From: Candidatus Limnocylindrus sp.
GTDB taxonomy: Bacteria > Chloroflexota > Limnocylindria > Limnocylindrales > Limnocylindraceae
Direction: 5' to 3'
DNA: 64,000 nt
Assembly (NCBI GenBank): GCA_040397175.1
Contig: JBBAWM010000002.1
Coordinates: 64,001-128,000 of the forward strand
A model generated the notes under the pieces. It ran no database searches. It was given only the letters and a program-made list of their open reading frames with translations, and was not told the origin of the DNA. A program made the translations under genes and the position numbers. This document shows, piece by piece, positions 1 to 64,000 of this stretch. Within the stretch, counting starts at the first letter, position 1. Every line of letters starts with the position of its first letter.

Positions 1-223
1 TGTTGCAGTAGGTCTTGAGCCATTTAGGGTCAAAGTGGTCCCGGTGCAGGTGGCTGATATAGAGGTAATCGGTGGCGCCGAGGGCGGCATGATCGAGCTT
101 GTCGTTTCGTGGATATGGGAACCAGCCTGCGTAATACGCCGGATTAAACCAGGGGTCGCACAGGATCGAGCCGTGTGCGGTGTGGATCTTAACTCCGGCT
201 TGGGCGATGAATTCAATCCGCAT
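1..223 (-). CDS. Metallo-beta-lactamase-fold protein, NamH (UDP-MurNAc hydroxylase)-like; partial, runs off the left edge
   Basis: Hand translation from ATG at 223: MRIEFIAQAGVKIHTAHGSILCDPWFNPAYYAGWFPYPRNDKLDHAALGATDYLYISHLHRDHFDPKWLKTYCN. It has an HxHxDH motif and an LCDPWxNPAYxxxWFP motif. Not in the ORF track. Confidence 0.75.
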   Translation of the reverse strand, partial: MRIEFIAQAGVKIHTAHGSILCDPWFNPAYYAGWFPYPRNDKLDHAALGATDYLYISHLHRDHFDPKWLKTYCN

Positions 224-266
224 GGGGGGAGGATAGCGATGATTCGTGCTCGCCGCCCAGGTCCCT

Positions 267-294
267 TTGTCACATAACTATCATTATCGGAACC
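267..294 (-). other. dif-like XerC/D recombination site
   Basis: Minus strand reads GGTTCCGATAA-TGATAG-TTATGTGACAA: 11-6-11 layout with inner ATAA/TTAT palindrome; an AT-rich patch in high-GC intergenic DNA. Confidence 0.75.
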
Positions 295-369
295 AAGAGC
301 GGAAGAACCCCAGCACGGAGCCGCCTCGTGTAACTGTCCCCCTGCAGGTGCTCGGGTTCGGTTTCCGGG

Positions 370-1656
370 TTAGAGCAGCTTCGCTGTCGAGTTGCGCTTC
401 AGCCGTTTCAGTTCGCTGGCCATCTCAGGTGTGGCAAAACCTGTGACATGGAGCGCGTCCTCGTCGTAGGCCACTTGGATGCCGCCTCGGGCGCGAATCG
501 CCTCAACCTCCCCCACCGCGGTGTATGGGAGGCGGAGGTCGACAGGGGTCCCTTGGCGCTGAAGCGCCTCTTCAAGGGCGCTGCGGAGCGGGCCAAGGCC
601 GATGCCCGTCGCCGCCGAGACGCCGAGCACCGCGGGGTCGATTTCACGCGCATGCATCTGCGCTGCGTCGATCTTGTTGGCGGCAATGATGCGCGGCTTC
701 TCAGCGGCACCGAGTTCGTCGAGAACTGCCTGCACGGTGGCGCGATGCTCCAAGGCGTGATGGTCGGAGGCGTCGACAACTTCTAGGAGTAGGTCTGCAC
801 GGGAGACCTCCTCGAGGGTGGCGCGGAATGCGTCGACGAGCTGGTGTGGCAGCTTATGAATGAACCCGACCGTATCCGTCACGATGGCGGTGAGGCCACC
901 GGGGAGACGCACCTTCCGGCTCGTTGGATCGAGCGTCGCGAAGAGGCGATCTTCGGCCAGCACCACGCTGCTGCCAACGAGACTATTCAACAGCGTTGAT
1001 TTACCGGCGTTCGTGTAGCCAACAATGGCAACGGTCGGCTCGCCGCGTGTGGTGCGGCTCTTTGCGCCCGTCTCGCGGCTGCGGCGAACCTGATCGACGC
1101 GCGCCTTCATTACCGAGATGCGATCGCGGATCAGTCGGCGGTCAGTTTCAAGCTGCGACTCACCGGGGCCGCGTGTGCCGATGCCGCCGCCCGTACGCGA
1201 AAGGTGTGTCCAGAGCTTTGTCAGTCGTGGCAGCTGATATTCCAGCTGTGCCAGTTCTACTTGCAATCGACCCTCACGCGTTCTGGCATGCAGGGCGAAG
1301 ATGTCGAGGATGAGTCGGCTTCGGTCAATGACCTTCACGCCGAGTACCTCTTCGAGACCGCGCTGCTGTGTTGGCGAAAGCTCATCATCGGCGATGAGTA
1401 CGGTGAAGCCCGTCTCGACCTTTGCGGCAAGTAGTTCCTGGGCTTTGCCGGCGCCGATGTAGGTGTCGGGATCGGGGTGCCGTCGCTGCTGCCACTCAGC
1501 GCCAACGACTTCAGCACCCGCCGTACGAGCGAGGCTCGCTAATTCTTGAAGGCTATCCTCAGCTGGCCAGCCCACGTCGCTACCAGTGTCGACTGCGATG
1601 AGAAAGGCGCGCTCTGGCGCGGGCGTCAGGTCAATCGGTGCGGTTTTCTTCGTCAC
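370..1656 (-). CDS. hflX: GTPase HflX
   Basis: LQVELAQLEY, GGIGTRGPGESQLETDRR, GYTNAGKS, DTVGFI, NKID motifs; start moved to GTG 1656 behind GAGGG. Confidence 0.95.
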   Translation of the reverse strand: MTKKTAPIDLTPAPERAFLIAVDTGSDVGWPAEDSLQELASLARTAGAEVVGAEWQQRRHPDPDTYIGAGKAQELLAAKVETGFTVLIADDELSPTQQRGLEEVLGVKVIDRSRLILDIFALHARTREGRLQVELAQLEYQLPRLTKLWTHLSRTGGGIGTRGPGESQLETDRRLIRDRISVMKARVDQVRRSRETGAKSRTTRGEPTVAIVGYTNAGKSTLLNSLVGSSVVLAEDRLFATLDPTSRKVRLPGGLTAIVTDTVGFIHKLPHQLVDAFRATLEEVSRADLLLEVVDASDHHALEHRATVQAVLDELGAAEKPRIIAANKIDAAQMHAREIDPAVLGVSAATGIGLGPLRSALEEALQRQGTPVDLRLPYTAVGEVEAIRARGGIQVAYDEDALHVTGFATPEMASELKRLKRNSTAKLL

Positions 1657-1663
1657 TGTCCCT

Positions 1664-2617
1664 CTAGCGTACCGCGATCCGCAGCGCGTGCGGTAGGAGG
1701 TTCTGAGCAATCTCTGCTGCTGGACGCCCCCCCGTTGGGATCGTCTCAAACAGATCCTCACCGCGGTACCAGGTACGTTGTCGGCGGGCATAGGCCCACG
1801 TTCGTGTTGCTGCAGTGCCAATGGCTCGCTCGCGGTCCATCGTCTGGTCAAGATACGCCTGTGCTTCGCGATAGCCGATCCCCGAGAGCGCTGGGGTTTC
1901 AGCGGGAAGTCGCGCAGCAAGCCGCTCGGTCTCCTGTACGAGACCACCATCAAACTGCGCCCGAACACGCGCTGCAATGGCGGCACGGTGTCGCTCAAAA
2001 TCGGTGTCATCAATCTGCACGTACGCCGTTGCCGCAGCCCACGGGTTCTCCTCTTCGGCGAGCGGGTCACCGCCGAGGCGCACGATCTCCAGTGTTCGAA
2101 TCAGACGCCGAGCACTCGCGGTAGCAACGGCATCTGCCGCCGCCGGATTCCGTTCACGGAGCTCCTTATCGAGCGGTTCGCGACCCACATTCGAGTACTG
2201 CAGTTCAAGCTGCTCACGAATCAGGGGGTTACTTGGCCGTGCTCCGCCCGAGAGGAAGCCCCTCAGCAGGCCACGCTGATAGAGACCGGTGCCGCCAACC
2301 ACGATGGCGATCCCCACTCCCCCGCTTGCCTGAGCGTGGCCAGCGATGGCGGCGCGTGCGGCGTCAAGCCAGTCGTACAGGGTGAATGCATCGCTTGCCT
2401 CGGCAATGTCGATGCAGGCATGCGGCCGAACGGCGCGAATCTCGGTGCTGATCTTGTCAGTGCCGATGTCGAAGCCGCGAAACACTTGGCGCGAGTCTGC
2501 CGATACCAAAATCGAACTTACCCCTGCAGCGTCAAGGGCGTCCGCCAGCGCAAGTGCGGCGGCGCTCTTCCCTACCGCGGTAGGACCACCGATCGCGAGG
2601 ATCGGTAGGGTCGGCAT
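1664..2617 (-). CDS. miaA: tRNA dimethylallyltransferase
   Basis: GPTAVGKS, SADSRQVF, DIGTDK, VGGTGLY, YARRQRTW motifs; ATG 2617 follows the rny stop. Confidence 0.93.
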   Translation of the reverse strand: MPTLPILAIGGPTAVGKSAAALALADALDAAGVSSILVSADSRQVFRGFDIGTDKISTEIRAVRPHACIDIAEASDAFTLYDWLDAARAAIAGHAQASGGVGIAIVVGGTGLYQRGLLRGFLSGGARPSNPLIREQLELQYSNVGREPLDKELRERNPAAADAVATASARRLIRTLEIVRLGGDPLAEEENPWAAATAYVQIDDTDFERHRAAIAARVRAQFDGGLVQETERLAARLPAETPALSGIGYREAQAYLDQTMDRERAIGTAATRTWAYARRQRTWYRGEDLFETIPTGGRPAAEIAQNLLPHALRIAVR

Positions 2618-2618
2618 G

Positions 2619-4145
2619 CTATCGGGCGTAATCAACCGCCCGTGTCTCGCGAATCACCGTGACACGAATCTGACCCGGATAGGCAAGCTGCTCTTCAATG
2701 CGCTTGACTACTTCGTGGGCAATCGTGCGCGCCTGCTCGTCGGTTACCTGATCAGGGCGAACCAAGATGCGTACCTCTCGGCCAGCCTGCACGGCATAGA
2801 CTTTCTCAACGCCGTCGAATCCGAGTGCGATCTGCTGTAGGTCTTCAAGGCGGCGGAGATGGGCCTCGCCTTGATCGCCACGTGCGCCAGGTCGTGCGGC
2901 GCTGATCGCATCCGCCACCTGCACAATCGGGGCCTCACGCGCGGTGCACTCCACCTCCTGATGGTGCGCAGCAATCGAATTGACGATCCCCTCTGGCATA
3001 CCATGACGACGCGCCAGGTCGGCGCCGATCGCAGCGTGCGTGCCTTCAATCTCGTGGTCAAGCGCCTTGCCAATGTCATGAAGGAGGCCACCAACCTTTG
3101 CGGCGCGAATATCCATGCCGAGCTCGCCAGCGACGGCCCCCGCAACTTGCGCCGTTTCAATGGAGTGCAGCAAGACGTTCTGACCGAACGAGGTGCGCCA
3201 CGCTAACCGACCTAAGATGCGCAATAGTTCTGTCGGAACACCGGTCACACCAACCTTGAGTGCGGCGGCTTCGCCGTTCTTCAGCGAGTCGGCATCAACC
3301 TCACCCTGGGCCTTCGCAACGATCTCTTCGATGCGAATCGGATGAATTCGACCATCCTGCATGAGGCGCTCAAGGGCAACGCGTGCCACTTGGCGACGAA
3401 CTGGGTCAAATGACGAAAGCGTCACCTGCAGCGGGGTCTCATCGATGAGAAGTTCCACGCCAGTCGCCGCTTCAAGGGCGCGAATGTTGCGCCCCTCGCG
3501 ACCGATCAGTCGGCCCTTCATCTCGTCGCTCGTGAGCTTCACGTGGGTCACGGAGTGCTCAGCACTGTGGTCCGCTGCAACGCGCTGCATCGCCGTCAGG
3601 ATCATGTCGCGTGCTCGGTCGGCCGCATCTTCTTGGGCACGTCGCTCCAGGGTTGCCTGCAGTCGCTTCGCCTCGCGCTCAGCCTCTTCGGTGAAGCGCG
3701 AGAGAACTTCGGTCCGAGCGGCCTCGGGGTCGAGCCCGGCGACCTCTGCAAGGCGCGTATTGACGTTTGCGCGGGCCACATCAAGGGCAACAGACTCATC
3801 AACGAGGGTGCGCTCGCGCTCAGCGATCGCGACCTCTCGACCGGCAAAAAAGCTCTCGCGCTCACCAAGGGTGACTTCGCGAAGGCGAAGGCGCTCACCC
3901 TCTGCTGTCGCCGCCTCACGGTCGGCCTGTTGGGCGAGTTCGGCCTCAGCTCGCAGGCGTGAGATCTCTCCCTTGGCGCCGATCACCAGGGAGCTCTGCT
4001 GCTGACGCGCCTCTTCGAGGATGGCGGCAGCTCGTCGGTTTGCGGCACGGATGGCGGCGGCGGCGATCACGCTTCGTAGCGCGAGCCCGGCTCCTACGCC
4101 GAATAGGGCGAACAACACGGGGGCGATCCCGTTCAATTCAGGCAT
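2619..4145 (-). CDS. rny: Ribonuclease Y
   Basis: N-terminal TM helix, coiled coil, KH domain (KGRLIGREGRNIR), HD domain (LLHDIGK), C-terminal VTVIRETRA; ATG 4145 with AGGAG RBS. Confidence 0.96.
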   Translation of the reverse strand: MPELNGIAPVLFALFGVGAGLALRSVIAAAAIRAANRRAAAILEEARQQQSSLVIGAKGEISRLRAEAELAQQADREAATAEGERLRLREVTLGERESFFAGREVAIAERERTLVDESVALDVARANVNTRLAEVAGLDPEAARTEVLSRFTEEAEREAKRLQATLERRAQEDAADRARDMILTAMQRVAADHSAEHSVTHVKLTSDEMKGRLIGREGRNIRALEAATGVELLIDETPLQVTLSSFDPVRRQVARVALERLMQDGRIHPIRIEEIVAKAQGEVDADSLKNGEAAALKVGVTGVPTELLRILGRLAWRTSFGQNVLLHSIETAQVAGAVAGELGMDIRAAKVGGLLHDIGKALDHEIEGTHAAIGADLARRHGMPEGIVNSIAAHHQEVECTAREAPIVQVADAISAARPGARGDQGEAHLRRLEDLQQIALGFDGVEKVYAVQAGREVRILVRPDQVTDEQARTIAHEVVKRIEEQLAYPGQIRVTVIRETRAVDYAR

Positions 4146-4224
4146 AACGCTCTCCTGCCAGGCTGGCCCCGCGGCCTGGCTCGCGGTAAATAGGTCAAAT
4201 GCCCAGCGAAAGGCTGGAGAGGAG

Positions 4225-4253
4225 AGGCTACGCCTACCCGCCAGATCGGTCAA
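4225..4253 (-). promoter_or_regulatory. Putative sigma70 promoter of rny
   Basis: TTGACC-17 bp-TAGCCT on the minus strand. Confidence 0.55.
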
Positions 4254-4279
4254 ACGCCCGGGGCGCTGAGCGTGGCGGG

Positions 4280-4888
4280 CTACTCCTCTTCGGTGCCCCC
4301 CTCGGTCACTGGGGTCCGGGTTTCAGACTCGACACGCTCCCGGGCGAGGCGCCAAGAGAGGGCGCTCGGGAAACCCCGTCGGGCAAGCCCCTGGGCCAGT
4401 CGCTGGACCTCGGCGCGGGCATCGCCGCCACGTAGGCGCAACTTGGCCAGGGCGGCGCGTGCGGCGCGCTCCTCGGCCCCCTCCGCGTGCTCGTCAACGA
4501 CGCGCAGAGTCGCCCCCCAGACCTGCTCCGTACTCTGCGCCTCCCCCGCTGCGCGCTGTGCCAAGAGTCGCTGCGCGAGCTCGTCGTCAATGCCGCGTCG
4601 TTTCAGTTCCTGCAGGAGCGCACGATCACCACGCTGTCGCGATCGGTCACGCGAATCGAGAAGCGCCTGCCCGAACCGCTCGTCATCAACCAGGCCGATC
4701 TCGACGAGACGGGCAACTGCTGTGCGCACATGTTCTTCCGGGTATCCGGCGGCGATCAGGCGCTCCTCAAGACTCTTGCGCGAGCGCGGTGCGCCGCTGA
4801 GCGAGCGTGCAGCTGCCTCCAATACATCGGAGGCCTCTGCCGCTGCTCGGCGGGCTTTCTGCGCTTCAGGGTCGCGGCGACGCGCCAC
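4280..4888 (-). CDS. recX: Regulatory protein RecX
   Basis: Follows recA; RS...L, GLVDDERF, RG..ALLQELKRRGI, LARRGF motifs. Confidence 0.9.
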   Translation of the reverse strand: MARRRDPEAQKARRAAAEASDVLEAAARSLSGAPRSRKSLEERLIAAGYPEEHVRTAVARLVEIGLVDDERFGQALLDSRDRSRQRGDRALLQELKRRGIDDELAQRLLAQRAAGEAQSTEQVWGATLRVVDEHAEGAEERAARAALAKLRLRGGDARAEVQRLAQGLARRGFPSALSWRLARERVESETRTPVTEGGTEEE

Positions 4889-4897
4889 GACGCACCG

Positions 4898-5980
4898 TTA
4901 CTCCGCTTCGGGAGCGACGGCGGCGGGAATCTCAAGCGTTGTGGAGACTGCGCGAAGCTTCGCGTCGATCTCGGCAGCAACTTCAGGATTCGCCTTGAGG
5001 AACTCCTTTGACTGCTCTCGGCCTTGGCCGAGGCGCACGTCGCCATAGTTAAACCAGGCGCCAGTCTTGGAGATCACATCGGCTGCAACGCCAACGTCAA
5101 GCAGGCCGCCCGCCATGCTGATCCCTTCGCCATACATGATGTCGAACTCAGCGATGCGGAATGGGGCGGCCACCTTGTTCTTCACCACCTTCACGCGAAC
5201 GCGAGAGCCGACTGCTTCCGTAGCGTTCTTAATGGTTTCGATCCGTCGAATGTCGAGTCGCACTGAAGCGTAGAACTTCAACGCACGACCGCCCGGGGTC
5301 GTTTCTGGGCTGCCATACATGACGCCGATCTTCTCGCGCAGCTGGTTGGTGAAGAGGAGCACCGTGTTCGAACGGGCCACTGCACCGGTCAACTTGCGAA
5401 GCGCTTGGCTCATGAGGCGTGCCTGGATTCCGACGAACGAATCGCCCATCTCGCCCTCGATTTCGGCGCGTGGCACGAGTGCCGCAACCGAGTCGACGAC
5501 AACGATGTCGACGCCGCCGGAACGAATCAGGGTTTCGGCAATTTCAAGCGCCTGCTCGCCGGTATCTGGCTGGCTGACCAGCAGCTCGTTGACGTTCACA
5601 CCAGTCTGCGCGGCATACGCCGAATCAAGGGCATGTTCAACGTCAATAAATGCAGCCACCCCGCCGCGGCGTTGTGCCTCAGCGATGATGTGCTGGGCGA
5701 TGGTGGTTTTACCCGACGATTCTGGCCCGAAGATTTCGCTGATGCGACCCTTTGGTAGCCCGCCAACGCCAAGGGCGATGTCGAGTGAGATCGCTCCGGT
5801 CGGGATCGAATCAATCGCGAGACGTTCGCGGGAGCCGAGCTTCATGATCGCGCCGCGACCGAACTGCTTCTCGATGGTGAGGATTGCCGCGTCTACTGCG
5901 CGGGTACGCTCAGTGGAGGGCTTCCCCTCCTCCTTTGGCTCGACGGCTGCGCTCTTCTTGGATTCGCTCTTCTCTGCCAT
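4898..5980 (-). CDS. recA: Recombinase RecA
   Basis: [42 protein letters not shown]. Confidence 0.99.
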
Positions 5981-5983
5981 GGG

Positions 5984-7300
5984 TCACTCCTTATCTTCCG
6001 ACGCTACAGCCCTCTTCTGCTGAGCTCCTCGTAGTCTGCCTGCCGCGGCGTACCGCGGCTGCATCGCACCGCGCTCTGGCACGGCGCCCGGCTCATCGCC
6101 GGCTCCAAGTCGGGGGGTCCCCGGCCCCCCAGCCGCAGCCCGAAGGCGCGGCAGTTCAGCGGCGAGTGTACCCGACGCGATGGCTCTCCGAACCTCCCCC
6201 ATGAAGGCGCTCATGTGGCGCAGGTTGTGGATCGTGAGGAGGCGGTAGGCCAGCAGCTCTTCGGCGCGGAAAAGGTGCGCCAGGTAGGCGCGGCTGAAGC
6301 GCCGACAGGTGCTGCAATCGCACTGGGCATCGACGGGCTCCTCCTCATCCAGGTGTCGGGCGTTGCGCAGATTGAGGCGCCCCCCGGTAACCCAGGCCTG
6401 ACCATTGCGGGCCACCCGAGCGGGGAGAACTGAGTCAAAGAGGTCAACACCACGGAGTACCGCCTCGAGCAGGTCGATCGGTGAGCCGAGGCCCATCAGG
6501 TAGCGAACGCGTGTATCCCCTTCCAGCGCAGCAATTGTCGCGTCGATCGCGGTGTTGCGCTGCTCTGGGGTTTCGTCCCCCGCCAGGCCACCGAGATTGA
6601 TCCCGTCGAATGGCAGTGAGCGGATGTAGGTGGCAGATTCAGCACGCAGATCTGGGTTGATGCCACCCTGCGCTATACCGAAGAGCGCCTGGCCTGTTCG
6701 GTTGTGCGCGCGCAACGAGCGGACTGCCCAGCGATGCGTGCGATCCATGGCACGGCGTACCTCACGGTCGGTACTCCCCTCTGGCATCACCGGCTGATCA
6801 AAGGCAACGGCAATGTCAGGCCCGAGGGCCTGCTGCACCTCAATAGATCGCTCAGGCGTAAAGAGGTGCATCGAACCGTCGAGATGACTGCTGAACCTTG
6901 CGCCCTCTTCGTTGATGCGCATCAGCGGCCCAAGGGAGACCACCTGAAATCCACCAGAGTCGGTCAGGATTGGTCGATTCCATTGCATGAACTCATGAAG
7001 GCCACCAAATCGTTGCACACGTTCATGACCTGGCCGCAGGTAGAGGTGATAGGTATTTGCAAGAATGATTTGTGCGCCAAGCGCCTTCAAATCATCTGGA
7101 TCGAGTGACTTGACCGTGGCGTTCGTGCCGACGGGCATGAAGTCTGGTGTCTGTACGACACCGTGCCCGAGGCGCAGTTCACCCGTTCGCGCACGCGACG
7201 ACGTGTCGCGGGCGGTTATCGTGAATTGCGCAGCCCCACCGGCACGCGCTGGCAGCGTGGCCGGATCAGAGAGCGCAGCGAATTGTTCTGAACGGTTCAG
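5984..7300 (-). CDS. tgt: tRNA-guanine(34) transglycosylase; probable CTG start
   Basis: [18 protein letters not shown] and CxCxxC...H zinc site. The conserved N-terminus ([18 protein letters not shown]) lies upstream of the first ATG at 7138. Confidence 0.93.
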
Positions 7301-8301
7301 CGCTTCCCCCAGAGTGATCCCGTATCTTTGCCGAGATGGGCGCGCGCCGCGTCGGTTACGACGCGACCTTGTGGGGTGCGGTCAATAAACCCGATCCGCA
7401 GCAGGTATGGCTCAAATACATCTTCAAGTGCGTCAGCGGACTCACCCAGCAGCGCCGCCATGGCCGCCACGCCAACCGGCCCACCATTGAACTTCTCGAT
7501 CATGACGGTGAGCAGCTTGCGATCCGTTGCATCAAGGCCCGCATGGTCGATCTGCAAACCTTGCAGTGCCTGCGCCGCAGCCTCACCAGTGATGTTCGTT
7601 GAGCCAGCCACCTGAACCTCGTCGCGAACACGGCGTAACAGGCGGTTTGCAACACGTGGTGTGCCGCGACTACGCGCCGCAATCAGCGCAGCTGCCTCAG
7701 CGGTGATCGCAATCCCGAGGATGCCGGCAGATCGGCGAACGATTGCGGCGAGATCGGCGTCATCGTAAAAGTCGAGTCGCTGCACCGCGCCGAAGCGATC
7801 ACGGAGCGGCGAAGAGAGCATGCCGACTCGCGTAGTTGCACCGATGAGCGTGAACGGCGCAATGTCGAGTCGCAGCGACTGTGCCGATCCGCGGTTGCCA
7901 ATGACAATGTCGATGGAGCGGTCCTCCATCGCCGGATAGAGCACCTCCTCGACAGCGCGGCCGAGGCGATGGATCTCGTCGATGAAGAGCACCTGTCGTG
8001 GCGTCAAGTCGGTGAGAATCGCTGCCATTTGTCCACCATGCTCAATTGCTGGACCTGAGGTGAAGCGGATTTCAACGCCGAGCTCCTTGGCAACAATGGC
8101 TGCCAGGGTGGTTTTTCCGAGCCCTGGAGGACCATGGAGGAGGAGATGGTCCGCAGCCTCGCCACGCTCGCGTGCCGCCTGCAGCAGCGTGGTGAGCGAA
8201 CGTTTCGCCTCAACCTGGCCGACGTACTCGCCGAGAGATGCGGGGCGTAGTGTGGTTTCCGCACTCAGATCCGCGGCGTCGGTTCGCGATTCGCCGCTCA
8301 T
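7297..8301 (-). CDS. ruvB: Holliday junction helicase RuvB
   Basis: LRPxx[35 protein letters not shown]. Confidence 0.98.
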
Positions 8302-8891
8302 GCTCGCTCCTTCAGGGCTGCACGCAGGCGGTCTGCGAGGGGTTCGGCGGCAAGGGCCTTGTTGGCGGAGACGGCAGCCGCCATCTCCTTCGCCTCCCGC
8401 GCAGGGAAGCCGAGGCTTCGGAGAGCGCCTTGCAGGTCGCGATCCGCATCGCCCTTTGCGCCAACCTCAGCCTCCGCTGAGGCCTCACGGGTCATGCGAT
8501 CGCCGAGCTCAACGATGATGCGCGCTGCGAGGCGCTTTCCCACCCCCGGGGCCTTGGCGATGACCGTCTCGTCGCCATCAACCAACGCACGACGCAAGAG
8601 ATCTGGGCCGTGCGTTGCAAGCAGGGCGATGGCTACCTTTGGACCCACGCCGCTCACATCCAGCAGGGTGGCAAAGAGACGCGCCTGATCGCGTGTCGGA
8701 AATCCGACCAGGGTCTCGCTGTCTTCGCGAACGATGTGGTGCAGATAGAGTTCAAGCACCGCCCCTTCGGTCGCAGTATGCAGAACCGCTGGAAGGGTAC
8801 GAATGCGGAGACCAAGACCGTTTGCGCTGAGCACTACGGCGTCCTCCTCAATCCAGAGCACGGAACCGTGGATGTAGGCGTACACGGTCAC
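8298..8891 (-). CDS. ruvA: Holliday junction binding protein RuvA
   Basis: [20 protein letters not shown] and [15 protein letters not shown] HhH motifs; located between ruvC and ruvB. Confidence 0.95.
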
Positions 8892-9475
8892 GTCCTCCCC
8901 GTGCGCAAGGCCGCGCGCACCGCTCGGTCAAATCCACTCTCTGCGACCACCGCCGCTGCGGCAGAGCGGTCAAGGCGTGAGGATCCGGAGCGGTGTTCCA
9001 GCTTGCGCGCGCCAGCGCCCCAGAGGGCCAGGGCGAGCGCATCGGCAGCGTCATCTGGGGTTGGGGTCGTCGACAGGGTGAGAAGTTTGGTGATCGCCTT
9101 CGTCACCGCCGCCTTCGTGGCGCGACCCTCACCGGCAATTGCCCGCTTCATCTCTGAAGGTGTCGCTTCGACCACTTCAATGTTGTGGTCGGTGGCAATC
9201 AGGAGGGCAACACCACGAACGGCGCCGATCGCAACAGCCGACTGCAGGTTGGATTGGGAGAAGATCCGCTCGATGGCGATACGGTCTGGTCGATGCTCCT
9301 CAATGAGCGCGACAACGCCATCTCGCAAGATACTTAGTCGAGCACCAAGCGTCAGCGTTGCGGCGGTGCGAAGCGCCCCATGTGCAACATGAACTGGGCG
9401 GGCACCGCCAGCGTCTACAACGCCCCAGCCGAAGGTTGCCGTTCCCGGGTCGAGTCCCAGGACGCGCATGCTCAT
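8888..9475 (-). CDS. ruvC: Crossover junction endodeoxyribonuclease RuvC
   Basis: LGLDPG, AIE, G.A.K, DDAADALALA. Confidence 0.96.
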   Translation of the reverse strand: MSMRVLGLDPGTATFGWGVVDAGGARPVHVAHGALRTAATLTLGARLSILRDGVVALIEEHRPDRIAIERIFSQSNLQSAVAIGAVRGVALLIATDHNIEVVEATPSEMKRAIAGEGRATKAAVTKAITKLLTLSTTPTPDDAADALALALWGAGARKLEHRSGSSRLDRSAAAAVVAESGFDRAVRAALRTGRT

Positions 9476-10212
9476 CCAGCGATCTCGGCAAAGACCTCGG
9501 GTGGGACCTCAAAGTTCGCCGTAACTCGCTGCACATCGTCCAGCTCTTCCAGTGCGTCGATCAGCTTGAAATTCTTGCGCGCGTCATCAGCCGACACCTC
9601 AACAGTGGATTTGGCAACGATGCCCGATTCAGCACTCTTCACCTTGATGCCGGCCGCCTCCAGGGCACCCTGCACCGAGTGAATCTCGTGGGGGTCGGAG
9701 TACACGAAGACGCGCCCTTCGTCGGCCTCGACATCCGCAGCACCTGCCTCAATCGCCGCCTCCCCCACCGCTTCAAACGAACCGAGGCATTCAATCACGC
9801 CGCGTGCTTCGAATTGCCAGGCAACGGCGCCGCTACTGGCGAGCGCACCGCCCGACTTGGTGAAGAGGCTGCGAACCTCAGATGCCGTGCGATTGCGGTT
9901 GTCGGTGGCCGCCTCGACGAGCACCGCAACGCCGCCTGGACCATACCCCTCATAGACAATCTCTTCGTAGGCGTCACTCTGTCCGAGCCCTGCGGCGCGC
10001 TCAATGGCACGTTTGATGTTGTCGTTCGGCATGTTGAGGCCCCGCCCCTTGTCAATCGCCAGGCGGAGGCGTGGATTCGCGGCCGGATCGGGGCCGCTGA
10101 TCCGGGCTGCGATGGTGATCTCGCGCGACACCTTCGTAAATTGGGCGGCACGCTTTGCGTCGGTCGCCCCCTTGGCACGCTTGATCGTCGACCATTTCGA
10201 ATGTCCAGACAT
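9472..10212 (-). CDS. yebC: YebC/PmpR family protein
   Basis: MSGHSKWSTIKR, NPRLR, YEGYGPGG, TDNRNRT. Confidence 0.97.
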   Translation of the reverse strand: MSGHSKWSTIKRAKGATDAKRAAQFTKVSREITIAARISGPDPAANPRLRLAIDKGRGLNMPNDNIKRAIERAAGLGQSDAYEEIVYEGYGPGGVAVLVEAATDNRNRTASEVRSLFTKSGGALASSGAVAWQFEARGVIECLGSFEAVGEAAIEAGAADVEADEGRVFVYSDPHEIHSVQGALEAAGIKVKSAESGIVAKSTVEVSADDARKNFKLIDALEELDDVQRVTANFEVPPEVFAEIAG

Positions 10213-10259
10213 GCGGGGAGTATAGGCGAGGCGAGCGCACTCCCCCGCAGGGACTGGCG

Positions 10260-11567
10260 TTAGGCCCGGCGAAGAAGGCGGTAGTCGCGGCGCCCCTTGC
10301 GCAGCAGGAGCGAGCCGTCGCTTAGCGGGGGAAACGAGGAGGCGGCAGCGGCACCGTCAGGCGCGGGGGCGCCGTTGACACTCACGCCCCCCTGCTCAAT
10401 CAGACGACGCGCCTCGCTCTTTGAGGTGGCAAGGCCAGCGGCGATCACAAGGTCGACCAAGGTAGTGTCAGCCGCGGAGGGCAGACCGCTCGTTGGAAGT
10501 TCGCCCGCCAGCATCTCCAATGCTTCAGCCGAGAGCGCACGAAGATCTGGGGAGCCACCCTCACCATCGCCAAACAGCGCATCGGCAACGGCTGCGGCGC
10601 GAGCCTCCACATCGGCGCCGTGCACCATGCCGGTCACCGTGCGAGCGAGGTGACGCTGCGCCCGCCGGGCGGCGGGGTTCTCCGCATGACGAGCCATGAG
10701 CGCCGCGGTATCAGCGATGCTGTCAAGGGTGAAGCGGTGCAGGAGCGACGCAACCGACTCATCATCCTGCTCCATCCAAAACTGGCGGAAGGCAAATGGG
10801 CTGGTCCGAGATGGATCCAGCCACACTGCACCCTCGGCCGTTTTGCCGAATTTTGCGCCACTCTTGGCGAGGAGGAGTGGGTAGCAGAGACCAAATGCCT
10901 GAGGGGCCCCGTCGGCGCGCTCCCCTTCGGTGCGTCGAATCAGCTCCGTGCCGGCGGTGATGTTCCCCCACTGATCGGAGCCGCCCATCTGGAGCTCCAC
11001 CCCATGCAACTTCCGCAGCATCAGGAAGTCGTAGCTTTGCAGCAGCATGTAGCTGAACTCGGTGAATGAAAGGCCGCCCTCGAGGCGGGTCTTGACGCTC
11101 TCCTTCGCCAGCATGTAGCCGACGGTGAGGTGCTTCCCCGTGTCGCGAAGGAAATCGATCAGCCCAAGTTCACCAAGCCAACTCAAGTTGTCGAGCAGCA
11201 AGGCACCGCCCTTTCCGGTGAAGTCAACGAGGGTCGCAAGCTGTGCGCCAATAGCGGCCCGATTGTGGTCAAGGGTTGCCCGATCCAGGAGGTTTCGTTC
11301 TGCAGATCGCCCCGACGGGTCCCCAATCATTCCTGTCCCTCCGCCCACGAGGGCGACGGGGCGACCACCGTGTAGCTGTAGTCGTCGCAGCGCAAGGACA
11401 CCCATGAGGTGCCCAACATGGAGCGAATCGGCGCTGGGGTCAAAGCCGATATAGGCGCTGATCGCTGGGTCTGCCACCAAACGCTGGTCGAGGCCCGCGG
11501 TTACTTCATGGACCAAGCCTCGCTCGGTGAAGTCGCGGAGCAGCTTCGAGGCTGGTGGGTTCATCAT
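10260..11567 (-). CDS. tyrS: Tyrosine--tRNA ligase
   Basis: GFDPSADSLHVGH, QMGGSDQWGNI, KFGKT, C-terminal S4 domain. Confidence 0.98.
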   Translation of the reverse strand: MMNPPASKLLRDFTERGLVHEVTAGLDQRLVADPAISAYIGFDPSADSLHVGHLMGVLALRRLQLHGGRPVALVGGGTGMIGDPSGRSAERNLLDRATLDHNRAAIGAQLATLVDFTGKGGALLLDNLSWLGELGLIDFLRDTGKHLTVGYMLAKESVKTRLEGGLSFTEFSYMLLQSYDFLMLRKLHGVELQMGGSDQWGNITAGTELIRRTEGERADGAPQAFGLCYPLLLAKSGAKFGKTAEGAVWLDPSRTSPFAFRQFWMEQDDESVASLLHRFTLDSIADTAALMARHAENPAARRAQRHLARTVTGMVHGADVEARAAAVADALFGDGEGGSPDLRALSAEALEMLAGELPTSGLPSAADTTLVDLVIAAGLATSKSEARRLIEQGGVSVNGAPAPDGAAAASSFPPLSDGSLLLRKGRRDYRLLRRA

Positions 11568-11591
11568 GCGCCCTATGCTACCTTCACAGCG

Positions 11592-14150
11592 ATGAACATG
11601 GCCTCTGGAAACTCAACCCAGCGAAGCGGCCGCCCCCGAAAACGGCTTCTCGGGGGTCTCTTCGCCCTCCTGCCCGTTGCCCTCCTCGGGGCCTGCCTCC
11701 TGATCGCCGCAATCGCCTACGGCGGCACGATTGCGATCTACGGCGTGGTCGTTAACGACCTCCCTGACCCGAAGGATCTTGACACCATCGTCCTCAACCA
11801 GAACACCACGGTCTACGACAGAACGGGGAAGGTGCAGCTCGCCGCTTTCGGATCGGATCGACGGACTGAGGTGGATTTCGCCAACATTCCGAGCATTGTG
11901 CTCGACACAACGACGGCAGTTGAAGATAAGACCTACTGGGAGAACGCTGGGTTTGACCCCCTCGGCTTCGTGGCGGCTGCACTCGACACCGTGCGAGGTT
12001 CCGGTCGCGGCGGCTCAACGATCACCCAGCAGCTCGTTCGTGGCGTGCTCCTTCCAGAGTCTGCCTTCGCTGGTAGCGTCTATGAGCGCAAGGTGAAAGA
12101 GATCATTCAGGCCATCCGTCTCACCAGAGAGTTCCCAGGGCGGATTGGCAAAGAGAAGGTGATCGCGAAGTACCTCAACAACAATTACTACGGCTCGCGT
12201 TCGTACGGCATCCTCACCGCGTCACAGCAGTACTTCGGGAAGACGCTGGACCAGCTCACGCTTGGCGAGGCGGCACTGCTCGCCGCCATCCCCCAGGCTC
12301 CAAGCACCTACGATCTCCGCCAGAATGCCGTCGTTGGCGCAGATGGAGTCATTCGCGTCCCACTCGATTCCGCCGTGGCGAAACGTCGCAGCGTGGTGTT
12401 GGACCTACTGAAATCGGCGCGTGATGGCGGCATCCCACAAGAGACCGCGAGCATTACCGACGCTGAAATCGAGGCCGCACGAACGGAAGAGATCGTGTTG
12501 ATCACCTCGCCACTCAACAAGATGAGTGCGCCACACTTCGTCAATCGTGTGCGCGACTTCCTCACGAGCATCCTCTGCACCAGTCCCGAGGGGTGCCAGC
12601 AGCAGCTCGATACTGGCGGGTACAAGGTGATAACGACCCTCGATTGGGGGATGCAGCAGGCGGCCGAAAAGTGGGCCCTCGCGGTGCGCTCCACCAAGAT
12701 CGCGAACTATCAGGCCTATCTGAAGACGATCGGCATTAAGCCCACGGACTGGCTCAAAACCATCAACGGGCTCGCGATCAACAACGCCGCCGTGACAACG
12801 CTTGATGCCCGTACGGGCGATATCCTTGCGTATGCAGGATCGGCTGACTACTACGGCCAGGCCGACGGTACCGTCTTCCAACCCGAATACGACGTACTGA
12901 GTGCTTACCGACAGCCAGGCAGTTCGATCAAGCCGATCATGTACGCCTACGCCCTCGAAGACCGTGCGGTTACTCCAGCGACGATCTTGATGGATGTGCC
13001 TGTGGACTTCGGTCAAGGCTGGACGCCAGCGAGTTCCGATGGAAGCGAGCATGGGCCGGTACGAATGCGCCAAGCGCTCCAGGGTTCGCTCAACGTGCCA
13101 GCAATTAAGGCGTTGATTCGCGCGGGCCAAGACCGCGTCTGGCGGCAGATGCGCGATGGTGCCTTCACCTTCCAGTACAACAACGAGAACGTTGCCGGCG
13201 CCTCACTCGCCATCGGTACGCTCGAGGTTCGATACGTCGACCTACTCTCCGCCTACGGCGCCCTCGCCAATGAGGGAACGATGGTTGGCCGTCGCTATAT
13301 CCTGCGTATTGAAGACCGTAATGGAGCGGTGATCTGGGAGGCACCAGCGCCGCTCGAGAGCGCCAAGCAAATCTTCGCGAAGGAGACTGCGGAGCTCATG
13401 ACCGACATCATCGCGGGGAATACGGATCCTGCGGTGAATCGTCCATGGTCGAGGCGCAAGATCATGGCCAGTGGTGGCAAGCGCCGCCCAGCGGCGTTCA
13501 AGACCGGCACAACCGACCAAACCAAGGACCTTGCGGCATTCGGGTACCTGGCCGCACCGAGCGATCCGACCGCCCAACAGCTCGTTACCGGTGTCTGGAT
13601 GGGCAACTCCGACTCCACCCCAGCAACGGTCTACTCCCTTGATTCTGCGGGTGGGCTTTGGCAGTCGTACTTCACCCAGATCTCATCGAAGCTGCCGATT
13701 GCGGACTTCGCCAAGCCCACCGGCCTCGAGGAGGTGGTCATCGACGCGAACACCGGCGAACTTCCTGGACCCTGTACCACGCTCACAACGAGCGAATACT
13801 TCTTCCCAGGGACGGCCCCAACCACCGCCTGCAGCACCACGCGCCTCCTCACAATCGATGGCGCCACGGGGCTCCTGTGGGCTGATGGTTGCGCTGGCCC
13901 GCAAATCAGTGCCAGCTATTTGGATCTGAGCGGCCTCGAATCACAGTGGCCAAAATGGCAGGCGGCGAACCTTGAATGGATTGAGCGTGCACGCCTTGGC
14001 GCGGGCATAGTCGGCGGTGTTCGTGGTGGCATGACGGCGTATTTCTACGCACCGATCTGGCAGCCAAACGGAGCTACCTGGGGCGGAACCATCGCCCCTA
14101 CCCGCTCCTGCCTTGCGCCGCCCACGCCGTCGCCGGTCCCCGCACCGTAG
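11592..14150 (+). CDS. Class A penicillin-binding protein (transglycosylase/transpeptidase)
   Basis: TM anchor; transglycosylase motifs EDKTY, GGSTITQQL, RKVKE; transpeptidase motifs SSIK, SLN, KTGT; start set at ATG 11592. Confidence 0.93.
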   Translation: MNMASGNSTQRSGRPRKRLLGGLFALLPVALLGACLLIAAIAYGGTIAIYGVVVNDLPDPKDLDTIVLNQNTTVYDRTGKVQLAAFGSDRRTEVDFANIPSIVLDTTTAVEDKTYWENAGFDPLGFVAAALDTVRGSGRGGSTITQQLVRGVLLPESAFAGSVYERKVKEIIQAIRLTREFPGRIGKEKVIAKYLNNNYYGSRSYGILTASQQYFGKTLDQLTLGEAALLAAIPQAPSTYDLRQNAVVGADGVIRVPLDSAVAKRRSVVLDLLKSARDGGIPQETASITDAEIEAARTEEIVLITSPLNKMSAPHFVNRVRDFLTSILCTSPEGCQQQLDTGGYKVITTLDWGMQQAAEKWALAVRSTKIANYQAYLKTIGIKPTDWLKTINGLAINNAAVTTLDARTGDILAYAGSADYYGQADGTVFQPEYDVLSAYRQPGSSIKPIMYAYALEDRAVTPATILMDVPVDFGQGWTPASSDGSEHGPVRMRQALQGSLNVPAIKALIRAGQDRVWRQMRDGAFTFQYNNENVAGASLAIGTLEVRYVDLLSAYGALANEGTMVGRRYILRIEDRNGAVIWEAPAPLESAKQIFAKETAELMTDIIAGNTDPAVNRPWSRRKIMASGGKRRPAAFKTGTTDQTKDLAAFGYLAAPSDPTAQQLVTGVWMGNSDSTPATVYSLDSAGGLWQSYFTQISSKLPIADFAKPTGLEEVVIDANTGELPGPCTTLTTSEYFFPGTAPTTACSTTRLLTIDGATGLLWADGCAGPQISASYLDLSGLESQWPKWQAANLEWIERARLGAGIVGGVRGGMTAYFYAPIWQPNGATWGGTIAPTRSCLAPPTPSPVPAP

Positions 14151-14157
14151 CTTCGGC

Positions 14158-16497
14158 CTAGAGGAGCGCGACGGTCACACCTTCTCGGCCCGGCTCGTCG
14201 GCCAAGCGCACGTCGCGAACTTCTGGAAGCTCTCGCAGTTTCTGACGCACTGCATCTCGGAGCGCCCCTGTGCCAACACCGTGGATGATCTCTAACTGCT
14301 CTCCACCAGCCATGAGTACTGCGCTAATGCGTGCCTCGAGGGCTACTAGCGCGTCTTCCACGCGTGCACCACGCAGATCGAGCTTTGCTGTCGTCACTGA
14401 ACCGGCCTGCCGCGCTGCAGGTTGGTTCGGAGCCTTCGTTGCTCCGAGGATTTTGCTGATCTCTGAGATTGGCAGCGAGCTGCGCATTCGGCCGAGGGCA
14501 ACCGTCGCAGTTGCACCATCGATCGCAAGCAGCGTGCCACGCGCCCCTGAGCGCAGGACTACATCGCTTCCAACGGCAGCCTCCAGCGCCAACGGAGCGA
14601 GACTCTCCTGCCGATCTCCCACATCACCTAGCACCGACATATCTCCTGCAGCAACCGCGCGGTCTAGGTCCGAAGCCACCGCCAGGATCTCTGGTGTGAG
14701 ACTTCCTGACTCGAGTGCGGCACGCAACTGTTCCACCCGAAGCAGGATCGCCGCGGCAGCCTCTCGTGCCTCTGTGGTAGCAGTGTGGCGCGCCTCGGCT
14801 ACCGCTCGCTCAGTTGCTCGTCGTAGTTCGACCGCCTGGGCAAGTGAATCTGCTGCTCGCTCTTGCAGCCCCTCTGCAACATACCGTGCTTCGCGAGCAG
14901 CGCGCTCGGCATCTGCGGCCGCGGTAAGTGCCGCATCGAGCGCCACACCTTGGTCACTGCGTCGAGCCTGTGCCGCGTCGAGTAGCGCTTGCGGCAGACC
15001 GAGACGCGCGGCGATCGCAAATGCCTGCGAACCTCCTGGAGCGCCAACCTCGAGGCGATACGTGGGGGCAAGGGTTACAAGGTCGAAGGCCACCGAGCCG
15101 TTAACCACGCCTGGCGTCACATGCGCATACTGCTTGAGCTCCGCATAGTGACTTGTCGCCAACACGCGGCAACCCCGCAGTCGAAGCTCATCAATGATAG
15201 CGGCCGCGAGCGCCGCCCCTTCCGCCGGATCGGTCCCCGCTCCCGCCTCGTCGAGGAGCACGACGTCACCCGACTCGGCACCGATGAGGATCCGCTGGAT
15301 TGAGGTGAGGTGACCGGAGAAGGTGCTTAAACTCTGTGCAATGGACTGATCGTCACCGATGTCCGCCCAGACGTTGCCAGTGAACGGCACCATCGACCCC
15401 GGCCCACTGGGGATCGGGAGACCGGCGTGATGCATCGCCGTGAGGAGGCCCACCGCCTTTAGCGCCACCGTCTTGCCACCCGTATTCGGTCCAGTGATCA
15501 CCAGGACGCGGCGCTCCGCATCAAGGTGCAGGCTCATCGGCACGACGGGTGGCGTCAAGAGCGGGTGACTCGCTTCGGTTAACCACAGGTCACCGCTGGA
15601 TGCGCCATCGGCGTAGAGCCACCCTCGTTCGCGCGCCACATCGGCAACAGCTCGGGCCAGATCGAAGAGCGCGAGACGTTCGCCGTTGGAACGGAGTGCT
15701 CCCGCGTCTGCACCGACGAACGCTGAGAGCGACCCGAGGATCCGCGCCTCTTCGGTAGCGACCGCCGCCTCAGCTTCGCGCACGGCGTTTCCGAGCTCAA
15801 CAACCTCAAGTGGCTCGATCCAAACCGTTTGACCCGTTGCGCTCGCGTCGTGCACGATCCCTGGGACACGTGACTTCCACTCGGATCGGACGGGCAGCAC
15901 GTAACGACCGTTCCGCACCGTGACGATGGGCTCCTGGAGGTAGGGAATGTAGTTCTTCGCATGTGCGAGCGTTTCGAGGCGAGTGCGGAGCCGCTCGAGG
16001 CTGGTTCGATGGAGGGCGCGCAACCCACCCAGGAGCGGCGACGCCGCATCGACGATCGTTCCATCAGGGGCAATGGCGCGCTCGATGGCACTTCGCAGCG
16101 GACGAAGCGGCGCAAACGCGGCACCAAGGGCGCTGAGCGTTGGGCCCGACCCAACGAGGTCGCTCGAAAGGCGCTCAACGACACGAAGCGTTTCACTCAC
16201 CGCAAAAAGCGCGGCACCATCGAGTGAACCCCCCTTGGCGCCACGCTCTGCCGCTGGTTCGAGGTCACTGGCACCGCCAATGTGGGGATCTCCCCCATCG
16301 CGCCGGAGGTCGGCGATCTCACGCCCGAGGGATCGTAGGGTCGGCATGTTGCCCCCACCCGAGGTCGGACGCAGTTCGTGCGCAAGAAGACGAGACGGGG
16401 CGAAGGCACAGGCCGCCACAAGGATGTCAAGGAGTACGGCCCATTCGAGTCGAGTAAGGGAACGCTCGTCGTAGGAGTGCCCTGTGGAATCCCTCAC
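14158..16497 (-). CDS. mutS2: Endonuclease MutS2
   Basis: ITGPNTGGKT, DIGDDQSIAQSLSTFSGH, DEAGAGTDP, C-terminal Smr domain (LDLRG, IIHGVGTG). Confidence 0.96.
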   Translation of the reverse strand: MRDSTGHSYDERSLTRLEWAVLLDILVAACAFAPSRLLAHELRPTSGGGNMPTLRSLGREIADLRRDGGDPHIGGASDLEPAAERGAKGGSLDGAALFAVSETLRVVERLSSDLVGSGPTLSALGAAFAPLRPLRSAIERAIAPDGTIVDAASPLLGGLRALHRTSLERLRTRLETLAHAKNYIPYLQEPIVTVRNGRYVLPVRSEWKSRVPGIVHDASATGQTVWIEPLEVVELGNAVREAEAAVATEEARILGSLSAFVGADAGALRSNGERLALFDLARAVADVARERGWLYADGASSGDLWLTEASHPLLTPPVVPMSLHLDAERRVLVITGPNTGGKTVALKAVGLLTAMHHAGLPIPSGPGSMVPFTGNVWADIGDDQSIAQSLSTFSGHLTSIQRILIGAESGDVVLLDEAGAGTDPAEGAALAAAIIDELRLRGCRVLATSHYAELKQYAHVTPGVVNGSVAFDLVTLAPTYRLEVGAPGGSQAFAIAARLGLPQALLDAAQARRSDQGVALDAALTAAADAERAAREARYVAEGLQERAADSLAQAVELRRATERAVAEARHTATTEAREAAAAILLRVEQLRAALESGSLTPEILAVASDLDRAVAAGDMSVLGDVGDRQESLAPLALEAAVGSDVVLRSGARGTLLAIDGATATVALGRMRSSLPISEISKILGATKAPNQPAARQAGSVTTAKLDLRGARVEDALVALEARISAVLMAGGEQLEIIHGVGTGALRDAVRQKLRELPEVRDVRLADEPGREGVTVALL

Positions 16498-17045
16498 GGA
16501 ACGAGCAGCGAGCGAAGGCCTTCTGGAAGGGCTCCGCCGAGGAGTAGATGTGCGACCGGAAAGACCACGCCACGAATAACGTCAGATGATTGTGCAGCGG
16601 TAATTGCCACTGCAATGTCGTTGAGCGGGGCAGGGATGGGCAGCTTCGCTACGGCCGCAGCATCAAGGACAAAGATCAGGGCAGCCATCGCAACGCTCCC
16701 CTGAGCAACGCCAAAGAGTGCTCCGAGCGCGGTATCGAGCGGGCCAAGGTGAATGGCGCGCAGCGATGCCTGTAATAGTCGGCCGATCAGGAACGAGGCA
16801 ATGGCCAAGAGCACCCAGATGCCACCAAGAAAGATGCCGAACCCGATCAGACGCGTATCGACATCGGGAAGGAGCGTCGCCACGAACTGCGTGATGACCA
16901 TCTGACCCTGCGCGCTAATAAACAGGCCGAGCGCAAGAGCGAGGAGTGCGACGGCGCTGCGCGCCGCACCAGTTCGTCCCCCGCTCCACGCAGCTATGAC
17001 GAGGAGCACCACAACTACAAGGTCGACGAGTACCGTCGGGCTCAT
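16494..17045 (-). CDS. CvpA family membrane protein
   Basis: About four hydrophobic helices, LDTALGALFGVAQG motif, typical position upstream of mutS2. Confidence 0.8.
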   Translation of the reverse strand: MSPTVLVDLVVVVLLVIAAWSGGRTGAARSAVALLALALGLFISAQGQMVITQFVATLLPDVDTRLIGFGIFLGGIWVLLAIASFLIGRLLQASLRAIHLGPLDTALGALFGVAQGSVAMAALIFVLDAAAVAKLPIPAPLNDIAVAITAAQSSDVIRGVVFPVAHLLLGGALPEGLRSLLVP

Positions 17046-19519
17046 TGCCCCTCGGTGCCGCGGATACGTGCTCCGCAGGAGCGGAGTACGGCCCCCTCGA
17101 AGGCGGTAAGTTCTGCGGCAATCGCCGCATCGTCAGCCCCAGTCGCGGTCGGTTGGAAGGTGAAGCGTAGTCCGGCTGATCGCTCGCCTAGGGCTAGTGG
17201 CGGTCCAGCAAAGAGGTCAAAGAGCTCAATGTCGGTTGCTCGCGAGACTGCACCCCGAGCGACATCCACAACTTGCCCCACGGTGGCTGTAGCGGGAATG
17301 ATGAGGGCAACATCGCGCGTTACCGGCGGCGTTGTGGGGGGGAGCGCCACATGCGTAACCTCAAGGCGACCGGAGCGAAGTCCGGCGATCGCCACCTCAG
17401 CGAGGAGGATGCGGGGTTCATCACGCCAGACCGGCGATGCTGGATGGAGCTCTCCGAGGAGGCCGGCAACGCGGTCACCGGTGATCGTCGCGCTGATGCC
17501 AGGGTGGAGCACTGCGTTCTCGCTCAACGCGCCGTAGGTTGGTCGCTCGCCAACAAGGTGGGAAACCTTCGCGAGGAGCCGTTTCACTTCGTCGAGGCTC
17601 CACGTTGAATCGCTTGCACTCGGGGTGCCCGGCTCTCGTTCCCCCCATACCGCAATGGCGAGACGGGTCCACTCTGTCGGAGCACCCGCGGTGCTCCCAT
17701 ATCCACGACCAACTTCAAAGATCGCGCCTGACGCGGCTCCATATCGCACGTTCGCATCCACCCTGTCGAGCAGGCTGGGGATCAGTGATTGGCGGAGTCG
17801 GTCGTGGTCCGTTGAGAGCGGATTTTGCAACACGATCACCGCACCACCCGCCGCTCCCTCCGATGCCGCAAGAGCCCCGGTAACGAGCGAGGCGGGCTCA
17901 CTCCAAAGCTCCGCCTGTGCGGCCGATACGAGTGCGTGCGTGACCACTTCGTGTAGCCCTGTATCCGCGAGGAGGCGACGCACGCGATCACGGAGGAGCG
18001 TCGGGCTTGGTCGGTGCGGTGGCAGATCTGCACTCGGGATCGACGTCGGAATCCGCTCATAGCCGTAGAGGCGGGCGATCTCTTCCGCCAGATCGGCCTC
18101 TATCTCAAGATCGCTGCGCCAGCTCGGCACGCAGACCGCTCGAGCACTCCCCTTCGCGGTGGAAACGGTGCGTTTCGGGGTGACGGCGATCTTGACTGGA
18201 TCCGCAACGGACGCTTCAGCGATGCCGATTGTTCCAAGGAGTGCCACCTGCTCATCGTCCGTGAGTGCAACGCCGACGAGGGCGCGAACGCGCGCGGGAC
18301 GGAAGTTCAGCGATGCTGCGGGAACCTCTGTGGCCCCGCTGACGAGGCGCCCTGAACGAACCACGCCACCAGCCCACGCAGTGAGGAGAGCGGCGACCTG
18401 GTCGGCTCCAAGGGTTGCGAGGCGGCGCTCTTGGCCGCGCTCAAAGCGGTGAGAGGCTTCAGAGCGCAAGCTATGTCGCTGCGCGGTGCGCCGGACTGAG
18501 GTTGGGGCGAAGATCGCGCTTTCGATGATGACACTTCTAGTCGCGGGGGACACCTCACTGCTCGCTCCCCCCATCACACCGGCGAGGGCGAGGGCAGCGC
18601 GCTCATCGGCTACCACTAGGTCGGTCGCATCAAGGGTGCGCACCTCATGGTCGAGCGTCTCAAGGCGCTCCCCCTTCGTGGCGAAGCGAATCTGCACGGT
18701 GTCGCCCACCTTCGCGCGATCGAAGGCGTGCGTCGGCTTGCCAAGCTCCAACATGATGTAATTGGTTGCGTCGACAACGTTCGAGATCGAACGGAGGCCC
18801 GCTGCCTTCAGGCGCATCTGCACGCGATCTGGTGATGCGGTGACGGTGACGCCGTCAACCACCCGTAGCACCACATGCGGTGCCAGGGTCTCATCGGCGA
18901 CGCGAAGGGCCAACCCCGCGCCAATGGCGTCGCTCTCCTCGGTGAGCGGCCGTGCGACATAGGCCACCGGAGCGCCCGTGATCGCACCAACCTCGCGGGC
19001 GAGACCCAAAATCGAAAGGAGATCGCCGCGGTTCGGCTTGACGTCGACATCGATCACCTCTTCGCCAAGGTAATCGACGAGGGGCATCCCAAGGGGGGCC
19101 GACGGATCAAGGATCAGGATGCCATCACCATCGTCGGTCGCATCGAGCTCTTGGCCGGAGCAAAGCATCCCCTCTGACGCGATCCCCATCTTCTCGGCGC
19201 GCTCGATGCGTCGTCCGTCGGGCATCTCCGCGCCGACAAGCGCCACAGGGATACGCTGGCCTGCGGCAATATTTCGAGCGCCACAAACAATGTTGAGAGT
19301 CGGACCATCGCCGATCCGTACCTTCGTCAGCTGCAGTCGGTCGGCCTTCGGATGTGGGCCGACCTCGAGGAGTTCGCCGACGACCATCTTGTTCCAGTTG
19401 GCACCCCACCGCTCGACCCCACGAACCTCAAGGCCGCGCAGGGTAAGCGCGTCGGCCAACTGCTCAGCACTTAACTGTAAGTCGGTGAATTCACGAAGCC
19501 AGGAGAGTGGAACCTTCAT
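17042..19519 (-). CDS. pheT: Phenylalanine--tRNA ligase beta subunit
   Basis: MKVPLSWLREF, HPKADRL, NRGDLLS, VPSWRSDL, DLAEEIARLYGY. Confidence 0.97.
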   Translation of the reverse strand: MKVPLSWLREFTDLQLSAEQLADALTLRGLEVRGVERWGANWNKMVVGELLEVGPHPKADRLQLTKVRIGDGPTLNIVCGARNIAAGQRIPVALVGAEMPDGRRIERAEKMGIASEGMLCSGQELDATDDGDGILILDPSAPLGMPLVDYLGEEVIDVDVKPNRGDLLSILGLAREVGAITGAPVAYVARPLTEESDAIGAGLALRVADETLAPHVVLRVVDGVTVTASPDRVQMRLKAAGLRSISNVVDATNYIMLELGKPTHAFDRAKVGDTVQIRFATKGERLETLDHEVRTLDATDLVVADERAALALAGVMGGASSEVSPATRSVIIESAIFAPTSVRRTAQRHSLRSEASHRFERGQERRLATLGADQVAALLTAWAGGVVRSGRLVSGATEVPAASLNFRPARVRALVGVALTDDEQVALLGTIGIAEASVADPVKIAVTPKRTVSTAKGSARAVCVPSWRSDLEIEADLAEEIARLYGYERIPTSIPSADLPPHRPSPTLLRDRVRRLLADTGLHEVVTHALVSAAQAELWSEPASLVTGALAASEGAAGGAVIVLQNPLSTDHDRLRQSLIPSLLDRVDANVRYGAASGAIFEVGRGYGSTAGAPTEWTRLAIAVWGEREPGTPSASDSTWSLDEVKRLLAKVSHLVGERPTYGALSENAVLHPGISATITGDRVAGLLGELHPASPVWRDEPRILLAEVAIAGLRSGRLEVTHVALPPTTPPVTRDVALIIPATATVGQVVDVARGAVSRATDIELFDLFAGPPLALGERSAGLRFTFQPTATGADDAAIAAELTAFEGAVLRSCGARIRGTEGQ

Positions 19520-20529
19520 CGGAATCCCGCCAAGAAGCGCAGGTCGTTCTCCAGGAAGGTACGGAGGTCGGGGATGTCATGGCGCAACATGGCGATGCGC
19601 TCGACGCCGAGCCCGAAGGCAAAACCTTGATGGGTCTCTGGATCAATGCCGCCATTCTCTAGGACGACGGGATGCACCATGCCGGCACCAAGGATGGTCA
19701 TCCAGCCATCTTTGCTCCCTGGCCACGAAACGTCCACCGCTACGGACGGCTCGGTGAACGGGTAATAGCCTGGCCGAAACCTGGTGCGCGCCGCGGCTCC
19801 AAAGAGGCCCTTCGCTAACTCATCGAGGATGCCCTTCAGGTCGGCGAGCGTCGCACCGCGGTCAACCAGTAGCCCTTCGACCTGATGGAATTCGAAGCCA
19901 TGGCTCGCATCGACCGCCTCATAGCGGAAACAACGGCCAGGAAGGATCACGCGGATCGGCGGGCCACCAGCCTTCATCGTTCGGATCTGCCCTGGCGACG
20001 TGTGCGTGCGCAGCAGTCGTCCAGGCTCCTGTAAGTAGAGCGTGTCCCAGAGGTCTCGCGACGGGTGGTCTTCGGGAATGTTCAACAACTGAAAATTGGT
20101 GACGTCATCTTCAATCTCCTGCCCTTCGGCGACAACAAAGCCAAATGAGGACATGATCTCGGCAATCGCGGCGATCGTTTCTGGGATCGGGTGCAGCGAA
20201 CCCACGCGCGGCGCTGGCCCTGGAGTTGTCGCATCGACGCGCTCCCGTTCAATACGTGCAAGGAGCTCACCAGCTGAGAGGGCGTCTCGACGCGTATTGA
20301 CGAGCGCGTCGATCGCCGCGCGCACCTCATTGGCAACAACGCCGATCTTGGGGCGGTCGTCCGCCGGAAGCGCACCGATGCCGCGAAGGATCTCGGTGAT
20401 TGCGCCGCGCTTCCCCAGAAGTGACGAGCCAAGTTCATCCAGGTCTGGAGTTGTTTGCACAGCCGCGATGCGCGATGCGGCATCAGCCTGCAGTGTGCGG
20501 AGTTGCTTCTCGAGCGCTGCGAGGTCCAC
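19516..20529 (-). CDS. pheS: Phenylalanine--tRNA ligase alpha subunit
   Basis: LLRTHTSPGQ, FHQVEGL, YPFTEPS, GFAFGLGVERIAM. Confidence 0.98.
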   Translation of the reverse strand: MDLAALEKQLRTLQADAASRIAAVQTTPDLDELGSSLLGKRGAITEILRGIGALPADDRPKIGVVANEVRAAIDALVNTRRDALSAGELLARIERERVDATTPGPAPRVGSLHPIPETIAAIAEIMSSFGFVVAEGQEIEDDVTNFQLLNIPEDHPSRDLWDTLYLQEPGRLLRTHTSPGQIRTMKAGGPPIRVILPGRCFRYEAVDASHGFEFHQVEGLLVDRGATLADLKGILDELAKGLFGAAARTRFRPGYYPFTEPSVAVDVSWPGSKDGWMTILGAGMVHPVVLENGGIDPETHQGFAFGLGVERIAMLRHDIPDLRTFLENDLRFLAGFR

Positions 20530-20547
20530 TACCGCGGACCGAGGGGG

Positions 20548-20898
20548 CTAGGCGCGCTTCGCTGCGACCGCGACCGCCGTGAATGCCGCGGCATCGCGAA
20601 CAGCGAGGTCGGCCAACATCTTGCGGTCAATCGCAATGTTATTGCGCTTGAGGCCGGCGATGAATTGTGAATACGAGATGCCGTTGAGGCGCGCTGCCGC
20701 GTTCACGCGGTGAATCCACAGCTCGCGCATCTGTCGCTTGCGCTGCTGTCGGTCTCGAGTTGCGTAGGCAAGGGCGTGAAGAAGGGCCTCGCGCGCTGGA
20801 CGAATCAGCTTGCTGCGTGTGCCACGTCGACCCTCAGCAGCCTGAAGCAGGCGCTTATGGCGCTTGTGACCGGCAACTCCGCGCTTGACTCGTGCCAT
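20548..20898 (-). CDS. rplT: 50S ribosomal protein L20
   Basis: [30 protein letters not shown]. Confidence 0.98.
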
Positions 20899-20920
20899 CT
20901 TCTACTCCTCTCGTTGCCGC

Positions 20921-21121
20921 TCAGCCGCCGTACGGCAGCAGGCGGGAAATCTGATTCTTGTGGGTCACGCCGAGAACAGCCTTGCCGGCGTAGCGGCGGA
21001 TACGTCGGGACGACTTGATTTCAAGGTGGTGGCCACGCCACGACTTCACGCGGATCGGCTTCCCCGAGCCGGTGAATCCGATGCGCTTCTGCGCGCCCTT
21101 GTGCGTCTTCATCTTTGGCAT
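20921..21121 (-). CDS. rpmI: 50S ribosomal protein L35
   Basis: MPKMKTHKGAQKR, TGSGK; located between infC and rplT. Confidence 0.97.
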   Translation of the reverse strand: MPKMKTHKGAQKRIGFTGSGKPIRVKSWRGHHLEIKSSRRIRRYAGKAVLGVTHKNQISRLLPYGG

Positions 21122-21123
21122 GG

Positions 21124-21699
21124 TTACTCCCCTTCGAGGGCTGGTACGGCCGGCTCATCGGTGCCGGGTGCCGGGGCCGTCTGGCCCTTCTGTCGGGGTA
21201 ATGCTACCAGTTGGATCGAGAGGAAGCGTCCCTCGAGGAGGGAGGGGCGTTCGAGCTGGGCCACATCGGCCAATCCCTGCACAACCCGGTCCAGGATTGC
21301 CCGCCCAATCTCGGGGTGGGTCATCTCGCGACCGCGGAACTTGACCGAGAATTTCACCCGGTCGCCCCCAGAAAGGAATTTATGGGCCTGGCGGATCTTG
21401 GTCTGGAGGTCGGCATCTCCGATCTTTGGGGTGCAGCGAAGCTCCTTCAAATCGGCAGTTTTCTGGCGTTTGCGAGCGTCCTGCTCCTTCTTCTGTGCCT
21501 CGTACTTGAACTTGCCGTAGTCGAGGTACTTGCAAACAGGGGGTGCTGAGGTTGGAGCGATCTCTACGAGGTCTAGGCCGCGCTCCTGTGCCTGGCGCAG
21601 GGCTTCGGGGGTAGCGAGGACGCCAAGCTGGTTCCCCTCCTCATCCAGAACGCGCACCTGCGGAACGCGGATCTGGGTATTGATGCGTAGATCCTTAAT
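21124..21699 (-). CDS. infC: Translation initiation factor IF-3, ATT start
   Basis: Frame extends upstream as IKDLRINTQIRVPQVRV to ATT at 21699 behind GAGGG; LDLVEIAP, DYGKFKYE, FRGRE. ATT starts are well known for infC. Confidence 0.95.
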   Translation of the reverse strand: MKDLRINTQIRVPQVRVLDEEGNQLGVLATPEALRQAQERGLDLVEIAPTSAPPVCKYLDYGKFKYEAQKKEQDARKRQKTADLKELRCTPKIGDADLQTKIRQAHKFLSGGDRVKFSVKFRGREMTHPEIGRAILDRVVQGLADVAQLERPSLLEGRFLSIQLVALPRQKGQTAPAPGTDEPAVPALEGE

Positions 21700-21772
21700 C
21701 GGTCAGACCCTCACGATCATCAGCCTTGGGCCCGAGGACAGCGTCCTTGCGGGGGTAGCGAGCGTAGCACCC

Positions 21773-23614
21773 TCACGGGGTGCGAGCAGCCGCGCGAGCG
21801 GCGAGGGTGGCGGCGAGGGCCTCCCAGGTGGTAGCCGGTTCCTGGGTGCCATCGCGCCAGCGCGGCGCCGCCCCACCAGCCTCGATCTCCTTGTCGCCCA
21901 CCACCAGCATGAGTGGCACCTTCTGCTCTTGCGCCAACCGGATCTTGTTCTGCATCCGGTTGGAAGAGTCGTCGATGCTGACGCGAATGCCGGCGGCTCG
22001 CAGCAGCGCCGCACCCGCCGTCACGAATTCGAGGTGGCGGTCAGCAATCGGAATAATCACAACCTGCTCGGGGGCCAACCAGAATGGGAATGCGCCCGCA
22101 TAGTGCTCAACCAGGATGCCAATGAAACGCTCGAGCGAACCGTAGATCGCACGATGGATGGCGATGGGGCGCACCCGCTCCCCCGCCTCGTCGGTATACG
22201 TGAGGTCGAAGCGCTCTGGGAGCATCACAAGATCAACCTGCACCGTTGCCGTCTGCCACTCACGTCCGAGCGCGTCGCGAACGATGATGTCGATCTTCGG
22301 CGCATAGAACGCCCCGTCACCAGCGTTGAGGCGCCACTTTGCGCCAGAGTCGCGCAGCGCCTTCTCGATCATCGACTCCGCCTTCTCCCAGAGCTTCGGA
22401 TCGCCGAGCGCCTTCGCAGGCTTCGTCGAGAAGACGAACTCCACTGGGAGATCGAACCAGGCGTAGACCTCCCGCACCTCTTCGAGGAGCGCGGCAACTT
22501 CCGATTCAATCTGATCTGGGCGCACGTAGATATGTCCATCGTCTTGGATGAAGTGTCGTACGCGCGTCAAGCCGCTGAGCGTGCCAGACAGTTCATTTCG
22601 ATGGAGTCGGCCATATTCGGAGAGCCGGAGCGGCAGATCGCGGTAGCTGCGCGTACGCGTGCGATAGATCACCGTGCTCTCAGGGCAGTTCATCGGCTTG
22701 AGGCTGAACTCTTCACCTTCGGATTCGATGATGAACATGTTGTCGCGATAGAGATCCCAGTGGCCGGACTGCTCCCAAAGGTTTTTGCTGACGACGATCG
22801 GCGTGGAGATCTCTTGATAGCCGCGCCGCTCTTGCATTTCGCGCATCGCACCTTCGAGCGTGCGCCAGAGGCGCTGCCCCTTCGGATGCCAGAAGGCGCT
22901 GCCGGGCGAGACATCGTGGAACGAGAAGAGATCAAGTGCGACCCCGAGCTTGCGATGATCCCGCTTGCGCGCCTCATCGCGACGCCACAGGTACTGGTCG
23001 AGCTGCTCCTGCGTCTCCCACGCGGTGCCGTAGATGCGCTGCAACATCGGCCGATCGTTCTTGCCGCGCCAGTAGGCCCCAGCGATCGAGAGCAGCTTGA
23101 ACGGACCGATCTTCCCCGTGCTCTCTACATGCGGCCCCCGGCAGAGATCTTGGAATTCGCCGTGCTGGTAGGTGGTGACGTTCGGGGCAACCTTCCCCTC
23201 GCCTGCGGCAGCTTTGGCAAGGTCGTCCATGATCTCGATCTTGAAGATCTGATCTGCACGAACCAGCAGAGCGCGCTCGTCGTCAAAGGTGTGCTCGGCG
23301 AGCGTGAACGTATGGTTTGCGGCGATGCTCTTGGCCATCTCTGCCTCAATGGCGGCGAGATCGTCCGGGGTGAGTGCACGCTCCAAGAGGAAGTCGTAGT
23401 AGAACCCGTCGGTAATCGCAGGGCCGATGCCCAGCTTTGCGCTGGGGAAGAGGCGCAACACCGCCTCGGCCATGACATGGGCGGCGGAGTGGCGCATTCG
23501 GCTGAGGATGTCGCTGGCGCCCGCATCGAGAAGCTCCTCGGCGGAGCCACGCGCGGGGGCTTCGAGGATCTCGTCGACCTCGACGACCTCTGCTCCGGCT
23601 GCCTCTTCTGCCAT
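21773..23614 (-). CDS. thrS: Threonine--tRNA ligase (no obvious N-terminal TGS domain)
   Basis: RHSAAHVMA, DLCRGPHV, RDHRKLG, KPMNCP, HRAIYGSLERF. Confidence 0.98.
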   Translation of the reverse strand: MAEEAAGAEVVEVDEILEAPARGSAEELLDAGASDILSRMRHSAAHVMAEAVLRLFPSAKLGIGPAITDGFYYDFLLERALTPDDLAAIEAEMAKSIAANHTFTLAEHTFDDERALLVRADQIFKIEIMDDLAKAAAGEGKVAPNVTTYQHGEFQDLCRGPHVESTGKIGPFKLLSIAGAYWRGKNDRPMLQRIYGTAWETQEQLDQYLWRRDEARKRDHRKLGVALDLFSFHDVSPGSAFWHPKGQRLWRTLEGAMREMQERRGYQEISTPIVVSKNLWEQSGHWDLYRDNMFIIESEGEEFSLKPMNCPESTVIYRTRTRSYRDLPLRLSEYGRLHRNELSGTLSGLTRVRHFIQDDGHIYVRPDQIESEVAALLEEVREVYAWFDLPVEFVFSTKPAKALGDPKLWEKAESMIEKALRDSGAKWRLNAGDGAFYAPKIDIIVRDALGREWQTATVQVDLVMLPERFDLTYTDEAGERVRPIAIHRAIYGSLERFIGILVEHYAGAFPFWLAPEQVVIIPIADRHLEFVTAGAALLRAAGIRVSIDDSSNRMQNKIRLAQEQKVPLMLVVGDKEIEAGGAAPRWRDGTQEPATTWEALAATLAARAAARTP

Positions 23615-23645
23615 CCCTTGGACCCCTCTCCGCACCATGCGGTAC

Positions 23646-23722
23646 TGGTGGGCGGTACAGGACTCGAACCTGTGACCTCAGCCATGTCAAGGCTGCGCTC
23701 TAACCAACTGAGCTAACCGCCC
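23646..23722 (-). tRNA. tRNA-Val(GAC)
   Basis: GGGCGGTTAGCTCAGTTGGTTAGAGCG-CAGCC-TTGACAT-GGCTG...GGTTCGAGTCC...CCA cloverleaf. Confidence 0.97.
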
Positions 23723-23756
23723 AAGGAGCCAGAGGATAGCCGATACACTCCCTCGC

Positions 23757-24662
23757 ATGATCGACCGAGCGTACCGAGCCACCCCGACCCCGCTGATCGT
23801 CTGTGTCGGCGACCTGATCGACGAGATCGCCGTGCGCCTTGACGCGCCGTGGCATCGCGGCTCTGACGCCGCGGCGCAGATCACACGCCGTCGCGGTGGG
23901 AGCGCCGCCAACGTTGCCGTGGCAGCGGTGGCCTCTGGGGGCGCGGCGCGATTCATTGGTGCCGTTGGCGACGACGCGACCGCGGAGGCCCTTGAGGCGG
24001 CCCTCCTCCGCGCTGGGGTGGAGCCGCTCCTGCAGCGCGGTGGTCGCAGCGCCAGCATCGTGGTGGTCGTTGAGCCTGACGGCGAACGAACCATGCTCCC
24101 CGACCGCGCCGCGGCGCTCACCCTCCGTGACCCAGGCCCAGCGGCGCTTGCTGGCGGATCGTGGTTGCACGCCCCCGCCTACTCGCTCTTCGGTGAGCCG
24201 CTCGGCACAACCACTGCGCGGCTCTTCGAGCAGGCCCACGCCGCAGGTATTCCAACCTCGCTGGACGCCTCATCGGTTGGTGCCCTGAGCGCTTGGGGGG
24301 CCGAGGAGAGTCGCCGCCGCCTTGCCGAGCTCACCCCCACCCTCTTGTTCGCCAACGAAGAGGAGTGCACCTACCTCGATCTCGTTGATCGCCCACTACC
24401 GGAAACGATCCTCATTGCGAAACATGGCGCAGGGATCGCCGAGGTGCGCACGTCGCGCGGTGGGCAGGTCGCCGCCCTCCCCGCGCATCCACTTCCAATA
24501 GGCATCGACAGCACCGGTGCAGGCGACGCGTTTGCCGGTGGCCTCCTCGTTGCGCGTGCACGCAACGAATCGTGGGAGGATGCGTTAGCGGCCGGTCACG
24601 CCGCTGCCGCACAACATCTGCAGCGACAGGCAGCCAAAAGCGACGAGAGGGGGGTTTCGTGA
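23757..24662 (+). CDS. PfkB family kinase, probable pseudouridine kinase
   Basis: GGSAANVA, DGERTML, ANEEE, DSTGAGDAF; overlaps psuG at GTGA. Confidence 0.85.
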   Translation: MIDRAYRATPTPLIVCVGDLIDEIAVRLDAPWHRGSDAAAQITRRRGGSAANVAVAAVASGGAARFIGAVGDDATAEALEAALLRAGVEPLLQRGGRSASIVVVVEPDGERTMLPDRAAALTLRDPGPAALAGGSWLHAPAYSLFGEPLGTTTARLFEQAHAAGIPTSLDASSVGALSAWGAEESRRRLAELTPTLLFANEEECTYLDLVDRPLPETILIAKHGAGIAEVRTSRGGQVAALPAHPLPIGIDSTGAGDAFAGGLLVARARNESWEDALAAGHAAAAQHLQRQAAKSDERGVS

Positions 24663-25561
24663 AGATTCAGATGTCCGCTGAAGTAGCAGCCGCATTAGCT
24701 TCCGGCACGCCGGTCGTGGCACTGGAATCGACCATCACCTCGAAGATGGGCCTCCCTGCTCCCTACAATCGTGCGTGCTTCGATCGGGTGAACGCAGCGA
24801 TCCGTTCTACTGGTGCAGTCCCCGCCGTCACCGCCCTCATCGATGGTGAGCTGTGGGCCGGCATTGAACCCCACCATGAGGCACGCGTGCTTGCCGCTGA
24901 CGAGAAGCTCGCCGAACGCGATCTACCCGTTGCCATGGCGGCAAAGCGCACGGGGGTAACCACGGTTTCTGCAACGGTCACCATCGCTGGGCTCGCCGGC
25001 ATTGGCGTCTTTGCTACGGGAGGTATCGGCGGAGTACATCGCGGCGCTGAGATGAGCTTCGATGTCTCTTCGGATCTCGGTGCGATGGCACGTCATCCCG
25101 TCATCGTGGTGAGCGCGGGCGCGAAAGCGTTCCTCGATCTTCCAAAAACCCTTGAGGTACTGGAAACCCTGAGTGTGCCGGTGATCGGCTACCAGACCGA
25201 TTCCTTTCCAGCCTTCTGGAGTCGAAGTAGCGGCCTCCCACTGAACCATCGGGTCGAAAGTGCGGCGGAGATCGCCGCGATTGCCATCGCAAACGCTGCA
25301 CTCGGTTGGCCCGGCGGCATGCTGGTGGCGAATCCGATCCCACACGACGCCGAGATTCCCGCGTCTGACATCGCCGACGCCATTGCGGCGGGGCTTGCGG
25401 CGGCGGAGCAGGCTGGTGCTACCGGCCCGAAAGCAACACCGAAGATCTTGGCTGCGATCGCGGCGGCCACAGATTCCCGCTCAATTCCCGCGAACCTTGC
25501 ACTTGCGGAGTCCAACGCCCGACTTGCCGGCGAAATCGCGGCGGCGCTGCTGCGCGCCTGA
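24659..25561 (+). CDS. psuG: Pseudouridine-5'-phosphate glycosidase
   Basis: PVVALESTI, TTVSAT, FATGGIGGVHRG, DVSSDL, SAGAKAFLD; GTG 24659. Confidence 0.93.
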   Translation: MKIQMSAEVAAALASGTPVVALESTITSKMGLPAPYNRACFDRVNAAIRSTGAVPAVTALIDGELWAGIEPHHEARVLAADEKLAERDLPVAMAAKRTGVTTVSATVTIAGLAGIGVFATGGIGGVHRGAEMSFDVSSDLGAMARHPVIVVSAGAKAFLDLPKTLEVLETLSVPVIGYQTDSFPAFWSRSSGLPLNHRVESAAEIAAIAIANAALGWPGGMLVANPIPHDAEIPASDIADAIAAGLAAAEQAGATGPKATPKILAAIAAATDSRSIPANLALAESNARLAGEIAAALLRA

Positions 25562-25574
25562 GCTAAGCCCAGCG

Positions 25575-26915
25575 CTACGCGCGAGCGGGCCGCCGGGGAC
25601 CGCGAACGATCGACGCGATCGCCACAACAACGATCACCACTCCCACGCCAAGGAGCGTGGTCGTTGCCCCGACCGCGTCAGCGATGGGGCCGACGGCGAT
25701 GATTGGCACAAAACTCCCCAGGCTGACAAGCATGTTTAAGACGCCGAACACTCGCCCGCGCACCTCCTCTGGTAGCTCCTCTTGGAGCGCGGTTTGCGAG
25801 GGGATGGCCACCAGTCCGTACGAGGCGCCGGCAAAGTAGGCGACAATGATCACCGTCGCGAGCGCCGAAGCCCCGGAATCGATCGGGAGCTCACCCAAGA
25901 GCTTGGCACCATCGGAGATGGCCAGGCTGATCGGTACGGCCAGCGCGAGTAGTGCCAGCCCCGCACCGACGCCGAGGAGCCCGCCCTCAATCAGGCGGCG
26001 CCGCGATAAGGTCGAACCCCAGCTGTTAAGCGCCAGGATCCCGGTCACAACGCCGAGTCCGATCGGCAAGACGACCAGCCAAAAGTCGCGAGCATCGAGT
26101 CCGAGGGCGTCATGCACGTAGTCGGGGCCGAGCACTCCCATCACCCCCACAACGCTAGCGGCAATGGAGAGATAGGCCAATGACCAGAGCACGGAACTGT
26201 GCCGCCAAATGAAACGAAGCCCTTCCATCAACTCGCTCGTGGTGGTACGCGTCGCGCGCGTGGTGTTCGAGCGTAGGTTGCCGTCCGCTCTGGAAGCGGG
26301 CGACGATGGGAGTCCGAAACAGAGGAGCCCGGCCAGCAAGAAGAGCGACGCAACGAGGACGATCGCCGCCTCCGGCCCCGCAATGCGCACCACCGCCGGA
26401 CCCAGGAGGGCGAATCCAAGGGCGAACGCCGCGTTCAGGGTGAAGGTGAAGAGTCCGTTTGCGGAGGTGAGCTGATCGCGCCGCACAAGGAGTGGGATCA
26501 TCGCAAGTTCCGCAGGGGCGAACAGTGTGGTCATGATGCTGGCCAAGATATTCAGGAGCAGGACAAGGCCGAGCGAATCGACGCTCCCAATCATGAGGAA
26601 GAATGCACCCGCACGCGTCAGGTTGGCGACGATCAAGACCAATCGCTTGTCGAGACGATCAACCCACACCCCTGCAATCGGCGAGAGGAGGACTGCTGGC
26701 ACCAAGAAGCTGAGGAAGAGGGCACTGAGCGCCGAGGTTGAGCCGCTCCGTTCAGCAACGAGCACCGTGAGTCCGTACAGCACCACATTGCCGCCGATCT
26801 GTGTGAAGAGCTGTGCAATCCACAGGCGCAGGAAGGCTCCGTTCCGCAACACGCCAACGTCGGGGGGCTGCTGAAAATCCGGGATCTCCTTCTGGATCTG
26901 TGCCCCTTCGCCCAT
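25575..26915 (-). CDS. MFS transporter
   Basis: About 12 TM helices, motif A (GVWVDRLDKR), LQEELPEEVRGRVFG; start ATG 26915 with GGAGG RBS. Confidence 0.9.
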   Translation of the reverse strand: MGEGAQIQKEIPDFQQPPDVGVLRNGAFLRLWIAQLFTQIGGNVVLYGLTVLVAERSGSTSALSALFLSFLVPAVLLSPIAGVWVDRLDKRLVLIVANLTRAGAFFLMIGSVDSLGLVLLLNILASIMTTLFAPAELAMIPLLVRRDQLTSANGLFTFTLNAAFALGFALLGPAVVRIAGPEAAIVLVASLFLLAGLLCFGLPSSPASRADGNLRSNTTRATRTTTSELMEGLRFIWRHSSVLWSLAYLSIAASVVGVMGVLGPDYVHDALGLDARDFWLVVLPIGLGVVTGILALNSWGSTLSRRRLIEGGLLGVGAGLALLALAVPISLAISDGAKLLGELPIDSGASALATVIIVAYFAGASYGLVAIPSQTALQEELPEEVRGRVFGVLNMLVSLGSFVPIIAVGPIADAVGATTTLLGVGVVIVVVAIASIVRGPRRPARA

Positions 26916-26941
26916 CCTGCCCTCCCCTCCTGTGCGCTTCA

Positions 26942-27017
26942 TGGTGCCCCCGGCCGGAATCGAACCGACGACGCCCGCCTTAGGACGGCGGCGCTCTATC
27001 CACTGAGCTACAGGGGC
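26942..27017 (-). tRNA. tRNA-Arg(CCT)
   Basis: GCCCCTGTAGCTCAGTGGATAGAGCG-CCGCC-GTCCTAA-GGCGG...GGTTCGATTCC...CCA. Confidence 0.93.
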
Positions 27018-27058
27018 CCCCCGTAGGGTATCTGAACGCGGCGTGGGAGAATACCCGC

Positions 27059-27331
27059 ATGGAGCAGACCCTCATCACGCTCTACGGACGCCCAGGGTGC
27101 GAACTCTGCGAAAGCACAGAGATGATCGTGCGTGAACTCATCAGCAAAGGTGGCTCACGCCTTACGCTCAGCATCGTGAACATCGAGGAGGACCCGGCGG
27201 TGCATGCGCGGCTTCTTGAACAGATCCCCGCACTTGAGATTGAGGGGAAACTCCTACTGCTCGCCCTCAGCCCGATGCAGATCGAAGCACATCTGCGCAG
27301 CGCCCTAGGTCAGGTCGATGGAGAGCGTTAA
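27059..27331 (+). CDS. Glutaredoxin-like protein (DUF836-like)
   Basis: LYGRPGCELC CxxC motif; VNIEEDP...IP. Confidence 0.8.
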   Translation: MEQTLITLYGRPGCELCESTEMIVRELISKGGSRLTLSIVNIEEDPAVHARLLEQIPALEIEGKLLLLALSPMQIEAHLRSALGQVDGER

Positions 27332-28010
27332 CGCCCTCACGGCACTCCTCGCAGGTGCGCTCAGTTTCCTCTCGCCCTGCGTCCTCCCAATCGTCCCCGC
27401 CTATCTCGGTCGGCTCGCCGCGCTGAGCGCCGGCACATCACGCATGCGGCACGCCCTCCTCTTCACCTGTGGGTTTAGCGCGATCTTCATCGCCCTTGGT
27501 ATCAGCGCTGGATACGTCGGTGGAGCTGCCGGGCGACTCCTTCCCATCTTGCAGATTCCCGTGGGTATTGCGGTGACGATTGGTGGCCTCCACCTCGCTG
27601 GTCTCCTGCGTATTCCGCAACTCGATCGCATGCGTGCACCTGCGCCGATTCTGCGTGGTGGCTACCTCGGAAGCTTTCTGCTTGGCGCCGCCTTCGCGAT
27701 CGCCTGGACGCCCTGCATCGGCGTCGTCCTCGGTGCAATCCTCGGCATCGCGGCTGCTGGAAGCAACCCTGCTGGCGCCGCGCTCCTGCTGGCCCTCTAC
27801 AGTCTCGGACTCGCTCTCCCCTTCCTGGCCCTCGCCGCCGTGTCAGATCACAGCCCTGCGACACTGCAGCGAATCCTGAGCCGGCTCCGTGGCGGCACAC
27901 GCCTCGCTGGCATCGTTGGTGGACTGCTCGTCGCGGCCATTGGCGTACTGATTGCGACTGGCGGTCTCACGGTGCTTTCACGACTACTCCCAGGGCTCCG
28001 CGGGCTGTGA
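27318..28010 (+). CDS. ccdA: Cytochrome c biogenesis/redox membrane protein CcdA
   Basis: AGALSFLSPCVLP and WTPCIG motifs; about six TM helices. Confidence 0.92.
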   Translation: MESVNALTALLAGALSFLSPCVLPIVPAYLGRLAALSAGTSRMRHALLFTCGFSAIFIALGISAGYVGGAAGRLLPILQIPVGIAVTIGGLHLAGLLRIPQLDRMRAPAPILRGGYLGSFLLGAAFAIAWTPCIGVVLGAILGIAAAGSNPAGAALLLALYSLGLALPFLALAAVSDHSPATLQRILSRLRGGTRLAGIVGGLLVAAIGVLIATGGLTVLSRLLPGLRGL

Positions 28011-28594
28011 TCGGACCGTTTTCACGCCGCAGCATCGGAGCGATCGGGGTAGCGGCCGCTCTGCTCGCACTCCTCCTGCTGCTGTCACGAACGAATATCC
28101 CAACGGGAGCCACACCGCCGAGCGACCTCTACATCGTCGACCCGAACGCCGCGGGGATTGAGGTTGGCGCAACTTTCACAGTCCCTGCAGAGCAACCTGT
28201 CGCCGGTGGAGGTGTCTTTGCAGACGCACAGGCGGCACTACCCGCCCCACGACTGGTGATCGTTGACCTGTTTGCCACCTGGTGCCCGCCCTGCCAGCAG
28301 GAGACCCCCGTACTGCGCTCGCTCGCTGCGACGTACCGCGATCGCGGCCTTCAGGTGATTGGCATCTCCGTCGGTGAACTCTCGTCAACCGTTGCGGCGT
28401 ACGCAGAGCGCTATCAGCTCGGCTACCTACTCCTGGCCGACGTCAACAGCGAACTCTTTCGCTCCGCTGGCGCTGGTGGCATCCCAACGAAACTAATTCT
28501 CGATGCTAATGGGCGCGTCCTTCGTGTGGTGACAGGCCCACTAACGCGCGAAGCGGCTGTCGCACTGGTCGAGGAGCTGCTCCCTACTCGCTAA
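28007..28594 (+). CDS. TlpA/ResA-like membrane-anchored thiol-disulfide oxidoreductase
   Basis: N-terminal TM helix, FATWCPPC, GIPT. Confidence 0.88.
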   Translation: MIGPFSRRSIGAIGVAAALLALLLLLSRTNIPTGATPPSDLYIVDPNAAGIEVGATFTVPAEQPVAGGGVFADAQAALPAPRLVIVDLFATWCPPCQQETPVLRSLAATYRDRGLQVIGISVGELSSTVAAYAERYQLGYLLLADVNSELFRSAGAGGIPTKLILDANGRVLRVVTGPLTREAAVALVEELLPTR

Positions 28595-29420
28595 CGAACC
28601 GGAAGCGATCACGGTCTGCCACGATGCGGCCGACGGGCGTCTGTACCTCGTGACTCATGACGACCAACCACTCGCCCGCCGCCGCCTCAGCAAAGATGGA
28701 AGCCTTCGCGTCAACAGAGACCCACGCCTCATCGTCGTAGGCGGTCACCCAGCGTGGGTTCGCCTGCCAAGGGCGCATGAAGAGGTCTCCGAGAAAGAGG
28801 AGGGTGCGCTCGCGCCCGCGCACAATCGTGGCTTGGGAGCCTGGTGTGTGCCCGCCAAGCCGACGCAGCGTGATCGTTGGGGTGAGCTCCAGCGTGCCGT
28901 CGAATGAGCGCGGCGCTGTGGCGCCAAACAGTCGCGTCAGACCGGCAACGTCGTAGGCAGCGCGTGCACGAAGCGACCCACTCGCCACCGCCGCGATCTC
29001 GCGCTCGGGGGCAACGATCTGGGCGAGGGGGAACGCCGCCTCGCCGCGCTGATCGACAAGGCCGCCGGCGTGATCGCGGTGGAGGTGGCTCGGCACAATG
29101 CTGGCGATGCGCTCCACATCGATTCCAGCACCGACCAACGCGTCACGGGCCGAACACGAATCAGTATCGGCATCGCGCACCTGCATGCCCGCTGGCACCG
29201 CACCAGTTTCTAGAAGGACCCCGCCCGTTACGTCGCTGATGTGCAAAATGTTGAGCGCCTGTAAGAGGCGGGATCGTGGATCAAGTTCGTTCGCAACAAG
29301 CGGCGCCCAGGTCTCCTGGGGTACGGGGCCGAAGATTGCCCCAGCATCACTCCAGAAGGTGCCGATGCGAAGGATGTCGACCGTTATCCCCCCGAGTTCA
29401 ATGCTGCGGCGTTCAGTCAC
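28584..29420 (-). CDS. MBL-fold metallo-hydrolase, YtnP-like
   Basis: DAGAIFGPVP..W, SHLHRDHAGG, GHTPG, GDL; start GTG 29420. Confidence 0.85.
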   Translation of the reverse strand: MTERRSIELGGITVDILRIGTFWSDAGAIFGPVPQETWAPLVANELDPRSRLLQALNILHISDVTGGVLLETGAVPAGMQVRDADTDSCSARDALVGAGIDVERIASIVPSHLHRDHAGGLVDQRGEAAFPLAQIVAPEREIAAVASGSLRARAAYDVAGLTRLFGATAPRSFDGTLELTPTITLRRLGGHTPGSQATIVRGRERTLLFLGDLFMRPWQANPRWVTAYDDEAWVSVDAKASIFAEAAAGEWLVVMSHEVQTPVGRIVADRDRFRFVSE

Positions 29421-30027
29421 GGGGCTTGGTGACCCTTCCCCCGTCGCGCGCCTGCTGCTCACCGTCAAAGCCAACGTGCGCCGCGGAGGCGGTCGGTTCC
29501 GTTTGGCCCTGGTAGCGACTACGCAGCTCGCTACTGCCGTAGGGACGATCAACCTCTGACGACATGCGATGGAACGAGATCTGGCCGATGCGCATTCCGG
29601 GGTAGAGGGCAATCGGGAGGCGGGCCACATTTCCGAGTTCGAGCGTCAGGTTCCCGACCCAGCCTGGGTCAACGTAGCCGGCCGTTGAGTGAATCAGCAG
29701 GCCAAGTCGTCCGAGCGACGATTTGCCATCGAGTCGGCCGAGCAGCGAGCTCCCCAGCGAAATCTTCTCGCGCGTCTGACCGAGTACAAATTCGCCCGGG
29801 TGTAGCATGAACTGCTCCCCGTCACCGACGCGCTCAATCTCGGTGAGATCCGGCTGTTCTACGCGTGGATCAATGAAACCGTAGCGATTATTCCGAAAGA
29901 CGCGGAAGGTTCCGTCAAGGTGGAGGTCGACTGATGCTGGTTGCACATCAACAGCGTCAAATGGGGTGATCGCGATCTCACCTGCCGCGAGTGCCCTCAG
30001 GATGTCGCGGTCAGAGAGCACGCTCAT
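29413..30027 (-). CDS. dcd: dCTP deaminase
   Basis: LSDRDI, QPASVDL, GKSSLGRLGL, AGYVDPGW, YQGQ. Confidence 0.96.
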   Translation of the reverse strand: MSVLSDRDILRALAAGEIAITPFDAVDVQPASVDLHLDGTFRVFRNNRYGFIDPRVEQPDLTEIERVGDGEQFMLHPGEFVLGQTREKISLGSSLLGRLDGKSSLGRLGLLIHSTAGYVDPGWVGNLTLELGNVARLPIALYPGMRIGQISFHRMSSEVDRPYGSSELRSRYQGQTEPTASAAHVGFDGEQQARDGGRVTKPRD

Positions 30028-30527
30028 ACCTCGGCCTCCACAGTACGAATTCGACGTTTCCCCTTTCCTGCGCTCTTCTCGGTGAGCAGCTCATCGACTT
30101 CGCGCTTGAGTGTTTCGAGGTCTTCGAACGACTGGTAGACGCTCGCAAAGCGGATATACGCAATCTGATCAATCTCGCGGAGGGCCGCCATCGTGAGTGC
30201 GCCGATACGCGCAGAGGAGAGTTCCGTGGCACCGCTCGCACGAATCTGCGCCTCAATTGCCTCAACGGCACGCTCTGGGGCATCCACCGGCACCGGGCGA
30301 CGGGTAAGCGCGCGGCGCAGCCCTTCTAGGAGCTTCTGGGAGTCGTACTCTTGGCGCTCGCCAGAACGCTTCATCACATAGAGCTTGGCAAGCTCGGCGC
30401 GCTCATACGTGGTGACGCGTGTGCCGCAAATGCGACAGGCGCGGCGTCGGCGGATCACCGACCCGTCATCAAGGTCGCGCGAATCAACGACGCGCGTATC
30501 CGGTTCCTTACACGATGGGCAACGCAC
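30024..30527 (-). CDS. nrdR: Transcriptional repressor NrdR
   Basis: MRCPSC, VVDSR, IRRRRAC..C, TTYE, ATP cone, AYIRFASVY. Confidence 0.98.
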   Translation of the reverse strand: MRCPSCKEPDTRVVDSRDLDDGSVIRRRRACRICGTRVTTYERAELAKLYVMKRSGERQEYDSQKLLEGLRRALTRRPVPVDAPERAVEAIEAQIRASGATELSSARIGALTMAALREIDQIAYIRFASVYQSFEDLETLKREVDELLTEKSAGKGKRRIRTVEAEV

Positions 30528-30596
30528 CCTCGCTCCTCCTCACCTTCGCACCGCGCCAAGCGGAACCACCGCAGGTTGCGGTCGTTGAAAGAGTCT

Positions 30597-30612
30597 ACAC
30601 ACGATCTTGTGT
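30597..30612. promoter_or_regulatory. NrdR box
   Basis: ACACACGATCTTGTGT matches acaCwAtATaTwGtgt at 13 of 16 positions; overlaps by one base a minus-strand -10 TAGACT (30592-30597) upstream of nrdR. Confidence 0.7.
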
Positions 30613-30633
30613 GCTGAGGCACACAACGTGGGG

Positions 30634-31116
30634 TTAGGAGCGGTCGCGCTCGCCGATCGCGTCGCTCGCGTGCTCCAAGACAGGGAGCAGGATGGCCAGC
30701 CCGTCGCGCACGGCGCCACTCCCCCCGGGGAGGTTCACGATGAGCGTCCCCTTGGCAACCCCCGCGACGCCGCGCGAAAGGATCGCCGCAGGGGTCTGGG
30801 AGCGCCCCAGCATGCGAATGGCGTCAGGGATACCCGGGATCACGCGCTCTAGGAGTGGTGCAGTGGCGTCAGGGGTAACGTCGCGAGCGCTGAGCCCAGT
30901 TCCACCCGCAGTCAAGATGACGTCGACGGTACCAAGGTATTGCTCGAGCACCGTTCGAATGGCTTCAAGCTCGTCGGGGGCCTGCGCTCGCTGCACCTCC
31001 CAGCCATGGGCCACGAGAGCAGCCGCGGCAAGGGTCCCCGCCTTATCTTCCCGCTCGCCAGCATGAATCGAGTCACTGACCGTGAGCACCAAGATCGACC
31101 GAAGTGTTTCACTCAT
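30634..31116 (-). CDS. MogA/MoaB family molybdopterin adenylyltransferase
   Basis: LTVSD, EDKAG, TAGGTGLSARDVTPDA, LSRGVAG, NLPG. Confidence 0.92.
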   Translation of the reverse strand: MSETLRSILVLTVSDSIHAGEREDKAGTLAAAALVAHGWEVQRAQAPDELEAIRTVLEQYLGTVDVILTAGGTGLSARDVTPDATAPLLERVIPGIPDAIRMLGRSQTPAAILSRGVAGVAKGTLIVNLPGGSGAVRDGLAILLPVLEHASDAIGERDRS

Positions 31117-31131
31117 CTGCGCATACTAATA

Positions 31132-32682
31132 CTACGCGGCACCGACGAGGCTACGGATGATCAGCATGGCGGCGCCAGCGCCGAGGAAGAGGTTGAGCAA
31201 CATGAACCGACGCCATGCGGCGCGCGCAGCCTGATGTGTCGGGCGACCAACGATGAGGGGAAGTAGCGAGAGTGAGCTCGCACACGGCAAGATCGCCGCA
31301 ATGCGCTGGAGTGGCTCACCCTGCAGCAGGAGCAACGCTCCCGCTGCGGCGTAGAGCGCAACCGCGAACCAGCCACCACCACGAACACCAAGCAGCGTTC
31401 CCACCGTAGCAATTCGTGAGCGTCTATCGGCATCCACATCCTGCAACGCTCCTACGACATGGCTCCCCATGTTCCAAAAGAAGAAGGCAGCAAGCGGTGC
31501 GATCCACGCGCTCTGAAACCTTCCACCGAGTGCGAGCCCAGCCACGGCAGGAATCACAAAATGCGTAGCCGAGATGATTGAATCGAAGATTGGCACGGCG
31601 CGGGCTCGGAGGAACTGCGGCGCGCTGTACATGGTGGCGGCGGCAATCCCAAGAAGACACATCAGCGGCACTACCAGTGATCCCGAGAGGAAGAACACGA
31701 GCGCTGAGCCGGAAGCAAGAAGGAGGAGGCGTCGAAGTGCTGGCAGATCGCGTTCCTGTAACAGCGCGCCCTCGGCGCCGCCCTTACGTGGATTCTTGCG
31801 ATCAGTCGCTAGGTCGTACAGATCGTTGATGCCGTAAAGATAGAGGTTGTACGCCACCCCCCACCAAAGCAAGAGCGGCAAGAACCATGGCCCTACCGCC
31901 TCTCCACCCCCGGCGGCAAGCGCGCCGCCCGCGAACGGGAGAGCAGTATTGATCCACGACACCGGGCGCGAGGAGAGGAGTAACCGCCACCAACCACCAT
32001 TCGTTGCACGAGCCGTTGCCGTTAGCTGCGCTGCAACCAGGGCAAAGGCGGCGGCATAGAGCAGATCTTCGATGGGAGCAAGGCCAAGCGACACACCTGA
32101 ACGCGGCGTAGGTGCGTACTGAAAGAGGTTCGCCGCGCACATCGCGTTGTCCACGATCAGGGTGAGTCCAAGGAATATCACAACAGTTCGACGGCTCCCC
32201 TGGTCGCGCACGAGGAGTGGTCCGGCAAAGAGCAGTGCGCCCGCGGCGAGTCCAGCCGTTGCCGCCGTATATTCACCGCCGATGCCAGCGACCCGCAGAA
32301 CGACAGCGACAGCGACACAGAGGCCAGCTGCGGCACCAGATCGGCCGGCGGAGAGCGATTGATGTCGTTGGCCGCCACTCGTCTGGCCCACGCTCATGAG
32401 CACACCGACCAGCGCGGCAAGTGCGGCGAGGAGGGCGATCTCCTCAACGGGGAGGCCCGCGTTCAGTGCGCCACGACCTGGGAGCATGAGCAGCGTTGAC
32501 GAGAGTGGCGTCGCGAACCACCCACGCCAAATGCCAACCGCATCTACAAGTAGCGCGGCGACGGCGGTGACGACGGTTACGGGGAGGAGTACCTGACGCG
32601 TGACCGGCAATGCGAAGTGGCGGACCAGACCGCGCACACCAACCACCGAGAGCGCGATCAGGGCAAGGTACGCGGCGCCCAT
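31132..32682 (-). CDS. Fusion of two lycopene-cyclase-type domains and a UbiA-family lycopene elongase (CrtYe/CrtYf/CrtEb-like)
   Basis: LPVEEI (cyclase subunit 1); LTLIVDNAM...GLAPIEDLLY (cyclase subunit 2); SSRPVSWINTALPF, YGINDLYD...DRKNPRKGGAEG and ALQDVDADR (CrtEb-like). Confidence 0.8.
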   Translation of the reverse strand: MGAAYLALIALSVVGVRGLVRHFALPVTRQVLLPVTVVTAVAALLVDAVGIWRGWFATPLSSTLLMLPGRGALNAGLPVEEIALLAALAALVGVLMSVGQTSGGQRHQSLSAGRSGAAAGLCVAVAVVLRVAGIGGEYTAATAGLAAGALLFAGPLLVRDQGSRRTVVIFLGLTLIVDNAMCAANLFQYAPTPRSGVSLGLAPIEDLLYAAAFALVAAQLTATARATNGGWWRLLLSSRPVSWINTALPFAGGALAAGGGEAVGPWFLPLLLWWGVAYNLYLYGINDLYDLATDRKNPRKGGAEGALLQERDLPALRRLLLLASGSALVFFLSGSLVVPLMCLLGIAAATMYSAPQFLRARAVPIFDSIISATHFVIPAVAGLALGGRFQSAWIAPLAAFFFWNMGSHVVGALQDVDADRRSRIATVGTLLGVRGGGWFAVALYAAAGALLLLQGEPLQRIAAILPCASSLSLLPLIVGRPTHQAARAAWRRFMLLNLFLGAGAAMLIIRSLVGAA

Positions 32683-33311
32683 CAGCGTGTTCGCGCCGCC
32701 ATCCGATACGAGACGAGCGAGAAGAGGGCGAGGGTGACGCAGAAGAGCAGCGCCGCGAGCACCCAGAAGGGTTCTGGATAGAGCTGCACGAGCCGGTCGG
32801 TCACAGGATTGAAGGTCCAGGTTCCCGCGGCGAAGAAGAGGCCGTGGAAGAAGGAGAACGTAGTATCAAACGCGAGGGTGAAGGCGGCGGTGGCCACCAG
32901 TGCCCCGATGGCAATGAGCGCCGCTCCATCGCGTATGGCCACGCGGAGCCAGCTCCGGCGGCGACGACGGGCGAGGGTCAAGATGACGAGTCCGCCGATT
33001 CCGCTGAGGAGGACTGCGCGAAGAAGCACGCCGACATCAACGAGGTGGGATCGCTCTTCGGCGGAGAGGAGCGGGGTGTCGCCGAGCGGGGCATCAAAGG
33101 CGCCCCCTGTCAGTAAATCCCCCACCAGGGCGTCAGAGAGCCCTTCGGCTACGGCTGGCTCCACCCCGAGCGTCGCAGGGGCGTCGCTGATCCCCAGCAA
33201 GAGGTGCACCACTGGGGGCGTCAAGAAGATCGCCGTCGTTGCGGCAATCGCCAGGGCCACGGCGGCGAGGGCGAGGAGCGCCCGCCGCAAGAGGCGGCGG
33301 AGGGACGTCAC
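32682..33311 (-). CDS. DUF1461/TIGR01906-like integral membrane protein
   Basis: ERSHLVDV, FDTTFSFFHGLFF..GTWTF...DRLVQLYPEPFW; about four TM helices. Confidence 0.75.
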   Translation of the reverse strand: MTSLRRLLRRALLALAAVALAIAATTAIFLTPPVVHLLLGISDAPATLGVEPAVAEGLSDALVGDLLTGGAFDAPLGDTPLLSAEERSHLVDVGVLLRAVLLSGIGGLVILTLARRRRRSWLRVAIRDGAALIAIGALVATAAFTLAFDTTFSFFHGLFFAAGTWTFNPVTDRLVQLYPEPFWVLAALLFCVTLALFSLVSYRMAARTR

Positions 33312-33697
33312 GCGTCAGCGAGAACCTGCCCCTGTTCCCACCACGATCGGAGGGAGAGTGGGTCAGGGGCCGGCAGGCCAAGTGTCTGTGCGGTCGTCAT
33401 TACGACCGCCTGGAAGTGCTCCCACGGTGCCGCAGCGAGCGCCTCGACGCCGCCAAAGCCCGACTGAGCCAGGAGCTCGTGCTCACTCGGCCCAAGGAAG
33501 GCCAGGTTCAGGAGGAGTGCCTCATCGCGCCATTCGGCGACATCGGCGGTCGAGGCGTCCGTCTGGTCGGCAAGTGTTTGGCGGCGGGTGGGGGTCTCCG
33601 TTCGCTCAAGCAGGAGCCCTGTGGTGAAGATCCCCTGGGCCTCGAGGCGCGCAAGGTGCACCGGCTCGATTCGTGTGAGTTGACCGATGGCTGGCAT
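33308..33697 (-). CDS. DUF4332-like helix-hairpin-helix protein
   Basis: RIEPVHLARLEAQGIFTTGLLL...RQTLA...W...L...LGPSEHELL pattern; ATG 33697 with GGGAG RBS. Confidence 0.65.
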   Translation of the reverse strand: MPAIGQLTRIEPVHLARLEAQGIFTTGLLLERTETPTRRQTLADQTDASTADVAEWRDEALLLNLAFLGPSEHELLAQSGFGGVEALAAAPWEHFQAVVMTTAQTLGLPAPDPLSLRSWWEQGQVLADA

Positions 33698-33757
33698 GGC
33701 TCCCCCTTTCCCTCCCCGCAGCCTAGCGCCTCCCGCGGAGGCTGTGGGATGCCGATT

Positions 33758-33777
33758 TGTTACAGAATACTGTAACA
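33758..33777. promoter_or_regulatory. Perfect inverted repeat, putative operator in the divergent promoter region
   Basis: TGTTACAG-AATA-CTGTAACA. Confidence 0.6.
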
Positions 33778-33873
33778 GTTGCATAATATTACGGAATCGC
33801 AACATCTTGCCCAGGATTTGCGATACTTATCAACAGCGATCCAAGGAGGTCGCAGGTATTAGTGGAGGTCACT

Positions 33874-34668
33874 ATGGATGCTGTAATGGCATACAAGTTG
33901 GTCTACGGGTTCATGTCCCTTGCCATCGCGGCAATGGGCGCGAGCTTCTTCTTCTTCGTTTCCGCACGCGGAGCGCTGAAGGAAGGCAATCGAATGGCAG
34001 TAACGCTCTCGGCCACCGTTGTGCTGATCGCGTTCTACCACTACATCCGCATCTTCGACTCATGGGTCGAAGTCGGAACAAACCTCAAGGAGGTTCTCGC
34101 CTTGGGCGTCCCAGCCGGTCAGCAGCTTGCTACTGCGGCAGGGACCTTCAACGAGTCCTACCGATACGTGGACTGGCTCCTGACGGTGCCGCTCCTCGTC
34201 GCGGAGCTCGTGCTTGTTCTCAAGCTCGATAAGAAGCTTGAGAGCACGCTGATCAAGCGCAATGTGGTCTACGCGTTCTTGATGATCGCGACCGGCTACA
34301 TCGGTGAGAATTACACCGTTAATTCGATCCAGCTCGACAGTGGTCGCACCATCTGGGGCGCAATCAGCTCAGTCTTCTTCGTCCTCATCCTGCGCGACCT
34401 GTTCGGCGGGATCGATGCGTCGATCAAGAAGCAGAGCAAGGACATTCAGGGGATCTTCAAGATCCTCCGCGTCGTCCTTATCGCAACCTGGGGCGTCTAC
34501 CCAATCGCCTATCTGCTCCCAGCAATCGCTGGCAACCTCGGCCTAACCGCCGATGCTGGCCTTGCCTACAAGCAGATCGGATACACGATTGCCGACATCC
34601 TGGCGAAGCCGGGCTACGGTCTCCTCATTTGGAAGATCGCAACCCTGAAGAACGGTTCTTCGAAGTAA
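33874..34668 (+). CDS. Microbial rhodopsin, xanthorhodopsin/actinorhodopsin-like proton pump (DTE)
   Basis: [31 protein letters not shown] (D-T-E), [18 protein letters not shown] (retinal Lys); seven hydrophobic segments; GGAGG RBS. Confidence 0.96.
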
Positions 34669-34675
34669 TCCCCTT

Positions 34676-34693
34676 CCAGCGGCAAACCGCTGG
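34676..34693 (+). terminator. Hairpin just downstream of the rhodopsin stop
   Basis: CCAGCGG-CAAA-CCGCTGG followed by TTT. Confidence 0.5.
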
Positions 34694-34705
34694 TTTCGGA
34701 TACAG

Positions 34706-34738
34706 GAAAAGGCCCGGGGGAAACCCCCGGGCCTTTTC
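34706..34738. terminator. Bidirectional intrinsic terminator
   Basis: GAAAAGGCCCGGGGG-AAA-CCCCCGGGCCTTTTC between the convergent rhodopsin and tRNA-Pro genes. Confidence 0.85.
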
Positions 34739-34753
34739 TATTGGTCAACGTTG

Positions 34754-34830
34754 TGGTCGGGGCGACTGGATTCGAACCAGCGACCTCTTGCACCCCATGC
34801 AAGCGCGCTACCAAGCTGCGCTACGCCCCG
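34754..34830 (-). tRNA. tRNA-Pro(GGG)
   Basis: CGGGGCGTAGCGCAGCTTGGTAGCGCG-CTTGC-ATGGGGT-GCAAG...GGTTCGAATCC...CCA. Confidence 0.97.
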
Positions 34831-34865
34831 AGTGGGTCCAAAGTTTTGGCAGTGTACCAGGAAGC

Positions 34866-35882
34866 CTAGCGCCACTCCCCTGCTGGTGAACGGCCGAGCA
34901 GCGCGCGCGCGAGTGCTTCAATCGTGGTTCCTCCATCGAGTGCAGCGACGACCGCTGCGGTGATCGGCATCTCAAGTTTGTGGGCCGCCGCAAGTTGTAG
35001 GGCTCCATGCGCCGTGCCGATTCCCTCCACCGTTGCGCCAATCTTCTCTACGGCTGCCTGCACACTCATGCCGCTGGCGAGGAGTGCGCCGAGCTTTGCA
35101 TTGCGGGAACCCGTGTTGGACGCAGTCACCACGAGGTCACCCACGCCAGCAAGTCCACAAGCGGTCTCTGTGCGGCCACCACATGCCTCAGCCAGGCGTG
35201 CCATCTCCGCAACGCCACGCGAAAGTAGTGCTGCAGCGGCATTCTCACCGTAGCCCAGCGCTCGGACACCGCTCACGGCAATGGCGATAACGTTCTTGAG
35301 CGCCCCGCTGATCTCGACGCCAACCACGTCGTCGGTGAGGTAGAGCCGAAGGGTGGGTCGAACGAGCCGCGTGCGCAGCGTCTCCAAGAGTTGTGTTGGT
35401 CCAGCAAGGACGGCTGCGGCAGGTTTCCCGATGGCTATCTCACTGGCAAGATTTGGGCCAGAGAGCACAGCGAGTTGCGTCGAATCTGCCCCAGCGGCCA
35501 GGAGCAGTTCTGAGGGACGCGCGCCGCTGCTCGATAACCCTTTCGAAGCGATCACGGTGGCGGCGCCTCCAGCAGCCTGCACAATGCGCTTCGCCGTTTC
35601 AGGATCGAGCTCGGTCGAGGGAATCGTGACGACAAAGGTGTCCTCAGCGGACAACGATGCCAGCATTTCGGTCACGCTGAAGATGCTGATTGAGGTTGGC
35701 AGTCCCACACCGGGGAGGCGGCGCGAGTTCACGCGCGCACTCCGAAGGAGGGCTGCCTCGTCGGGAGTTCGTGCGAGTAGCTCAATGATTGGGGCTGGTC
35801 GACCCTCACCCTGCTCTTGGCTCCAGAGCAACGCAAGGGCGGTCCCCCATGCCCCAGCGCCGAGAACGCGGATCGTGCTCAT
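34866..35882 (-). CDS. gpsA: NAD(P)H-dependent glycerol-3-phosphate dehydrogenase
   Basis: [35 protein letters not shown]. Confidence 0.96.
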
Positions 35883-37336
35883 GCGCGGGGGGCGGGTTTC
35901 ACCTTTGCAGGCGCCCGCTTTGTTGAGCGCGACGAACGACCGCGCTCTCGCCCCTCCTCGGCTTCACGCTCACGAACGACGATTCGAATCGGCGTCCCCA
36001 TGAGGGGGTACTTCTCGCGGATCTGATTCTCAAGGAAGCGCTGCCACGTGAAGTGGACCTGGGCCGCATTTCGTGCGAAGACCACAAAGGTAGGGGGTGG
36101 CGTAGCGGCCTGGGCGGCGTAGAGGATTTTTGGCCGCTTGCTCCCGCTGTGGGCTGGCTCTTGGCGGGCTACAGCCTCGGCGATGAGGCGGTTCAGCACC
36201 CCGGTCGGAATCCGCAGATTTCGCGCATCGGCGGCGGCAACCGCCGCGTCCAACACCTTCGTCGCGCGCAAGCCGGTCACTGCCGAGATGGAGACGAGCG
36301 GAGCGAAGTCCAGGAATGGGGCTTGACGACGGAGTTTCCCCTCGATCTCGTCGAAGGTGAAACCATCCTTCTCAATCAAATCCCACTTATTCAAGACCAG
36401 TACAAGGCCCTTGCCCGCATCGATCACCGAACCGGCGATGTGCAGATCCTGGGCCTGCAGACCGGTTGAGGCGTCGATGAGGAGCAGCGCCACATCGGCG
36501 CGATCGAGGGCGCGCACCGAGCGCACCGTTGCCCACTTGTCAGCCGAAGGACCAGAGGCAACCTTGCCGCGCTTCCGAATGCCAGCGGTGTCGACAAGCG
36601 TAATCTGCCGGCCTGCATGAAGGAGCGTCTCATCGATGGCGTCGCGCGTTGTGCCAGCAACGGCGCTCACCACCGTGCGCTCACTACCAATGAGCTTATT
36701 GAGGAGACTTGACTTGCCGACGTTCGGCCGCCCCACGATGGCGACAGTTACCTCACCCTCGACATAGGCACTTCCCGCATCTTCGGGGAGCGCTTCGAGC
36801 CGCTCAACGATGACATCAAGCAGATCACCCGACCCGATACCGTGCTGGGCACTCACCGTATGGAGTCGATCGAATCCAAGGATTGAAAACTCTTGGGCGG
36901 CGCGATCCCGTTCGATGTTGTCCGCCTTGTTCGCCACAAGGATGATCGGCTTGCCACTGCGACGCAGCAACTGCGCCACCTCGCCATCGCCAGGATTCGG
37001 GCCAGTGGCGGCATCGACGAGCAGTAGGATCAGATCGGCGGCATCGACGGCGATCCGCGCCTGGTCTTGCACACCAATTTCGATCGGATCACCAACAGCG
37101 GGTTGCATGCCACCGGTGTCGACAACACGAAAGCGCATCCCATTCCATTCGACGATGCCGATAAGTCGATCGCGGGTCGTACCGGCGCGGTCTTCAACGA
37201 CGGCACGTCGCTCTCCAACGAATCGGTTGAAAAGGGTGCTCTTGCCAACGTTTGGACGTCCAACGAGGGCTACCAGCGGCAGTCGGCGCGGTAAGGACTC
37301 GCTTTCGACCGCTACATCAAACTCTTCATCGCTCAT
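35879..37336 (-). CDS. der: Ribosome biogenesis GTPase Der
   Basis: Two GRPNVGKS G-domains (DTGG, DTAG) and C-terminal KH-like PPTF. Confidence 0.97.
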   Translation of the reverse strand: MSDEEFDVAVESESLPRRLPLVALVGRPNVGKSTLFNRFVGERRAVVEDRAGTTRDRLIGIVEWNGMRFRVVDTGGMQPAVGDPIEIGVQDQARIAVDAADLILLLVDAATGPNPGDGEVAQLLRRSGKPIILVANKADNIERDRAAQEFSILGFDRLHTVSAQHGIGSGDLLDVIVERLEALPEDAGSAYVEGEVTVAIVGRPNVGKSSLLNKLIGSERTVVSAVAGTTRDAIDETLLHAGRQITLVDTAGIRKRGKVASGPSADKWATVRSVRALDRADVALLLIDASTGLQAQDLHIAGSVIDAGKGLVLVLNKWDLIEKDGFTFDEIEGKLRRQAPFLDFAPLVSISAVTGLRATKVLDAAVAAADARNLRIPTGVLNRLIAEAVARQEPAHSGSKRPKILYAAQAATPPPTFVVFARNAAQVHFTWQRFLENQIREKYPLMGTPIRIVVREREAEEGRERGRSSRSTKRAPAKVKPAPRA

Positions 37337-38289
37337 GCTGGTACGCCGCCATCGATTGAGGTGGTGCGGTATTGCGGTGTCGCGGCGGCTTCGAGGGCGG
37401 CTCGTGCAATGTCTTTCGCATTCGCGCGCACCTGCTCGGTGCCACCGAGTTCAGCAATCCTGAGGGCGACACGTTCGAGATCTTCAATCGGCGTACTGGT
37501 TCCTCCGGTGATGCCAACGGTGTGCACGTTTGCAAAGAGCGACGCGTCGGAGAGCCCTTGGGCAGATTCAATCTGCACGGCACGGGTGCCGCTAATCTCA
37601 CAGAGGCGGGTGAGCTCCTTGGTGTTGGCACTCCGAGTCCCGCCGACAACGATCATGAGTTGGACCTCGCGAGCGATGGCGATCGTATCCTCCTGCCGCC
37701 GAATGGTGACGGGGCACACCGTGTTGATGACCTTGAGTTCGTGGCAGCGTGACACGAGGAAGGCTGCCAGACGCTCAAATTTCCATGGAGGTTGGGTGGA
37801 CTGCGTGATCAGGGCCATACGCTTGCGACGCGGAATGCTGGCCCAATCCTCCTCCTCGTCGACCAGGATGGCGTTCGGCGCAAACCCTAGTAGTCCGACG
37901 ACCTCGGGGTGGTTCGGCGTACCAAGGAGGACGATCTCGTAGCCCTCCTCCACGAGTCGAGCGAGCTCACGATGCTCCTGTGTCACCCAGGTACAGGTGC
38001 CATCGATGACCTCTAGGCCGCGTTCTGCCGCACGACCGAGCACCTCAGGGGTGACGCCATGTGCACGGATGACCACGGCTGTGCCCGATGCGACCTCATC
38101 AAGCTGGTCGACGTTCTTAATCCCTCGGGCGCGCAGGTCAGCGATCAGCCCCTCGTTGTGTACAACGTGCCCAAGGGTATGGGTCTCTTTGCCGCTAGCG
38201 CGGGCGATCTTGGCCTTATCGATGGCCTCACGGACGCCATAGCAGACGCCTGTACGCTTCGCGATCACGATGTTCTCGACGCTTCCCAT
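37333..38289 (-). CDS. ispH: 4-hydroxy-3-methylbut-2-enyl diphosphate reductase
   Basis: GVCYGV, VHN, IRAHGV, DGTC, HPEV, QST, NTVC, SANT; ATG 38289. Confidence 0.95.
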   Translation of the reverse strand: MGSVENIVIAKRTGVCYGVREAIDKAKIARASGKETHTLGHVVHNEGLIADLRARGIKNVDQLDEVASGTAVVIRAHGVTPEVLGRAAERGLEVIDGTCTWVTQEHRELARLVEEGYEIVLLGTPNHPEVVGLLGFAPNAILVDEEEDWASIPRRKRMALITQSTQPPWKFERLAAFLVSRCHELKVINTVCPVTIRRQEDTIAIAREVQLMIVVGGTRSANTKELTRLCEISGTRAVQIESAQGLSDASLFANVHTVGITGGTSTPIEDLERVALRIAELGGTEQVRANAKDIARAALEAAATPQYRTTSIDGGVPA

Positions 38290-38314
38290 GCAGGCATTAT
38301 CGCCCACCCCGCCC

Positions 38315-38965
38315 CTAGGGCCGATTCGCCTCCGGAAGCAGTGCCGCGACAGCGTCATGGATGGCGCCGCTCACCGCGGCAAGCTCAGGCCGCGACCCTT
38401 CCACGCGAGGAATCTCCACCGGCTCCCCAATCGTCAGGGTGACGCGGGGAACGCGACGTGGGATCAGGGAGCCCTTGCGCCAGAGACCGTCGGTACCGGT
38501 GACCGCCACTGGCAGAATGGGAACGCCGCTCCGCAGCGCGAGGAGGGCTGCCCCATCGCGAAATGGACGCAAGACGCCGTCGGGCGAGCGTGTCCCCTCC
38601 GGATAGATCCCGAGGATCCGCCCTTCGCCGAGCATGCGCTCGGCCAACCGGAATGCCTCGAGATCCGCGGCGCCGCGTCGCACCCCAAAGACGCCGTTCA
38701 CTCGTAGGAACCAGCCGATCAACGGCCAGCGCATCGCCTCGGCCTTCCCCATGTAGGTCATCGGGCGACCGGTAGCGGGGGTGAGCCAGCAGGCAAGTAG
38801 AACGGGATCTACCCACGAGATGTGGTTTGAAGCGAGCAGCGCGGCGCCCGTCTTGGGGATTCGTTCAAGACCGTGCACAACGATCTCTCCAGCCAGCCGC
38901 TCCATCGCCCAGCGGCCGAATCGCTCCGAGAGGCGCATCCCGATCGGAATCCGCTCCGTCGTCAT
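38315..38965 (-). CDS. plsC: 1-acyl-sn-glycerol-3-phosphate acyltransferase
   Basis: SNHISWVD, YPEGTRS, PILPV. Confidence 0.9.
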   Translation of the reverse strand: MTTERIPIGMRLSERFGRWAMERLAGEIVVHGLERIPKTGAALLASNHISWVDPVLLACWLTPATGRPMTYMGKAEAMRWPLIGWFLRVNGVFGVRRGAADLEAFRLAERMLGEGRILGIYPEGTRSPDGVLRPFRDGAALLALRSGVPILPVAVTGTDGLWRKGSLIPRRVPRVTLTIGEPVEIPRVEGSRPELAAVSGAIHDAVAALLPEANRP

Positions 38966-39663
38966 CGTGCGACCTTACGCGCCTCAGTCACAACTCGTTC
39001 CACCACCTCGGATAGATCCAGGAGATCTGTGTGCACCACGATGGCATCATCGGCCGCTACCAGTGGAGCGACGGGGCGAGCCCGATCCTCTGCGTCGCGC
39101 GCAACCAGGCTAGAGAGGATCAGTTGATGCTCCGACGATCCAAGGTCAAATCCACGCTGCACGGCACGTCGCGCTGCACGCGCCTCCGCCGTAGCATCGA
39201 GGTAGATCTTGCACTCGGCGTCGGGGAGGACCACCGTGCCAATATCGCGCCCTGCAAGAACCGCCCCGCCGCGGGCCGCGACGTTTCGCTGCACGTTACG
39301 AAGGGCATCACGAACGCTCGCAATCGATGCAACCGCAGGAACGTACTGCTCAACATCTGCAGCTTCGAGTTGCGTATCTACAAGCGAGACGCCGCCGACG
39401 ACCATGGTCAAACTCATGCCGCTCCCCTGCGCATCGGTTGCACGTGCCAAATCTGTGAGGTCGTGCCGCAGCTGCTCATAGGGTGCACCAGCCACCTCCG
39501 CCGCCGTAATGGGATCGGTAAACCAACCGAGATCAATCGCGCGCCGGGTGATCGCTCGATAGAGCAGGCCAGTATCAAGGAATCCAATACCGAGCTCTTC
39601 TGCAACAAGCCGACCAACGCTGCTCTTACCGCTCGAGGCTGGCCCGTCAATGGCAATGCGCAT
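38962..39663 (-). CDS. cmk: Cytidylate kinase
   Basis: IAIDGPASSGKS, LDTGLLYRA, GRDIGTVVLPDA. Confidence 0.96.
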   Translation of the reverse strand: MRIAIDGPASSGKSSVGRLVAEELGIGFLDTGLLYRAITRRAIDLGWFTDPITAAEVAGAPYEQLRHDLTDLARATDAQGSGMSLTMVVGGVSLVDTQLEAADVEQYVPAVASIASVRDALRNVQRNVAARGGAVLAGRDIGTVVLPDAECKIYLDATAEARAARRAVQRGFDLGSSEHQLILSSLVARDAEDRARPVAPLVAADDAIVVHTDLLDLSEVVERVVTEARKVAR

Positions 39664-40511
39664 TATGTGCTCGTGGGTGCGACGGGCCGCGCCTTGCTCT
39701 TTGGCGCCGCAACGAGTGCACGGGTGAGCTCCTGTCGTTCAGCGTCGGTGATGAGGCGTAGTTCGCCGGGGGTGAGCCCGCCGAGGCGCACCGGCCCGTA
39801 TCCAACGCGGATCAGTCGCAGGACGGGATGACTGATCGCACCGTAGAGTCGGCGTACCTCATGGTGTCGCCCCTCGCCGATAGAGATGAAGCTCCACTGG
39901 CCCGGATCCATGTCGCCGCCACGCACATCTTCTGGGAGATCATCATCGCGGTGTACACCGCGTGCCTCAATCGCATGTGCCCAGCCATCAGTGAGCCGAA
40001 TGCCTGCACGTAGCCGTTGAAACTCAGCCTCCGCGACCATCGCTTTCGTCGCCGCAGCATAGGCGCGGCGAAGGCCGGCACGAGGGTGTGCCAGTGGCGA
40101 GACCACGCGGCGCTCCTCGGTGAGCAGGAGTAGTCCTTCGCTCTCTCGATCAAGTCGGCCGATGGAGAGCATGCGCGCTGCACGTTCTACACCGAGTGCC
40201 GGGGTCAACGCTTGCGGCAGGGTGATGGTGGCGTAGGGATCAGCATGGGTGGTGGTGACGCCTACCGGTTTGTACCAGGCGAACACATCGGCGCCACCCA
40301 GTCCGTCGCCACTCTCCACAGAAGGGCGCGGCTTTGCTACCAAGGCCTTGCCATCGAGCTCAAGAGGGTCCAACGCATCAAGGCGCTCCCCCAGTGCCAC
40401 TGGGCGCCCTCCCGTAGTGACACGGTGTCCGGCGATGGCCGTGTCGGCACCGCGACGGGAGAGGCCTGAGCGCTCGGCAACGAGGACGTTGACCCGAATC
40501 AGATCAGTCAG
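39663..40511 (-). CDS. rRNA pseudouridine synthase, RsuA/RluB family (start uncertain)
   Basis: S4 domain (SRRGAD), YKPVG, GRLDRESEGLLLLT, EGRHHEVRR; follows scpB. Confidence 0.88.
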   Translation of the reverse strand: MTDLIRVNVLVAERSGLSRRGADTAIAGHRVTTGGRPVALGERLDALDPLELDGKALVAKPRPSVESGDGLGGADVFAWYKPVGVTTTHADPYATITLPQALTPALGVERAARMLSIGRLDRESEGLLLLTEERRVVSPLAHPRAGLRRAYAAATKAMVAEAEFQRLRAGIRLTDGWAHAIEARGVHRDDDLPEDVRGGDMDPGQWSFISIGEGRHHEVRRLYGAISHPVLRLIRVGYGPVRLGGLTPGELRLITDAERQELTRALVAAPKSKARPVAPTST

Positions 40512-41163
40512 TTGCGGCGTCCTCTTGCGCTGGCGTGCTCGGCGCATCGGCATCTGCATCCACGTCGTCACCACGAATCGTTGATGAATCAGTGGCCTCA
40601 CTGCGCAAATCTAGGTGACGCAGGGCCTCGGCATCGCCCTCAAGCGCCGGGAGATCGGCCAGCGAGGCGAGACCGAATCGACGGAGGAACTCCAGCGTCG
40701 TTGCATAGCGGATCGGCCGCCCGGCAGTCTCCAAACGTCCCGCCTCTTCAATGAGCCCACGTTCGAGGAGGACGCGCAGGGCGTAATCGGCATCGACGCC
40801 GCGAATCTCTTCGATGCCGCCCTTGGTGACGGGCTGACGGTAGGCGATGACTGCGAGCGTCTCGAGCGGGGCTGCAGTGAGGTCAGAGCCGCCTGTTCCG
40901 ACCCAAGCAAGGACCGCGCGGGCCTGCTCAACGCCACTGGCCAACTGCAGCTCGTCGCCGTGCGTGATCAGGGTGATACCGCGCTGCGCAAGGTTCGTGG
41001 TGAGCGCGGTTATGAGGCGATCAAGATCGCCCTTCGACGCCTCAAGGAGCTTCGCAGCCTCTCGCCGGGTAATCGGCCGATCTACGACAAAGAGGAGGGC
41101 CTCAAGATCTTCGACGGTGGCTACCCACGGTGCTGCGGCAACACTCTGTCCTTCGTCGCTCAT
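40504..41163 (-). CDS. scpB: SMC-Scp complex subunit ScpB
   Basis: LEALLF, LETLAVIAYRQPVT, IRGVD, GRPIRYATT, FGLASLADLP. Confidence 0.95.
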   Translation of the reverse strand: MSDEGQSVAAAPWVATVEDLEALLFVVDRPITRREAAKLLEASKGDLDRLITALTTNLAQRGITLITHGDELQLASGVEQARAVLAWVGTGGSDLTAAPLETLAVIAYRQPVTKGGIEEIRGVDADYALRVLLERGLIEEAGRLETAGRPIRYATTLEFLRRFGLASLADLPALEGDAEALRHLDLRSEATDSSTIRGDDVDADADAPSTPAQEDAATD

Positions 41164-42017
41164 TCGCTCACCCCCTGCAGAATTGTGATTGGTCCCCACA
41201 GCGCATCTTGACGCACCTCGACCTCTCGCCGCTTGGAGAGCTCCAAGAGGGCTAAGAATGTCACGGCGATGAACGAACGGTCCTGGCGGTCGCCGAGCAG
41301 GGTCTCAAGATCCACCCCCACCACGCCGTTGAGGCGGACCGCCTCACGGATGGCAGAGAGCCGGTCGCTAATGGAGACCTTCATGCCGACCGGCGCGGCG
41401 GAGAGGGCGGCCAACGGCTTCCGTCGCAGGGCGATGCGCACCATAGCGCGAAGGAGGCGCTTTGGGTCTGACTTCATCGGAACAATAGGCTCGACAGGCG
41501 CCGCCTTCGGGCCAGGAAGTTGGCGCGTTGGCGGTTCGCGATACCAGAGCGGCTGCAGCAAGCGGTCGCCTAAGACGCGCGCTGCATCGCGGAAGACGCG
41601 GTACCGCAACAGCCGGATGCGCAGCGTATCGGCCTCATCCTCAACGTCGAGGTCATTCACAAGGTTTGGCGCGGCGGCGATCGGGCGCGGCAACAGCGCA
41701 CGGCTCTTGAGCACAATCAGCTGTGCCGCAACGGAAACAAACGATGAGAGCGTCTCGAGCCGATCATCAGGGATCTCAGCAAAGTAGCGCAGGAACTCGT
41801 CGGCAAATCCGGCAAGTGGCACACGACGCACATCCAACTCATCGCGCTCGATTAGGGCGAGTAACAGGCCATACGGTCCTCTGAATTCCCCAAGCGCCAC
41901 GTATGAGCGTGATCGGCCGAAAAGTCCGCCCTGTTCCCTGCGGAAGATGACCCCCTCAATATCGGGGACCGATGGGTCGGGGAGCTCAAACCCCTCCGCA
42001 ATGCCGCGAACGCTCAT
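41160..42017 (-). CDS. scpA: Segregation and condensation protein ScpA
   Basis: FRGPYGLLLALI, LKSRALLP, TFLALLEL. Confidence 0.92.
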   Translation of the reverse strand: MSVRGIAEGFELPDPSVPDIEGVIFRREQGGLFGRSRSYVALGEFRGPYGLLLALIERDELDVRRVPLAGFADEFLRYFAEIPDDRLETLSSFVSVAAQLIVLKSRALLPRPIAAAPNLVNDLDVEDEADTLRIRLLRYRVFRDAARVLGDRLLQPLWYREPPTRQLPGPKAAPVEPIVPMKSDPKRLLRAMVRIALRRKPLAALSAAPVGMKVSISDRLSAIREAVRLNGVVGVDLETLLGDRQDRSFIAVTFLALLELSKRREVEVRQDALWGPITILQGVSE

Positions 42018-42571
42018 CGCGTCACGCCACTGTCGAGATCAAGGAGGAGACGGGCGCGCGCATTCACTGCAGTGGGTTTCTGCCGAGAGGTGATGCGCGA
42101 CTCCTGGCGTGCGAGCTCCTGCAGGATCGCGATCGTGCCCCTAGGGGCGCCGAGCTTGGCTGCGAGTGCAGGTGCGGCCGATGCGTGGAGTCGCAACCGT
42201 TGTCGCGCACGTGCGTATGGACCGCGGGCCCGCCCCGTCAACGGTGAGCCTTCAAGCACGTGGAGCACGCGGGGTAGAAGGCCGATCCGCCCTTTCGGAA
42301 GGTCGTGCAGGAGTGCTGCGAGTTGATCATCCGGTTTTGCACCGAGACGGCGCAGGCTGGCTGCGATACGCGTTGCGGAGGCCTGATCGGCCGGATGTGC
42401 ATCGGCAAAGGCGCGGCGCGCTCGCGTCGTCGCCCGCAGGACTTGGAGGTGGGCGTCACCCGCTACGCCGACCGGTGCAGTCAGGCCGACGCGAGCCCCC
42501 TGCTGACGGCCGACCGCCTGAAGGTGCAGAAGTACCTGCTGGATCCGGTGGGCGCGGGTCGCAAAATTCAC
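42014..42571 (-). CDS. HD-domain-like protein, possibly degenerate
   Basis: AALLHDLPK motif; GTGA overlap with scpA; upstream -10 element. Confidence 0.6.
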   Translation of the reverse strand: MNFATRAHRIQQVLLHLQAVGRQQGARVGLTAPVGVAGDAHLQVLRATTRARRAFADAHPADQASATRIAASLRRLGAKPDDQLAALLHDLPKGRIGLLPRVLHVLEGSPLTGRARGPYARARQRLRLHASAAPALAAKLGAPRGTIAILQELARQESRITSRQKPTAVNARARLLLDLDSGVTR

Positions 42572-42599
42572 ACCCGAATCCTACCGCCTCGCGGGCCGC

Positions 42600-43538
42600 C
42601 TAGGCCCTCGGGTGGGCCTTCCGATACGAATCCCGCACGTGGCTCCCGAGGAGGTGGGTGTAGAGCTGCGTCGTGGCGATATCGGCATGACCAAGGAGCT
42701 CCTGTACCACACGGAGGTCCGCCCCTCCATCAAGGAGGTGCGTTGCAAATGAGTGGCGCAGCGTATGGGGGTGGATCTCGCTACCGAGGCTTGCCGCGAC
42801 CGCCGCACTACGAATCGCAGCCCAGGCCGACTCCCTGCGTAGCCGCACGCCGCCACGTGACAAGAGGAGCGCCTTCGGCTCGGGCGAGGATCCGCTTGCG
42901 CGGCTGGGGGCCTGCTGATGGATTGCGCGCCAGTGGTCAAGATAAGACTGGATGGCATCGAGCGCCGGCTCGCCAATGGGAACGATGCGCTCACGCCGGC
43001 CCTTCCCGAACAGGCGAACGGATCCGTCGTCCAGATCCAAGGAGTCCAAGTCAAGATCAACGATCTCGCTCACCCGACCGCCCGATCCATAGAGCAACTC
43101 ACCAAGCGCACGGTTCCGCGACGCAGTTGCACGGGCGGCATCACTCTCGTTTGCGGGGGTGCCAAGCGCACCAAGAAGTCGTTCAACTTCTTCGATACCC
43201 AACACCGTCGGCAACGTACGACGTGACCGCGGTAGATCGATCTCATCACTAATTGAGCGTGCAATGATCCCTTCACCCTCAGCGAATCGATAAAGGACGC
43301 GCAGCGCCGCTGCCCTCCGACGCATGGTCGACAGCGCGTTGCCTGGCTGGGCGATCCACTCTTGCGCCGCCTTGGCGGAGCTCTTCCAGGCACCGCTTGC
43401 CCCGAGTGATTGAGCAAACGCCTGATAGTCCCCACGGTAGGCAGCGAGGGTACGCGGGGCGAGGTTCCGTTCGACCCCGAGATAGAGAATGCACGAGTCA
43501 ATCAGGCGATCAATCTCGCTCCGCGCCGCCGTGGGCAT
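42600..43538 (-). CDS. xerD: Tyrosine recombinase XerD-like
   Basis: LYGSGGRVSE, GKGRRER, HPHTLRHSFATHLL, VVQELLGH, TTQLYTH, HPRA. Confidence 0.9.
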   Translation of the reverse strand: MPTAARSEIDRLIDSCILYLGVERNLAPRTLAAYRGDYQAFAQSLGASGAWKSSAKAAQEWIAQPGNALSTMRRRAAALRVLYRFAEGEGIIARSISDEIDLPRSRRTLPTVLGIEEVERLLGALGTPANESDAARATASRNRALGELLYGSGGRVSEIVDLDLDSLDLDDGSVRLFGKGRRERIVPIGEPALDAIQSYLDHWRAIHQQAPSRASGSSPEPKALLLSRGGVRLRRESAWAAIRSAAVAASLGSEIHPHTLRHSFATHLLDGGADLRVVQELLGHADIATTQLYTHLLGSHVRDSYRKAHPRA

Positions 43539-45214
43539 TAGCGGCCGCGACGTGCGTTGGCCAAAAGTTCGTTGGCCGCGGCAGTCGCCCCGCTGCCAGC
43601 CCCTTCGCCGGCCAACATGGCGGCAAGCTCGATCACCCGCTCCTCATCGGTAAGACGCTGCACCTGTGTCAAAGTGCGGCCATCCACCTCCCGCTTAGAG
43701 ACGCGCAGGTGGAAGTCGGCTTGCGCCGCAACTTGAGGAAGATGGGTGACACAGAGAACCTGATGTTGCGCCGAGATGCGGCGCAGGCTTCGGCCGAGAG
43801 TCTCCCCCGCCCGGCCGCCGAGCCCAGCATCAATCTCATCAAAGACAAGGGTGCGCGCCTCGCTCGCATCACTCAGCGCCTCTTCGATGGCGAGCGAGAC
43901 GCGGCTCAGCTCACCGCCAGAGGCGATCTTGGCGATTGGTCCGGCCGGCTCCCCCGCATTCGGCGCGAACATGAACGAAACGTCGTCACCGCCCCCCTGA
44001 TCCACGGCACATGGCAAGCCCTCAACGAGTGGATCGCCCTCTGTGCCGACGCGGGGCGCGAGCGGGATCGCGAAGCTTGGCGGCAGATCGAGCGCGGTGA
44101 GCGCCGCGTTCACTGCGGCAGAAAGCGTGACGGCACCCGCCCGTCGCGCTACCCGGAGTGCGGTGGCGACCTCGCCAACACGCCCGGTGAGTGCGGTGAG
44201 CTGCTGCATGATCTCGACGCGACGCTCCTCGGCGCCATCCAGACGCGCCACCTCGTCGCGGGCACGTGTCAGGGCCAAAAGAAGGCCCGCCTCATCGGTG
44301 CGGAAGCGTCGCTGGAGCGCGAGTAGGAGCGCCAGCCGGTCCTCGAGTTCGCCCAGGCTGCGTGTGCCACCTGCAAATGGCGTGAGTCCAGCCGCCTCGC
44401 GACCAAGGTCATCAATCTCAATGGAGAGGGCGCTCACCCGCTCTTGCAGCGTTGAGGCATCAGCATCGAGGCGCGCTAGTTCCCGCGCGATACGCTCAGC
44501 GCTCGCCGCACGGGCACGCAGGCCGCTGCGATCCTCGTTCAGCGCCTCGCGAAGTTCATCTTGCAGGGCCGAGATGCGCTCACTATTTGAGGCGCGGCGC
44601 AACTCTTCCTTCAGCTCCGCCTCTTCACCCTCGCGCACCGCAGCCGCTTCGAGGTCATCCCGCTCCGTGCGTGCAACCTCCAAGAGTGCGAGGCGCCGCG
44701 TGTCGTCGCCGCCAAGTCCCTGTAACTCATCATGGAGCTCGCTACGCTGCAGCATGAGGCTCGCAACCTCGGCACGAAGCCCCTCGGCCTTCGACCAGCG
44801 GTCAAGGAGTTCGCGTTGCCGACCTGGGTCACCGAGACGCTGCTGATCGTGCTGCCCGTGAATATCTATCCGTGGTCCGATCTCACCGGCCAGTCGCCCG
44901 ATCGTCACCAGCTCATCGTCGATGCGGGCGACTGAGCGTCCTTCGGCGTACACCTCGCGAACAGCGATCTGGTCGCGACCCTGTGCAGTGATTTGTAGGT
45001 CAACCCTGAGGCGTTCAGATCCGGCGCGCACCGCTCCAGAGTCGCCACGGCCACCCCGCGCCAAGGCAAGTGCATCAACGAGGAGCGACTTTCCGGCGCC
45101 AGTCTCACCAGTGAGCACGGTGAGACCGAGTCCAAACTCAACACGAACCGCATCGATGATCGCAAGGCCCGTCACGCCAAGCTCGCGAATGTGCGAACCC
45201 TTCGGCGCACTCAC
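43538..45214 (-). CDS. recN: DNA repair protein RecN
   Basis: LTGETGAGKS, IHGQHD, ASGGELSR, FDEIDAG, VTHLPQVAA. Confidence 0.97.
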   Translation of the reverse strand: MSAPKGSHIRELGVTGLAIIDAVRVEFGLGLTVLTGETGAGKSLLVDALALARGGRGDSGAVRAGSERLRVDLQITAQGRDQIAVREVYAEGRSVARIDDELVTIGRLAGEIGPRIDIHGQHDQQRLGDPGRQRELLDRWSKAEGLRAEVASLMLQRSELHDELQGLGGDDTRRLALLEVARTERDDLEAAAVREGEEAELKEELRRASNSERISALQDELREALNEDRSGLRARAASAERIARELARLDADASTLQERVSALSIEIDDLGREAAGLTPFAGGTRSLGELEDRLALLLALQRRFRTDEAGLLLALTRARDEVARLDGAEERRVEIMQQLTALTGRVGEVATALRVARRAGAVTLSAAVNAALTALDLPPSFAIPLAPRVGTEGDPLVEGLPCAVDQGGGDDVSFMFAPNAGEPAGPIAKIASGGELSRVSLAIEEALSDASEARTLVFDEIDAGLGGRAGETLGRSLRRISAQHQVLCVTHLPQVAAQADFHLRVSKREVDGRTLTQVQRLTDEERVIELAAMLAGEGAGSGATAAANELLANARRGR

Positions 45215-46044
45215 CGTGGGAGGAGGTCAACCTTCTGGCGGACCAAATCCCAGAATGGGGCGGCGCCCTGCAGCTCGACGAAGTTGATGGGCTGCTCCGC
45301 TTCCGTGACGGAGACACGATCGCCAATCTCGAGTGGCTGATCAATCCAACCATCGATCGAGACCACCGCATCTTCGCCCTGCACCACCGTACAGGTGACC
45401 GTCTGCGATGCAGAGACCGTCACCGAGCGGAGGGTCGCGAGGTAGGCGGCAATGGGCGTCACGATGAGATTTCGACTCGTCGGTTCAAGGATCGGACCAC
45501 CGGCCGAGAAGGAGTAGCCTGTGGAACCTGTCGGCGAGGAGACGATCACCCCATCCGCGATATAGGTGGCCAGATGGCTCTCACCAACGGCGACATCTAG
45601 CCGAAGAACTCGTGGGAGGCGGCCGCGCGCGACCACCACGTCGTTGAGCGCGTCGAGCTGCTCCGTGCGCCCATCACCGCGATGAATCGTTGCGCGGAGT
45701 GCCATGCGGGGCTGCGTGGTCCAACGCTTGGCGTGGAGGGCATCAAGGGTCGCCTCAACCTGGAACGCCTCAGCACGCGCAAGGAATCCAATCTTGCCAA
45801 GGTTGACTCCGAGCAGCGGAGTCGTGGTACCTGCGACGGCAGAGGCGGCGCGCAAAAAGGTGCCGTCACCACCGAATGAGATCAAGACCTCGGAGCCAGG
45901 GAGTGCCGCGCGCACCGCGGGAACCTCTTCGGCCGCATGGCCCCAGCACTCTACGCCGTTTGCGGCGCACCAGCCAGCGGCCTCGTCCCACGCCTCTTGG
46001 GCAAGGTCGTTGGTCGGGTTGTAGACAAAACCGAAGCGGCGCAT
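45211..46044 (-). CDS. nadK: NAD kinase
   Basis: GGDGTFL, LND, ADG, TGSTGYSFSAGGP; ATG 46044. Confidence 0.95.
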   Translation of the reverse strand: MRRFGFVYNPTNDLAQEAWDEAAGWCAANGVECWGHAAEEVPAVRAALPGSEVLISFGGDGTFLRAASAVAGTTTPLLGVNLGKIGFLARAEAFQVEATLDALHAKRWTTQPRMALRATIHRGDGRTEQLDALNDVVVARGRLPRVLRLDVAVGESHLATYIADGVIVSSPTGSTGYSFSAGGPILEPTSRNLIVTPIAAYLATLRSVTVSASQTVTCTVVQGEDAVVSIDGWIDQPLEIGDRVSVTEAEQPINFVELQGAAPFWDLVRQKVDLLPR

Positions 46045-46119
46045 GGGTACATCATCGCACATGGGAATCAGCGTTCGCGTTCCCTGCGGGAGGCCGCTGG
46101 GCTCGATGCGCGACGGGGA

Positions 46120-48096
46120 TTACTGGTTGCGCGCGCTCCAGGCGGCCCGGATACGACGCTCGATGCCAGCCTCATCGAGGCCGATCAGCGTGCGAAGATC
46201 TGAGACGCTGCCGTGGTCCACGAAGCTGCCAGCGGGGATCCCGATTGTGACGATGGACGCCTTGACGCGGCGGCCAGTTGCCGATTCATGTGCTGCCAGC
46301 GACTCCACGACGGCACCACCGAATCCACCCGCCTCAACGCTCTCTTCCAGCGTGACGATCAAGTCAGCGGTCTCGCCATAACGGCGCACCATGGTGTGAT
46401 CAAGCGGGCTCGCCCAGATAGCGTTCACGAGGGCGACGGAGATTCCCTCAGCACGTAGGCGCGCAGCCACTGGGAGCACCCGCTGAATGATCGGCCCGAA
46501 GGCCAAAATAGCGATCTGGTTGCCCTCCTCGAGCACCTCCGAAACGCCAACGGGGAGCGGGCTTGGAGTTGTCTCTGGGACGCCGACTACGCTGTCGCGC
46601 GGATAGTGCAGGGCGAATGGATGATCTTGCGCCAGTGCTGTGCGCACGAGCGACCGCAGCTGCTGCTCATCTTTGGGTGACGCGATCAGGAGTCGTGGAA
46701 TCTGACGCTGCGCGGTCAGCATGAACATGCCCTGATGACTCGTGCCGTCTTCGCCAACGAGGCCCGCACGGTCTACACCAATCAGCACAGGCTGATCGTT
46801 CTGACAGACGTCATGCACGATCTGATCCCACGCTCGCTGCAAGAAGGTGGAATAGATCGCAACAACTGGTCGACCGCCACCCATGGCGATTCCCGTAGCC
46901 GCAGCAACGGCGTGCTGCTCGGCGATGCCAACGTCGTAGAAGCGATTGGGGTAGGCGGTGGCGAATTTGTCCAGCCCAGTCCCCGTCGGCATCCCTGCCG
47001 TAATTGCCACAATGCGCCGGTCGCTCGCAGCGGCGGCAACCACCTCAGCGGCAAAGAAGGAGGTGTAGTTGGGCACCTTAGCTGGAGTAGCGATTGGATC
47101 AACGCCCGCCTTGCCGTAGCTGTCGGTAGCGCCAACTGGAACCTTGGGGAGTGCTGCGCCGTGGAAGGTGATCGGATCTACCTCAGCCGGGCGATAGCCG
47201 CGACCCTTCTGTGTCCGTAGATGAACGATCACTGGGCCGTTCATGGTGAAGGCCTTCGCGAACGCCTCTTCGAGTTGCGCGCGGTTGTGTCCGTCGAGAA
47301 CCCCTACATAGGTGATGCCAAGATCTTCAAAGAGACGCCCAGGCTCCTGCACGAAGGAGACGACAGATCGGCGCAGGCTCTTGGACCAGGCGGCAAGTTG
47401 CCGCCCAACGAGCGGTACCCGCGAGATGGTGCGGTCGTACCAGCCCTTGCTCTCTCGCCAGCGACCAGAGAGCTTCACCTTTGAAAGATACGCAGAAATT
47501 GCGCCCACCGTCGGCGAGATAGACATCTCGTTATCGTTGAGCACGATGAGCAGCGGAGTTCCGCGATCGCCAATATCGTTGAGAGCCTCGAGGCTGAGAC
47601 CGCTCATGAGTGCGGCGTCGCCAACGATCACCGCGACTTTCTCGTTGCTACCGCGGACATCGCGCGCCAGTGCCAGCCCTTGGCCGATCGAAATTCCAGT
47701 GCCAGCATGTCCGCCATCAAAGACGTCGTGTGGGGACTCGGTGCGTCGAGGGAAGCCGCCGATGCCACCGAGCTGGCGCAGCGTGCCGAACCGCGCAAGG
47801 CGCCCAGTCAGCAGCTTATGTGGGTACGCCTGGTGCCCAGTATCAAAAACGATGCGGTCTACCGGCGAGTTCATGACGCGATGAAGCGCCACCGTGAGCT
47901 CGACAACGCCGAGGCTTGGGCCAAGGTGTCCGCCAGTAACGGCGGTGGTGGCGATGATGGCGGTTCGGAGCTGCTCTGCAACCTGGTCAAGCTCTGCGCT
48001 GGAGAGCGCCTTGAGGCCGGCGGGGCCGTCGAGGCGAGCGAGTAACGAGTCGGCGCCAACAGCGCGCAGGGCGACCCCTTCGTCAGGCATCCTCAT
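46120..48096 (-). CDS. dxs: 1-deoxy-D-xylulose-5-phosphate synthase
   Basis: GGHLGPSLGVVE, DTGHQAYPHK, GDAAL, NDNEMSI, DVGIAEQHA, YSTFLQRA. Confidence 0.97.
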   Translation of the reverse strand: MRMPDEGVALRAVGADSLLARLDGPAGLKALSSAELDQVAEQLRTAIIATTAVTGGHLGPSLGVVELTVALHRVMNSPVDRIVFDTGHQAYPHKLLTGRLARFGTLRQLGGIGGFPRRTESPHDVFDGGHAGTGISIGQGLALARDVRGSNEKVAVIVGDAALMSGLSLEALNDIGDRGTPLLIVLNDNEMSISPTVGAISAYLSKVKLSGRWRESKGWYDRTISRVPLVGRQLAAWSKSLRRSVVSFVQEPGRLFEDLGITYVGVLDGHNRAQLEEAFAKAFTMNGPVIVHLRTQKGRGYRPAEVDPITFHGAALPKVPVGATDSYGKAGVDPIATPAKVPNYTSFFAAEVVAAAASDRRIVAITAGMPTGTGLDKFATAYPNRFYDVGIAEQHAVAAATGIAMGGGRPVVAIYSTFLQRAWDQIVHDVCQNDQPVLIGVDRAGLVGEDGTSHQGMFMLTAQRQIPRLLIASPKDEQQLRSLVRTALAQDHPFALHYPRDSVVGVPETTPSPLPVGVSEVLEEGNQIAILAFGPIIQRVLPVAARLRAEGISVALVNAIWASPLDHTMVRRYGETADLIVTLEESVEAGGFGGAVVESLAAHESATGRRVKASIVTIGIPAGSFVDHGSVSDLRTLIGLDEAGIERRIRAAWSARNQ

Positions 48097-48370
48097 CCTC
48101 CTCTTCGTCGTCAGTCAACGCCGTAGTTCCATCAGGGAGCAGCTCTTCGACGCGCAAGCGAGCCGCCTGTAACTGCGCCTCGGCGTGCTGTTGGAGCGTG
48201 ACACCCCGTTCGTACTGCCCGACTGCATCCTCAAGATTCGCATCCTGGGTCTCGAGATCATCAACGATGGAGCGGAGTTCCGCAACGGTCGCCTCGAAGC
48301 TTGTTGGAAGCGCGGCGGTCGCATCAGCGTTATGTGTGGTGCGCGCTGGGGTGGCCTTACGCTTCACCAT
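48083..48370 (-). CDS. xseB: Exodeoxyribonuclease VII small subunit
   Basis: SFE...EL..IV..LE.....LEDAV..YERG; follows xseA. Confidence 0.9.
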   Translation of the reverse strand: MVKRKATPARTTHNADATAALPTSFEATVAELRSIVDDLETQDANLEDAVGQYERGVTLQQHAEAQLQAARLRVEELLPDGTTALTDDEEEDEDA

Positions 48371-49628
48371 CGGTTACCCCCTTTGTTCGCTCTGTCACGG
48401 TTGCCCGAAGGGCGCCCTTCGCCAGACGGATTTGGAGCGTCGCCCCCATTGGGGCATCTCGCCAAGAGCGTACCGCCCTTCCCCCATCCCCCGCCACAAT
48501 CGCGTATCCGCGTGCGAGGACCCGCAGGGGCGAGAGGGCCCCCAGAACGAGGTTTAGCTGCCCGAGCGTGTTCGATGCCCCCTGGAGGCGCGCGAGGGCT
48601 GCACGCGCCAGGTCGTCGGAGAGTTGCGCAACCCGCTCGTCGGCGCGTTCGATCCGATCGATCGGACTGACACCATCAAGGGCGCGCGCCACCTCCTGTA
48701 GTCGGCGTTCAGCTCGGTCAAGGGCAAACGCCAGTGCGCGGCCGCCGCGATCTCGCAGGCGCCCAACGTCATGTCGCCACTGCAGCAGATCGCTCGAAAG
48801 TGCGGCGGCGCCAATGCTCGGTGTGCCAGCACGCAGATCTGCGACAAGATCGGCGAGTGTCACATCGGACTCGTGTCCGACGGCAGAGATCATTGGGGTT
48901 GCGGAGGCGGCAATCGCGCGAAGCACCACCTCAGCATTGAACGCACCAAGGTCATCGCTCGATCCGCCCCCGCGCGCCAAGAGGAGCACGCTGATGGCGT
49001 CTGGTCGGCCGCTGCGACGCTCCTTCACCCCGCACGCGTCAATCCGTGCGATCGCCTTGGCAATCTCTTCTGGGGCACCAGCACCTTGCACCGCGGTGTG
49101 CACCACAACAAGGCGTGCGAGTGGCGCTTCACGGCGCAGCACGCGCAGCACATCGTGCAGCACAGCGCCAGAGGTCGAGGTGATCAAACCGATTCCACGA
49201 GGTGCATGTGGGATCGGCCGCTTGCGTGCTACGTCGAAGAGTCCCTCCGCCTGCAGGGTGCGTTTAAGCGCCTCGAGCTCGCGCGAGAGGAGGCCCATGC
49301 CGCCAGCTCGCTCCACCGCTGTGGCAACCAGCTGGTAACGGCTCCGCGGGCTGTAGAGATCGATGCGACCGCGCACAACGACGATCTCGCCGACCACTGG
49401 GGTCTCTTCACCCGGACGAATCGCGCCACGAAAGCGAACCACATCGAGGGTCGCCTCTGCATCGCGAAGCGTGAGGTATTCGTGACCGGCAGAGCTGCGC
49501 ATGGCGCTCTGCACCTCGCCAGCAACGACGCAGTCAGCTAACGATGGATCGGCGCTGATGCGCTCCTTGATGCGAGCGGCAACGTCGGAGACGCTGAGCG
49601 CCTCGACGGGGGCGTCAAACGGGTTCAG
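48357..49628 (-). CDS. xseA: Exodeoxyribonuclease VII large subunit; probable CTG start
   Basis: GLITSTSGAVLHD, RGGGSSDDL, VGHESD, LSPLRVLARGY. The conserved N-terminus LSVSDVAARIKERI...VAGEV lies upstream of the ORF-track start. Confidence 0.93.
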   Translation of the reverse strand: MNPFDAPVEALSVSDVAARIKERISADPSLADCVVAGEVQSAMRSSAGHEYLTLRDAEATLDVVRFRGAIRPGEETPVVGEIVVVRGRIDLYSPRSRYQLVATAVERAGGMGLLSRELEALKRTLQAEGLFDVARKRPIPHAPRGIGLITSTSGAVLHDVLRVLRREAPLARLVVVHTAVQGAGAPEEIAKAIARIDACGVKERRSGRPDAISVLLLARGGGSSDDLGAFNAEVVLRAIAASATPMISAVGHESDVTLADLVADLRAGTPSIGAAALSSDLLQWRHDVGRLRDRGGRALAFALDRAERRLQEVARALDGVSPIDRIERADERVAQLSDDLARAALARLQGASNTLGQLNLVLGALSPLRVLARGYAIVAGDGGRAVRSWRDAPMGATLQIRLAKGALRATVTERTKGVTDGEA

Positions 49629-50182
49629 ACGCGCGTCTGGTACTCGCCCGTTCGTGTATCGACGCGAATGACGTCACCCACGCTAACGAAGAGCGGTACC
49701 TGGACGACCAAGCCTGTCTCAAGGGTTGCCGGCTTTCGTGTACCGGTCGCCGTATCGCCGGCAAAGCCGGGATCAGTCTCCGTCACCTTGAGATCAAGGT
49801 TGATCGGCAGTTCTACACCGAGCGTTTCACCCTCGTAGCTCACGCGATCAAGCTGCAGGCCATCCTTGATGTAGTCCTTTGCATCGCCAAGCTGCTCAGC
49901 GGTGATCACGAACTGGTCGTAGGTTTCGGTATCCATGAAGGTGTAGTCGTCGCCCTCGGAGAAGAGGAACTGTGCCGTGCGACGCTCCATGGTGGCGCGC
50001 GGAAACTTCTCGCCCGCTTGGAAGGTCTTCTCAACGATGGACTGCTTGCGAACGTTGCGGAACTTGATGCGCACCTGCGCCGAGCCACGCCCCATCTTGA
50101 TGTGGTGGTAGTCAAGAATCTGCCAGAGGTCGCCCTCCAGCTCAATGACGACACCCTTCTTCAGTTCACCGGTTGAGATCAT
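49625..50182 (-). CDS. efp: Elongation factor P
   Basis: KMGRG loop, FMDTETYDQ, GDTATG.RKPATLETG, VPLFV, VDTRTGEY. Confidence 0.98.
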   Translation of the reverse strand: MISTGELKKGVVIELEGDLWQILDYHHIKMGRGSAQVRIKFRNVRKQSIVEKTFQAGEKFPRATMERRTAQFLFSEGDDYTFMDTETYDQFVITAEQLGDAKDYIKDGLQLDRVSYEGETLGVELPINLDLKVTETDPGFAGDTATGTRKPATLETGLVVQVPLFVSVGDVIRVDTRTGEYQTRV

Positions 50183-50195
50183 GTCGGACTCTCCT

Positions 50196-50228
50196 CTACT
50201 GGGCCGTACGCGGCGGCAACGTGGACAT
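50196..50228 (-). CDS. Putative leaderless leader peptide MSTLPPRTAQ upstream of efp
   Basis: TAGAAT-7 nt-ATG TCC ACG TTG CCG CCG CGT ACG GCC CAG TAG; the stop overlaps the efp SD AGAGGAG. Confidence 0.5.
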   Translation of the reverse strand: MSTLPPRTAQ

Positions 50229-50245
50229 CTGGAGCATTCTAGCCG

Positions 50246-51469
50246 TCAGCCGACGATTATGGGATCCGACGGGAAGCGTGTGAGCAGCTCCAGCGTGCCC
50301 TTCGTGGCGTCCACGGCGACAAGGTCTTCGATACGAATACCAATCTGATCCTCAAGATAGATCCCCGGCTCAACGCTGAAGACCGTTGGTGACGGGAGTG
50401 GGTCCGTGCTCGCGGCACGCGAAAGGCTGGGGGCCTCGTGCGTCTGCAGCCCAATGCCATGACCGAGGCCGTGATCGTAGATGCCGTTCCCAGTGCCCAT
50501 GGCCCGCCGCGTCTCTTCATCGCAGCTGCGACCAGAAGGCATGGTTTTGCTAGGCCCAGTAATGGACTGCCGTAGAAGGTCCAATGTCGCAGCCTGACCA
50601 CGATGCACCTGCTCGTAGAGCGCAAGGTCCGCGTCGCTGGCGGTACCAACGAAGAGCGTTCGAGTCATGTCACTGCGGTAGCCCGCAACCTGTGCGCCGA
50701 AATCAAAGAGGATCACTTCACCGTGCTTCAGTGCACGGGCACTTGGACTCCCATGTGGGAGCGCGGCGTTGCCACCAGCCAAGGCGGCCACATCGAAGGC
50801 GAGCGCCTCGGCGCCATCCTCGCGCATGCCGCGCTCCAGGGACCACGCTAGGGCCGCCTCGGTGGCGCCCGGGGCAATCTGCGGCAGGAGTCGAGCGAGC
50901 GCACGATCGGCTACAGCGCAAGCGGCGGTGATTCGTTCGATCTCCGCTGGCTCCTTGCGCGCCCGCTGTCCGCCGCCGAACCCCTTCACGGGCACCAGCT
51001 CCACGCCGGTGGCCGTAGCGGCGATGCGCTCCCAGACGGCGTGACGAACCGCCTGTGGATCAAGCCCGCAGCGTCGCACGCCATGTGCCACCAGCCAGCG
51101 GCCAATCGTCTCGCCTGCATCACTGCCGTAGTCGAGTGCTGTGGCAAGCGGCGCCTCGCGTCGCGCCTGAACGGTGTAGCGTGAATCTACGAGCACGGCG
51201 AGATCGTCGCCACTGACTAAGAGCCAGCCACTGGAACCAGCCACGGGCTCCTCGTTCGGACCGAACTCCATCCCCGAGAAGTAGCGTGCGTCAGCGTGCG
51301 AGGTCAGCAACAGTGCATCAAGCCGCTCGTCGATCGCCCGAGCGCGTAACGCTGATAATCGGCCAGGTTGTGCCAAGCGATCAGCTGTTCGCCAGCGGTC
51401 GAGATCGAGCGCTGTTGGCGCTCGGGAAAATTCTTCGGGCCGCGGTAGCGTGGTGCGCACGCGCATCAC
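50246..51469 (-). CDS. Xaa-Pro aminopeptidase (M24 family)
   Basis: LPHG, DFGAQVAGYRSDMTRT, HGLGHGIGLQTHE, SVEPGIY, RIED. Confidence 0.93.
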   Translation of the reverse strand: MMRVRTTLPRPEEFSRAPTALDLDRWRTADRLAQPGRLSALRARAIDERLDALLLTSHADARYFSGMEFGPNEEPVAGSSGWLLVSGDDLAVLVDSRYTVQARREAPLATALDYGSDAGETIGRWLVAHGVRRCGLDPQAVRHAVWERIAATATGVELVPVKGFGGGQRARKEPAEIERITAACAVADRALARLLPQIAPGATEAALAWSLERGMREDGAEALAFDVAALAGGNAALPHGSPSARALKHGEVILFDFGAQVAGYRSDMTRTLFVGTASDADLALYEQVHRGQAATLDLLRQSITGPSKTMPSGRSCDEETRRAMGTGNGIYDHGLGHGIGLQTHEAPSLSRAASTDPLPSPTVFSVEPGIYLEDQIGIRIEDLVAVDATKGTLELLTRFPSDPIIVG

Positions 51470-52653
51470 TTCCAGCCGTATTTTCGGGCCTTCGCCTCAT
51501 GTTCGGCGAGGGTCTTGCTGAAATCGTGTCGACCTTTCCCATCCGGAATCAACACGAAGTACAGCTCCTTTCGGCTCAGGTCAGGCTGACGTGCTGCGAT
51601 GATCGAGGTAAGCGTTGGTGAGCAGAACGGGGCTGGCGGTATGCCACCTCGAACGAACGTGTTCCACGGCACGAGGTCTGCTGGCACGCGCGGTGGAATG
51701 AGGCCGGAATACGGCTTTGCCGGGAACCTCCAGAATTCATAGTTGGCCCATTTTGAGAGTTTGAGATTCCGCAATGCCGCGGAGTCAGCCACCCAAATGA
51801 TCGACGGATCGGCGAAGAGCCCCTGGCCAAGCTGCAACCGATATGCGTAAACCCCGGCCATGCGCGGCCGCTCATCATCTACCGCAGCCTCTTTCTCTAC
51901 GATTGAGGCGAGGGTCAAGATCTCGTTGAACGAATGGACACCCGAGCTCCCACGGTATTGCTCGGGCACCTGTTCCGCAAAGCGGTCGAGCAGGATGCGG
52001 ACGAAGCTCTCAGCGCTCGCTGAAACTGGCACGCTGAGGGAGCCAGAGCCAAGACGCCCTTCTAACGTTCCGCCGGGTGGTAGATCAAGCCATGGGTAGT
52101 CGGCAACCAGGGCGGCGCTCGGCCTCCGAAGGATTTCCAGCACGTCTGCCGCCTTGAAGGGGAGCTCGAGCGTGGTCAACTTGGCCACGATCTGTTCAAT
52201 GCGCAGGCCGGCGCGAATGTCGACGGCGATCGTCGGCTCGTGATACGGAGTCGTCAGCGCCTTCGCAACCTCGGTGGGGGTCATGGTCGCGGCGATCTTG
52301 AACGTGCCTGCCTGAAGCTTTCCGTCGAGGCCTGCTGCACGCACCGCGTAGAGGAAGCCGACTTCGTCGGCGATCAGCCCCGCCTCATGGAGTTGGCCAG
52401 CGATGGCGGCATTCCCCATCCCAGCGGCAATCTCCACCGCCACCAATGTGGGGTCGCTCCCAGCCGGATCGGTCGTACGTGTGCCGAGTCGCTCAAGAAT
52501 GATGTCACTAATGATCGGCAGTGCGGCGATCCCCGGGGATCGAACGCCCGCAGTCACGAGTGCATCGCCAATGAGCGGCGGCGCGGCGACGCGGAAGAGT
52601 ACGGCAGCGATGAGCACTCCAGCAATCACACGAATGAGGCGTGTTCGGCTCAT
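51466..52653 (-). CDS. mltG: Endolytic transglycosylase MltG
   Basis: TM anchor, LQAGTF, TLASIVEKEA, G.PP.P.CSP, LYFV, HDFSKTLAEH. Confidence 0.9.
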   Translation of the reverse strand: MSRTRLIRVIAGVLIAAVLFRVAAPPLIGDALVTAGVRSPGIAALPIISDIILERLGTRTTDPAGSDPTLVAVEIAAGMGNAAIAGQLHEAGLIADEVGFLYAVRAAGLDGKLQAGTFKIAATMTPTEVAKALTTPYHEPTIAVDIRAGLRIEQIVAKLTTLELPFKAADVLEILRRPSAALVADYPWLDLPPGGTLEGRLGSGSLSVPVSASAESFVRILLDRFAEQVPEQYRGSSGVHSFNEILTLASIVEKEAAVDDERPRMAGVYAYRLQLGQGLFADPSIIWVADSAALRNLKLSKWANYEFWRFPAKPYSGLIPPRVPADLVPWNTFVRGGIPPAPFCSPTLTSIIAARQPDLSRKELYFVLIPDGKGRHDFSKTLAEHEAKARKYGWK

Positions 52654-53156
52654 CTCGCTGCCTCACTCGCATCGGACAACAGGGCCCTCGCGTCGACCAG
52701 GAGATCAGGATTGAGGGCATCCTCCAAGATGAGCCGTGCCGCTTCGCGGTCAATGGCGACGCGTCGCGCCTCACGGCGAGCCGGACCAGGTGCACCGCCG
52801 CTGCTCCCCCGCGGCGCCCGACCGAGCGACGCCTCGGCGCGTTGCGACGAGTAGCGTTCATCGACAAATGTGACGGGCAGTTGCAGCGAGTTTGCGATAT
52901 CAGCCGCCCATTCGAGGGTGGCGGCCGCTTGCGGGCTCAGACTTCCATCACTGTGGAGCGGGAGTCCCACGACGAGCTCTGTCACGCGCCCCTCCGCGAC
53001 GATGGTTCGGAGTCGCTCACAGTCGCCCGCGGCGGTGGGGCGACGCATCATGGTTGGCAATCCACGTGCGGAGGCAGAATCCTCACGGAGTGCGAGGCCA
53101 ATGCGTCGTTCGCCAAGATCGATGCCGAGAGCGCGGCGACCTGATGGGGCGCTCAT
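52650..53156 (-). CDS. ruvX: YqgF/RuvX pre-16S rRNA nuclease
   Basis: LGIDLGERRIGLA, VVGLP, DERYSS, AARLILE; follows alaS. Confidence 0.93.
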   Translation of the reverse strand: MSAPSGRRALGIDLGERRIGLALREDSASARGLPTMMRRPTAAGDCERLRTIVAEGRVTELVVGLPLHSDGSLSPQAAATLEWAADIANSLQLPVTFVDERYSSQRAEASLGRAPRGSSGGAPGPARREARRVAIDREAARLILEDALNPDLLVDARALLSDASEAAR

Positions 53157-55882
53157 GAGCGAGTCACTGGAGTACCGAGGGCCTTCGCGAGAACCTTCGT
53201 CGCTTCATCCGAATTACTCCCGACGGCGCCGCGGCCCTGTCCCATTGCTGGTCGCCCGCCACCACGTCCGCCGAGTGCCGATGCCGCCGCGGCGGCGAGT
53301 GCACCCGCATCATGCTCCGCACTCCCCTCAACCGAGACGAAGATCTCTGGGCTTTCCGCAGGTCGTACGAGCGCAAGGACGCCTGCCCCCAACGCCTTGC
53401 GGAGCTGCTTGGCCGCCGCCTTCAACGCCTCATCGTCTTCGACATCCAGCACCGCGACAAGGATCGAGAGCCCGCCCTGCTTGGTCGCTTGTGCTGCGAG
53501 AGCGGCCAGGTCGATGCGGGCCGAGCCGCCAGCCTTCGCGCGTCGCTTCGCCTCTTTCAGTTCTGCCTGAAGGGCGGCAATGCGCTGCGGCACCGTGTGG
53601 GCATCTTGCGCACCCGCCGCCTCGGCGCTCGCCTCAAGGGTGCGCGACTGTTGGCGTAGGTACTCGTCGGCGGCCGCCCCCGTGAGCGCTTCGATGCGGC
53701 GTAGCCCAGAGCCGATGCTGCGCTCGCTGGTGATCACGAAGCTCCCGATCTGACCGGTGGCGCGGCAGTGTGTGCCGCCACAGAGCTCGTGCGAGTACTC
53801 CTCCATGCGTACGGTGCGCACCATTTCGCCGTACTTCTCATCGAAGAAGGCGTCGGCGCCCGCCTTGACCGCTTCGCCCATGCTCATCTGCGCCACGACG
53901 ACAGTCATATCATCACGGATAGCTCGACGGACTTCGGCCTCCGTTTGGTCGCGCTCATCGCGCGTGAGTGCACGCTCAAGTGGATAGTCAAATCGTAGGT
54001 AGTCGGGGTGGACGAGCGAGCCACGCTGCTTCGCCTCAGCCCCCGCCACGATGCGGATCGCCCGGTGTAGAACGTGCGTCGCCGTGTGATTCCTCATCGT
54101 TGCCGCGCGACGAACCGGTTCAACACGCAGAGCAATGGTATCCCCAACCGAAAGGGGTGCCGCCGCGCGAACGGTATGAACGGTGAGTGCGCCGACCGGA
54201 CGCTGCGTATCGCTCACCTCCGCAAGCGGCTTCCCGCGGGCATCAAGTATCTGCCCCGCGTCACCAACCTGTCCTCCGCGCTCGGAGTAGAACGGGGTGC
54301 GCCCAACAATCAGTTGCCCCTCTTCGCCGGCCGACAGCGCCGGAACCTCGACACCGTCGCGAAGGAGTCCCAGGATCGTACTCTCGGCGTTGAGTTGTTC
54401 GTAGCCGACGAAGTCTGTCTCGCCGACGCGTCGCAGGATCTCTTCGTAGAGGGCCGTCGTCACGGCGATCTCCGCAAGGGCAGCCTTCTTGCCGCCGCGG
54501 CTGCGTTCACGCTGTTCCGCCAAGGCGCTCTCAAAACCGGCACGGTCAACGGCAACACCACGTTCCGCTGCAAGTTCAACGGTGAGATCAATTGGGAAGC
54601 CATACGTATCGTGCAACTTAAAGGCAATCTCGCCACCGAGCGTCGGACTTGCGGCTGGCAGGTCATCAGCACGACGGCCAACGACGCTCTCCCCTGCCCC
54701 GAGTTCGGCGAGCGCATCACCGAGCAGGCTTGAACCGGCATCGAGCGTTCGTGCGAACTGCGCCTCTTCACGTTCGATCCCTTCAAGTATCGCCGTCTCT
54801 GCATCGCGCAGGTACGGATAGGAGGGCGCCATGATTGCCACAACCTCGCGAGCGATGGTGCCGAGGAACGGCTTGGTGATCCCGAGGAGTCGCGCATGGC
54901 GCACCGCGCGCCGAATGATGCGACGCAACACGTAGCCACGCCCCTCATTCCCCGGTCGCACGCCGTCGGCGAGCAGGAAGGTTACGGCGCGTGAGTGATC
55001 GGCAATCACCTGGTAGCTAAAGCGCTGCGCGTCAAACTCGGCCATCGAGTGTTTGGTGATGTTGCGCATCGCAGCATGGATTGGCAGGAAGAGGTCGGTG
55101 TCGTAGTTGGAGAGCACCTGCTGCGAGACGCTGGCGAGCCGCTCCAGGCCCATGCCAGTATCGACACTCTTGAAGGGGAGCTCGGTGCGGCGACCGTCTG
55201 GGTGCTGCTCGTACTGCATGAAGACGAGATTCCACACTTCGAGCCAGCGCGGGCAGTGCTCGGAGTGGTCTGGGAGGCAGTCGGCGCCGCAAGAGAGATC
55301 TGCGCCGCGATCAAAGTGAATCTCGGAGCAGGGGCCACAGGGGCCCGTCTCGGCCATGCGCCAGAAGTTCGCATCGTTCCCCTTGTCGACGTTGCCCCAG
55401 CGTGCGAGTCGATCGGCGGGCACGCCGACCTCCTTCAGCCAGATGTCCGCCGACTCCTTATCGTCGCTATAGACCGTAACGGCGAGGCGATCGGCGGGGA
55501 TCCCCGCTTCGACGGTGAGGAACTCCCACGCCCAGAGGATCGCATCGCGCTTGAAGTAGTCCCCGAACGACCAGGAGCCGAGCATCTCGAAGAGGGTGTG
55601 GTGTCGAGGGGTTCGGCCGACCTCCTCGAAGTCGTTGTGCTTCCCCGCCACTCGGAGGCAGCGCTGGTAGTCGACGGCGCGGCGATACGAGCGGGTCTCG
55701 GCACCACTGAAGAGCTCTTTGAACTGCACCATCCCCGAGTTCGTGAAAAGGAGGGTGGCGTCGCCGGCGGGGACGAGCGAGGCGCTCGGCACTTGGGTAT
55801 GTCCACGCGCCTCAAAGAACGCCACGAACCGAGACCGAAGGTCGGCGGCGCTCTGCGTCGGGATTCGAGGATCGCGTTCCAC
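53153..55882 (-). CDS. alaS: Alanine--tRNA ligase
   Basis: LLFTNSGMVQFK, EVWNLVFMQ, DTGMGLER, NHTATH, ELCGGTH, GGRGGG. Confidence 0.98.
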   Translation of the reverse strand: MERDPRIPTQSAADLRSRFVAFFEARGHTQVPSASLVPAGDATLLFTNSGMVQFKELFSGAETRSYRRAVDYQRCLRVAGKHNDFEEVGRTPRHHTLFEMLGSWSFGDYFKRDAILWAWEFLTVEAGIPADRLAVTVYSDDKESADIWLKEVGVPADRLARWGNVDKGNDANFWRMAETGPCGPCSEIHFDRGADLSCGADCLPDHSEHCPRWLEVWNLVFMQYEQHPDGRRTELPFKSVDTGMGLERLASVSQQVLSNYDTDLFLPIHAAMRNITKHSMAEFDAQRFSYQVIADHSRAVTFLLADGVRPGNEGRGYVLRRIIRRAVRHARLLGITKPFLGTIAREVVAIMAPSYPYLRDAETAILEGIEREEAQFARTLDAGSSLLGDALAELGAGESVVGRRADDLPAASPTLGGEIAFKLHDTYGFPIDLTVELAAERGVAVDRAGFESALAEQRERSRGGKKAALAEIAVTTALYEEILRRVGETDFVGYEQLNAESTILGLLRDGVEVPALSAGEEGQLIVGRTPFYSERGGQVGDAGQILDARGKPLAEVSDTQRPVGALTVHTVRAAAPLSVGDTIALRVEPVRRAATMRNHTATHVLHRAIRIVAGAEAKQRGSLVHPDYLRFDYPLERALTRDERDQTEAEVRRAIRDDMTVVVAQMSMGEAVKAGADAFFDEKYGEMVRTVRMEEYSHELCGGTHCRATGQIGSFVITSERSIGSGLRRIEALTGAAADEYLRQQSRTLEASAEAAGAQDAHTVPQRIAALQAELKEAKRRAKAGGSARIDLAALAAQATKQGGLSILVAVLDVEDDEALKAAAKQLRKALGAGVLALVRPAESPEIFVSVEGSAEHDAGALAAAAASALGGRGGGRPAMGQGRGAVGSNSDEATKVLAKALGTPVTRS

Positions 55883-55912
55883 GCTCGGAGTGTACCCGAG
55901 GGGGTCGACGCC

Positions 55913-56188
55913 TTAGGGTCGCTGCCCTCGCTCCCAATCGGTCGCAATCCGCGCGGTCAACCGCTCGCCGAGGAGTGCGCCGATGAGCGGGGCCGGCCAC
56001 GCCGTGCCGCCCACGGGGTAGAGCCCGCCCAGAAGGCGCTCAGCCGCCACCTGCAGCACGAGCGCGCCGACGACTGCACCGAGGAGCCCGACTGGGAGGG
56101 AGGCGCGCACGGAGAGGAGTCGCCCGGCGAGCAACGCCACCCCCACGGAGAGGGCGATGAGGAGCGGTGCCGGTTCAATTGCGATCAT
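55913..56188 (-). CDS. Small hydrophobic membrane protein
   Basis: Two to three Gly-rich hydrophobic segments; ATGA overlap with the mnmA stop. Confidence 0.55.
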   Translation of the reverse strand: MIAIEPAPLLIALSVGVALLAGRLLSVRASLPVGLLGAVVGALVLQVAAERLLGGLYPVGGTAWPAPLIGALLGERLTARIATDWERGQRP

Positions 56189-57345
56189 GTGGAACGTTTT
56201 GGGCGGGCGATCCGCGCGCCTGCAACGAGGGTCTCCCCGTCGTAGAGCACCACCGTCTGGCCAGGTGATGGCGCCCAGAGCGGATCGCTCAGCGCAAGGG
56301 TTGCAGCACCGCCGCCAAGGCCCGTCAGGGTGCCCTGAGCCAGCGCACCGCGATGACGAATGCGCGCAAGCCCCTGGACCTGCACACCACTGGCGATGAG
56401 TCCCTCTGGCGTTGCCGCTTCGACGAGTGGAATGCTGCGCACATCGAGCGCTGCACGTGGCGCAATGGTGATCCTATTGGTCACAGGGTCAACCGAGCTG
56501 ACATAGCGCGCCGAGACTCCACTCCCTGGGAGACCCCTGCGCTGTCCAACGGTGAAGCCTTCACTTCCCGCATGCGTTCCCACAACGGCGCCAGATTCGT
56601 CAAGGACCTCACCCTCCCCGCGGGCAGCACCACGTTCACGCAACAGGCTGCGGTAATCGCCGTCGGGGACAAAGCAGATCTCTTGACTCTCGGGCTTCTC
56701 TGCCGTGACCAGGCCGCGCGAACGTGCGATCTCGCGCACCTCGGGCTTCGTCAATCCACCCAACGGGAATCGAGCTCGTGCAATCGCAGCGGTGTCGAGT
56801 CCGTGCAGGAAGTAGGTCTGGTCCTTCTCGGTGTCGACAGCGGCGCGTAGCCGCCAGGAACGGCCGTCGGTAGAGGCTGCGCGACGGGCATAGTGCCCGG
56901 TGGCCACCGCATCGCACCCAAACAGGGCACTCCCCTTGCCAACAAGCGCACCGAACTTTACCGCTGTGTTGCACCCCACGCAGGGGCTTGGCGTCTCGCC
57001 GCTCTGATACGCCGCCACAAAGGGCTCCAACACGGCGTCGGCGAACTCCTGCTCGAGATTCTGAATGTGGAACGGAATGCCGAGATGATCCGCAACGCGA
57101 CGTGCGTCGTCGGCGGCGTCAAGGGTGCAGCAGCTCTTGCGGTGACCGTCACGCTGGTCGGCGGCGCTGTGGAGTCGCATCCATACGCCCACCACTTCAT
57201 GGCCCGCCTCAACCAAGAGTGCGGCAGCGACCGATGAGTCAACGCCACCAGAGAGCGCAACAAGAACGCGCTCTGGCGCGATTGCCTCGGGTGCGGCCTG
57301 CCAACCTGCAGGGAGCCCGCCGAGCGGTGTCGTTGTCAGCGTCAT
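56185..57345 (-). CDS. mnmA: tRNA 2-thiouridylase MnmA
   Basis: SGGVDSS, PSPCVGCN, ATGHY, KDQTYFL, ESQEICF, TVGQRRGL. Confidence 0.97.
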   Translation of the reverse strand: MTLTTTPLGGLPAGWQAAPEAIAPERVLVALSGGVDSSVAAALLVEAGHEVVGVWMRLHSAADQRDGHRKSCCTLDAADDARRVADHLGIPFHIQNLEQEFADAVLEPFVAAYQSGETPSPCVGCNTAVKFGALVGKGSALFGCDAVATGHYARRAASTDGRSWRLRAAVDTEKDQTYFLHGLDTAAIARARFPLGGLTKPEVREIARSRGLVTAEKPESQEICFVPDGDYRSLLRERGAARGEGEVLDESGAVVGTHAGSEGFTVGQRRGLPGSGVSARYVSSVDPVTNRITIAPRAALDVRSIPLVEAATPEGLIASGVQVQGLARIRHRGALAQGTLTGLGGGAATLALSDPLWAPSPGQTVVLYDGETLVAGARIARPKRST

Positions 57346-58496
57346 GCTGGCACCGCGGTACGCACGCGCTCCAACACAGAGCGCACCACCGTCGCAGCGT
57401 GGCGTGCCTCCTCCACGGTGGAGGTGCGCCCAAACGTGAGGCGAAGGCCACCACGTGACTCTCCGTCACTATGCCCCATGCCGCGGAGCGCCTCCGAGGG
57501 TTCGCGGGATCCGCTGATGCACGCCGAACCGGTCGAGGCGGCGATCCCCGCGTGGTCGAGAGCCGCAACGAGGTCATCACCAAGCGCCCAATCAGCGGCG
57601 TAGGAGCGATGCCCTGCGAGGCGTGTGTCACTCGTAAACGGCGCGCCAGTTGGCACGAGCCCGAGCAAAGCGACTGGGCCGAGCGCGCCGTCAAAGGCGT
57701 CGGTGAGCGCGGCGAGGTGCTGGCGTGTTTGTGCGGCGTGGAGACGGTGAGCACGATATGCGGCGGCGAATCCGGCGGCAAGGACTACCGCCTCCGTGCC
57801 GCCCCGACGGCCGCGCTCCTGACCGCCACCAACGACCAGGGGTCGCACCTTGGCATCAACTGCGCTGATCAGTGCGGCGATGCCAAACGGTCCGCCAACC
57901 TTGGCAGAGCCCACAACAAGATGCGCAGCTCCGGTCGCTTGGGCGTTCAGTTCGTGGTGGTATGCCGCTTGCACCGCATCGACAACGAGTGCTCCACCAC
58001 CCGATGCGCGCCATGCAGTCGTGAACGCTGCCCACGGCTGGATCGTGCCTACTTCGCCTGAGGCGAGGGCGAAGAGCCCAACGGCTCCTGGGTAAGAGAG
58101 GCGGGCGCCGGGGACCTGCATCACCCCTTGCACGTCCAGCGGCAGAAGCTCAGTAGGTCCGCCCGCGGCGGCGTGCTGCGCCGCCAGAGCGCGGGATCCA
58201 CGGTGCTCCCCCGCCGTCGTCACCAGTGGCAGGGTCGGCGTCAAGGCGGAGTGCAGTCCGAGGGCAAGCGCCTCGGAGGCCGTCGCGGTGAAGGTGATCT
58301 GCCGTGGCTCAACGCCAAAATCCTCAGCGAGGCTCGCCCGCGCGTCGTCGAGAACCGCTCGCGCTCGACGAGCCTCCGTGTGGCCGCCGTTCGGATTGCC
58401 GATACCGGCGCGTTGCAGCTCAGCCATCAGTTCCACGACCTCTGGGAGCGTTGGCGATCCCGCCGCGTGATCCAGGAAGATACGGGATGGCGTCAT
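57342..58496 (-). CDS. Cysteine desulfurase (IscS/NifS family)
   Basis: FLDHAAGSP, DAVQA, SAKVGGP, GGGQERGRRGGT, STGSAC; ATG 58496; paired with mnmA. Confidence 0.9.
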   Translation of the reverse strand: MTPSRIFLDHAAGSPTLPEVVELMAELQRAGIGNPNGGHTEARRARAVLDDARASLAEDFGVEPRQITFTATASEALALGLHSALTPTLPLVTTAGEHRGSRALAAQHAAAGGPTELLPLDVQGVMQVPGARLSYPGAVGLFALASGEVGTIQPWAAFTTAWRASGGGALVVDAVQAAYHHELNAQATGAAHLVVGSAKVGGPFGIAALISAVDAKVRPLVVGGGQERGRRGGTEAVVLAAGFAAAYRAHRLHAAQTRQHLAALTDAFDGALGPVALLGLVPTGAPFTSDTRLAGHRSYAADWALGDDLVAALDHAGIAASTGSACISGSREPSEALRGMGHSDGESRGGLRLTFGRTSTVEEARHAATVVRSVLERVRTAVPA

Positions 58497-58506
58497 CGGA
58501 CGAAGG

Positions 58507-60369
58507 CTACTGGGACTCCCGCATTTCGGCGCGGCGGCCCGCATCACGGCGACGGTCATTCTCGTTCAGCAGGCGCTTGCGCAAACGCAGCGACGAGGGG
58601 GTTACCTCGATTAGCTCGTCGGGTCCGATGAACTCGAGGGCGTTCTCCAGCGCCATGCGGCGCGGCGGGGTCAGGCGAATCGCCTCATCATGCGAGTGGG
58701 TACGCATATTAGTGAGCTTCTTTTCACGAACGGCGTTCACATCCATGTCGCCAGGCTTCGCACTCTCACCAATGATCTGCCCTTCGTACGTCTGCTCGCC
58801 CTCATTAACAAAGAGTTCGCCGCGCTCCTGAATGCCGTAGAGCGCATACCCAGTGGTCATGCCCGTTCGGTCAGAGATAAGGCAGCCATTTGTTCGATGT
58901 GGGATCTCGCCGACCCAGGGCTTGTAGCCCGCGGAGAGCTGATGGATCAGGGCGGTGCCGCGCGTCTCGGTGAGGATTCGCCCACGCACGCCGATCAGGC
59001 CACGTGTTGGGATGAGGAAGTCAACGCGAGCACGACCATCGGCGCCGTGCTGGATGTTCTCCATGCGCGCACGACGTTCGGCCATGATGCCGGTGATCAC
59101 GCCAACGAAATCGACTGGCACATCGATCGTGAGCTGCTCGAATGGCTCCTCGATGCCGTTTGCCGTTCGGTGAATCAGCACCTCTGGTCGTGAAACCTCG
59201 AGCTCAAATCCTTCGCGGCGCATCTGCTCTACCAGAATCGCGAGCTGCAACTCACCGCGGCCACGCACTTGGAAGGCTTCGCCTGAATCGGTAGGACTGA
59301 CCTCAATCGCAGGATTGCCGAGCACCTCTTTTTCGAGTCGGGCCTTCAACTGTCGTGAGGTGAGGAACTTTCCGTCCTTGCCGCCAATTGGACTCGTATT
59401 GACGCCGAAGGTCATCTGCAGGGTTGGCGGATCAACATGGAGTCGCTCCAGTGGGCGCGGGTCAGCTTGATCGGTGATCGTCTCGCCGATCTCAACATCG
59501 GCGAGTCCGGCAATGCCAACGATCTCACCAGGGCCGGCCTCAGGAACTTCGACACGCTCGATCCCTTGCGGCAGGGTGAGGCTGGTAACGGTTCCCGTTA
59601 CCGCGCTCCCTTCGCGAATGATGGTGATCTTGGCCCCCTTGCGAACGACACCGTTGCGGATGCGACCGACGGCGATGCGCCCAACGAAGTCGTTGGCGGC
59701 AAGGTTCGTAATCAGCACCTGCAGCGGGTGCCCTGGCTCGTGCATCGGTGCAGGCGCCGTTACGAGTACGCAATCAAGGAGTGGGATCAGGTCTGTGCCA
59801 GGCTGCTCTAGGTCTCGCGTGGCGGTGCCGGCACGGGCATTCGTATAGACGATTGGGAAGTCGATCTGCTGCTCGTTCGCCCCGAGGTCTAGGAAGAGCT
59901 CGTAGACCTCATCGATGACCTCCTTGATGCGCGCATCCGGTCGGTCGATCTTGTTGATGACGAGGATGACGGGGAGCGACCGCGCGAGCGCCTTTGAGAG
60001 CACGTAGCGCGTCTGTGGGAGTGGCCCCTCGGAGGCGTCCACCAGGAGGAGGACGGCGTCGACGGCGAGAAGGCTTCGCTCCACCTCGCCCCCGAAGTCG
60101 GCGTGCCCTGGGGTGTCGACGATGACCACGCGGACCCCCTTGAAGTCGATGGCGGTCTCCTTGGCGAGGATCGTGATCCCCTTCTCGCGCTCAAGGTCAC
60201 CGCTATCCATGACGCGCTCGACGAGCTCTTCGTTCGCGCGGAATGCGCCGTTCTGGCGAAGGAGGCTGTCGACCAGCGTGGTCTTGCCGTGGTCAACGTG
60301 CGCGACGATACCAACCGTGCGAATGCCGGTTTGCGCGACGAGACCTGCTGGTGGATTGACTGAGGTCAT
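58507..60369 (-). CDS. typA: Translational GTPase TypA/BipA
   Basis: AHVDHGKTT, EREKGITILAK, DTPGHADFGGEVER, GRGELQL, KKLTNMR; ATG 60369. Confidence 0.97.
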   Translation of the reverse strand: MTSVNPPAGLVAQTGIRTVGIVAHVDHGKTTLVDSLLRQNGAFRANEELVERVMDSGDLEREKGITILAKETAIDFKGVRVVIVDTPGHADFGGEVERSLLAVDAVLLLVDASEGPLPQTRYVLSKALARSLPVILVINKIDRPDARIKEVIDEVYELFLDLGANEQQIDFPIVYTNARAGTATRDLEQPGTDLIPLLDCVLVTAPAPMHEPGHPLQVLITNLAANDFVGRIAVGRIRNGVVRKGAKITIIREGSAVTGTVTSLTLPQGIERVEVPEAGPGEIVGIAGLADVEIGETITDQADPRPLERLHVDPPTLQMTFGVNTSPIGGKDGKFLTSRQLKARLEKEVLGNPAIEVSPTDSGEAFQVRGRGELQLAILVEQMRREGFELEVSRPEVLIHRTANGIEEPFEQLTIDVPVDFVGVITGIMAERRARMENIQHGADGRARVDFLIPTRGLIGVRGRILTETRGTALIHQLSAGYKPWVGEIPHRTNGCLISDRTGMTTGYALYGIQERGELFVNEGEQTYEGQIIGESAKPGDMDVNAVREKKLTNMRTHSHDEAIRLTPPRRMALENALEFIGPDELIEVTPSSLRLRKRLLNENDRRRDAGRRAEMRESQ

Positions 60370-60412
60370 CGGGAGATTCTCGCACGCTTCGCCGACCCGT
60401 ATACTCCTGGGC

Positions 60413-60943
60413 ATGACCGTCGCTGCGCACATCATCGTTTCAGGTGCTCCGGCAGCCCCTGGGGCCGTCCGTCCAGAGCTCGTGCGACTAGTCGAGGCCG
60501 CCTGGTCCGGCGGCGCACATCCGATCCTTATTTCGGGCCTGACCACGGGCGAAGTCGCCCCTACCTTAAGCCGCGCCACCCTCTCGGGCGAGCACGCCGC
60601 CGTCGCAGCTGATGCGTTCGGTGAGGTTGCAGGCACAACGGCGGTCATCACCCTCCCCCTGAGCCACGCTGGTGTGGATCCGGAGACGGTTACGGCGCTT
60701 ATTGCGGCACATGGCCGACAGGGCGAGCAGGTGCTCGTCGCTGCCCGAAACGGCGAAGTGGGGCCGGTGCGCCTCACACCGATCGAGAGCAACGGCGCGA
60801 GCGAAATCCACCTGGAATGCGGTGATGAGGGCGCTGTTCGTCCGTCCGATGGTCGTGATCCGCTCGCCTACGAAGCACCACCTGCCGACACCAACGCCAT
60901 TGACCCGTGGGAGCAGCGTGGCTCCCCGGCTGAGGAGCGCTAG
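60413..60943 (+). CDS. Hypothetical protein, weak resemblance to a reduced MobA/MocA-type nucleotidyltransferase fold
   Basis: TATACT-7 nt-ATG start; LPLSHAGVDPETVTALIAAH and ECGDEG segments. Confidence 0.5.
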   Translation: MTVAAHIIVSGAPAAPGAVRPELVRLVEAAWSGGAHPILISGLTTGEVAPTLSRATLSGEHAAVAADAFGEVAGTTAVITLPLSHAGVDPETVTALIAAHGRQGEQVLVAARNGEVGPVRLTPIESNGASEIHLECGDEGAVRPSDGRDPLAYEAPPADTNAIDPWEQRGSPAEER

Positions 60944-62796
60944 CTCTTAACTGGGCGCACCGATAGGCCCAACTCGGCCCACTGCTTCGCATCCGGCTCC
61001 GATGGAGCCTCAAGCATCAGGTCGCTCCCCGACTGCGTCTTCGGGAAGGCCATCACTTCGCGAATATTAATCTGGCCGGCGAGAAGCGCCGCCCAGCGCT
61101 CAACCCCGATGGCGATGCCGCCGTGTGGCGGTGCGCCGTATTCGAACGCATCGAGCAGTGCGCCGAATTTTGCACGTGCATCTTCCAGTGAGTGGCCCAT
61201 GAGTGCAAACGAGCGCTCGAGGAGCGCGCGATCATGGATGCGAATCGAGCCACCGCCAAGTTCCCAACCGTTCAGCACAATGTCGTACTGCTGCGCGAGC
61301 GCACCCGAAGCGGGATCGCCTTCGCTGCGCTTCGCAAGATCACCTGACGTCGTGGCGAGCAGGTTGAGATGCTCGGGAACGGGCGCAGAGAACGGATTGT
61401 GCGTTGCGTCCCATCGCCCCGACTCAGCCTCCCACTGATACATCGGGAAGCGGTGCACCCAGCAGAAGGCAAGCACATCGGGATCAGCGAGCCCCAGCTC
61501 AAGCGCAACCTCGACGCGCAAACGACCGAGAACTTCGGCCGAAAGGATGCGCGGCCCAGCAACGATCAAGAGCAGATCGCCATCGGCGTGCGTTGCTGTA
61601 CCACCCGTTGCCGACCAGAGCACGGCGGTTGCCTCTGGAGAGAGGAACTTTGCGATCGGCGAACGAACTTCGCCGTCTGGCTGCAGCGCGATCCACACGA
61701 GGCCGTTAGCGCCATAGCGCTTGGCGCGTTCCGTCAGGTCGTCGACGTCGGAACGAGTAATCCCGCCACGACCGGCAACGCGGATCGCACGAATTCGCCC
61801 ACCACTGGCTCGTGTCTCATCGAATACCTTGAACCCGGTGCTCTCAGGGAGCGCCGCGCCAAGATCAATTAACTCCATCGCAAAGCGAATGTCAGGCTTG
61901 TCTGAGCCGTAGCGCTCCATCGCCTCCTCATACGTGAATGTTGGGAGTGGCAGCTGCTGAATCGGGCGATCAGGTCGGATGCGCTTCGTGACCTCGATCA
62001 CCATCGCTTCGACATAGGAGCGCACACTCGTCTCGTCTACAAAGCTCATCTCGATGTCGAGCTGGGTGAACTCTGGCTGACGATCGCCGCGAAGATCCTC
62101 GTCGCGGAAACAGCGGGCGATCTGGAAGTAGCGGTCAAAGCCAGCGACCATCAGGAGCTGTTTCATCTGCTGCGGTGATTGCGGCAACGCGTAAACGCTC
62201 CCCTGCTGCAGCCGCGATGGCACGATGAAGTCGCGGGCGCCTTCGGGGGTTGACTTGATCAGGATTGGAGTTTCCACCTCGACAAAGCCATGTTCGTGGT
62301 GCACTTCGCGAATCGCCTGCACCATGGCGCTGCGGAGGAGAATCCGATCGCGCAGAGGCTCGCGACGCAGGTCAAGGTAGCGGTACTTCAGGCGCAGGCT
62401 CTCGTCGACCGGGGCCTCGGTGTCGTTGATGTAAAAGGGTGGCGTTTTCGCCTGCGAGAGTACGGTGACGCTCTCGCCCGCAACCTCGATCGCGCCTGTG
62501 GCGAGCTTCTCGTTCTCAGTGCCGGCACGTCGTGCTGCAACGGCCCCATCGACGGCGATCACCCACTCGCTCCGAGCGTCGGTAAGGGCGGCGTGCGCCT
62601 CAGGGGCGACAGCGGCGTCAACAACCACCTGCACGATGCCGTAGCGATCACGAAGGTCAATGAAGACAAGGCTTCCGTGGTCGCGACGACGGTGGATCCA
62701 ACCGGCGAGTCGTACGCGCCGGCCGACGTCACTAGGGCGCAGCGCGCCACAAACGTCGCTTCGGAGGCCCGTGGTGAGTTTTGCCGCGTCGGTCAT
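60940..62796 (-). CDS. aspS: Aspartate--tRNA ligase (likely non-discriminating)
   Basis: RRDHGSLVFIDLRD, RLKYRYLDLRR, LPQSPQ, RDEDLRGDRQPEFTQ, PPHGG. Confidence 0.98.
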   Translation of the reverse strand: MTDAAKLTTGLRSDVCGALRPSDVGRRVRLAGWIHRRRDHGSLVFIDLRDRYGIVQVVVDAAVAPEAHAALTDARSEWVIAVDGAVAARRAGTENEKLATGAIEVAGESVTVLSQAKTPPFYINDTEAPVDESLRLKYRYLDLRREPLRDRILLRSAMVQAIREVHHEHGFVEVETPILIKSTPEGARDFIVPSRLQQGSVYALPQSPQQMKQLLMVAGFDRYFQIARCFRDEDLRGDRQPEFTQLDIEMSFVDETSVRSYVEAMVIEVTKRIRPDRPIQQLPLPTFTYEEAMERYGSDKPDIRFAMELIDLGAALPESTGFKVFDETRASGGRIRAIRVAGRGGITRSDVDDLTERAKRYGANGLVWIALQPDGEVRSPIAKFLSPEATAVLWSATGGTATHADGDLLLIVAGPRILSAEVLGRLRVEVALELGLADPDVLAFCWVHRFPMYQWEAESGRWDATHNPFSAPVPEHLNLLATTSGDLAKRSEGDPASGALAQQYDIVLNGWELGGGSIRIHDRALLERSFALMGHSLEDARAKFGALLDAFEYGAPPHGGIAIGVERWAALLAGQINIREVMAFPKTQSGSDLMLEAPSEPDAKQWAELGLSVRPVKS

Positions 62797-62797
62797 G

Positions 62798-64000
62798 CTA
62801 CCCCTCGTTCCGCACTAGGCGAAGTGCTGCGGCGACCACGCCGCCACGCTCCGCTGGCTCCGCCTGACTCGCCTTGACGAGATCCCGCAAGGTAAGGAGC
62901 CCGTCTGGCTCCACGATGATGACGGCGATCGCGCCATCGCGCACGGCAGCCTCGAGCTGCTTCCCTTTCTTCCGCGTGCTGACGTCTGCTCGGGCGCTCA
63001 CCCCCGCAGCGCGGAGTTCGGCGGCGATCGCCACGCGATCCGCGACAGAGTCAGCATCAATGCCAGCGACAACGATGGCTGGGCCAGCTGCGGTTGCGGG
63101 CAGGAGTCCACGCGCCTCAAGGGCGAGCACCACCCGGTCAATTCCGATCGCAAAGCCGATCGCAGGAGTTGGTGTGCCCCCGAGTAGTTCAACGAGTCCG
63201 TCAAAGCGACCGCCACCACCCAGTGCCCCCTGCTGGCCTTGCTCTCCAGGAAGGAGGTACTCCCACGCGGTGCGGGTGTAGTAGTCGAGCCCACGGACAA
63301 GGCGCGGGGCCGGAAGCACGGTGGTACCAATCGTCGCGAGTCCAGTGATGACCGCCGCGTGATGCGCCGCACAGTCGGCGCAGAGGTGATCAGTAATGAT
63401 CGGTGCGCTCGCGGCACGCTTCACCGACGCGGGCTCTTTCGAATCGAGAAGGCGCAGCGGATTGGTGGCAAGTCGTGACTGATCAACCTCACTGAGCTCC
63501 TGCGACACTTGCGCGAAGTGGGCGCTCAGCGTTGCAAGGTAGGCGGGACGGCAGGTCGCACAGCCAACAGAGTTCAGATGTACCTGCACGTCGGTGAGGC
63601 CCAATTCGCGCAGATAGGCGGCGCCGAGCTCGATCACCTCAAGATCGATTCCCGGCCCAGCCTCGCCGATCGCCTCAATGTCGAATTGGGTGAACTGGCG
63701 AAAGCGCCCCTTCTGCGGGCGGTCGTAACGGAAGAGCTGCGCCACCGTCGCGAGCCGAACAGGTTGCGGCGCCGAGCGCATGCCGTGTTGGATGTAGGCC
63801 CGCACGGCACCGGCCGTTGCCTCGGGCCGCAGCGCCAAGGTGACCGCATCGTCACCCCGAGGCTCTAGCCGATAGAGCTCCTTCGCAACGATGTCTGAGG
63901 TGCCGCCAACGGCGCGTTCAAAGAGTGCACTCTCCTCGGCGATCGGTAGTTCGATACGGGCGTACCCAGCGGCGGCTGCAGCAGCCCACGCGCGATCGGT
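62798..64000 (-). CDS. hisS: Histidine--tRNA ligase; partial, start lies beyond the right edge
   Basis: SDIVAKELY, LRPEATA, FRYDRPQKGRFRQF, LVRGLDYY, GGGRFD. Confidence 0.97.
   Translation of the reverse strand, partial: TDRAWAAAAAAGYARIELPIAEESALFERAVGGTSDIVAKELYRLEPRGDDAVTLALRPEATAGAVRAYIQHGMRSAPQPVRLATVAQLFRYDRPQKGRFRQFTQFDIEAIGEAGPGIDLEVIELGAAYLRELGLTDVQVHLNSVGCATCRPAYLATLSAHFAQVSQELSEVDQSRLATNPLRLLDSKEPASVKRAASAPIITDHLCADCAAHHAAVITGLATIGTTVLPAPRLVRGLDYYTRTAWEYLLPGEQGQQGALGGGGRFDGLVELLGGTPTPAIGFAIGIDRVVLALEARGLLPATAAGPAIVVAGIDADSVADRVAIAAELRAAGVSARADVSTRKKGKQLEAAVRDGAIAVIIVEPDGLLTLRDLVKASQAEPAERGGVVAAALRLVRNEG

Follow-up and report, generated by a model that had tools for sequence, protein, structure and literature searches.

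The locus studied here raises the question of why the rhodopsin gene of a lake bacterium, Candidatus Limnocylindrus, stands beside a gene for a cyclase-elongase fusion, and what this fusion does for the rhodopsin. We analysed a stretch of 64,000 nucleotides (the window) from one genome, G000, together with a comparison set of 42 genus genomes. The rhodopsin gene (33874..34668, plus strand, 264 aa) lies head-to-head with three minus-strand genes, which encode a DUF4332 protein (33308..33697, 129 aa; Pfam E 2.6e-12), a Lit/DUF1461 (TIGR01906-like) membrane protein (32682..33311, 209 aa; Pfam Lit E 6.7e-17) and the fusion (31132..32682, 516 aa). The original prediction of a DTE rhodopsin divergent from three overlapping genes was borne out in layout, coordinates and overlaps, the DUF4332 and Lit-like genes overlapping by 4 nt and the Lit-like and fusion genes by 1 nt (TGATG). 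The minus-strand run extends past the fusion into a mogA-like gene (30634..31116, minus strand), which lies 15 nt 3' of the fusion and belongs to the host operon. On the other side, a perfect 15-bp hairpin (34706..34738, no strand), likely a terminator, separates the rhodopsin gene from tRNA-Pro(GGG) (34754..34830, minus strand), which borders a variable slot.

The rhodopsin carries the DTE motif (D100/T104/E111) and the Schiff-base lysine K245, and the motif RTIWGAIS holds G162 (codon 34357-34359), which in our alignment matches G156 of xanthorhodopsin (XR), as had been proposed for the glycine after this tryptophan. The DTE motif, the Schiff-base lysine and the histidine partner of the counterion are present in all 34 genus rhodopsins, and so is the glycine at XR position 156, compared to 14/36 of the nearest outside representatives. 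The top four PDB matches were psXR, GR, XR and Kin4B8 (E 4e-51 to 8e-42). With Salinibacter XR (3DDL), Gloeobacter GR (6NWD), Kin4B8 (7YTB) and psXR (9WFA) the protein shares DTE, G156, G201 and Y207, whereas XR P139 and P162 are replaced in 34/34 Limnocylindrus rhodopsins. Judged from its sequence, it is predicted to be an outward proton pump of the xanthorhodopsin clade. The AlphaFold model had a pLDDT of 55, too low to judge fenestration.

The fusion consists of cyclase subunit 1 (aa ~1-100, motif PVEE), cyclase subunit 2 (aa ~133-225, motif PIED) and a CrtEb-type elongase of the UbiA fold (aa 229-516); the presence of two cyclase domains adds to the original prediction. The elongase domain scored 218.9 bits against PRK13105 (cut-off 217) with its Asp-rich motifs intact. 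Both cyclase domains retain the PxE[ED] motifs and match standalone subunits with E between about 1e-7 and 1e-19; the cyclase score lies under the curated cut-offs (PF18916, 19.4 < 27; TIGR03462, 27.9 < 39.4). In a tree whose reference subunits are biochemically uncharacterised, domain 1 clustered with subunits linked to an elongase (support 99, then 54) and domain 2 lay nearer to C40-type subunits, including blh-linked ones (support 89). The motifs are intact, and the three domains, with dN/dS of 0.11, 0.10 and 0.09, are under purifying selection; these low values rule out a decaying cyclase. Apparent TGA stops in the fusions of G012, G016 and G062 proved to be the natural stop after 514 codons in 3/3 loci read. 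A plasmid search gave five weak matches, with no characterised cyclase among them.

The cyclase-cyclase-elongase order and the PRK13105-type elongase resemble LbtA + LbtBC of Dietzia sp. CQ4 and CrtYe/CrtYf/CrtEb of Corynebacterium glutamicum, and the accessible parts of the reports on these LbtBC/CrtYe/Yf/Eb systems provide a precedent for cyclase-elongase fusion (PMC6669644, PMC2889829). Unlike those systems, as far as these parts describe them, Limnocylindrus joins the three parts in a single chain, which is encoded apart from crtIB, lacks a glycosyltransferase and is tied to a rhodopsin. In relatives, separate genes encode the two cyclases and the elongase; crtI lies next to them in 29/34 loci and rhodopsin in 0/34. 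A GT2 glycosyltransferase domain was attached to the elongase in both cases scanned; no GT2 counterpart was found in G000.

Rhodopsin and fusion each occur in 41 of the 42 genus genomes. They share a contig in 35/41, interrupted in 31 and in four as a direct head-to-head cassette without DUF4332 and Lit in between, while the other six are split at contig ends. In metagenomes, rhodopsin accompanied the fusion in 35/35 loci with enough flank and unfused elongases in 0/28. The direct cassette lies by a fabF-like gene in G005 and G011 and by an NhaA-like gene in G019 and G065. Three of these genomes, G005, G011 and G019, fall outside the window-type clade, with support 1.0, in an RpoBC tree built with FastTree, in which the abnormally long branch of G024 was included and is not interpreted; an earlier tree had the direct-cassette genomes nested within the genus (support 81/95), and G065 is absent from all species trees. 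In G029, scars of the rhodopsin (13 codons, E 1e-6) and of the fusion (12 codons, E 2e-4) remain at syntenic positions, and DUF4332, Lit and crtB are retained despite the loss of the two genes. Rhodopsin and fusion are thus a conserved two-gene unit of the genus, deleted together in G029, and the synteny check agrees with the predicted linkage of a fenestration-type xanthorhodopsin to a C50-type cyclase/elongase. Around four other Chloroflexota rhodopsins no crt or blh match was found within +/-1.5 kb.

The other two genes, suggested earlier to encode accessory proteins, gained no support in this role. DUF4332 and Lit are adjacent in 15/24 rhodopsin-less relatives and are an older pair, resident at the tRNA-Pro-moeA/mogA locus before the light genes; their presence in those relatives, their absence from the four direct cassettes and their survival in G029 speak against a four-gene module. 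It is likely that they are bystanders unrelated to the rhodopsin-fusion unit. The Lit-like protein meets the Pfam family only, scoring 39.4 against NF051877 (cut-off 400), the equivalog for lipoprotein intramolecular transacylase Lit.

The intergenic region (33698-33873) is AT-rich and palindromic as foreseen, with a core of 37% GC and a perfect 8-bp inverted repeat, TGTTACAG-4 nt-CTGTAACA (33758..33777, no strand). GATACT (33822..33827, plus strand) is the likely -10 box of the rhodopsin, relatives having CATAAT or GATAAT, and the leftward operon probably has its own at TAGGCT (33720..33725, minus strand); a promoter scan remained at chance level. RNA runs X1-X3 consist of contigs, with small word shares. 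The spacing between the half-site and the -10-like hexamer of the rhodopsin is nearly constant. The full palindrome occurs once in G000, and the half-site 19 times (3.4 expected), with copies near rplL, rplU and transporter-like genes and none before crtIB or before a second elongase-desaturase pair; the half-site is the genome-wide motif of some regulator. The proposed co-regulation through the palindrome is weakened because the half-site is genome-wide and absent before crtIB, and together with the persistence of the motif in the rhodopsin-less G029 this led us to reject a carotenoid-specific operator.

The ORF list of the window contains no crtB, crtI or blh, in agreement with the original prediction, which had lycopene and retinal either encoded elsewhere or scavenged. 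For lycopene the first is correct, as crtI-crtB lie on another contig (G000:C4), not beside the fusion; for retinal, no synthesis is evident, Blh being found in 0/42 genus genomes (positive control 2/81) and carotenoid oxygenase in 0/42 (the control gave signal). No lycopene cyclase other than the fusion was found in G000. No CrtZ-, CrtW- or CruF-family genes were found in G000, and therefore a C50 carotenoid would be its only home-made hydroxylated cyclic pigment. A single P450 on contig C1 is disfavoured as a zeaxanthin hydroxylase, its best PDB matches being CYP107/125-type and its neighbour a nucleoside phosphorylase-like gene. The second elongase-desaturase pair, adjacent in 15/15 fetched cases, could supply general acyclic pigment.

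Our preferred explanation, held tentatively and with somewhat more doubt than belief, is that an unglycosylated cyclic C50 carotenoid, the product of the fusion, acts as the antenna of the rhodopsin, with retinal scavenged. CrtI and CrtB would provide lycopene, to which the elongase domain would add two C5 units before the intramolecular cyclase pair closes the rings. The product would be a ring-ended, hydroxylated and sugar-free C50 carotenoid, likely to sit in the Gly156 window as a blue-light antenna, and retinal would likely be taken up from outside. Several points count against this explanation: the grouping of domain 2 with C40-type subunits and its Pfam score under the cut-off, the earlier tree nesting direct-cassette genomes, and the paired loss, a single event in a genome that is also without the second elongase. 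A C5 side chain at C-2 of the ring might also fail to fit the Gly156 window. The known antennas of XR, GR, Kin4B8 and psXR are C40-based keto or 3-hydroxy carotenoids, while no C40 ring oxygenase was found in G000. Our literature searches turned up no C50 rhodopsin antenna; the C50 bacterioruberin on archaerhodopsin-2 shows no energy transfer (PMC8480471), G156 is necessary and not sufficient for an antenna (10.1101/367102), antennas of fenestrated HeimdallRs are probably scavenged (PMC12137139) and rhodopsin-adjacent genes usually serve retinal (PMC12779958).

An unlikely, though still competitive, explanation is that the fusion provides the ringed precursor of the chromophore: its product, whether beta-carotene, a C50 carotenoid or a C45 carotenoid in which one ring is a plain beta-ring, would be cleaved to retinal, or to a ring-substituted analogue of it, by an oxygenase that has escaped recognition. 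Such a route has been proposed for the blh-less Aurantimicrobium minutum, and it would fit the fusion being the sole lycopene cyclase found, the missing Blh and oxygenase, the grouping of domain 2 with blh-linked C40 cyclases and, equally well, the paired loss. According to the available part of its description, A. minutum resembles Limnocylindrus in having a rhodopsin (XLR), C50 genes and no blh, and retinal was detected in this crtYe/Yf/Eb-bearing bacterium; its crtYe/Yf and crtEb are separate, with neither fusion nor rhodopsin linkage reported there (PMC7734400). Rhodopsin-crtY-blh retinal clusters, such as acI actR-crtYc-crtYd-blh, likewise have a heterodimeric-type cyclase beside the opsin, whereas Limnocylindrus has an elongase in the place of blh (10.1101/367102). 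However, no candidate oxygenase accompanies the cassette, the intact and conserved elongase domain steers lycopene away from plain beta-rings, and other blh-less rhodopsin bearers are reported to be retinal auxotrophs (PMC12422013).

Equally improbable is that the cyclic C50 carotenoid acts in photoprotection or membrane order and lies beside the rhodopsin only for joint light expression, the window of the protein being empty or holding scavenged lutein or zeaxanthin. Rhodopsin-less relatives do have C50 operons (rhodopsin in 0/7 whole genomes), the related psXR binds lutein (PMC12779958), and losing light use would remove both genes. Yet crtIB, required for any pigment, remained elsewhere without the motif, a second elongase-desaturase pair already exists, and just the ring-making block moved. 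Far less probable is inhibition of the elongase domain by apo-rhodopsin, which would switch lycopene from C50 to cyclase-only beta-carotene. Both competing activities do lie in one chain beside the opsin, and haloarchaeal opsin-LyeJ offers a precedent for an opsin coupled to a lycopene elongase, differing, in the portion of the review available, in its acyclic product, the presence of Blh/Brp and coupling by protein inhibition (PMC9410494). Such a switch would pay off only in a cell that can cleave beta-carotene, and no enzyme for this was found in the 42 genomes; the elongase is of the CrtEb type (PRK13105), scoring 108 against PRK12875 (cut-off 205). A complex prediction of rhodopsin and elongase domain scored 0.00 and was counted neither for nor against. 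A purely historical linkage, in which the genes met once and were kept by general synteny with no functional tie, is just as remote: the genus retains the whole der-gpsA-tRNA-Pro-mogA-nrdR-dcd block and 31/35 cases are one arrangement by descent, but the pair has been kept together in three or more flanking contexts, and in G029 two non-adjacent deletions took exactly rhodopsin and fusion and spared the genes between.

Returning to the C50 antenna, published rhodopsin antennas in the literature cited here are C40-based, and a C50 antenna, if true, would extend the range of antenna chemistry, and would do so in a lake lineage that is widespread. We consider it slightly short of evenly balanced that this is the first rhodopsin with a native cyclic C50 antenna, made by a one-chain enzyme recruited from an ancestral carotenoid operon, or, more boldly, that the genus has a C50-derived, Blh-independent chromophore route throughout. 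If true, a one-gene enzyme from lycopene to cyclic C50 would be a compact part for biotechnology. The genus also bears on how blh-less bacteria equip their rhodopsins.

The rhodopsin gene, whose start ATG lies at 33874, encodes 264 aa with a DTE motif (D100, T104 and E111), K245 and G162. It is faced by the DUF4332 gene (33308-33697), the Lit/DUF1461-like gene (32682-33311; 4-nt overlap with the DUF4332 gene) and the gene of a 516-aa fusion of two cyclase subunits and an elongase (31132-32682; 1-nt overlap with the Lit-like gene), and mogA follows 15 nt beyond the fusion gene. The placement of the rhodopsin and the three facing genes agrees with the original prediction; in homology searches with residues 2-264, the top PDB matches of the rhodopsin were psXR, Gloeobacter rhodopsin (GR), xanthorhodopsin (XR) and Kin4B8. 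The glycine that had been equated with XR G156 does align with it, as G162, and Gly at this site was found in 34/34 genus sequences vs 14/36 outside representatives; it is no default state among relatives. Prolines usual in related rhodopsins (XR P139 in 28/36, P162 in 30/36) are substituted in 34/34 genus sequences (window 34300-34380), at sites close to the ring end of retinal, and the B-C loop (34067-34147) is about 15 residues longer in the window rhodopsin and in locus L007 than in other genus members. The source genome (G000) is 1.38 Mb and 91.5% complete. The moeA-like and moaC-like genes that come next at the locus in several relatives (G016, G019 and G029) are absent from the window, where mogA stands alone (30634-31131); fabF, NhaA, moeA, moaC, rplL and rplU are putative labels, read from sequence.

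Rhodopsin and fusion were each found in 41/42 genus genomes, the fusion once only as a 44-aa fragment, and the rhodopsin in 0/24 sister-family genomes. The two share a contig in 35/41, the remaining 6 being interrupted by contig ends. The linkage of rhodopsin and fusion is kept across the genus as predicted, but the three-gene arrangement is not universal: DUF4332 and Lit intervene in 31 of the same-contig cases and are missing from four direct cassettes, in which rhodopsin and fusion stand head-to-head 135-208 nt apart (genomes G005, G011, G019 and G065). In metagenomes, rhodopsin was present at 35/35 fusion loci with enough upstream flank, 2 of them direct, with 17 further fusion loci too short for a call, and at 0/28 unfused elongase loci; the metagenome loci overlap the genome set and are no independent sample. 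DUF4332 adjoins Lit in 15/24 sister-family genomes, all without rhodopsin, the pair lying upstream of mogA in 5/5 fetched regions, and both genes are still beside tRNA-Pro in G005, G011 and G019. These three genomes branch outside the clade with the window-type arrangement in RpoBC trees (support 1.0), and we favour the direct cassette as the ancestral arrangement, with the reservation that a previous tree, whose outgroup was thin, nested them inside (support 81/95). RpoBC of locus L176 (contig C64 of G024) has an abnormally long branch, possibly from a mis-binned contig, and an msrAB gene comes after the cassette in G011 (L067, 4427-5458).

Residues 229-516 of the fusion are a CrtEb-type UbiA prenyltransferase (PRK13105, 218.9 vs cut-off 217), for which the UbiA fold was also found. 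The N-terminal part scores under the curated cyclase cut-offs, and profiles built from it retrieve each standalone cyclase subunit of other bacteria separately. Both PxE[ED] motifs are kept in 19 aligned sequences, the three domains have dN/dS of 0.11, 0.10 and 0.09 and the linker 0.37 (pooled pairwise, 14 close sequences), and the predicted model is a single membrane protein (pTM 0.86). In a tree with references labelled by genomic context, domain 1 clusters with elongase-linked subunits and domain 2 is closer to C40-type subunits, two blh-linked pairs among them. Among 70 genome loci from an alignment-based search (36 genus, 34 outside), the outside loci have the parts as separate genes, with crtI adjacent in 29/34 and rhodopsin in the fetched flanks of 0/34. 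No rhodopsin was found in seven outside genomes searched whole, and an Aquiluna genome has one, away from its elongase locus. Outside elongases carry a GT2 domain (2/2 scanned), to which a search of G000 gave nothing closely similar, and the crtI-crtB pair of G000 on contig C4 has flanking genes in common with several outside operons. Together, the separate parts with crtI and GT2 and the common flanking genes suggest that a block was cut out of an ancestral carotenoid operon, fused, relieved of its glycosyltransferase and set beside rhodopsin.

The favoured reading, at somewhat less than an even chance, is that the fusion would make a cyclic C50 carotenoid that may serve the rhodopsin as an antenna, a reading whose steps past gene content we infer. 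CrtIB would supply lycopene, the elongase domain would put two C5 units on it, the cyclase pair would close the rings intramolecularly, and the sugar-free diol would sit at Gly162 and hand blue-light energy to retinal acquired from outside. crtB is present in 40/42 genus genomes, and a polyprenyl synthase motif was found in G000. Neither Blh (control 2/81) nor an RPE65-type oxygenase was found in the genus genomes (0/42 each), of which only 9 are at least 90% complete; a Blh-free route to the chromophore is an unlikely explanation of the locus, and retinal from C50 has been proposed (PMC7734400). In G000, neither CrtY nor any gene of the CrtZ, CruF or CrtW families was found. C50 carotenoid structures and CYP175A1 are general background here. 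The 1.4 Mb of G000 retain a single cytochrome P450, of another type, which follows a nucleoside phosphorylase-like gene (C1, 27287-28537). A second elongase-like gene and a CrtI paralog (C1, 327750-330253) are adjacent in 15/15 fetched regions, the paralog with 85-98% identity across the genus; both miss the specific family cut-offs and possibly form an acyclic C50 branch without CruF, a role we infer.

The intergenic core has 37% GC and one 8-bp perfect inverted repeat, whose half-site TTGTTACA occurs in the upstream region of 31/31 window-type loci, at a distance of 62-66 nt (53 in one case) from the -10-like hexamer that follows, with the full palindrome in 16/34 regions. It does not occur in the cassettes of G005 and G011 or before crtIB, and it is kept in G029. 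With 19 occurrences in G000 vs 3.4 expected (4th-order Markov, genome-wide), it is likely the site of a global regulator, and common control of both gene directions is possible. The sites (e.g. C2:216116, C3:208570, C2:153576) often lie close to where ribosomal-protein or transporter-like genes begin, and their orientation is mixed. Contigs of three RNA libraries span the rhodopsin, one (X1) identical to the window over 33851-34672 and another (X2) spanning parts of the fusion, and say nothing on level or strand. A photoprotective pigment co-expressed with the rhodopsin is a rather improbable reading, and an opsin-controlled switch is a very unlikely one.

According to the parts of the literature covered, XR-like rhodopsins with a possible antenna were already noted in these Chloroflexi with no pigment named (PMC6169038), and rhodopsin gain was reported in Limnocylindraceae, with 0 matches to 'caroten' in the main text and searched part of the supplements (PMC13212565). 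The same coverage gives LbtBC as a fusion precedent (PMC6669644, PMC2889829), no energy transfer from bacterioruberin (PMC8480471), an actinorhodopsin that binds an unidentified carotenoid of m/z 591 (PMC8113403) and further related work (PMC12137139, PMC12779958, PMC12422013, PMC9410494, PMC11577799, 10.1101/367102, 10.64898/2026.08.06.743266). Neither a C50 antenna nor the triple fusion nor the rhodopsin-fusion linkage turned up in a search of published work that covered subscription journals thinly and had bioRxiv supplements outside its scope.

Neither rhodopsin nor fusion is present in G029 (78% complete), nor was the second elongase found there. Remnants lie at the syntenic positions, of the rhodopsin (13 codons, 12/13 identical, E 1e-6) and of the end of the fusion (12 codons, E 2e-4), with top control matches at E 0.3 and 0.09, and DUF4332, Lit and crtB are all intact; two separate deletions took the outer genes and left the inner ones. 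An RCC1-repeat gene fills the rhodopsin slot beside tRNA-Pro (L083, 2910-4421). The paired loss is a single event. History alone is a highly improbable explanation of the linkage. The system is real, with known parts in an arrangement that no report was found to describe, and genomic evidence points to a coupling of rhodopsin and fusion; G029 may be a lineage that abandoned phototrophy.
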